A stretch of DNA of 63,599 nt, filler included, from Sluysia triapertura (Eukaryota): the NCBI GenBank assembly GCA_046118255.1. It is 5 parts of 5 records of this genome, joined end to end, with 100 filler letters (N's around TTAATTAATTAA, not from the genome) between each part and the next. Parts side by side here need not be neighbours in the genome. Positions count along the whole stretch, not along the records: positions 39,136 to 51,991 come from JBJNIA010077492.1; 4 more parts are not named here. One strand, 5' to 3'. Below, piece by piece: positions 1 to 63,599 of this stretch. The notes beneath the pieces were generated by a model. The model did no database searches. It worked only from the letters and a program-made list of their open reading frames with translations, and was not told where the DNA came from. A program made the translations under genes and the position numbers. Each line of letters begins with the position of its first letter. Positions within the stretch are counted from its first letter, which is position 1.

Positions 1-44
<44 letters not shown>
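1..44. repeat. (AAT)n microsatellite
   Basis: Perfect AAT repeats at the window start. Confidence 0.97.
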
Positions 45-49
45 TGTTA

Positions 50-265
50 TTTTAATATAAGAAGTGATTCATAAAAACTAGATCGAGTAGAGTAGAAGAA
101 AAAAATGAGAGTTGATTGTTAATCGAATTATTTTGTTTTGCTTGATAGGTCTTACCATATAAGTGTCAAAGTCGTTTTAGTCGGTTTAATCTTTAAAAGA
201 TGTTTGGATTATTTGTGTAAAGGTAATTCCTGATTGTAAGTTTGAGAGTGATTTGACGGTAAAGA
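50..265 (-). repeat. Dispersed repeat family A, partial copy (possibly Penelope-like 3' region)
   Basis: aaaaactagatcgagtagagtagaagaaaaaaatgagagttgattgttaatcgaatt matches 31650-31710 and, reverse-complemented, 28200-28420. Minus strand reads ...TLLDLVFYESLLILK, resembling the LxxxESLxI end of Penelope GIY-YIG ORFs. Confidence 0.6.
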
Positions 266-422
266 AATATGAAAGCGAATACATAGAAAATTTTTCACTT
301 AATACAAAGGTGTGGGGAGGGCTTTTTGTTTTAAAGATTTATTAAACACGTTAAAACTTTCAATTAATATAAAACAATTTACAAAAAAATGTTAACAATT
401 AACAAGATAGGCGCAAAGCCTT

Positions 423-992
423 TTAAAAAAACAATTTTAATAACGAGCCAACATTTGAATGCAATATATTAATAAACAAGAAAATATTTATAAAGATAGA
501 GATAATTATACTGGATAAAAGTGTTGAAAGTACAATAATTTGCTTGTTCGATGTTGGTTTCACGAGATTAGATACGGAATTGAAATTTCTCGATACAAAA
601 TTAGCCAAAGTAATATTACTTGTCGAACGACATGTTAAGTATAGGCACTCTTTCATTTTATCTTCTACATCCATGTTAAAACCCATTTCGTAAATCGTTT
701 TATTTGACTTTTGATGTGATACATAACGCATTTGATTCCATAAGCGATCAACATTATCATCAACTTTAACTTCATGTGGAAATAATGAAATAATCAAATG
801 GATTTGTATTATTACATATTTCATTACGTAGCTCTGGAAATTTGAATTTAATTTGTATATAGAATAATCTCATATCAGAAATTATTTAAAATCATAACTG
901 AAAATTTTTGTAACGCATATTCCATGATAAATGGCAACAAATATGCAAACAATAAGAAAGAACAACAGTAAAAAGAATGACTTAACATTCAT
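423..992 (-). pseudogene. Disrupted small membrane/secreted protein gene of unknown family
   Basis: ATG at 992 gives a signal-peptide-like MNVKSFFLLLFFLIVCIFVAI, then stops and frameshifts, then ORF 423..824 ending in a hydrophobic segment (IIVLSTLLSSIIISIFINIFLFI). Confidence 0.4.
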
Positions 993-1171
993 AACAAAGT
1001 TTCGACCATAATTTAATAAAAAAATCAATTATTTATTTATTAGCAATATTTAATTATAAATTGATACATTTGGGTTTAATGAAAAAATGTTCAGTTTCAT
1101 CTTAAATGAAAAGTCAAAATCGCTAATATAATAAACCTATTTAGAATCTGAGTAACTGTAATTATCAATTC

Positions 1172-1234
1172 TTATCCACACAATCCATGTGTTGCATTGC
1201 AAATATCACTTAGATTTGAATTTACTTGTGTAAC

Positions 1235-1315
<81 letters not shown>

Positions 1316-4200
1316 TCGCTCGTCACCATAGTTGTCATGACTACGTCGATAATTTAAATTATCAGTACTGTTCATTGTAAGAAAATTATCAATATCTAAT
1401 TGTCGATTGAAAATAAACTCCATTCTTCCACATATTGTGACATTAGACTTATTAACTTTGTACATTTATCTTTGCTAACCTTAATACTAGTATTACTATC
1501 AAATTTGAATTTACGAATCAGTCGACGAGATTTGTAATTAGGTCCAATAACAATAGGAGAAATAGAATTGATATGAAATTTAAAAATGTGACGTTATTAG
1601 CATCTGCAAATATTTTGTGCCAATTATTTTGATTTTGAAAACATAACCCAGTATCTGCCTCCGTGGCAAATCTACCATTTGAAGACTGTAGGAAAATTTG
1701 TTTGGCCATTTCTGAACGAGATAAACAGAAATAGTTGAACTATGTGGACCAAGTACAACAAGAGGTCGAGAAGGTAGATCGGATGATTTAATTCGAATTA
1801 TTGGATAGAAGAGTGATTTTTGCAGCCAAGTAATTTTATTAGTCATATCATCTGAGATCGAAATATGGTGACAATTCTTAGCGTTACTAGAATTCATATT
1901 CGACTTTCGAAGAGTCTATGAAAAAATCTTCCAAAATTCGCATGTAGTTGACGAGTATCTGAAATTTGTGGAAGTAATTATTGTATTGTTCGTTAATATA
2001 CTTGAAGTATTTTAATTGTTTTTGATTTGAACAGTACAATCATCTTCAGTGGATTTCGATTCAAGAAAATATTTTCTACAAGATGAATTTAGTTCCCATG
2101 ATACTACTCGTCTATGAACTGGTGATGCCATGGGTTGATATTTATTTGATTTTAATTGGTTTAACTTGTCCAAAAATATTGCGGAAAATAACAAACCATC
2201 ATAAACTTTGTTATTTTTCATATCAACTTTCCAAGCATGCCACAGTTTATCCTCGTGTTGGTTTAAGTTACACGAATAAGCTTTATTGTTCGTAGATGTT
2301 AACGAAGTAGGCAGAATTGTAGCATCAACGAAAATGATATCGCCCGTTTGAAGTTCTAGGTGAAATTTAGGAATAAATTCGAAAGTACATTCACTCGAGT
2401 TTGAAAAAAGATTCTGCACCAAAAAATCGGTGTTACAAATAACTGGATTCTGGGAATTGAACGAAAACCCAGCTTCCATGTAAAATGATTCTTGAAGATG
2501 CCAATTCTGCATCAAATGATTAATCCAATAGGATCATAAATGACTTCCAATCGATAATCACAACACATTATTTAATTTTGTTATACCAATTTCGCCTATT
2601 GATCTAGAAACATCGATTCCACCTATTTCAACTATTCAGTCACCTGCCATCAGAATAAGAGGTAATGAATCCAAATATTCGATTTGTTCAATAAACAATC
2701 CTGATTTGCAACCGCCACATATTTTAATGGTCTTAACGACAGATTTGAGAGGTATTCGAATAGTTCGAATTTTAAATGCTACATTGTCAGTAATTTGGTT
2801 ATTTAATGACTTTTGTGATTGTTGTTGCTGTAATGGTTGATCACAAACAGATCGATGTCTGTTTGACTACTACTTCGAATTATATTGATACGATGAGATA
2901 CACCAGAATCACCGTAAATACTGCTACCATAATTAAAGGCACATTATCATTTGAAATTTCTGAAGTCAAAGAAAGTCGAAGCAGATGTTTTTGATTAGAT
3001 ATGTCGTTACAGTTGTTGTCATCAAAGGGCGATCGAAGAATCTGATAGATTTTACGTTTATCCAACAATTCGTGCATTTTTAATGGATTAAATTGTACTT
3101 TAAAAACCAAGTAGTATTTCTTCAATTGACCACTAGACCAAATTTGATTGGCTGATTTGATTATCTGTTGTACCAATCGCAGTGTCATTGAGAAGTCGAA
3201 CCTGTGTTGAATATGTATCTGGTGTTACTGGTTTATTGTTAACAGATAATAACTCGTCGCCTTCGAATAATTCTTCAATAAAATGTACAGAAGTTGAATG
3301 TTCGATACGCGTTATAAATATTCGATACGAGTTTAACAAATTACTGTAGCTACTGTTACAATCACAATGACCATCGGTATTGCTACTATTAATACTAGTA
3401 CAACTATCATTGTTAGTGATATTGTTAGATGGATAAAAATGGTAAATTTTAATCCTAAAGCACGCCAACTAAATGTATTTGAATTGGTTCGAACTGTAAC
3501 TTTGCCAATTTTTTCTAATTTAGGCATTCGAGATGAGTCATGACCACTATATGAGTGCACCGCGCTAGTAGGACCAATAGATTATCCTTTCGTACCAGTA
3601 AAATCAAAATGTTTATTTGAATGTGATGTTGATAGTAATACTGAATTATTGGTTTTGTTTCGACGTTATCCTCAATGACCGAATTATTCTGATCTTCCAC
3701 TATTACCAAATTAGTATTACTAAGTTTCTATGATTCTGAATGTGTAGAAGTGTGCATACTACTTAACGAATGAGGTGAAATAATTGGGGGAATTGATGTA
3801 GTCGAACTATGACTGTATTGTCGAGAAGCATAATTCAGGTTCTATTTTTGACTTGTCGGGGAAGTAACAAAGGACAACGGTCTTACTAAAGTTTTATTTT
3901 TCTTTTTGGGGAACACCGAGGACTTGAGAACTCAGTAATTAAATTGTTTAGTTCCTCGAAATCTCGTAAATGAAAAATGTATGGACATTCTTGAAATCGC
4001 AGTAATGATATATCATTTTCTTTATTATCCACTGTAATTATATCACCACACGACATATTTATGTCTTTCAAATTCACAATATTTCAAACGCCATAATGGA
4101 ACCCATTTAGTCTCTTTAGCTGCTAACATCATTGAAAATGTTTTCTTTTTCATTATTCTTATTTCAACAATGTTTATAATGTTCAATTCATCACTTTAAA
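1172..4200 (-). pseudogene. Intronless DLG5/ZO-1-type MAGUK pseudogene (PDZ-PDZ-SH3-GuK)
   Basis: Stitched frames give PDZ (IFITRIEH...LFEGDELLSVNNKPV), PDZ (IKICGGCKSGLFIEQI...AGD*IVEIGGIDV), SH3 (ESFYMEAGFSF...LQTGDIIFVDAT...WHAWKVD) and GuK-like (RPLVVLGP...VQKWPNKF...PIIVGPNYKSRRLIRK). At least 8 frameshifts and several in-frame TAG/TAA/TGA; no introns. Confidence 0.85.
1237..1313. repeat. (TTA)n microsatellite inside the MAGUK pseudogene (poly-Asn on minus strand)
   Basis: About 25 perfect units. Confidence 0.95.
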
Positions 4201-4329
4201 TCAATTTTTCTTACATTTAATAGTTCTACATGTTTCTCACTCATCTCTTGATCTACAGTTGGGCAATTCTAACATATCTCATTCCCAAGGAAAATGTCTG
4301 ATCTCAGACATCAAAACTATTAAACAATC

Positions 4330-5080
4330 AAAGAAAAAAATCACATTCATAAATATAAATATCTCAAATAATCAAAAAAAAACATAATTTTCATCAACAG
4401 CAAAATTAAACGAACAAGTATCATCTCATTTAACATTTAAAATAAAACACTCTAACTATTAACATTATCTTAAAGCATCTTATGAATGTAAGAATAAAGT
4501 AATAATTCCCATTATAAAAACATTATTTGTATTGTGGAAAAGCTGTCAATATCAACCAAATAAAACACCAAATTTCGAGTACTTATGAATAAAGTAACAA
4601 GTAAACCAATTAATCATTCATTGGCAACTAACAACATAGGATTTAACAATGGCATAGTAACCGTAATCTCATGTAGAAAAGTGAAAATTTACAATCATCA
4701 ATTAATCAAGCAGCAAGACAATTTTCCAAGTAGGGAAAATATCTCACACAACACTGATCTTAAAGAATTACTCTGATCACCAATAAATACAAGAGTAGAA
4801 TCCAAAATCATAACAATAATTTACAAACGTCTACACCATGGTAGTCCTGAACATCTCCCAGAAATAATAAAAAATTTGGAAACCAAGATGAAAATTTCAT
4901 GGAGAGATAATCTACACAAAATCCACAATGATAACAAGCTAGGTAATTGATCATACACCATTTATGTTTCAAAAATATACAACTAGCTGCCAGAGAATGT
5001 CAAACTAACGGAAGATCATGAAATATTTAAGAAAAAGGCAAAGGTCTTTGTGTTTCAAAAATGTCGAAATGAATGATTTA
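4330..5080 (+). mobile_element. Decayed 3' end of a non-LTR retrotransposon ORF2 (CR1/L2-like)
   Basis: Near 4970-5050 reads SKIYN*LPENVKLTEDHEIFKKKAKVFV, matching the typical WNxLP...FKKxLK C-terminus; A-rich sense strand. Confidence 0.55.
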
Positions 5081-5364
5081 CTTTAAGCACGTTTGATTAC
5101 TTATTTTGTAATAAACATGATCGCAATCCAATTTATTCCATTAAGCAAGTAAATTTATTTAACATTCAAAGTGTGAATTTATATTTATTAACAATTTATT
5201 GATTATTTTATTTCGTGTGTTTATTGATTATTATAATTATTGTTTAAAACAATAATTTTACTATTTTTTAATTGTGGACTAAATAATACTCATCAATTTA
5301 TTGGTCTATCAGTATAAGTATCCATCAACCTTGCTTTACTAAAATCTAATGAAACTCCTTTTAA

Positions 5365-5592
5365 CCATTCCCGGTTTATGCCGTATATTTACGGCATAAC
5401 TAAACCTGACCAGAGCATAAAATACCGTATATGTACGGCACCAAAACAATCAAACGAAAAATAAGTGTAATCTTCGTAATATTTATAAAACGACGTCGGA
5501 AATATCTTTATACACTACTTTTGTTTTTTTGTTAATAAAAAAATAGCCAGTTTTCGACCATACTCTTGAAAAATAAATAAACCGGGAAGGGG
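5365..5592. mobile_element. piggyBac-type MITE
   Basis: TTAA on both sides (5361-5364, 5593-5596); terminal inverted repeats CCATTCCCGGTTTAT / ATAAACCGGGAAGGGG; two subterminal palindromes (tgccgtatatttacggca, taccgtatatgtacggca). Confidence 0.85.
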
Positions 5593-5789
5593 TTAAATGT
5601 CTGAACTACCAACAACATATTAAACTTCACTAATTAATTAATTAAATCTTGAAATTTAAAATAATCTGCCATAATACCCACGTACCTAATATGATTTAAT
5701 AGTAGGTTCGATATATGTTGGCCTTTTACATTATTGACTTGTAGTCAATAATATTGCCAACTTTAACAGTTTATTATTTAACATTTGCT

Positions 5790-6145
5790 TAATATTTTAC
5801 CGTTCTGTTTTTTGTTAGAAATTTGTATATCTCACCTGTTTAAAAAATTAATATTGTTGAAAATGGAACGGTCAGACATTCGCACTATTATGAAGTATGA
5901 GTTCTTACATGGAACTACAGCATCACAGATCACGCGAAACATTAATAGTGTATTTGGTTCTAGTGTTATGCAGCAGAAGGTATCAAATTGGTTCGTCAAT
6001 TTTCGTACATAAATGAACCACGCGAACTCCCATAATCCAAGATCAATAACAAAGACCCATCTCAGAGCGACTTTAAATTATCGTTTAAGTTTGGTTTTAG
6101 TACACAAACCATATTAACTAATCTACTCAAATCTGTGAAAGTTGG
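5790..6145 (+). mobile_element. mariner transposase 5' fragment (HTH domains)
   Basis: MERSDIRTIMKYEFLHGTTASQITRNINSVFG...VSNWFVNFR, then broken NEPR...DPSQS...QTILTNL; ends at a (TA)n run. Confidence 0.85.
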
Positions 6146-6626
6146 GTGTATATATATATATATATAACTATTAAAAATTTTCAAAATTCCTCATTAAAAA
6201 AATTGAACTTGAAGATCATTGACAAATTTTATTAATCTTAATATCTTTAGGCAGTGAAACAAAGTAAAATAAAATAGTAATTGTAATGAAAAAATTAAAA
6301 TAATAATAATGACTAAGAGTTACTTGATTTTCCATATAAAACATGCAAAATTAAACTTATACAATCTTTATACTTTTTGTGTATTAAAAAATAAATTTCA
6401 TTTAATTATTTATTATAAAAGCCTTTTCTTACATTAACAATGATTGATTATAAAAATCTAAATCAAAAATTAATAAAAAATTATTTTTAATTTTTCACTG
6501 GAATACATTTTTCAATTTATTTTTAATTATATTAAATAAATATTACTTTAAAAATGTAATAATAATAATAATAAATAATAATAATACTTTTATATAATAA
6601 ATTTGGTTGTTTTTGATTTATGTTAA

Positions 6627-6710
6627 TTTCATAAAAGCAAAACATCAAGCCATTAACCATGGATCATGATATTTTAAAATTAAAATAACTGTTAAACTAT
6701 TATTATTATT
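6627..6710 (+). repeat. Short dispersed repeat ending in (ATT)n, copy 1
   Basis: tttcataaaa...aaccatggatcatgatatt...aactgttaaactattattatt is shared with 9479-9619. Confidence 0.7.
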
Positions 6711-7699
6711 AAATAAAATAACATTCTTATTACCATCACTATCATCTTCACAAGTATCACCCTTTTCACTACTACTTTTATCAATTTGTAGTATGTGAAA
6801 TTTGTCGATAAATCTGAATAATTTAGTTAATTTTTAAAATAATGAAAGATTTATTTTATTTTTGTGTTCATCACAAAATTTAATGAGCAATATTTAATAA
6901 TTTTTCGAAAAGCAACGATTTAATTTAAAATCAAACCAATAGAAATCACAGCTAAAACTAAATATTTAGTTTTTTATATGACAAAATAATGAGCAATATC
7001 CATTTTTAACTAACAAGCATTTTATTTTTTTAATTTGTGTATCCGCATTAAGGGTGTCCATGCTATTTTATTTTTAAATATATTTTGCTCTTGTGAAAAG
7101 ATTATTGTTTTTTAGTTATCAAACTTTATAATTACTAAACTATCTTAATCTAATTACCATTGCATTTAAATTTCCTATAATAAATTATATATAAAACAAT
7201 CCTAATGATCATTACAATTACTGTTTTAAACTAAGTCTGAAGCTAACATATTCAGTGGTATTTATGTAAGATGACATTAAATATTGTGATATCGATTATC
7301 AACTTAAAATTTAGGGGATAAATAAGTTAAATATATTGACCTTTGATAAACAGTTTGGAAGTGTTAGTTAATGATGGTTTTAAACTTCATTATTTAAAGG
7401 AATTTACTTGGTTTGTATATGAAGTAGTGAAATTAAATTGAATATAAATCAGAATATAAAGTTTTTGGGACTATAAGGAGAAAAACAAAATAAATAATCA
7501 ATATGAATAAAATTGTATACCCATCATACGCAATTATCGACGATGAACATCTCTAAAAGTTCTCTATTTAGTAAATAGTAAAGATACTAAAGGTTAAACA
7601 AAAAATAAAAAAATGAAAAGGAAACTAAACGAAGTCCCATATTTTTATTTTTATAATGTTTCAATGCATAATGCAATAAAAATTATTCCGAGAATTAAA

Positions 7700-7860
7700 C
7701 CATAAGGTCTGATTTTGTTCAAACACAAAATAATTCTTGAGAAATCAGAAACTATGAAGTATTATTTTTTGCTAATAAATATTTCGAACAACTTGAATTC
7801 TTCCAGAAGTATAAAACATTTGGTGGAAATGCGTCGAACGACATCTCTTTGAAAAATAAT
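7700..7860 (+). mobile_element. mariner transposase 3' fragment
   Basis: Reads WWKCVERHLFEK*, matching the mariner C-terminal RWxKCVExxGxYFEK*; preceded by a decayed SDFxLF-like stretch. Confidence 0.55.
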
Positions 7861-8946
7861 GCCTATAATATGTTTAAAAATTGTATGCGAAATCTTATGT
7901 TGATATTTATTTTATTTTTATGTTAGCTACATACACATATGAAACATAAGATACTAATTTATTTCTAGAATATGTAGTCTTTCAGTAAGCATTCAAGGAC
8001 ATATAATGCATAATTATTAAGCAACTTTGCCACTTACACAACAATAATGTAGTAGAACTAAGTCACTTTTCATTTAAGATTAATAAAATGATATTGTATA
8101 TGTTATATAAGTTATAAAAGTACATCTAGTTTGTGTACTACTTATGAACTTAAAAGCAAAATTAGAAACTCGCTTAAAATTTTTATGATTAATTAATTGC
8201 AATTATAATTTAATTGCATTGGTTTGCAAAATTTTAAATTTTAGTGATAGTTGGTTGTTATTTTTTAGGTTATTTCTTAAACCTTTCGCGCCGACTTATT
8301 TTTACAATTATTTTACAAATTATCGCTACATATGCAACGGACTTGTGTTGGGTCAGCCATTTTCAATTCACAATTTCTGTACTTTTTGAAAATCTAATAA
8401 GACGTATTTGAACATTTTATATTATTAATAAAATTAATATTGTTGACATCAAAACTTATTTAATTAAATTATTGTTTAATTAAAATAGTTATTAAACAAT
8501 ATTGAATCATTAAAATTATTAATTTTAATATCTCAATTGATCCATGTTTTTATACTATTTTTTAAAAATTTTTAGTTTATTTTTATTTTATTTAAATTTT
8601 ACGCAACCTGAGTTTGAAAAACATTTTCATTTCACTTTATTGTAGGACGATGTTAAAAATTGAAATTAAGACAAATTTAACAAATAAAGTTTTTCTAATG
8701 TTTAAAGCCTGTGACGCGTGCGGAAATGTAAAATATATAACATGGTGATGACTCAAAATTATCCATTTTATTCGAAATTTCAAACATTACGAAATTTCGT
8801 ATTTACGAATAGTCAAACTCCTAAACGAAAGAAAATAACGAATAAGTAATAATTTAAAAATAAAATCACACAAAACTTAATGTAATCAAGAAAAAGTTAA
8901 GTCTTTTATCATGTAAATCTTTGACAAAATTATATTTACATTAAAG

Positions 8947-9442
8947 AAGAAAATTCTTTTGAAAGGCGAAAAAAATTAATGAAACAAAAAGTAAGCAATC
9001 ATAAAACAAAGTAATGTTTTCTCTTAATTGAATTTATTTCCTACTTTTTAAATATAGGTTATAAGTAATTTTATTTGTTCAACCTTTTCCAAAATTAAAT
9101 TTATCTTACGTAATTGTAGAATATGATGAAGACATAACAAAAAAACATCTAAATGATGCTTTCGCAATGTATGAAATGGAAAAATCTCATAATGTTGAAT
9201 TATTCGACATGCGGCGACAACAAATCATAACTCGACAAGACAAAGAAGTAGAACTTTTGGTTAAAGAAAATAAAAAGGAAATGGATGAATTAGATCTTAT
9301 TCAAAATGGCGAAAGAAAAAACATTCCACGTAGTGTTAAAACTACTATGAAAACACGTTTGGAATTAAAAAGAAAAGAATTAGATATTAAGTTGGAAAAG
9401 AATTTCATAACGTCGGAACAACATAAAGAATTATATAAAGCG
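8947..9442 (+). CDS. Exons of an SLK/STK10 (STE20-like kinase) C-terminal coiled-coil; possibly an orphan or pseudogene fragment
   Basis: Exon 9120-9442 (ttgtag acceptor; gcg|gttggt donor) encodes LFDMRRQQIITRQDKEVE...QNGERKNIPRSVKTTMKTRLELKRKEL, aligning with SLK FMQRHQLLKRHEKE...[25 protein letters not shown]. Upstream piece 8947-8990 (EENSFERRKKLMKQK|gtaagc) is one base out of phase. Confidence 0.7.
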
Positions 9443-9478
9443 GTTGGTGATATACATTAATTATATTTATAATCTTAG

Positions 9479-9540
9479 TTTCATAAAAACAACACATTAA
9501 ACCTATAACCATGGACCGTGCTATATTAAAACTGTTAAAC

Positions 9541-9619
<79 letters not shown>
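9479..9619 (+). repeat. Short dispersed repeat ending in long (ATT)n, copy 2
   Basis: aaccatggaccgtgctatattaaaactgttaaac followed by about 26 ATT units. Confidence 0.75.
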
Positions 9620-12600
9620 TTACTACTACAACTACCGGCACGATCCCCAGATTCATGTGCAATGTTTATAATGTAAAGTGTTTTTAAATTTTAATATCTT
9701 TGAATGCGGCATTTTAATTTATTTAAAGAAATGAAACACTAGATTATTTTTATTTATTAATTTATTTATTATTTTTATTTATTATTTTTATTTCATTTTC
9801 TAAATTGAATTCAAAACATATTAAGTATTGTGTTTGGCGTTTGATTGACACAGTTTATTAGAAATTATTTTGCATGTTAAATGGTCAAGATAATCTTTTT
9901 TGTATTATCTTTAAAAGTTTATTTGATTCTATACCTTTTCTAATTTAAATTATAAATTATTATAGAATATTTATTCTCAAGCCTCTATTGTAAAACCTTT
10001 TTAAACATATTACCACTGTCCCTCAATAAATAAGCGAAGTAACATGGAGACAAGTTTATTATAACAGCATAGTTACTAGAATCAGTACTTAAATTCATTA
10101 AAAATTTAAACTCCAACGTAACGTTAAGCACAATATTGCTAACAAGAAACCTGATACGCTGCACAGCATATGTATAAATTAGATTTATCTTGTTAGAAAT
10201 TACTAATTGTGACCTTTGTGCAAACTGTAGCACGTTTTCCCAACATTATAAGAATTTTCAAGAAAATGATAAATTAATAAACTTAGAATTGGATATTGCA
10301 GCTTAAGATTTTGGTTGATAAACTGAATAATTTCGGTTTGGTATAGACTTGAGTATTTTAAAGTAGTATAGCAACACTATTTACCAATGATCTTGAATAA
10401 AACCTAAATTTGAATTTCTACTTGGTCAAAATAAAGTGTTTTATAATCAATGAAAACACTTTCTAAACAACTAGATTCAACTGAGCTGACAGTAATTGTC
10501 ATGTAAATGATATACTTATAAAAACTGATAAAATATCTATAACTTAACCTAGGATCAGCATATAACGCTACTAAAACGTTGAATATTGAGATTAAATTTA
10601 TAGAACTTTTAATTTTATCAGTTCATTTCATAAACATAGCATGTCAAACTTGAAATGTAGATCTAATTATAATATAACTCAAAATAATAATGTATACAAT
10701 AATAAAAACGAAATAAGATCATTTATGGTTTAATAATTCGAAACTATTTTAATGAAAAAAACGAGTCTTTATATTATATTATTTATTTGAATTGTCTACT
10801 TATTATTGTTACTTTCAAATAAACATCACTACTAATAACTTTAATGGCAAATTTAATAAGGATAAATTCAATAATATTTAATTTGATAATAATAAATTCA
10901 ATAACAACAATAATAATTAAAATAGAAAACACAACAGTAGTTTTAAAAATAATAATAAATAAAAATAAAATTAATCAATTATTCTTGTAATTAAAGTTAA
11001 TGTAAAATGTTAAAATTTACAAAAAAATTAAATATTGTTATCAATTTATATACCATTGAAATAAATAAATAAATATACATTTAATTCTTTTAATTTAATC
11101 ATGACCGTTTATCATTAAATCTAAACATTTTTTAGTACTTACGTACTTTATTTCAGGTTGAAAAAACTTAAAAACTGGATGTCCTATTGTAAGGTGAAAC
11201 AGAAGGTATTCAGCAATGAAATAAAATATTATTTTGATATAATTATAAAGTTATAGAATATATGCCCGAAACGCAATGTTATGGCACTTTTGATAATAAT
11301 GTAAAGGAAAAGACTAGGAAATAAATACTTAAAAGAAAATTATTAAAATTTGTAGTGAACTCAGGATTAAAAAACTATAATAGTAAACAAAATCGCAAGC
11401 AAATATCAACACAAAATAATACATTATTTATCTATAAAATATAAAACATAATTCAACACAATCTTACACAAAACATTATCAAACAATACACATAAAACAT
11501 AATCACAATTTTTATAATATATTCTTTAAAATCGCATAACTTCTAGTCGCATTTTGTTGGAATTATTGTCGATATGTCTTTCTCTAAAATCGCTAATTTT
11601 ATGTTTTTTAATCTGATTTCGTGCTTATGTTTGAAATTATACTACATTCAATCATTTTCTAATTGAAGTATTCTAGTCATAGTATATAAGTTTCCATAAA
11701 TAGAATTGTTAAAGTAGATGACTTTATTAAGAAACAAACAGCTCTTGAAAACATATTTTAAGATAACAGATTTGGTTAATTGTATTACAGGTTTAGTAAA
11801 TTGATTATAATCATTGCAAGTATTCGATTCAATTAAAGCCACACTCGACACGTACAAATCTAAATCGTTAAACAACTCCACTAATATAGCCAATTTACAC
11901 TTGATTATAAATGTTGAAGAGAAACAAGAAAGAAATTTTGCTATTAAAGTGTTTCGTGGATTAATTTAAAAGGATTTTCAAACAACTTTCTTGGAAAAGC
12001 AGAAAATAGATATGAATTATAATTACAATACTTCGAATAGATGGTTGAGTTATTGTTATATTGAGCGTTATTTTTATAATTTTAAATGATGAAATTTGAT
12101 GCACACAAATCTTATCCATGGTTTAAAAAGTTACCATTTAAACTTATTATATTACTGTTTCTGATCGCGAAACAGAATGGAATTTTCGTAATATAAGTGT
12201 TTTAGAAATACAAGATGAAGATATAGTATTGTAAAAACGTGATTATTACTTGTTCTGATTCTGATTGTTATATCTGATCCATATATATTGTTATATATAA
12301 TAATTACATAAACATTATTGAAACATATTTATTGATTTTAAAAATATTATTTTTATTTTGATAAAACATTGTTATTTCAATTTTTATTCATAATTCTGAT
12401 TGGAAAATAATATTTATTCGGATTTAATTAAAAGTGAGGTTTTATATTATTTGTAATATTTGTTATTTTTAAAATTATTAAAATTATCTAAATTTCCAAA
12501 TAAAACACGTGCTTTTCAAATAAATTAATTTTTAATTTCTTATTTTAAATATTTTATTCTGTTTGTTTTATCTTTGATAAACTTCATAAAGCTAAGGTAA

Positions 12601-13448
12601 AACTGAAATTTTTATCTAAAAGTAGAATTTTAAGATCATTGCTGATATTTGATCCGTCTTATAAATATATTTACAATGAACTTACATAAATGTAATTTTT
12701 ATGCATTTATTGGAAGCACGAGATGTATTGTTTCTTTTAAATTTACAATGTTCCTAATTAAATTATTGGAAGAAAAGCATTAAAAATAAACATTAATTTA
12801 CATATAAATCATATGATTCATAAATAACAAAATTAATTTAAATGATTAATTAATTAATTATTGAAGTTAAAATTACATTAATTTCTTGTATACGTGATTA
12901 CAAATGCACAGTATAAGAATAGAAATTTATTTTTGCACGAAAGATAGAAAATTTCTAAATTATAATAAAGTTATTTACACAAATATAAAAGAATTACTTA
13001 ATATAACCATTTGAAGCTCATTATAATTATAGATATTACTGTTGCACTAATAAGTTCATAAAATTGTAAGCTTATAAGAGTATAAGACAAATAATAGCCT
13101 TATTTATATTAGAATGAGATATATCAACTTAGATAAAATTTTAATATGCTTAAATCCTCTACGAATTAAGTCTCCCACTATAGGTGAACCAATAGTTTAG
13201 TAATTTTGTTGAGTAATTTATAAATTTTATTTTAAAAAAAGACACTAGCAATAATAATAATAATAACAACAACAACCCCATTATTTATGTCTGTAATTAT
13301 CTGAAGTCAAAACTTGTCCATATATTATTATGCTTTAATTAATTTTTTATTTATTAAAAGATTTATAAAAAGAAGTTTAATATTATGTAAAATAAGAATA
13401 TTTTTTCAAATTTCATGTGATTTAATATTTATTTTAATTAACTCAATC

Positions 13449-13810
13449 TAAGATGACGTTGGTGTTGCTGCTAGATTCAAAATTAATTCTGATTCGTACA
13501 TTAATCTTGCGTTATTTTGTTGACGTCATAATTTCATGGCGCTTAGAAAGGGCAAATATTCTAAAACTAATTTCAAAATAAAACCACTTAATTTATATAA
13601 ATTATGATTTTCAAAACAATTTTCATGCAACATTATTAAATAATAACCAGTAAAATTGGACCCGACTGGTAGACAGGTACATTAACCGAGTATGGAAAAA
13701 TTTGGATACTTGGAATAACTAGTGTTAAATTTAATTTCTTAATTTAAAAAATGGATATGACCAGATCAAAATACTTAAGTTCTGTTGGGTTATCAACATT
13801 ATTCAATCTT
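13449..13810 (-). pseudogene. Possible short spliced gene-end fragment with an internal TGA
   Basis: ttttag acceptor near 13561, then YLPFLSAMKL*RQQNNARLMYESELILNLAATPTSS*; two further GC-richer exon-like blocks upstream. Confidence 0.25.
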
Positions 13811-13970
13811 GATTAATTAGCTAGTTTTATTCTTAATATTTCTTTAATAAGTTTGTAATCAATAAGAATAATTTGTTGATATTATTATCTATAATGATAG
13901 CAATAATCAGTATTATTATTACAATAATCAGTTTGTTTTATATGAGATTTATCTGAATTTTTCTGAGTAC

Positions 13971-14037
<67 letters not shown>
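13971..14037. repeat. (TTA)n microsatellite
   Basis: Perfect repeat. Confidence 0.95.
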
Positions 14038-14038
<1 letters not shown>

Positions 14039-15100
14039 TCGGAAGAAAAAATATATATTCACATTTTCAATTTTTATGTAATATAAGTCTAAAAAACCTT
14101 TCCTTCGTCAATTTGAAGAGATCTTTGTTTAAATTTATTTTTATTTCAACGATATTTTCAAATAAGGTACCAAATATTAAATAATTCAATGGTTTATTTT
14201 CATTTAAGTCAAATTAGCCATTATTTACGTGTTTCCATAATATTTTTCATGCCACTTATAATTTCCATAAATGTTTCTTTGTTATCTTTTAAAATATTAA
14301 CGTCTTTATAAACAAAGTAGCGACCAAACTTTATAATTCGAAATTTATAATGCAATATTTAATCTGAAATTCGAATAAATTAATAAATTGTTCACCAATT
14401 AGTCTGACTTGAATTCATACATTGTTCAGCAATCGATTTAGTTTAACTTAGTCTAATTTTAGACTTCCGACAGTGTAATTCACTTATAAATTGAAGGCGT
14501 TATTCGTATAGAAATTGAGTAATTCAGTATTAAGTGGTTTATCCGTCCTTGAGAGACTGATTACTACCTCATTTTTCTGTTTATATCGTTCATTTATTAT
14601 TAATAAATTTTCATTAATAATACACTATTGAGGGCGGATTATGTTTTAAAATTTTCATTATGTTCTGATTTAAATTTACCGGTGGAATGTTTTTTATCAA
14701 TCTTTACAAAGTTTTACATTATTACTATTACAAAACTTGTGCTTAAGGCACTTCAAATTATTCTCATTAAATTGTTGAAGACAATACAAATAACAGAATG
14801 TGATTTTATTTGAATAAAATTTGTATACATCCACAGTAGTTTTTACTTTACAACATAGTGTCTTCTTGCACAAAAAAATCTTACATGAACAATACATCGA
14901 ATCGATAAGATTGTTGACTGTCATATCGCATTTAATTAGTGATACCGTTCCGCTAATACCACCTGCTACGATAAATACACTAGCGTAACTAATAATAAAA
15001 CATATACTAATATGATTAACGTCAAAGCAATCATTTATGTAATTGATTTTAAAAGATCTAGTAATGTAATTGGCTAAACAATACGTGGCAGTAATAATAA

Positions 15101-15200
15101 NNNNNNNNNNNNNNNNNNNNNNNNNNNNNNNNNNNNNNNNNNNNTTAATTAATTAANNNNNNNNNNNNNNNNNNNNNNNNNNNNNNNNNNNNNNNNNNNN
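15101..15200. other. Assembly linker (N44-TTAATTAATTAA-N44)
   Basis: Exactly 100 bp; the 12-mer puts stop codons in all six frames; identical spacer occurs four times. Confidence 0.97.
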
Positions 15201-18200
15201 GAATGTTGTTTTATGATGTTTGTGTTGGTGTATTTGGGAAGTAAAAAATACGATTATTGTGAAGATTGCATTTTGGTGGTCTTTGATTTATAAATATTGG
15301 TTTTGATATTTTGATTGGGTTTAGAAATGAGTGTTGACCACTACATTAATAACCTTGTATCATCTACAACGCATAAAATACAAATTAATTACTTTGTGCA
15401 ATCCATAAAAGGAATGCACATATCTAATTTTAAAAACTTACTAACCTTCGGCTACACAAATCAAATAAAACTAAGATTAACCTTTAAACTCAAATAATAA
15501 AACCATATTCTTCATCTCTAACAAACATAGCAAACATTTCAAATTTACAAAAATTAGTTTCAATAATAAATTTTGAAATAATACGCAACACGTTAACGGT
15601 ATGTAACACGTCAATTTCAACGACATGTATTTGATATATCCTTTAAATGCGAATGCACATTATAATACATAGAAGCATAACTTTATAATGAAGAAAATTA
15701 ATTAAAACTGATGATTTTACCTTATCTAAGTTGACATGTTTCTCAATATCTGGTATTCACAACACTCATAAATTTCATAATTTTATTTCATTCTTTATGA
15801 GGCCGCTCATAAGTAAACATCATGCGCAAAGTTATTTATTAAAAATTATTTTCAAACATTTTTAATTAAATTAATTAACAAATTCACTTATAAATTTTTT
15901 GCAAAACTTTGCCTTCAAGCTGTGATAACCCTGTATTCATTTCATCATCTGAAAACCCTAACAAAATGTTTAAAGGGATAATGTTATAAATTACGTGAGT
16001 ATTAAAGTGAAGAGTGCACGATGTGTAAAGAATTATTCAATATTTCTAAACTTGTAATGTAAAGTGAATTTTCTGAATATTTTATTGCGTAGATATGAAT
16101 TGTTTGAGTGGTAGATGATCTATAATGTGGGTTTGTTAAACGAATTAGGAATTGTAAGAGATGAGTTTTCTTCTTCGTAATGCCGTTATTCTGTGTTTTA
16201 TACGCACGTGTGAATCAGAGGTTAATTACTGGATTATGCTATAATCTTGCATTAATATTGCATTCGTGTGAATTGTTTGAGTTGTAGATGATTAGTTATT
16301 ATGTCAATCGTAATGCTACTGTTAAGTGATTTAAAGTTTACATTGTTTGATTTAATGACGTTTTGAATTGCTTAATTGTAAATGTTGTGAGTTATGGAAT
16401 ATGAGAAAGGCTGCGAAATGTTTAAGGATCAGGTAATTTAAACTGGAAGTTTTGTTAATTATGTTATGATTTACGTATTTGTTATGTGCTACTTTTGTAA
16501 GAGAACTACAATATTATATAGAAATAAGTTTAATAATGAAACAGTTATTAATTTATTATTGTTGGAGGACGAAAAACTTTTCATTATGTAGCAATCAAGG
16601 ACTTAAATAAGTTTCTTAGTGTATATATAAGAACTTTTTAAGAATAAGGCATATAAGAGGACTTAGAACATATCTCATTTAATAATAATATTAAGTTATA
16701 TTGTAAATTCTTAAAGGAGATATTTTGTACATAATTCATAATTTTATCAAACATGAAAACATGCATAAAACACATCGCAATTCTTACAACTTTTCACGTC
16801 ACATCCTCAGTACCTTTTCATATATTTCAACATTTTACATTAAATCTACTATATTCCAAATACATTTATCTTAAACTAAATTTACAAACCAATTCATATT
16901 TCTGACAATCTTTAGTACAACTTTAAGTATATTAGTATCCTTTTAATTTATTTAATTTTGTCAAAAGTCTTTAAGACCTATTCAAAGTAATCCAAACGCT
17001 TAAGATAAAAGCAAGTATCATAATATTCCTAACTTTAAAAAGTTTAAGGTAAATTATTTTCAATTTAAGCAACAATTTATATTATTCTTATTAAATCCTA
17101 AAATACTTCTATCAAACTTAATTAATCAATGAGCCTTCAATCCACACTTGTAATATTATATTTTATATTTATAAATCAGTTTACAATTCTTAATATCTAT
17201 TACAAATTACTCAAAAACGCATAAGATATTTCATTCATCATATCACAAAAGGAGCTTCACCTTTTAAATACTTATTAATCATCAGCACTCTCTAGTAGTC
17301 GGTTGTCTACTTTTAACTTTTAACTATTCGAACTTTTGTAAACATTACATAAAATGCATATTATTCTCTTCATATGACTGAATTCTTCTTTTAAACTTTG
17401 GCGATATGCTGTTTTTTGTGATGCAAAAAACACTGTTACTGAATAATAGATCATAATTTGAAATTTAATTAGACTTCAATTACATTTTTGTCAAACTTAT
17501 TGGTGGTGTTGTTTTTTAAGAATTAGATTTAAGCATTAGATTTAAAGTAATAAATGGATTTTAGATTTTATCTGAATCTAGCATAATTTTAGTAAGGTTG
17601 AAAAAAACCTTAGCCAATCTTACAAACCATAAAATTTTACAAAATATTTTACCATATATATACATAAAGATATAACAAGAATTAACAAATGTTATTTAGA
17701 ATGTGATTTTAAGACAACTTAGAAGATTGTATTGCATAGAGACACTTCAATTCAAGTTCTTGTACAGTATTCGATTAATGATAAAAAGCTCATCATCAAA
17801 ACTTATATCAAAGGTATGGTGACATACGTACGATCAAATCCGACTACGTAAATGTTAATATTGTGATTCACAATAATGATATAATTAGACTTTCAAATTA
17901 CATAAACAAGATTCTCCCGTTCAATTCATTTGAATTAGCAACACTAACTTTAGTATATCATTCTGTCGCAACAATTATAAATCCTGAATATGTAATGACT
18001 TCTCTAATTGGTTTGCGGATCCTTTTATGTACATAATCACTCCAATGCTACATACATTTATAGGAAAGTATCACAATAAATTTAGAGAAAACAGGTACCT
18101 TATATTAAGAGAAAATAGAGAAAACATTATGTCAATAGATAACAAATGTGAAAATACTTATCACAGTATATTAGTATCACCATTATATGTTATTTACGCA

Positions 18201-20059
18201 GATTTTGAACAATATCAACAAAGCCATGAATCACTAACTGCGGGTTTATTATTAGTAGTCCCAAAAATGGAATACTATAGTTTTGCTGGTGATAATTGTG
18301 TAGTAAGTTTTTTAAATAAGATTGAAGAACTTGTTCAAAATATAGTTATACCTTATAACCAAGATCAAAATCAAATTAATTTAATTAGTTCCGAACAATT
18401 TTATTTTAATAATGTTAAATCATGTTATTTGTGTAAAAACCAGCAATTAAGCTTGTAAAAAATCATGATAATTTTAATAGTTCATCATGTAATAATGTAA
18501 TTTAAGTAGAAAAATTAGTCCAACTTTACTTGTAGTATTTCATAATATACGTGGATAATCGCATATTAAAATATGCATTGGATGAATTAATAAATTATGC
18601 AAAATTAATAAATATATTTGCTTAAATTAAATAATTAAAAAATTTCAATTAAATTCATAGGTAGTTTTCACATTTTACTAAAACAATTATACGAAGTGTT
18701 TTATACATTACAAAAAATTATGGTATTAAAAAAATATTCAAAACAAGCGATATTGTTAAAAGTGGAAATATAATATTTGTAACAATTGGATTTACTATGT
18801 TTACTATATCTATTTTGTAGTACTTGTTCAGTTTAGTATATCGAATTTATAAAAAGAAAAATAGACAACAATAATATATTAAATTTACTTATTTTCTCTA
18901 TAACATTTATCGCATCAGTATGAATTACAAGAATTTTCTATGAAGATGAATTTGTCAAAACTTTACAATATAAAGATGATATTGTGGTTTATTATTGTGG
19001 ATGTATCAATTATACTAATACATTCGATTTCAAATATAATGTACAATTTTCGACGAAATCTAGGATTACAGAAATTGTCCATATGTATAATATGATATAA
19101 TACTACAAAATGCTCATATGTATAGTATTATTACATATTCTTGTGATAATATTATCCAAAAAGCTTTCAGTGAAGAATTGCCCAATTTTAATGGATCGAA
19201 TATATTACGTGCAAATTTAACTAAAGTTTTTGAAATAGAATGCCACTTATCGCACACATTTGCTCATTACATACCAGTTAAAATGACACTATTTTTCGAA
19301 AATATTAACTGTTTATAAAAATAACGTAATCGGAGAACCTTTGGTTTATGAAATATCTAAGAAGATATTAATGTCTTTTAAGTTACCGCGACTTTGAAAT
19401 TCAACGTATCAGAATTTTACAAAAGTTTGATCTTAAAAAATATAATTTACCTTAAAGTAGTTAATTTTCATTATATTTCACTGAAACATTTTATGCTTAC
19501 ATCGACGTATTTTATTAGCACTTATTATATTGCTGCCATAATTATCTTATCATTATTTAAATTACAACGTTAAATAGCTAAATATCTTCTAATGCTTAGT
19601 GCAATTATTTTAACTGTTTTAATAATTTTAACACTCACCAAGTGATAATTATTATATGATGACAATCATCATCTTTTTTTCTTGGTTGTACGTTGTTACT
19701 GTTAGATATTGCTTTAGAAAAAGTGCATTAATACTACGTCATAACTGTAATTAGTATTGCGCACACTACATTGGTGACATTGTATTGATGTTCTGATTAC
19801 GGACTTATTGATTGGATGTTGAAATGTATTGCATATTGCACACTCTATATTTTAAACATTATTATTATTGATTTTATATTTCGAATAGTGATATTTTGAC
19901 TTTTTATTGAAATTTTATAATCTTTGGAAATAAGTAAGAATTTATTATATTTAATTATTATTAATTTTTTAATGTAATTATTATGTCAAAATTAACGTGA
20001 TTATTAACTTAAATTAATGTAAGTATTTTAAATTATTATTATTTTAAATTTTTTGATTT

Positions 20060-21100
20060 AAAATAACTAAAACAACTATATAAGCAATAGCAAGTAGAGC
20101 ATATTACACACAAAAAATTGATTAACAGATTTCATAACCAAAAGTTTTCAGCAAATTTTTTAACAAAATATTTAGCCACAAGTTTTAAAGTTTTGAAGAT
20201 ATAGAATCATTTGGATCAAATCTCTGTTTAATTTTTCATAATCACGTTAGTTTAATTATAATAAGGTTGATATTTTTATATCATTTGTAAAATAAACTTA
20301 AAATATTAAAGCTGTTGGAATCATATAGTAGATCCAGTGTAAAATCTGTTTTCTAAAATCACATCTAACGTTAAACTAAATTTTACTATTTACTATTTTA
20401 TTTACTATTTTATTTTTTTACTATTTTATTTTCTATCAACTATTTATATATTCCCAATTTTTTGTATAATTTAATAATAAAGTTTTTTATTTGTAATTAC
20501 TAGATTAATTAACTTTTATAGCTTTAAAATCTAGAGTTACGGTTGCTTTCAAGAATCTAGAATTTAACTCTAGCAACGTAAAATCTGTTACAACGTTTCC
20601 ATATAACGGAATCTACGAAAAAATATTAAATAAATTTCAATTTTCATTTATATTTTAAGAATCAAAGTTTTATAGCAATTCTTTTAAATATAACGACGCA
20701 AAACTTTCAAATTTACTTACATTTTCAATAAGAGAGAACCTCAATTTGACAATTATCAAAGAATCTCAGCATTACAGTAGACATAAATAAAGTTTGCCTC
20801 CAGATTATAAAATTTACTTTACTTTGACTTACAAAATCCAACGGCTGGCCCTAACTGGTAAGCCAAACGTTGGTGAACTCACTTTAAGATAAGTTTTTAT
20901 TCTATTTGTTTTACTTTTCTCACATAACAATCAAACTAGAGCATATCTCTTTACTGAAGAATTATTTCTAGAGTAGTGATGGGTTATTTATTTTATAGTT
21001 TAATATATAATTCTGTGTTTTTAGTTTAATTGTTTAAATTATTCATAATAATGGTATTTTGTTTCACTAAAAGGCCTTAAACCGAAATTAAATGTTTTTA
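20060..21100 (+). mobile_element. Penelope-like retroelement 3' remnant inserted into the Maverick polymerase
   Basis: Decayed RT thumb (KTTIY...), VTVAFK, a CxxxxYI(G)xT-like GIY-YIG trace and LTIIKES; then a 3' hairpin and a hammerhead-like motif at 21067-21093. Confidence 0.5.
21067..21093 (+). ncRNA. Degenerate minimal hammerhead-ribozyme-like motif
   Basis: ctaaaa-ggcc-ttaa-acc-gaaa-tt resembles CUGAAGA-stemII-GAAA and lies where Penelope pseudo-LTR hammerheads occur; the core is mutated. Confidence 0.3.
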
Positions 21101-23369
21101 ATGTAAAAAATGATAATTAAAATTCATCATGTATTTAAAGTAATTTTTAAGTTAAACATAAAACCAATAAATTTTGTAAAACCTACGACAATATGGTCAT
21201 ACTTTAGCACAACCATTACCGCATAATGACTTCGAACGGATTTATGATGTAAATAAATTAAATAAATAAATCAACTACAGATACTGTACATAGTAAAATA
21301 GTTATACTATTCCATAATATGATAAGTTAGAACACATAGGTTTAGCTTCTGAATCTAAACGTCCACCATTTTCCAAAGTTAAAAAAATATTATTAACTCA
21401 TGAACATAAATTTAATTATTCAGTGCATTTGCATATCTTTTATGAAAGTCATAGAGCAGTTAAATTTAATCAAACTTTCATTTTTAAAAAATATATTGAT
21501 TATAATTCAAATAAGAATATTTAAAAACAAAATTCCAGAATATTTTTTCAAGATTATGCTAAACTGTAAAACGATGTTCTAATTTAAGATTTTGTCGTAC
21601 TGCTAAACTTAATTACGTGCACAAGTAAAGCCATTTTTAAAACTTCAGTTAAAGTTGCTGATAGTATAATTGCATTTTTACTAGGAAAATAAGTAGTGTG
21701 CTTATGTAGGACAAACTGTTTTAAATTTAAGTAAATTAAAATCTTTGAATTATAATATGAAGAATTAGAAAAATATTGTCAGAAATTTAATTGTAAGATT
21801 GAATTATGACTAGTGATACTGATTCGCTGTGGCTTTATTAAATGATTAAAGATGGATACGTCAAATAATAATAATAACAATTCAATGTATCATACTATAT
21901 TTCAAGGTACAATAAGTAAATTTGAAGCGAAAGCCAAATATGTAACATATTATCAACTACTAATGAATATAATAAGGCTAAAAAATATCAACGTAATCAT
22001 TAAGAATAAAAGAATTTTTTGAAAATGGTACAATTCTGCAAATCAAACCAGAATTGTCTCCAAAACGATAACTTGTATACAATCAAATCAAGGAAAATTG
22101 AACTCTTCAACAACGACAAGTGGATAAAAATCAAAGTATAGCTTATGGGCACTATTTTCTTAATAATAAGAATGATGATGATTTTGATGACGCATTTTAA
22201 TAAATGTATTTATTTGTTTTTTCTTGACGTTTAATTTTTAATATTAGTAAATTTTTATATACATTTTTACTATATATTTTTACTATTACTATAGCTTTAC
22301 AGAGTTTAAGATTTGTGACTATATATTAAGGATTTGAAGGCAATTATTTATTCTTCTGAAAATATAATTAATCTCAAATATGTAAGAATGTTAATCCAAA
22401 TCTGAAATAATAAAATATAAAATAATAATAATAATAAATAAACTTCCTTGCAATTGTTTTCTAAATGAAAAATAAATATTAATCTGTAAAGTAAATAAAA
22501 ATTAAAACTTACTTTGGATTTTAAAAATGCAAATAAATATTAATTTACTAACAAAAAACTAACTTTTAAATAAAATCATAATTGGCAATTACTGATTTGT
22601 AATATAAACGTGGATTCAAAGTAAGAGGCCAGAAGTAAAAAGTTTTGTGAAAGTTTTACCTTGAGATATTGGTAACAGTTGATTTTAGAAGGTTTCTACG
22701 AATTCGATTTTGTATCTATTCCTTATTTCAAAGGTTATTTCAAAGGATTTTTCGAACCTAATTATTATACTTATTGATTCATTAGTATTGGTCGAATTAT
22801 CCAATTGGTTGGCAAACATTTCTGGTTGCATTAACAATATTATTAATTGATAAATGGTCATCCGACGAATTGCATAAATCAGTTAATCAGTTGGTCATAC
22901 GTCGGCATGAACAAATTGATTATTAGACATATTGGTTCTATTAGTATTAATTACATTTGTTATCATACCCGTCAAATTAATCGTGGTGTTCGAAACATAA
23001 AACTTGAATAATTATTATCAGATCAGTTTATTGATAATCATTTTAGAAAGTTTATATTTTTAAGTTTCGTCTTTGTTAGTAACCATAATTTCAATTTAAA
23101 ATTCTTTAAATCTTCTCTAGTTTTCACTAGAGACAATTATTCATAAAATAAATTATTAATTTTAGAATTACGAATTCTAATAATAAATTATTTTATAAAT
23201 TATCATATTAGGATTGTCCAGTTAGTGTATAGAAAATAGGTTAACAGGTAAGAGAATTTAAAATATATAGAAGAAAAATTGATATAAAATAGTTGAAATA
23301 CGTATTAATTAAGTATTCCTAGAGCAAGAATAATGAACAGTAAAATGTTTATAATCATTTTTAAACCGA

Positions 23370-23690
23370 AGAACACCTTGGAGTTCCAAAGACCTTTGTA
23401 GGGTATTGAGGCCTTAAGTTTTGGAAAGATGTCTTGAAGTATTAAGATACCTTTGAACTTCCGAACCTTGAGATCAGTTGAGAACTTTGAAGACTTTTGA
23501 GACCTTCGAGTAACCATGTAAAATGCTTGGAACCTCTAAAATGTTCAAGAATTACAATCATGGTTAATAATACTAAAGATAAATTTGATACATTAATAAT
23601 TAAAATAAAAAGGTAAAAAATTGAATCAGAGTGATGAAGATGAAAACATCTAGAACCTCCTGAATACCTTTAAAGTTTGTAACAATTTTA
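23370..23690 (-). repeat. Degenerate 9-bp-period repeat, decayed collagen-like (Gly-X-Gln/Lys) coding
   Basis: Minus strand has gaaggtctcaaaagtcttcaaagttctcaa...tctcaaggttcg, caaaggtatc, ctccaaggtgtt and aaaggtattcag, i.e. GLK(G)LQ(G)SQ / KGIQ-type triplets. Confidence 0.45.
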
Positions 23691-25519
23691 TAATCATAAT
23701 AAAACCTTTAAACTTAGAATAAAATAAGTTAAGCGTCTGGGACAATGCACTTAATAGATCGATGAATTTGTAATGTGCATTAAATATGGTAAAGAACGCA
23801 GACACTATAACAATAGCAAAGAAATGAATCACGATGAAATTCCTAACGTCTTCAGTCAACATATAGAAAGGTTAAACATAATTATTATTTCTCTAGGAAA
23901 TAACGAAGTAATTTTAAATTTTTATTCTAAATTAATAGTTGAATCTTGTTATTCTTATTTTAGAAGTCCCTACTTGAAATCAGTCATGGAATTTCAGGAA
24001 ACAAACTCACTCATCAATTTGGCTAAAATTTTCATAGTAACTATTAATCGTATTCAATTTTTTAATTGTTTAAATAAATTTACATTTTGTGGTTATAAAC
24101 ATTTTTTGACTTTTAATAAAATAAAGATATTGATAGAATATAACTCTAAATTCTTCATTCATTTTCATAATAAAAACAAGTTTCAACTAATTTTCTTAAA
24201 TTTCAATCAAATATCCAATTTTCAAACAATCAAACTACTAAACATTAAACTTTAACCACAAAACAACTTTCATTAAAAAAAACATTTATTTTAACTTAGC
24301 TATTCATAACCATGCAACAAAATTCCAGAAAATTTTTAACAGTTTAAAAGCAATTGTAATATTGTGTAACCGAAACCTAAAACCCCACACACAACATTCA
24401 ACCAATCAGCTCGCACAAAACCATTACACAGCAATCAACAAATTAGATGTCCTCAAACTTTGCGCGATGAAAATAATTTATGGCTGACATACACATCTAT
24501 TGTCTTTATAAAGTTTCATAATTTTGTTACAATTTGATTGCTACGATGCTAACATTCATGGTGTTACCATACTCTTGAATTTTGAGGATTATGTTCTAAT
24601 ATATTTATTTTTATCAGGAAACTAATTTTTTTCTTACTTTATATTGAATTGCAATTGACTTACAGCTTATTTTATAAATTATGAACATGTACATTCACCT
24701 GAAACAAAGCCAAATGCAGTGAGTTGCATATTTAATAAAGGGGTTTTTGGTAATTCTTATAATTAATGATGCAACTTCATGTTTATGATGAAAATGCGGT
24801 GTTCATTTTTGGCATCTGTATATTTACACTAATTGTAAAAGTAATTGAAAAAATGAAGCAGTTACAAATGAGTAGAAGATGAATCAGAAAATATATTAAA
24901 TACAGTTAATTCATTACAAAATTCAAAGTTCAGCATTATTTTAATGGTAATTTTTAAATATAATTCTAAGTTAAAAATTAAAAAAACCACTTTTTATTTA
25001 TGGTAATGTGATGGTGCTATAAAATAAATGTGATTTTGTTTAATTTAATAATTTGAAAATTTTCAATTGAATTATTGTGTTCTTTCCTCATTGATTTGAT
25101 AAGGATGATTATTTATTTCGATAAATTAAAATTACATAACACGAACTATTTCTCTATTGAATAATTTTGTCCAAAAGTTCCGTTTAGAAATTAGTTTGAA
25201 TCATTTGCACTCCAACCTAGAATAATAGAGATTACAATATTCTACTATCCAAACAAACGATAATTTTTAACACGTTAAGATAAACACACTTATCAGTTTC
25301 ATTTAAAGTGTCGCCGTAGGAGCAACAATGGATTTATAGTTCATATTGTGATGTCGCATTATTGGCGACGCCAAGCGTCACGCCTAATTAATTTGATGTT
25401 TCGCAGAAGCCTTTTTTAAAATGTAATCGTGTAATTGTAATTGTCAAGAAAACCAGTTTGACTTAAATTAACAAATCATAAACAAATATTCAAATAATAA
25501 ATTAAATTACATGTATTGC

Positions 25520-25520
<1 letters not shown>

Positions 25521-25574
<54 letters not shown>
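25521..25574. repeat. (AAT)n microsatellite
   Basis: Perfect repeat. Confidence 0.95.
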
Positions 25575-25575
<1 letters not shown>

Positions 25576-25922
25576 CAGTTTTACGTTTAAAAAAATAGAT
25601 GAACGGTTTGAAAAAGAGAAGTAAATACATAAAGTATTTTAACAATTTTTATATAATTTTGAACTGAATGATAAAAAATGTACAATAGTCTGAATACTGA
25701 CTTTAATTAAGACTTGGATAACAAAGTTTCTTTTTTGAACTACAAATTGGAATGAAATTAATAATTTTAATAAAAGATTTTATAAATAATCAAACTTAAT
25801 TATAATTTATAAAACAATAAATATGTTCTAAATAGAAGAGACTAATACCAACCTACAAAAAAAGATAAAATATTATTTGTTTCAAAAGTAAATGTTAAAA
25901 ACATGAGAAAATGCATATTTTA

Positions 25923-26786
25923 TTAGTTACAGATTTTTCTTTGTTTCACTTGGTTCTCTACTGCATCGATTACTTGACAATCAAAATATTCATCAGAATC
26001 ATTAAGGTCATCTTTACATTCATCAGCACATTCATTATTATTACTATTACCATCATCACCACCACCATCACCATCACTATTATCATCATTAATATTATTT
26101 GCGGTTTCCATTTGTTCCATAACACTCAATAACCGTGTTAACTGAGCTTCAGTTTCTTCTAAACGTATTCTTAATTGGTGCATTTCATTTTCACTTATAG
26201 ATTTATCATCAACTTTTTGTAATAGCAATTCTAGTTCATATGGCAAATTTTTTGCACAGCTATAAATATCGTTTGGTGTTTTATAGCGGTATGAAGAATG
26301 TTGACTGATATCATCAATTAATTCCGCATTATTAGTGATATTGCCACTATTTGCTTGGTAATTTAATTTAAATTCACCATTATCAGGATCAAAATGAAAA
26401 TCTTTATAATAATTTCTCAATAATGATTCCCTATTTTTCTCTTTTATTTTTGATTTATCAGTACCAAAAACCTTGACTAATGTATATACTAAATAAAATA
26501 TGATACCCACAGCATATACTGGTAGAATCATAGTCATTATTCCTCCACTGCGACTAGAATGTTTTTCTGAAGATTCATCTCCAGGACGTCGAGATTTTCT
26601 GGCGTCCTGCATTTGCATATGACGATTTCGCGGGTGAATAAAATCATTTTGAATTGGTTCTGTTCTACCTAATCCCAATATATGCATTAATATTGGATGC
26701 AAAATTTTCGGATAAAGCAATCCGAAACAACTTATCATTAAAATAATGACAAGATATGATTTCGCCCTAACTGACAAATCAAACAT
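25923..26786 (-). CDS. ric-3: RIC-3 (resistance to inhibitors of cholinesterase 3), nicotinic acetylcholine receptor chaperone; single exon
   Basis: 287-aa intact ORF with TM1 (LVIILMISCFGLLYPKILHP), HP spacer, TM2 (GGIMTMILPVYAVGIIFYLVYTLVK), coiled coil (EMHQLRIRLEETEAQLTRLLSVM) and acidic tail. Confidence 0.92.
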   Translation of the reverse strand: MFDLSVRAKSYLVIILMISCFGLLYPKILHPILMHILGLGRTEPIQNDFIHPRNRHMQMQDARKSRRPGDESSEKHSSRSGGIMTMILPVYAVGIIFYLVYTLVKVFGTDKSKIKEKNRESLLRNYYKDFHFDPDNGEFKLNYQANSGNITNNAELIDDISQHSSYRYKTPNDIYSCAKNLPYELELLLQKVDDKSISENEMHQLRIRLEETEAQLTRLLSVMEQMETANNINDDNSDGDGGGDDGNSNNNECADECKDDLNDSDEYFDCQVIDAVENQVKQRKICN

Positions 26787-27630
26787 ATCAAAAAAGTTAA
26801 GATGACCTTGATATACAATATGAAAATTATTAGTGTAGTCCTACTAGTTTTATAATCGTATTATGTACGAAATTTTAAAAAATATTTAGGATTTAAACTT
26901 TTATAAATATTTCTAAGCTCCTAAGAGTAAATTAATTAAATTTATTTTTACACATTTAGATTTAAACATTTTACAATAACATTTTATGTGCATTAAATTT
27001 TTATAAGTTGCATTACCTAATTCGGATTTAATAGAAAAAATTGAATTTAAATAATTTCAATATACAAAATAATATTGAAATAGTAATTTGTTTAATAATT
27101 TTTTAACTTAGTAGATCCAGTATTTAATGAGAATATAGTTCATCTGTATACATTGTTTACAAAATTCAATATTGATAAAAATGTCATAATTAATTTTTCT
27201 TTAACCTCTGAATTTAAATTAGTTTATAAATTACATTCCGTGGTTTTCTTTTAACATTTGTATTAGCAAAATCATTTAAAAAGTTTCGCCCATAGCAGGG
27301 CGAACGTGAAGTAAATAATCCTATAGGAATTTTTTGTTTCATCGTGGCGTCTTTAGTACTATCAATAAATGCCACAAAACTGATTATAACTTATATTAAA
27401 TCTTAAAACTGTTACTCTAATATCTACTCCATTAAAATATTTTGTTGCAAAACTAAAATTAAACAGAAAAATAATAATTTAATAATCACAAAATCAAGAA
27501 TAAACAAAAATTTTATTAATTCAAACTTCAACAATAATATCACTAAGTTAATTACTAAGTGAAGAAAAATCACAATTGCAAGTAATGTATGTTAAGAATA
27601 AATGCTCAGAATAAAACTTGTAAGATATCA

Positions 27631-27685
27631 GTGAGTTCACCAACGTCTTTGTCTTACCGACTTAACGGCCAAGCGTTGGATTTTG
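27631..27685 (-). repeat. Second copy of the conserved 3' hairpin seen at 20832-20882
   Basis: Reverse complement caaaatccaacgcttggccgttaagtcggtaagacaaagacgttggtgaactcac versus caaaatccaacggctggccctaactggtaagccaaacgttggtgaactcac. Confidence 0.8.
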
Positions 27686-27727
27686 TTGTAAAAATGAGAA
27701 TGGAGGTCAAATCACTTATTCACTAAC

Positions 27728-27827
27728 NNNNNNNNNNNNNNNNNNNNNNNNNNNNNNNNNNNNNNNNNNNNTTAATTAATTAANNNNNNNNNNNNNNNNN
27801 NNNNNNNNNNNNNNNNNNNNNNNNNNN
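27728..27827. other. Assembly linker
   Basis: N44-TTAATTAATTAA-N44. Confidence 0.97.
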
Positions 27828-28119
27828 ATCTTAATTTAAGTATTTTATATGCTTATCCCACTATTACAGTTCATTATAATACCTTATCTTAGTTCTTTAA
27901 TAACATTCAACTTATCATATTATTCCAAGTTTTGACCCTTATATCAACCCTTATCCTTCACTAATCCCAACAGGAGCCTCCCGCTAAAATTATCCTCAAT
28001 TACCTAAAAATCAAATTATTTTAAAAATAAATTGGGAAGAGTGGCTCCATCTAAGTAATAATAAATATAAAAGTAATTCCCTCAACAAAAATCAATTAAA
28101 ATAATAATAATAATAATAA

Positions 28120-28760
28120 TCAAACCAAAGCATGGATTTTCTCAACGGATTTTCTTGTAGTGTTGTAAAAATTTTGAAATGTTTATTTTATATTCTCTCA
28201 TCATCCAATCAATTCATAATCTCACAACCAAACATTCTCTCGCACAAATCATCCAAACTTCTTTGAGAATCATACCGACAATAACAACATTGATAACTAC
28301 ATGTACGGTCTGTCAAACTTCATTAGGTACAAAACATAGAAATCTTATTTATTATGAATCATCATTTCCTTTTACTCAACTCAGTCTATTTTTACTTACA
28401 TTACTTCTCACATTAAAATAACGATCATCAAATCTGTTAACACACATAAAAATAATGAATTTAATTTCACTTTCTATTATTTAATTAATTTTCTATTTTT
28501 CACATTCAATTTCTAATGAAAAATGTTTTAAGGTTCTTATTCTCCTACAAACCATTTTACAAACACTTCGAACTCAATTACAGATACTCCTATTCCATAG
28601 CAATCATCTCATATTCCATTCATCACATTTGTATAATTAAAAATTAATTAAAACTTGACTTTGCTCAATATTAAGGCTTTCCTCGCATGAACTCGGTCAA
28701 ACTATAACTTCATCGAAAGGTCTTTTCAAAACAAATACATAAACAGTTTCAAATTTAACA
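28120..28760 (+). repeat. Dispersed repeat family A copy
   Basis: Diverged inverted copy of 31290-31910 (e.g. ctttcctcgcatgaactcggtcaa versus ttgaccgagttcattcgaggaaag). Confidence 0.75.
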
Positions 28761-31289
28761 TAGCATTCCGCATTCAAAAGTTATTCACAAAAACGTACTT
28801 TTTCTTAATTAAGTTAATTAAGGTTTTTAATTAATTAATCTATTTTTAGACTTAATCTTATTTTATGTTTAAAGGTTTTATTTATGACTTTGAGATAACG
28901 TCCCGGCCTTGGATAATCGATTGTTTAGTCGGGTTAACGGACAAGGAGGGTGTGATGTAGTGGTAAACCCGTACTATATAATTCCATTGACTTTGGTAGT
29001 TTTCTTAATTTGAAAGTTGGGGGAGATTTTATTTTGTGAATTAGTTTTCATGAATATTTAGGGTGATAGTAGTGTATTTGATTTTTGAGGTGATTTAAAT
29101 TTTTTATTAATGATTTTGTTCTGTGTTTATGTTTCAAAGGGTGTTGCAATTAGCGTGTGTGTATTAGATGTTCGTTCGTGATTAATGTTCTTATGTTGCA
29201 TTTGTGGTTTGTTTTTATGGGTATTTTGTGATAGATGTTGTTTTATTTTTATGTTGTTACTTAGAGTGTCACTTGTCGTTATATGTTTTTAATTTATGGA
29301 GGAGAGTTTGTGTTGTAACTTCGTGTGAGATGTTTGATGATGGATGGTATTGTTGCTTAGTTTATGTGATGATGGAGTTTGATTTAACAGTGTATGCTGT
29401 TTAGTTGTGTCATCTAAAATTGTAGACTGGGTGTTAGGGTTTGATTGATACATATTCTTATTGTTTAAAGTTGATTAATATCAGATGAATAGTTTGCTAT
29501 GTCATGACGTATTTGTTGTAAATCCTAGTTGAATTCCTTGATTAATTCTCATATATGACTTATACTTATGGTGATGATGCGATTTATATCTTTATTAATT
29601 ATTTCGTAATGGCTTTTTAACGATGGATTATATAGGTTTTGTCATTATGAGGTGCCCTAGGTGACATTGGGTAATTGTTGACGGCTCTTAAAATTAAATT
29701 TATTTTGTTATTCTTCAGATAGACTTAAGGTGAGACGCGTTATGGCTGAGTTGTGTGTTTAAATGTACAAGATTTATTGAATTATTTGATGTGGCAGATG
29801 TTTGCGTATTTCTGTGATATATATTCTTGTTGTAGTGAGGACGAAATGATGTTGTGAAAGTTTTGGAACGAATTTGCTGCATACGATTTTCATTACTTAT
29901 AATTTTGTCATTGTCATTGTAGTTTCCGTTTCGTGGGCGATTTTTTCTGTGGCAGAGATCTGCGCGTACCTTGTAGGTAGGATCGATATCTTTTATTTGT
30001 GTTGCTTGAGTGTTCCATTGAATAGAGGCAAAATGAGTGTATACTTTGATTTGTTGTAAGTGATAATTTTGATTGCTGAAATAATCGTTGTTGAGAGGAT
30101 GTTGTGTAATGAAAGTTGAGTCTGTTGAATAGAGAATGCGTTGAGGTGTTGGGATGACATACATATCGGTTTTGAGAGGTTGCATGGTTTTTAGATATGC
30201 TATAAATCTAAGATGTTGTGACGGATGTCGCTTATATTGTAAAGAGTTACTTATAGTTGGAGTATGTATTGTATTGGATGAGATTGTTAAGCATTTGTTT
30301 TTAAATTTATATTTTATTGCCTTTTTTGACTTTTTGTGAACACTTAAATTATTTAAATCTTTGAAAAAGAGGATAGAGCTATTCAGTTTAAAAATAATTT
30401 TATTGAAATATTTGGAAATTTATAAATTTATTGATTTTAAAATTGTTGCTATTTCGGTCCTCATTACACCATAAAAAAGTTCCAAATCGTTTAATATGCA
30501 GAGCATGTTTTTGATCCTGACACTAATTTAATGTAGTTGGTATGATATGATTTAATATTATTATATTTAATGTTTTATTATTTAATTGTTTATGGTTTAG
30601 TTCTTTATAATTTATGAATTATGTCGAGTACAATGAACTAATAATGTGTAACATTCATTTGCTGGTAAATTTAACGGTTAATAATTTAAATGTATTTTAG
30701 TGTAGGATTTTTGTATTGCGTAAATTGAAGTAGTGATACGTAGAAAATATTTTATATGTAATTATGTATGGCTTGAATTACGAGTTGTGTAAATTTATGT
30801 ATGAGAACGATAATGGGATTATAGTGTGTGGTTGAAGCACTTCAATTACATTGAAACCAATGAATAAGTTAAATATCATCCGATACTTTCATAATATTAA
30901 CTTCCACTTTTCACCATTAAATGTTTGGTATTTTGCTACAAAATATGTTAAACGAATCAACTTCAACAATGATTACTATAGTTACGTTGAATTATAGACG
31001 TTTTTATATTAGTTATTTGTTTTGCAAATATGATATTGGTTTGTTATATCTTTAACTCTTATTCTAGTTTTACTTGGCTGTAAATTTAACATTTAATTTT
31101 TATCTTACTATTTTAAAATCTAATTTTCATTTCAATTTTAAAGCCGAAGTTTATTATTCAATTTCTAATTCCTCAAAAATTAATTTAATTTTATTTAAAA
31201 TAATAATGATAATAATATTAATAATAATAACATTAAATTTAACATTTAAGCAACAAATAAAATTAATTTAAAATAGTTAAGAAAAATTA

Positions 31290-31910
31290 TGCTATGTTAA
31301 AATTGTAACTGTTTATGTATTTGTTTTAAAGAGATCTTGACCGAGTTCATTCGAGGAAAGTCTCTCCATATTGAGAAAAGTCGAATTTTAATTAAAATAT
31401 GTTGAACTTCTCTTATTTAGAATGATGAAAAGATAATTAATTGAATTTGAAATTATTGCTATGAAAGAGGAGAATCCGAAAATGAGGTTGAAATGTTTGG
31501 AAATGAGAACCTTAATCATTTTCAATTAGGAAACTGAGTGTGAAGAAATAAGAATTAACTGAATTCCGAAAAATAAAGTTAAACTCATCATTTATAAGTA
31601 TGTTGATAATAATAATAATAATTGCTATTTTAATTTACGAAGTAATTTATGAAAAAATAGATGGAATAAAGTGGAAGAAAAATAATGGTTGATTGTTAAT
31701 CGAATTTTTACGGTAGTACCCTGTAATTGTCAAAATTATTGTGGTCAGTTTAAGAGTAATTTGTGTATGAGTAATTTTTGATTGTGAATTTGGGAATGGT
31801 TGGATGATTTTTATAATTTTTTATTTAAAATTATTTATAATCTTTTCACAAAACAGACACAATCAGAACGCAACAAAATTAAATTGTTAGGAAGATCCAT
31901 GCTCGGGTAA
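31290..31910 (-). repeat. Dispersed repeat family A copy
   Basis: Collinear with 28120-28760 (inverted) and with 50-265 (direct). Confidence 0.75.
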
Positions 31911-33747
31911 TATTTTGAATTTTATTTTATATTTTAAATAAATATTACATAGTTAAAACAAACTGTATATATTTTTAGGAAATCACCGTTATTATTTTAT
32001 ATTATAATAGTCATACATATTTTAACTTGTAATATTCATATAAGATAAATAATTATATTTAACAATTTTAATAAGTTATAGTTGCATCACCCCTGATTTG
32101 TTGATTAAATAATTGAATTGATATTGCAGTTTAGACTTTTTGACTTAATTTTTTTATTTAGTTATTCCTAGTTGATTTATTGATATTATTATTGTGTAAG
32201 CATAAATAATAATAATTTGAATTTGAAGGCATCATAGCTTAATTGAATAAATATCAAAGTTAAAACGTTGAGATTTGAGATAATTTATATTTGAGTTTGC
32301 GATAACGAAATTTATTTTAGTTTTATAGTACAATGACACAACAAATACACCCACATTTGTGGGTTTTATATTTAATCTAATTGAATACTAATAAATTAAT
32401 TTTAATTTTTAGAATTTAGTAATATTTAAAATTCTTTAATAATAATAAGTACATTAATTTAATAATAATTTTATTAATAATTAGTTTTATGATAATAATG
32501 CAATAATAATAATAATAATGATAATTTTTTCTAAAATAATATCAATTGTAATGATGATGATGATGATGATATTGATAGTTCATTTTATATCTTTATTATT
32601 TATTGCTTTTAATAAATTATCATTTTACTATCTTTTTTACTTAATATTAGTATATTTTCTTAATATTAGAAGTGCAACATCACTAAAATAATCATTATTT
32701 TCACCAAAATGATCACTAAAAATATGTTTATCACGAATTTTAACAAATAACAAATGTGTTCTCCACAAGTATTGACAAATATCAAATAACACTAACATTG
32801 TATTCTCCATGCATTTTAACGTTCAACAAACATATTAAGAATTTCTTGTTTATATGTTGTTTTCTTTGTTTCACATTTGTTTCCAATCATTATTTAATTT
32901 TCATCACATAAGATCTTCAACTTTCATCGTTTACTAACCAATTTATTTCTCTGATAATTCTTATATAATGTATCATATATGTGGTTGCATAGTCACGTTA
33001 TATTAGTTTTGGTGATACATTTTTTCCATATATATCACCAAAACTTCTGCCTTCTTCATTCTACATTTATTGCCTCTTCTTTGTTATTTACAGGTGTTTC
33101 TCGATATTTTGTTTTTTATAAAGATATTTTGTGATCCTTTTAATCGTTTTTAAAAATTACCGTATTAATATTAATGATAATAACAACAATAATTGTAATA
33201 AACATAATTATAATTATAATATTATGTTTACACTATATTTAAATTAGATTTATTGACTTTAAACATATTCTTTATGAATAATTAATAACTCTTACTCACT
33301 GTTTAGAAACTTTAATCAAATATAACACTTTTGTTTTTAACTCTACAATCAATAACTTCTATCACAATACTTTGACTAGTATTAAATGATTTTAAAAATT
33401 AATATAAACAGCCTACCTCAAATAATCGTAGTTCTAATTTCTCTCTGATGTAAGACATGCAAGTGCGAATGAAAGTTAATACCTCTTCAAAGTAAACGTA
33501 CATCTGAATCAAGAGTCTAGCTAACTAGATTTTAACTATAAATTAAAAATTTTACATAATAATAATAATTTTTAAACTACATATAATGATTAGAAAAAAC
33601 AAATCAATTTAGAAAAACTTTATTTTGTGGGTCGATGAAGATTACTAAATAATCAATATAATTCTTCAATATACTCGTAACAAACTTCGGATCTAACAAA
33701 TATTTCCAATAATATAAAAAGATTTTAAATTATATATTACGCTAGAT

Positions 33748-34063
33748 CAGTGATCTTCACACTTTTTGTGCTGCGACTCACAATTTTTCGCGACCCCTAG
33801 GGACTAAAATAAAAATAATAAAGTAAATTTTTTAATAAAATTATAATATATTTAATAATAGCATATTAGAACATACTACTCTTGTTGAGACTGTTTTTTG
33901 AATTAGGATAAAATGTACTATTTTGTCGTCTAATACTAATATCAATAAAATAAAAGAATAATTGTATTTAAAATTAGACTTGTCATATTTAAAGAATATT
34001 TTTTTGTGAATATACTTTACTATAACTTTGAAATTTCTCGTGTCCCCCTTTTGAAGAACACTG
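33748..34063. mobile_element. hAT (Charlie/Buster-type) MITE
   Basis: TIRs CAGTGATCTTCA...TGAAGAACACTG; 8-bp target-site duplication cgctagat / ctctagat (7/8 identical, central TA). Confidence 0.85.
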
Positions 34064-34993
34064 CTCTAGATTATATCTCATACAGTACAGCAAAAAATTT
34101 ATTTGATTATATACTATAATAATTCATAATCAATTGTTATCTGTTATTAATTTCACTCTACAATAAAATATACATTTTAATCTTATTCCATCTATGCGGC
34201 CAATTTTCTCACGTAATAGTTAATTATATTCTGGCTATATTTTTTCCTCTTTATTTTTTATATTAATAAGTAATTATAGAAATTATTAAAATTAATAATA
34301 ATAATAATAATGATAATAATAATAATGCTGATAATGAAATAATTATAATAAAGATGATAAAGGGATAATTAGACGTTGTCAATACGCACGACATTTTTAG
34401 ATAAACTATTAAGAAGACAATAAAAATATATTTCAAGATATATAATTCATAAAAAAGTACATTTATTAATTAACTTAATTAAAATACTTTTGTAAAATAA
34501 CTTTGTATTAAAGTGATGCTTTTGGAAAAGCTATTGTAGCATAACTTTCACATAAAAATTAACTAACAGAACGCAAAAATTATTGTTTTAATTAAATCTA
34601 ACGACCTTGAGCAGAATATGTGCATTATTAGCAGATGTGAGGTATTAATTGAAGACGGTTAGTTATTACTTAGTTTTAAATTGATAATATTGATTTGATT
34701 TTGGGATCAATACAGTTTAAGGTTATGTATTTGTGCAATTTTTATGTTATTAGTGGTCCAGAAGTTAATTACTTAATTGATGATTGTTTGATTTGTAATT
34801 TTAACATTTGTTCGCATTAGTTAATGTTCTATATGTTTTTAATTGCATTAATTGTGATATAAAGAATCTTATTTTGATTTTCTGAGCTCTGAATTTAAAA
34901 ATAATTTTAATAGAAATTTAATAGTGATTATAACAAATAAGATAATAATTATAATATTAATATTAACAATAAAATGATGATGATAATTTTTAG

Positions 34994-35824
34994 TTAAAAC
35001 AATTGATCATATCTGGTGATTTGCCATGCACGAAAGAAGACGCTGCGAATTTGGCAGCTGTCCATCTTCACATTGATAGCTGCTGGCCTGACAATGCACC
35101 TGTGGGCACTACAAGTGGTCCTAGTAATAACGCAGAACAAACTAACAACAGCAACATCCCGATGACTTGCGGTAATAATAATGCTATTTTCACTACGGGA
35201 ACAACACATTGTCATTTTTGCCATGACAATCAAATTATCAGTAGTCGTGAAGACGATGACGATGACGATGATGATGATGATTATGATTATGATGCTGAAG
35301 ATGATGACAATGATATTTTAAGTGATTATTATAATAAATTTCGAAATTCGCACGGTCACGACCACCACAACCATCATCATCATCATCGTCAAATTCCACA
35401 AAACACTTTATCAACTCCTCTTAGTTCTCAAAGCCAATGTGTATCTTGTAAATTCCGTCGTCCTCTACCAAACCATAATAGTAGTCCGTCTCTAGGTAAC
35501 TATGTTCGTCAGTCTACACCATTGTTACATCATCATATTCAAAATTGCTGTCATCATTCGCAAACATATTGTCCTTCCCAGTGTTACTCGGCATCCGCCA
35601 AACAGTTTCACGCCAACCATCGTCGATGTACTGCTTCAAGTAGCAACAGTAACTCTGCACCTGTTCTTGATCAAAATTTGTCCCAAGGTGCAGCTATTCG
35701 AACACCTATATCAGGAAAAGTTGGATCTTTTTCGACATCTACTTTACATGCACCGCAATCGAATCTACCTCAATCATCGAATGCCCAACAATGTTTGTCT
35801 TCCGTAAACTATCTGACACAAAAA
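34994..35824 (+). CDS. Internal exon of a FERM-domain protein (F2 lobe start plus long low-complexity insert)
   Basis: ttttag acceptor; LKQLIISGDLPCTKEDAANLAAVHLHID matches the FERM central consensus (VKxxILxGxLPCxxExAAxLAALxLQ); open for 831 nt (phase 0/0) to an aaa|gttagt donor. Confidence 0.8.
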
Positions 35825-35949
35825 GTTAGTTGTAAATTATTATTATCATTATTATTATTATTATTATTACCATTGTGGTGGTTCAACCTTTAACTAAATT
35901 TTTTCAATTATCTTAATAAGACACTGCACTGTTTGATCAAAGATGATAT

Positions 35950-36200
35950 AGGTATGTGTTATAACTTATAGTGTAAAAGTAAAGTAAGTATTATTGATGA
36001 ATCGTGTTAATGAAATAAGTGTATAAAATAATTAAACCAAAATTAATAAAGATGTGAAGAAAGAACCAATTATAAGACTTAACTTGTTTTAATATAAAAG
36101 TAAATTTATTAATTTAATAATTGCGTGTAAAATGTCTGCATATGATAAAATAACATTAGAACTAGTCGACACAGATAACGTAAAAATTAGTTATTTTAAT
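35950..36200 (+). repeat. Dispersed repeat family B, copy 1
   Basis: gttataacttata..gtaa..taaagtaa.tattattgatgaat, tgcatatgataaaataacatta and tcgacacagataacgtaaaaattagttatttta are shared with 43283-43590. Confidence 0.75.
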
Positions 36201-37090
36201 TTTTATAATATAAAATTAAATTTATATATATTGTGATACCTAAGTTTAATTAAACTATATACAAAATTGATGCTCATGAAGATACAAACTCAAATATGTT
36301 ATTGAAATCAACATGCGTGACATATTATATACAAAACTTCCTATAGAAAATTTACTATTTGATTAGTTTTATGTTATTTTAAGTTGATGAATTATTTTAA
36401 TAGGAAACATTGCTGTAATAATAATATTAAATTGTTATTAGATTTAAGGGGATTGTTTATCACAAATACCATTTTCATTTGGTAATAAAATTGGAAGCCG
36501 GCAGAAATTACTGTTGAAATTTAATTAATGAAATTGGTCGACTTATGACTGAATAAAAGAATGAATAATTATATGAATAATTACATACATTTTCCAATTT
36601 TTTATCTCCAATTTTTGATCGCATTTTTGAGTAAAATTAGAAAACAAAATAAAATATTCGGAAAATGAAAAGCATCGCTGCCTCAACGCATTTATGACAA
36701 ACACTATGATTGAGGACTTATATTTAACAACTGACTAAACTTTTATGACGTTTTCTTTTAGTGTTGAGGTTAGTAATAAATATTCGTGTTGCTTATCGGG
36801 TATTAAATTTGTAGATTTAGTACGTAAGACAATGATTTTGTTTATTGAAAGTATATTGTTATAAAAATATTGTTGAATGTTTATAGTTGCAAAAGAATAA
36901 TTGATAATTTATTGTGATAATTGAAAAATATATTGAGTTTTCCTATTAATTTAATCGTTGATCTATACTTCAATATTTTTGAATAAACAACACATACAAC
37001 AACACGTACAACAAACTAAACTTTAATTCAACTCATAAATGCATCAACATATAAAACATTTTAAACCTTAAAATAATCATTAGATTCTAA

Positions 37091-37236
37091 ATTAATATAA
37101 CAATGAAAATTCTATAAAAGTAGATCGAGTTTTTCTCGAGTTTTTGTATTCTTTCTTCCGCAAATTAATATAACAATGAAAATTCTATAAAAGTAGATCG
37201 AGTTTTTCTCGAGTTTTTGTATTCTTTCTTCCGCAA
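37091..37236 (+). repeat. Perfect 73-bp tandem duplication
   Basis: 37091-37163 is identical to 37164-37236. Confidence 0.95.
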
Positions 37237-37629
37237 GACCATTCTTTTCTCTTAATCACTCTTCCAAAATCTAAACATTCTGAGGTGAATTTATTGTTAA
37301 AATCGTGTTCAAATAATGAACAAAAATATTCCAATGAAATGAAATAATAAATCCGCACAAAAAACAATCGTCAAATAATGAAAGTATTGAAATAAACAAT
37401 AATGATGACAATAATATTAACAGTGCTATTATTAGAAAATCGACGATAAAGACAAACATTAAATAAGTAATGATTCTTGTCACTACATAAAAGGAAATCA
37501 CAAGATGAAGAGGAAGAGGAAAAATCAAACAGACATCACAGTCATCATCGTCATAGAAACAGCACCAAGAGGAAGAGGATACCAAAGAAAACTCCTAGCA
37601 CCACCAACCTGAAGAAGAAAAAAACGAAA

Positions 37630-38080
37630 CATCATTACGATTATCATTATCATCATTTTCACTATCATCATCATCATCATCATCATTATCAACACTATCN
37701 NNNNNNNNNNNNNNNNNNNNNNNNNNNNNNNNNNNNNNNNNNNNNNNNNNNNNNNNNNNNNNNNNNNNNNNNNNNNNNNNNNNNNNNNNNNNNNNNNNNN
37801 NNNNNNNNNNNNNNNNNNNNNNNNNNNNNNNNNNNNNNNNNNNNNNNNNNNNNNNNNNNNNNNNNNNNNNNNNNNNNNNNNNNNNNNNNNNNNNNNNNNN
37901 NNNNNNNNNATTATCATTATCATTGTCATCATCAACATTGTTACTATTATCATTATCATCATCATTATCATTATCAAAATATTAATCATCATCATCATTA
38001 TCATTATCACTATCACTATCATTATCATCGTTATCATCATCATTGTTACTATTATCATTGACATCATCATTATCATTATC
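37630..38080. repeat. (CAT/TAT)n compound microsatellite spanning a 210-N gap (37700-37909)
   Basis: Mixed CAT, TAT and CAC triplets on both sides of the gap. Confidence 0.9.
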
Positions 38081-38899
38081 TTCGTCAATCCACTTGAACA
38101 TCAGCCATCCTTAATGAATCAAAATGTATCGAAAGTTATCTGCTAAGCACATTAATGATGACAATCAATTTATTGAAAGAATTAAATGCCAGGAAACGTG
38201 TGTTTTGAATTGAGTAAGGTAACAAAACATAAAGGTTACTATAAGAATCATCCAGTGTATTATAATATCTTCGATTTGTATCGCAACAAAACTAACATGG
38301 AATTGAAGTGCTTCATCTCTCAAAGCTTCTCGACACAAACGATCCTCCAACAAAGTACTATGTGCAAATATTAAACTCACGGCGAACATTTGTAGCAGTC
38401 TGAGCAATTTTTTAAAATTTATAATATTTGTACGTTGTTAATTAGGATTAAATCAAAATATAAAAAATCGAAAAATAAATCAAAATTCAACTAAAAAACA
38501 ATGAAACTAGCATTATTTTCTCTTCTGTTGCAGTTTTTCCAGCATTTACATACTTCATCAAAATCAACTTGATATCCACGTGATAAATAAAACTTGATTC
38601 GCAGTAGCATGTCCAAATGGTCTACTTTAATATACTGCTCACGATTGATCCTTATCTATTCATGTTTACTTTAGATCCTTTTGTTTCAAAACTTACAATT
38701 GACAAGCTTCATTTAATAAACATGCCACTCCTCCCACAAATTAAAACATAAACTTAAACTTTGCGACTTCAAGCTTCATCAATGTAAATTCATAACCTCA
38801 CTTAGGGGTCATCAGCATAGAACATTAAATAAATTTTATAATCTTGCATTTCCAACCTTATAAAAGTCAATAACCATACAAATTTAACTCGATTTTAAC

Positions 38900-38948
38900 T
38901 CATTATCATTATTATCATTATCACTATTATTATCATTGTTATTATTAC

Positions 38949-39005
<57 letters not shown>

Positions 39006-39035
39006 TCTCATTATTATTATCATTATCACTATTAT
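38900..39035. repeat. (ATT/ATC)n microsatellite at contig end
   Basis: Directly visible. Confidence 0.92.
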
Positions 39036-39135
39036 NNNNNNNNNNNNNNNNNNNNNNNNNNNNNNNNNNNNNNNNNNNNTTAATTAATTAANNNNNNNNN
39101 NNNNNNNNNNNNNNNNNNNNNNNNNNNNNNNNNNN
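39036..39135. other. Assembly linker
   Basis: N44-TTAATTAATTAA-N44. Confidence 0.97.
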
Positions 39136-40821
39136 AATTATTTAAATTCTTATTTTCTCAGAAATTTATAGACTTAGATTTTATTATTTACAATAATTTT
39201 ATTATTTACAATCAATAATTTTATTATTAACAATTCTTTTATTATTTACAAATCAAATATTTAATTTTTTTAAAAATAAAAATTTAATAATAGAAATAAT
39301 TTATTTGATTAAAACATTAATCAATGTTGTCTGTTCAATTAAAATTTAGGTTTAAAAGATGGCTATTTTGACTTTGCTTGAAACAGATTTTAAAGAGTAT
39401 CTTAAAGAGACTGGAGTTTGTAGATTTTGCTTCACAAAACACATTTGCGTTCTTGATACATTGAAATATGGTAATGGACTTTATACGATTGACTCAAATC
39501 TTGTGATTTTGATGAATACTAAATTAAATGTTACTAGAACTGTTATGTCCTTTAATCGAATTTTGTCACAACGAATGCTTTTTTAATTAGATACATCGGT
39601 TTTATGCTTTATTCAAATCATAATTTTGGCTTTTACATGAATCTAAATATTTGTTCATTTCGATTTTTTTATCAATGAGATATATGAAACAACATGTTTT
39701 AACATTTCAAGCTCTTTTGAACATTTCGATAGTGTTTTAACTTATTGTCAAAGAAGTAAATTATATATGTTTTGTAAAGCCGCTATTTTTTGTATTTATA
39801 TAATAAGGAATAAATTAATTGTTGTTTATTACATCTTAGTAATATATTATTATTGAGGCTGAAAAGAATAAAATAATTATCATTTGTAAGATTTATGTAA
39901 AGTAATTTACTTCTCCTATATAGCAAATCATTTTATAATCAAATAAGATTTATTGTTGTAAACCTTCTCGATAATTTACTTGATTTTAATCAAAATTATA
40001 AATGTCATTATAATATTTTACAATTTCTACCGAAAATTCTTTTTAAATTTTCACTATGTTTGTTATTATCGTTATTCAAATACATACTCTACCGTTATTC
40101 ATTATTTTAGACATTACGTTTTAAAGTCTACCTATAACAACTGTTGCACCACTGTAATTCATTCCGACCATGCACTCTCAGTCTATTCCTTTGTTAATTG
40201 AGAATGTTTCTGATGTTTATAATCCTCGACTATCTAACACAAATAAAACAAAAACTAATTTCTTACAACAAATTTTAAAATCACATAACTCAAACATTAC
40301 CAATTTACAAAAATTTAATTTTCTGCTATATTTGCCTGATTATTATATTAAAATTTTCATAAACAAAATTGCTTAATATTTATTGATTTGTGATTGTTAT
40401 TATTCATTTCTTCATTTGAGTTTCAATAAAATTCTTGGTGTTTTTCATTCGTTCCATGCTACAGTTTAATTAGTATAGTTTTGACTTACCAATTCAGTAT
40501 GGCATATTTTTGCTAAGTTCTATGAATCCATTTTTCTTTTATATTGTAAAAATTTATTGTAATCTCATATGCAATAAAACATAAAATAGACTGAATCTGA
40601 ATCTGGGCCAGTCCATTTAATACATAATTAATGAATTAAATATTTAATTAATCAATGAATTCAAACACATTTTGAAGTGGAAGATACGTAGAAGCAACAA
40701 AATCAAAAATTTGATAAACAAAGTTTATTACTTAGCAGTAGAATATTTAGGTGTATAGAATGATCTACTAAGTTCCTATCAGGTCAGTCAATTTAGTAAG
40801 TAAAACTAGCATATAAACTAC

Positions 40822-40854
40822 CTGAAAAAGCAATTGCAATATTATTACCTCCAC
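40822..40854 (-). CDS. Candidate 33-nt micro-exon of the lectin-like gene
   Basis: tttttag|gtggaggtaataatattgcaattgctttttcag|gtagtt; length divisible by 3, no stops. Confidence 0.35.
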
Positions 40855-41269
40855 CTAAAAATAAGTATCCATTTTCTTTAAAAATTAATATTTTTGAAAA
40901 ATTATCAAAATAAATCAAATCAAAAACATAAAATTAATATATATTGAAATTTAACTACAAATATCGTTTCTGAGAAACGTTTAGGAATCATTTGAATTTA
41001 GGAATTAATATGAATATGTAAAAAATTAAAGTAAAATTTGAAAAATAAATTCGAGTCAAAACTTATTCATTCGATAAAACAAATCAAATGAATTTCAATA
41101 GCTGACTTGATAAAAGTTCCAGTTTAAAACATTTAAATTAAGTCGATTAAAATTAAACATTTTTTTCAAGGTCCTTAATGACCTAATTAGTTGAATAAAC
41201 ATTGAAATAATTATAAATATATAATTTTTAAATTATATTAAAAATTATGAAAATGAGAAAAGAACTCAC

Positions 41270-41784
41270 ATAATCTTTGTAAGTAGCATCTGGAAGAGGA
41301 GACTCATTTTCAAAATTAAAATCCTCTAATTTTACTTCATTAATAAATGACCCATATGCTTCAATTTCTTGTAAATCAATCCTAAAATCCCCTCCAGATT
41401 TATATTCACCGATAGTAATTATTATATACCTTCCAATTGTATCATTATATTTACATTTGGTTTCAACACGAGGTTCATTTCCAATAATATTTTTGTAACA
41501 CTCTTTCATTCTGGGTATATCAGTATCCAAGTAACACTCTCTAAATTCATCAGCCAAATAAACCGAAAATTGTTGTTTCGTAAATGAATATCGATGGTAA
41601 GTTACAATTGTATTAATATTGTATATTGCTTCTAAATCATAAGCAATATATGCAAATTTGATTTTATTTGTCCAAATGTTATTTATTTTATTGCCATCGA
41701 CAAGCATTTGAACTCGTTCTGGGATATAATTGGATTTACCAGGTTTATTAAGTAATACATTTTCATTAGTTAAAATTTTATCAA
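41270..41784 (-). CDS. Exon encoding an F-type lectin / F5-8 type C (discoidin)-like domain
   Basis: ttttctttag acceptor and gtgagt donor; NVLLNKP...LVDGN...IAYDLEAIYNINTIVTYHR...C...C...IGRYIII...IDLQEIEAYG follows the NVALxKP/AVDGN/VDL/GRYV/LxEVEVYG pattern. Confidence 0.8.
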
Positions 41785-43282
41785 CTAAAGAAAATAATAA
41801 TAATAAAAATTGTTTTACATTTTATAATTATAATTAAAATTAGGTAGGGATAAAATTCTAATACTGTTTTATATTTCATTTCTAAATGAAATTCAGGCCT
41901 TTACGAATTGTATTAATATAGTATTAATACAGGAAGTTTCAATTTTAATTGTAATATAACTTCACATGAATGATTATCTTCTGTATAATTATTTGACAAT
42001 TATAATAGATTAACTATTGAATAACTATTGAAATAAATTAAAATTATGTCTTATTACTTAAATAAGGTGATAACTTGAAGTTAAATAAGTTATACTTTAA
42101 TTTATGTTTTAACTTTACTTAAGTTACTAAATTAAATTTGCATTACTTTAAGTTGTAATGAAATTCTTTTATTTGTTTTTTATATTCTTTTCCATTTAAT
42201 AAATATATTTAATTTTAAAAATTTGATGTGTAATTTCTATTTTGTATCAATATTAGTTTTATAAACTAAATCGATCAAGATTGTTTTAATTTGTTCTAAT
42301 TTTAACTTAAATTTTTAGATCTTTTATTTCATATAGTGAACTCAATAAGTACGTTCACTAAATACAGCTAACAAAACAATATATAACTAAAGGAGCGGTA
42401 CTAATTAAAAATGATCGTTAAACATTTATTTTATTACATTTATTATCTGTAATAGTTCAGATTGATAATGGCCCAAATAGATTGATAATTTAGTAGATTG
42501 ATCACTAAATTTAATAGTTAAAAATGCAATCATTAAATAAATTTGGCAAACCAGTAGTTGTAGATATTAATTACGAATAATTAAATAGTAATGATGTGCG
42601 ATATTCTTGTTGAGTTATAATAGAAATTGATTTTCATTAGTTCGTATGTAGTATTTTCTAGTATTTTCTATTAATAGTAATAATAATAACAATACTAATT
42701 AATAATAATAATAATAATAAGCACATGTCAAAATCGTAAAATTAAAATGTTTATGAAAAGAGAATTTAATTAATTTTTCAATTAGTTTAAGTTGTATTAT
42801 AATTTAAAACAGAACATTGAAAAGTTGACTCCAATAACAAAAAATAGCAATTTAAATTTTTAATAAGGAACAATAACAAAAGGGATACAATTTCGTACGA
42901 AATCGTCTTGAAATTTAAACTTCCTTATGATACTAATTGCTTCAATTCGTGAATGTGTAACGATAACATCACTTTTAAATCAAATGAAACTGTACAGAAT
43001 TTGAAAGAAGTTTCATTTAACAATAAATCGTTTATTTTATTGTTTAACATTAAAATATAATTTGTATCAGTTATATTAATATTTATTTTCATAAAATTTT
43101 CATTGTTATAACTATTATGTAGTGAATTGAAATTCCATAATTCTTACAAAATACAACATTCAATTTCTAAAGTGCTAAACCGAAAATCCAGAATACCTTG
43201 CAACATCAACACAATATTCATAATCGTGAAGACAATAAAATAATCTATATGTTGAGTTTGGTTAAAGATGAAGTAAATGTAA

Positions 43283-43590
43283 GGGTTATAACTTATATTG
43301 TAAGAATAAAGTAAATATTATTGATGAATTAAGATAAAACATTATGACGAATTGTGTTAATGGAATATGAATCAAAATAAAAGAAAAAAAGATACGAAGA
43401 GAGAACCCTTTACCTCTTAAAAGTAATTAATTAATTAATTTCATTAAAAATTCTTTGATCTAATAATTTGCACATGATAAAATAACATTAAAATTAAGGT
43501 GTAATGTTGAATTTTATTACTATTCCTAATTTTGAAATGTTGTGAAGCACATCGACGCAGATAACATGAAAATTAGTTATTTTACTTAGT
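43283..43590 (+). repeat. Dispersed repeat family B, copy 2
   Basis: Collinear similarity to 35950-36200. Confidence 0.75.
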
Positions 43591-44022
43591 TTTTACTTAA
43601 ATTCATATTTGTTTTAAGGCCTAAGTATATATTAAAATGTTGCTCACTAGCATATGTAATTACATTTGTAAATAGATGTAATGCAATTGTAAATTAAAGA
43701 TAATTGTGGTAGTACAGCCTCATAGATTACATCACTTACTTTAATCAAAAACCACACAAACTTCATTATAAAAATCACACTAAAACAAAGTCCATTCGTA
43801 ATCTTTACACTATCACACTTTTCATCATTAACAAAACATAGACGTATAATAAACTTTAACATTTTTAATACTCTGTTTATTGATATATAAGTAACACTTG
43901 TCGTCATGTCATCATACGTCAACGCCACTCTTTTAGTGTATCTTGTTTTGTATTATGTGATATTAGTTATTAGCAAAGTGATATTTCATGCAATATATTC
44001 TGTTAAATAATAAAAATAATAA

Positions 44023-47000
44023 ACATTATATAACAATATAATAATTATAGTGATTGCATTAATAATATCTCAGGCATTTTCAGTAATTGGAATTTATAAA
44101 ATATCAGAATTTACATGGAAACTAATAATCGAATGTTTCCCATGTTTAGCTAAGTATCTATTACATCATCATGCCAACGCACAAATAAATGCTTTGAGAA
44201 AGGAAAGACATCAAACAGAAGAACGGCAACAACTAAATATAACATTACAGTCATTACAAAATAATGAAAACGAAGATATTATAGAAAATAAGAAACTATT
44301 AGAAGATCAAACAATTAAAGAAACTCAGAAGAAAAGGATATATCCTATTACTCCAAAATCACCACCACATGTAATATATATGATCTGTGCAAACAATAAT
44401 TACAATGGCTCAAAAAGACCGATGGTAAATATAAGAATAAACGGAAGAACACTTTTAGCACTAATAGATACGAGACGTGGCTTCTTTGATCAATGAAAAC
44501 TTCCTAACTAAAGATGAATTAAAAATCTTCGCACACCGCACCTCTCATCTGTCAGGAGATACAGGAGACGCAATTAATATAGTTGGTGTAATGAAAGCTT
44601 TTTGTGAAGTAGGACAGAATACATTAGAAATTAAGTTACGAGTGATGAAAAATGTCCTGAATAAATGATAATGGGAGTGGATATATTATCCCAACTAAAA
44701 GAAATAACCTTAGATTTCGATCAAGTAAGATTAATGGATAGTAAATCATGAAAGAGCCATCGATGACGATGTGTATATAAATGAACAATTTTGGTTACTA
44801 AAAAGAAGTGATGCCAGCCAAAACTAATAGTCTGTTGACCGGTAATATTATGTTTATTGCACCGGAAGCTAATAAAGAGAAATTAGACAAAAATTGCAAG
44901 TGCAGTATGTAATAATTGTGAAAAAAGAACACCTGTCCGCAGTATAAACTATACGAATGATTACAAATGGCTTTATACTGGCACTAAATTAGGAAAAATT
45001 TATAAGTAAATAATACCTGCACACATTAATATGATAATGGAGGACAAAAATAAGTTAGAAAATAAAAACAAGAATAATATAAAATTACAGTGTGAGATGC
45101 AAGATGAAGCTTATGATGAAATCCAAATCACCAATAAAAATCTACCAAAGAAACAAAAAGATAAGCTATATGATGTTATTTATAGATATCCAAGAGCGAT
45201 ATCGAAAAATAAATATGATGTCGAAGATTCAGTAATAATTTAACATGAAATACCATTGATAATAAACAAAATAATTCGGAAGAAGCTGTATAGAATACCC
45301 ATATGTAACTAAAAAAAAATGCAGGATCAAATAGATGCTATGAAAAAGACTGGGGTAATAAGGCCAAGTTTCTCTCCATTTCATCTCCTGTTTTACTAGT
45401 CAAAAAGAAAGATGGAACAATGAGATTTTGTATAGATTTAAGCGAATTAAATAAAATAACAAGAAAAGATAAATTTCTGTTAACACGTGTATATGAAATG
45501 TTAGATAAATTAGGACATGCAACATACTATACGACTCTTGATCTACAAAGTGGTTATTGGCTGATAGAGATAGCCGAAAAAGATAAAAATAAAACCGAAT
45601 TTCCTTGTGGTTTATATGAGTTATATGAATGTGAGAAAATTCCGTTTGGATCAACTGGAGCACCTGCTACTTTTCAAAGGTGCATGAATTTCGTGTTACC
45701 TGGATGTAAAAATGTTATGGTATATATTGATAATACAATAATATTTTCGAAAGATTTTGACATACATGTAAAAGATATTGATAATATCCTAAATAGGCTG
45801 GAAATATCTAGATTAAAAATTAAACCTACTAAATGTGTTTGGGCCGAAGAAAGAGTTGCATTTTTAGGGCATACAGTATCGAAAGATGGGATAAAACCTA
45901 ATCCGAGAAATATTGAAAATTTGGTTAAATTTCCACAACCAGACAATGTAAAAATGGTACAACGCCTTTTGGGTTTAGCTAATTATTTTAGAAGATTCGT
46001 TAAGATAGCACAGCCACTTAGAAAAGTGACAAATACAGATGGACGGAGGAACAAACAAAATCTTTTAAAGAATAAAAAGAGCGACTAACTACAACACCGA
46101 TATTAGTATTCCCAGATGTTAATAAACCATTCATACTCAATACAGATGCTAGCAATTATGCCATAAGAGCAATTCTGGGACAAAGGTAATCGCATATGCT
46201 AGTCGACGATTAAATAAAGCAGAAATAAATTACTCTACAATAGAGAGGGAGTGTATAGCAATAGTATATGCGTATAAATAGTTTAGACATTACTTATTAG
46301 ACATAAACCATTGACGTACCTGTATAACCATCGAGATGAGGTTAGTATATTAAATAAGTGTTTTAAGAAACTATCAGGATTCGATTTAGAAGTCATCTTA
46401 TAAACCAGGCTCGCAAAATAACGGTGATGATTATATGTCATGATTAATAAATGTAGACGATAAAGGAAACACTAACTTGATACAAATGATGTCAACATCG
46501 GGTAAAGTACAGGATAGCAAGGAAATTATCCAAACATCAAAGAGAAGATGAAGAAATTTCATCTATTATTGATTCTTTAGCGAAAGGGACATATCGAAAA
46601 TCAGGCAAAGAGATTGGCTATCACAGATGGAATTCTTCGATTTAGAAATTCGAAAGAAGATTGGAAAACCATGGCTTCCAAATCATTAATAACACCAATT
46701 TTAATACAGTTTCATGATGGCCAATTAGGAGGACATCTGTCTGTAAGAAAAACACTATCATGTAAAAAAGATAAATATTATTGGGGGAACATGGAAGAAG
46801 ATATTAAAAAATTGTGTAAGGATTGTTCAGTCTGTTGTAGAAGAAAAAATACAGGAATTAGGACAATCAAATCAATGCCGGTACCATTATCACCTATGGA
46901 GTTTACGGTGATGGATACAATGGGACCATTACCGGAAAATATTAATGGAAATAAATATATTATAGTATTTGCCGACTATTTAACTAAATGGCCTGAGGCA

Positions 47001-48880
47001 TATCCAATGCCAAACCAAAAAGCAGAAACTGTCGCACAAATACTTGTAGAGAAAATAATTTACAGATATGGCACACCACGAATGTTACTTACAGATCAGG
47101 GTACAAATTTTACTAGTTATGTAATTAAATCAGTGTAATTAAAATATTCGATATCTTGAGAATTTACACATCACGATATCATCCACAAACTGATGGACTA
47201 GTTGAACGATTTAATCGAACATTGATAAATATGCTTCAATCGTATGTAAATGATAGACAATCAGACTGGGATTTGTATATTGCACCATGTTTATTTGATT
47301 ATAGAAGCTCGATGCACCTAACTACGAATTTTACGCCGTTTTATTTAATGCACGGACGTCACTCAAATATGGCAGTGGATTTAGACTGGATACCAGCTAC
47401 ATCGCAATATATGGATTCACCAGAATATGTAACAGTGATGCACGAAAGATTACAAGATGCTTGGAAACGTGTCGATTTACGGATAAAGTTCTCTCAAGAA
47501 TCATATAAGGACTCATATATAAAATAGCCAAGGGACATAATTTTCTGGTTGGTGACAAAGTGCTTATCAAGTATCCATTAGTAAAACCAGAACGATCACC
47601 AAAATTACACAAGCCATTTAAAGGACCATAAGGATACAACCAAACTAGATCCTGAAACCTTTATAGTTCATGCAAATAGATGCAAAATAGCACCAAATGA
47701 TTAGTAAAAGTTAAGAAATAAAACAGTTAAAAAGTCAATATTAAAAGTAAAACCAAAAACCAAAGATCGCGACAAACCACATTCAATGCAATCATTAGTT
47801 GATTAACAAAAAATAATGATTTTCAATGTATCAAGTGGAATAAGCACACATATTTTCCAAAATGTACGATTGAAAGGTAGATGGATCCGAGCTTTTATAG
47901 AAACAGGAGCTACCACATCTGTAATACATTATAATTTTTTGACTACATGGGAAACCGTTTGTATGGATCCACTACAAGCGATAATTTATAATGTACAGCG
48001 GACATTATAATAAAATGCACATTTGGATGTTTAGACAAACGAGTAAATGAATATGTCTACGTTTGGGGAGAGCGCCATTTCGACTTGATAATTGGTTTAA
48101 ATATACTTGATAAATTGGATGACACAGTTATACATATTACTGTCTTATGAAATTTCCACAAGGTGCACAATTACTACTTCCATAGGTTGTGTTCCATCTC
48201 CTGATAATAACGTTACTCCAATTTATATCCCAACACCTGATCTTGAGTCTAATAATCCAGTACCGCCACCAGGACGATCATCCACCGACTCATCAATGTC
48301 AGCAGTAACAAGCGAACTCTCGCAGTCGTCATCATCAGGAATTGGCTCTGTTGACACAGTAATGCTTACATTTACTAAAGCGAATAATCGTAAGAAATCA
48401 TGGTGGACAACATTACTAATAGTAATGGTTGATTTCTATCTCTAATTAATTCTGCCAAATATATTGAAGAGGATGGAGGAGTATAGAAATTTATGCGCCG
48501 CAATTAATAATGGGAAAGAGCAAAAGATATCAATTACAAATATTTATAATGAGTATTGGAAAATAAAATTTACTTCGAAGAAAATGTTCTTATGACACAA
48601 ATTTTATATATATTGAATTTATCTATACCCATTACTAATTGGTAAAACACACCATGTAGGTAAGATTCAGCATTGCTTACAATACGCGTATAAACCAATG
48701 TTGATAGAATTCACATTGGATACAAAGCAAAACACGAGAAAGGTGCAAAATTTGGTGCAAAATATTACAACAAACAAATATGTGAACAATTGCACATCTA
48801 CATTTAAAAAATAATAATCCATCAAACAATATATTATCTGACTGTGTGGAGGGCAACAAATATTTGTATTTACAAATTCT
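44023..48880 (+). mobile_element. Decayed Ty3/Gypsy element: TM-PR-RT-RNaseH-IN-PR2-env-like; no LTRs or gag seen
   Basis: PR (INGRTLLALIDT.../IMGVDIL), RT (RFCID, LDLQSGYW, PFG..GAPATFQR, VYIDN), RNase H ([15 protein letters not shown]), IN (HDGQLGGH...CSVC, MDTMGPLP, TDQGTNF, YHPQTDGLVERFNRT, PFKGP), second PR (RAFIETGATTSVI...PFDLIIGLNIL). Many frameshifts. Confidence 0.93.
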
Positions 48881-49079
48881 ACTATTATTTTTATATAATT
48901 TTAATTTTTTATGAAAGTTATTAATTAAACAAAAACACTTTAACTTTAATTCAATTATGTGTAACAAAATAGGCGTAAGGCCTGTAAAATTTAGGAAAAT
49001 AAACATAACAAGATTTGACATTTTATTATTAATAAACACTAGAAAGCAACAAAACAAGTAAATAGTTAATAACAATAAA

Positions 49080-49600
49080 ACTACGTGTTTTTGTATATCC
49101 ACTAGAATATCTTCCAGTAGTTTCAACAATTTCAATAAACGATGATGTGATACTATTTCACGTATTGTTAGGAATTGCACCATAAATCTTGTAACCATAT
49201 TTGTATCAAATGCTTTGGCATCTTCTCGTTTATCTAAAGCGCTTTTAATTTTTGAACTATAATTATCCGGTTTTGAATATTCAAGTTTCGCTGACTTTGT
49301 ACTAATATGTTTCCTCGCATCGTCATTTATAATATTTGAATTTTTATTTTCATTATGATTCATATTTGTCTATACTGAGTTGCTGATTACCGTGGACTTA
49401 TTTCGAGTCACCGAATTAAGCATAGAAAACAAACCTAAAGTATTATTTTTATATTTTTGAACATGTTTATTCATAGATAATTCATTTCCTGTAGTATTTC
49501 TAGTACCATTATTGCGATTTCCTCTTTTTGCATCATAAGTGTTACTATTAATTGTAGGAACTACAGTGGTTTTATTTAATTTCATATCTTAACATCAGTA
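49080..49600 (-). pseudogene. Decayed low-complexity coding segment, possibly the distal tail of the TTLL copy
   Basis: ORFs 49370..49585 and 48677..49363 are in the same frame, separated by a single TAG. Confidence 0.4.
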
Positions 49601-49859
49601 TATGCATCATTATTAGTTTCAATATCACAAAATATTATAAACAATGATGCCAAAAATAATTTCATGAACATTAAAGCAAAAACGATGATAATTGATTTTT
49701 TTTATATAATTAAAATAATTTATTTCCTATTATTAAATATTATTTTTCATGATTAGTAGTAATATAATAGGTATACATATTTAGTTTGTAGTAAATTGTG
49801 TTATCAAATTGTAAGAAAATATAATTTCTAGATGTTTTGAATCTCAGTATTTTTATCTA

Positions 49860-51030
49860 TTTAAACAAAGGTGGCAATAAAGCAGATTCCATTTTAAAAC
49901 GTTCCGTGTTACTATTCGAAATAAAATCTAACTCATCGCGCTTGTACTTTGCCGTTTTTAAGCAAGCTGATTTAAAAATGATATCTTGTGATTTATTCTT
50001 TTCGTAACTAGAAATAGCAAGTAATGTGTCTTGGTCTTCCTTGCCAATTGATTTGCTGGTGATTTGAAGTAAGGAGTTTACTTTTGGTTTTACACTTTGC
50101 TTAGAAACATCTGATTTGGTTCTTGTTCAGTTCAAGTTTTCATCTGCAATACTCACAATATGATGTAATTTATTTCGAATATTACTTTCTCCAGATGGTA
50201 CAGATTGACTTTTGTTCAAAGCTGATGAAATATGCATCGATGTTTTTCTTTTTGTTTCCTTAATTTTCATAATACATAAATTACCGATTTTACTTAGTAT
50301 ATCTTTTTTTAATTTCGTTAACCTGTGAACTTAAATTGTACTTTAAAGCTAATTTTGTTATGGCATCATTATTTCTTCGTACCAATTGTTTAATAACTTC
50401 ATTATCATCAATCGTTTGATCGCTTTAAATCTGATATGCATCGTAGAGTCAGACACAAGTTTAGGCTTTTGTACGTATTTTCGAATAGCATGTCCTTTGA
50501 TAAATAAGCCTAGTATTTGATCGATAACAGGTTTTGTAAATGGGTCTTGCTTATACAAAAGTTCAAATTTTCCAGTATCACAATCAGGATCACGAGAACA
50601 ATCAAAAACAACTTTAAATGCATCTTCAATGACAGATTCAATCAATTGTGCAATAACATGAGTACTCGGTACCATACACGGACTTGAATTAATTTCAATT
50701 AACCACATTCGCATATCTTCACGATTGATCATAAAATCGGTTCCGCATAATTCAAATGAATTATGTTTTTTAGGAGATAAAAGTGCTTCTTTCGTAGCAA
50801 ATAAATTTGAATTAACAGTTGGCTGTAAACACGTTTCTTTTGTCGATGCTATACGAAATCCAATGATCAAAAGAAGGAAATGAATCATTATAAAAATATT
50901 TATAAAATTGGATTTACAGAACCGGATTGTTAAAAATGATTCCATTAATGCTGCCGAATCTTCTGTATTAGGAAAATTTTCTAATAATCGTGATCATATC
51001 AAATGTGAACTAAGAAATTGAGCATATTTA
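49860..51030 (-). pseudogene. TTLL3/TTLL8 tubulin monoglycylase pseudogene (C-terminal half, intronless)
   Basis: NSFELCGTDFMI...WLIEINSSPCMVPSTHVIAQL...VIEDAFKVVFD...CDTGKFELLYKQ is diagnostic of TTLL3/8. Upstream has deletion-riddled FD(I)R, YRRF and NNPV traces; the downstream tail is frameshifted. Confidence 0.85.
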
Positions 51031-51991
51031 TATAATTTCTGTTTGCTAAATTATGGTTATTAATTATATTTCGATTATATCTAGTAGTTACTGCAATTTC
51101 TTTTGAGATGAATAGTATGAATCGAGATCATATATATTGTGTAGTATTGGGGAAAAACATTGAGAAAAAACAAAATAAATAGAAATACAGATTGATAATA
51201 ATGATAAAAGAAATAATAATAACAATAACGTGGTTATTATGTTTATTAATACTACCATTGCTGATGTTGATATAAAATTTATTATAAAATTTGTTATTAA
51301 AGCTATTGTAAAAGTTATCAATTGATAATCATATTATATAACAATAATGAGAATAATTATTATATATGTTGTTTAATATGATTTGAATTGTAATAATAAT
51401 AGTAGTTCAAGATAATTACGTGTTTGTTTTTTGAATGAATTTAGTAATTTGTTTACTAATCTGTGTACATGTGAAGTGTTTTTATGTGATGTAGTGTGAT
51501 GAATTTTGCGTGATTTCCCTACAATAATAATTTTTTGATAATTTTGTGATTGCATAATAATTATTTCCATTTATGTGTGTATACATTTTGCATTTCTGTT
51601 TTTAGTTCTTGAATTCTCATTCTCCTTAATATATTTTAAAAATTTGAGGTCAATTTTTTGAAAGCGGAAATGATGTTAGGTTGTCATCACAACCCTCAAA
51701 AAATACATAAAATTCTTTAAAATTATTTAAAAATCAATTAAAACTATTTATAAATCTTTAAAATCACTCGAAGCTATTCTTCGCTTTCAAAATGATTATA
51801 AACATTTTACTGCTCATTATTCTTGTTCTAAAAATATTCAATTATGTTTATATTATCATATTTCAGATATTTTTTTATAACTTTTTGTGGTATCACACTA
51901 CAACATATATCATGCATCACATCCACTATCACCATCGACTACATAAAACTCATCACAAACAAATCACATCAAAATAAAACAAGTTTAAACA

Positions 51992-52091
51992 NNNNNNNNN
52001 NNNNNNNNNNNNNNNNNNNNNNNNNNNNNNNNNNNTTAATTAATTAANNNNNNNNNNNNNNNNNNNNNNNNNNNNNNNNNNNNNNNNNNNN
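51992..52091. other. Assembly linker
   Basis: N44-TTAATTAATTAA-N44. Confidence 0.97.

Positions 52092-63599: not shown

Follow-up and report, generated by a model that had tools for sequence, protein, structure and literature searches.

Pol of canonical Ty3/Gypsy elements carries one protease, upstream of the reverse transcriptase. In a stretch of 63,599 nucleotides (filler included) of Sluysia triapertura, hereafter the window, a sequence-only reading had reported a second, complete aspartic protease (PR2) downstream of a Gypsy integrase, and had suggested that a dedicated second protease could process an accessory or env polyprotein. The locus therefore raises the questions of whether such a domain is present, whether it belongs to the element itself, and what it might do behind the integrase.

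The window joins separate contigs, since the N-runs with TTAATTAATTAA mid-run (51992-52093, and also near 15101, 27728 and 39036) are assembly spacers. The host is probably a flatworm, as judged from one gene in the window, RIC3. Its best named match, in Macrostomum lignano (E 1.7e-32; two further matches are better), lies far above the matches in molluscs (1.5e-18 or weaker).

A retropepsin domain follows the integrase

In the translation of 47400-48700 the integrase C-terminal motifs KPFKGP and HANRCK precede PR2. The N-terminal half of PR2, RAFIETGATTSVI, is read in the same frame as the integrase C-terminus with HANRCK, while the C-terminal half (LIIGLNILDKL) is read in another frame as YVYVWGERHFDLIIGLNILDKL. 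Both retropepsin signatures are thus present in translation, although the sequence quoted earlier as PFDLIIG is actually HFDLIIG. The whole domain lies on the plus strand at about 47837-48147. Its N-half (47837..47995), with Glu at the catalytic position (codon 47900), scored 17.0 bits (iE 1.4e-6) against a profile built from 8 post-integrase proteases. The C-half (47998..48147), with the hydrophobic-Gly motif IIGLNIL, scored 7.8 bits (iE 9e-4) on the canonical profile and -2.7 bits on the post-integrase profile. Because the two halves lie in different frames, one frameshift must be placed near 47995-48005, and the term "complete" therefore holds for length but not for frame. The C-terminal hydrophobic-Gly motif and the full length of a retropepsin are there, both halves being covered by profiles. 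The D-[TS]-G catalytic triad is absent, with Glu instead, whereas it is present in 9/9 first post-integrase copies of relatives.

With X inserted at the break, the score of PR2 was 43.4 bits against a profile built from 21 accessory proteases and 38.7 bits against one built from 18 canonical proteases; among 1000 shuffles the top scores were 9.6 and 8.5 bits, respectively. The proposed scan with the gag-asp_proteas and RVP models gave matches of the N-half to both (E 0.022 and 0.025), below the cut-off; these are among four sub-threshold Pfam matches, every one to an aspartic-protease family. The C-half alone had no Pfam match. Against the ESM Atlas, the best ten family-bearing matches of PR2 were all of the retropepsin family or clan. 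The sole match to the N-half among 1.84 billion representatives was a bacterial repeat protein (P0014), which was rejected as a chance match. PR2 had been described as divergent from the canonical protease (PR1) of the element, and indeed no protease in the set is more than 24% identical to it.

From HANRC (47669) to the PR2 catalytic codon there are 77 codons in one frame with 3 stops between; in the post-integrase proteases of intact relatives, HxNRC and the catalytic Asp are 53-80 residues apart. The linker itself (47691..47836, plus strand), identified by frame reading and tblastn, shares the frame of the integrase end and the PR2 N-half and holds the three stops. In tblastn searches with P0015, P0016, P0018, P0019, P0024, P0029 and P0060 the alignment continues from the integrase into PR2. 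These data confirm that the observation is real and that a retropepsin domain follows the integrase in its frame.

Many related contigs cover PR2. When contigs were aligned to the window (one run, contigs only), the summed depth, which is not a copy number, was 25,624 over 47840-48106 and 7,125 in the bin of the integrase C-terminus. Among the pieces listed, none bridged integrase and PR2 from other copies in the same genome, and the PR2 catalytic codon was not among the differences listed (40 of 1,462).

The element and its decay

The element begins on the plus strand with the C-terminal end of a gB-type Env, comprising membrane segment and cytosolic tail (44038..44283). It was recovered by tblastn with 7 relatives and by a profile built from the Env of 9 relatives (47.2 bits, profile positions 577-660 of 670). 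Env thus stands upstream of PR1, and this position does not fit the suggested processing of env by PR2. The Env ectodomain, Gag and the LTR 5' of 44038 are missing. Since the Gag profile had no match in the window, and no LTR-like repeat pair was found there around the element or PR2, we regard the copy as 5'-truncated. Short repeats shared with other sites of the window occur at 43250-43640, where the 5' part of the element is missing, and further upstream a minus-strand frame (41228-41821) carries an F5/8 type C (discoidin-like) domain (E 0.0002). A second Env remnant of the same kind lies 30 kb from the element on the opposite strand (13505-13980, minus; Env profile 15.1 and 5.0 bits).

Behind the Env end follow, all on the plus strand, PR1 (44401..44739; canonical profile, 76.3 bits with X at the breaks), reverse transcriptase (45381..46040; RVT_1 E 1.2e-27), RNase H (46022..46394; tblastn pieces in three frames) and integrase (46581..47690; Pfam and tblastn, Integrase_H2C2 E 4.3e-16, rve E 6.2e-10), the latter with H2C2 domain, core, GPY/F-type C-terminus and HANRC. 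The PR-RT-RH-IN order and the H2C2 and GPY/F motifs are those of canonical Ty3/Gypsy (Metaviridae) Pol. By tblastn, the window reverse transcriptase is 50-57% identical to that of most relatives in its clade.

PR1 has two frameshifts, one of them inside the catalytic motif, the reverse transcriptase reads YIDN at the YxDD motif, the integrase has several breaks, and the region 45381-47690 as a whole contains many stops and frameshifts. Of the reverse transcriptase and integrase residues that are invariant in the clade, 30/150 are changed in the window (22/91, 5/32, 3/27); in intact relatives the same test gave a median of 0 and never more than 0.10. Given this damage, the Glu in PR2 needs no special explanation and is probably the result of decay. 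The earlier alternative of decay or a true pseudo-enzyme is thereby narrowed to decay as the simplest account, with dead copies in open frames of three relatives leaving room for a pseudo-enzyme. We conclude that the window element is a badly decayed copy from a Ty3/Gypsy lineage with Gag-Env-Pol order and gB envelope, and that it resembles the planarian errantiviruses and Burro.

Downstream of PR2 the plus strand continues with a Ser/Thr/Pro-rich linker (48150..48395) in an open frame (48101-48445) without Pfam match. A hydropathy scan then revealed a signal-peptide-like hydrophobic segment, KKSWWTTLLIVMVDFYL (48398..48460), about 88 codons after PR2, as in the tails of relatives; by eye it resembles the segments of P0020 and P0021. 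The stretch 48460..48930 is probably the remnant of a tail ectodomain and its membrane segment, an assignment made from position only, with a hydrophobic segment at 48878. Neither a profile of the relatives' tails nor an exonuclease profile had a match in the window. Antisense to the decayed tail, a 230-codon open frame (48677-49369, minus strand) without Pfam or Atlas match may be an exon of a neighbouring minus-strand gene. Just past the element lies a frame of the tubulin-tyrosine-ligase family (49857-50993, minus strand; TTL E 2.1e-13). It seems to be repeated, as the summed contig depth over it is high, and may represent either a host gene expansion or cargo of the element.

Extra proteases in the relatives

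The relatives came from an integrase search and a profile search (128 retroelement proteins), from metagenomes (80 loci) and from viral contigs (10 loci). We excluded six gene models of Cordylochernes in which several elements are fused (P0023, P0026, P0031, P0032, P0035, P0111), three fragments, five proteins without a located integrase motif, L004 as a duplicate of P0016 (99.6%), and protease matches 1.9-3.3 kb after the integrase in L012 and L058, which probably belong to the next elements. On an integrase tree (a quick tree of 53 rows with thinned outgroup) the window element falls into a clade of 26 rows (SH-aLRT 98). Its closest relatives each consist of one frame, up to 3,700 aa long, in the order Gag, PF24664 fusion glycoprotein, protease(s), reverse transcriptase, RNase H, integrase and tail. 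Gag is seen in the relatives as PF03732 in P0016 and as CCHC knuckles, and the idea of a lineage without Gag was therefore dropped. Two polyproteins of the clade, P0025 and P0027, are filed under names of bacterial metagenome-assembled genomes (Flavobacteriaceae, Turicibacter) and are probably animal DNA inside metagenome bins.

A profile made from pre-reverse-transcriptase proteases only detected a post-integrase protease in 8/128 proteins, all 8 inside the clade of the window. Outside the clade there was none among the 128 proteins, merged gene models set aside, and none in the 10 distant viral-contig loci. With L005 as a ninth case, 9 of the 24 informative clade relatives (P0050 ends too early) possess a post-integrase protease, all with D[TS]G and in an open frame with the integrase. 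The spacing is the same and the polyprotein is open. That integrase and Asp-intact PR2 share one frame in these intact relatives supports a second protease belonging to the element itself. The refuting case named earlier, in which other copies would lack PR2 and mark it as part of a nested element, fails for the lineage. An open integrase-PR2 frame with D[TS]G likewise exists in these intact relatives, whereas the window copy has stops, the frameshift and Glu.

A second slot for extra proteases comes after the Env membrane segment and is used in P0003, P0015, P0018, P0019, L001 and L002 (two copies). Altogether, 12/25 relatives contain 21 extra domains after Env or after the integrase, and clade members with extra copies carry two to four protease domains in one frame. 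D[TS]G is kept in 18/21 extra domains, and several pairs share just 28-32% identity. The three domains without the triad (DKS in P0024, EVG in P0029 and L005) are second post-integrase copies in open frames. These dead copies (L005:3715-4077; P0029, 942-1057; P0024, 1183-1294) sit directly behind an intact protease and are followed by ankyrin repeats; they are candidates for natural pseudo-proteases. Tandem proteases are about 35-60 residues apart in several elements. In P0003, P0004, P0015, P0018 and P0019, C2H2 zinc fingers lie between protease domains, and the protease-finger-protease cassette is placed either before the reverse transcriptase or after the integrase.

The first post-integrase domain of L005 is predicted to adopt a retropepsin fold, superposing on EIAV protease (2fmb) with Z 10.2 and rmsd 3.1 over 100 residues; this fold is shown in that relative only, by a model of modest confidence. 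A phmmer search of the PDB with PR2 of L004 gave 0 matches. AlphaFold returned a weak model of the L005 tandem pair (pLDDT 58, pTM 0.44, 4 rows), which could not be fitted onto tethered HIV protease (rmsd 13-14); this model lends no support to a single-chain dimer, yet is not evidence against one.

Most clade members continue after the integrase with a signal-like hydrophobic segment, an ectodomain and a second hydrophobic segment, signal peptides being called by hydropathy only. The end of the extra protease is 25-114 residues from the signal-like segment in P0016, P0018, P0019, P0024, P0060 and L002; the two extra copies of L002 lie in a loop that closes with a further signal-like segment. 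The proteases of P0029 and L005 are separated from the signal segment by about 390 residues, ankyrin repeats among them, and P0015 has PR2 but no hydrophobic tail. The tail ectodomain of L002, a relative without PR2, was predicted as two FN3 domains (pLDDT 76). The product of L002:9119-9931 is a post-integrase type I membrane protein and not a fusogen. P0028 has an Ig-like match in the same slot. As the tails differ widely and form several similarity groups, FN3 is shown for one group only. The term "accessory polyprotein" describes this region well, since a signal peptide is followed there by an ectodomain with a membrane anchor, which is FN3-like in the single relative that was folded. Four relatives also have a separate downstream ORF with a DEDD exonuclease (RNase_T; L001:12085-13470, L002:10617-12104, L003:3712-5556, L005:8592-9920).

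Once the window rows were left out, the tree split the 21 extra domains from the 18 canonical proteases with 100/95 support; protease trees were based on about 124 columns. The nine first post-integrase copies do not form one clade (rejected, p-AU 0.002), and the post-integrase state requires at least 4-5 changes on the integrase tree. The post-integrase protease of P0004 groups with the post-Env copies of P0018 and P0019 (99/95), which argues that the protease-zinc finger cassette moved. The EVG/DKS second copies of three relatives form one clade (100/99). PR2 also evolves much faster than the integrase (73% vs 94%, 53% vs 92%). These trees indicate an old accessory protease subfamily that was moved, copied and lost between slots. 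Comparison of PR1 and PR2 in a tree therefore separates the two kinds in the relatives and is less decisive for the window copy. In a careful tree the latter lies on a long branch (1.93) on the canonical side (97/82), and none of the alternatives was rejected, be it a place in the accessory group (p-AU 0.31), as sister to its own PR1 (0.26) or with the dead trio (0.20). It is possible that the window PR2 arose by an independent duplication of PR1.

GAG-ENV-POL elements with gB-type Env have been described in nematodes, bryozoans and flatworms (Chary and Hayashi, PMC13524379). Like Smed_errantivirus_1-6 of that study, the window element has Env before Pol, and the hosts of both are flatworm-like. 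The Env of the relatives matches PF24664 and, for P0015 and P0025, resembles by eye the six Smed Env rows of the supplement, where the YVYQES motif of P0015 occurs once, in Smed_errantivirus_1. From these likenesses of the relatives, a gB-type Env of the Platyhelminthes C1a kind may be suspected; the window copy lacks the ectodomain. The main text of that article uses "protease" once, in a figure legend, does not contain "aspart" and describes no extra protease. Burro (GYPSM1), a group of giant planarian Gypsy elements (Arkhipova and Yushenova, PMC6431247), shares a huge in-frame polyprotein, Env between Gag and Pol, matches to mononegavirus-like fusion proteins, and accessory ORFs. Ankyrin repeats are found in Burro as well as in P0024, P0029 and L005. 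P0015-P0019, P0025, P0028, L001 and L002 encode one continuous polyprotein in which Env is flanked by Gag and Pol, and the window copy, although broken, has the same order. Burro differs in that one PR is listed in the sections of the article available, and in its 4,873 aa, more than 30 kb and MATH, BIR and BCL2 motifs (PMC6431247). No Pfam matches to the latter three were found in our relatives of 2,600-3,700 aa, some of which are cut by contig ends. For reasons of size and motifs we therefore call the relatives Burro-like and do not file them as Burro. The window element works like a Burro-type Gag-Env-Pol errantivirus and probably belongs to the flatworm gB group. LTR elements of bdelloid rotifers have accessory genes after the integrase, including DEDD exonucleases (DEDDy ORF3s) like those of our four relatives, but these lie in separate frames, and the portions of the article available mention no extra protease (Rodriguez et al., PMC5408684). 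Our literature searches brought up no account of extra proteases in Gypsy elements; figures, the Repbase report or supplements could show a second PR. The element type is already known; a layout with several proteases and the accessory subfamily seem to be undescribed.

A possible role at the membrane anchors

The position of PR2, its lineage, the intact motifs of relatives, the separate accessory group and the hydrophobic segments that flank Pol are observed. On this basis we favour, at close to even chances, a reading in which PR2 is a true domain of a Gag-Env-Pol-tail polyprotein and was once an active accessory retropepsin that freed the integrase from a membrane anchor. The polyprotein would be threaded through the ER membrane as Gag, signal-Env-membrane segment, cytosolic Pol and signal-FN3-membrane segment, with a cytosolic stretch of extra protease, zinc fingers, PR1, reverse transcriptase, RNase H, integrase and extra protease. 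As Env stands in the same frame between Gag and Pol, signal peptidase would sever Gag from Env. Pol would not ride on Gag but form a cytosolic loop, held by the Env anchor on one side and by the signal segment of the tail on the other. Extra proteases beside both anchors might then cut the enzymes free, PR2 releasing the integrase from the tail signal segment, and in relatives without PR2 the release of Pol would fall to PR1 alone. Glu, frameshift and stops in the window copy would be decay after insertion. It is the location of both extra-protease slots at the membrane-tied ends of Pol that favours this maturation role. The tail-less P0015, the ankyrin blocks of P0029 and L005 and the window tail without profile match speak against it. 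Moreover, 15 of the 24 informative relatives lack PR2 and most of those keep the membrane tail, so that PR2 is dispensable; it is probably the element's own protease, though perhaps not a "dedicated" one.

Other readings draw on the same data. The patchy presence of extra proteases, with repeated changes on the integrase tree, the lack of a single post-integrase clade, the moved cassette and the fast evolution of PR2 would also fit an active protease carried as cargo, which cuts host proteins or accessory domains such as zinc fingers and ankyrins and takes no part in Pol maturation. Burro, after all, has apoptosis and ubiquitin cargo (PMC6431247). Both used slots, however, adjoin membrane segments, and we consider this reading rather unlikely. 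We know of no host substrate for an extra protease. Patchiness, dispensability and fast evolution are equally compatible with a neutral passenger, which would arise when reverse transcription switches templates and so duplicates the protease, functionless copies being tolerated. Against this speak the catalytic triad, kept in 18 of the 21 copies over long branches, and the grouping of the extras apart from their own PR1s, which recent duplicates would join; we regard it as improbable.

Retropepsins act as dimers, and a divergent or dead subunit, with a genuine Glu, could pair with PR1 or another copy and time its activation. The dead second copies in one clade, the short distance between tandem proteases and the unrejected grouping of the window PR2 with the dead trio would agree with such a regulator, as would the fall in HIV-1 yield upon premature protease activation (PMC8794111). 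But dead copies always stand behind an intact one, whereas the window has a single post-integrase copy, every first post-integrase copy has Asp, and decay changed about one in five invariant residues in the window. A regulatory role therefore seems quite unlikely to us. Very improbable, finally, is an origin of PR2 in another element, nested or adjacent, or a mere chance likeness: the tree is compatible with several positions for it and the N-half has no relative among the 1.84 billion representatives, but frame and spacing are as in the nine intact relatives, no LTR-like repeat pair surrounds it, and its score far exceeds that of the shuffles.

For the family as a whole, we tentatively propose, as a possibility somewhat short of probable, that flatworm-type Gag-Env-Pol errantiviruses harbour a mobile accessory retropepsin lineage, with up to three insertions per polyprotein beside the anchors and with active and dead members. 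The window copy is just a fossil, and its interest is the lineage that it revealed. According to textbooks, retroviruses and LTR retrotransposons have one protease per Pol, which is activated by dimerisation. This rule is broken by a clade in which one frame may hold two to four protease domains, forming a subfamily of their own. To our knowledge, processing split among several proteases or pseudo-proteases is known in no retrovirus or LTR retrotransposon. The clade bears on the question of how Pol, cut off from Gag by an intervening membrane protein, is set free and packaged, and natural elements with and without PR2 are ready comparisons. If the proposal is true, these elements would have a membrane-threaded, flavivirus-like polyprotein that is processed by several aspartic proteases and pseudo-proteases.
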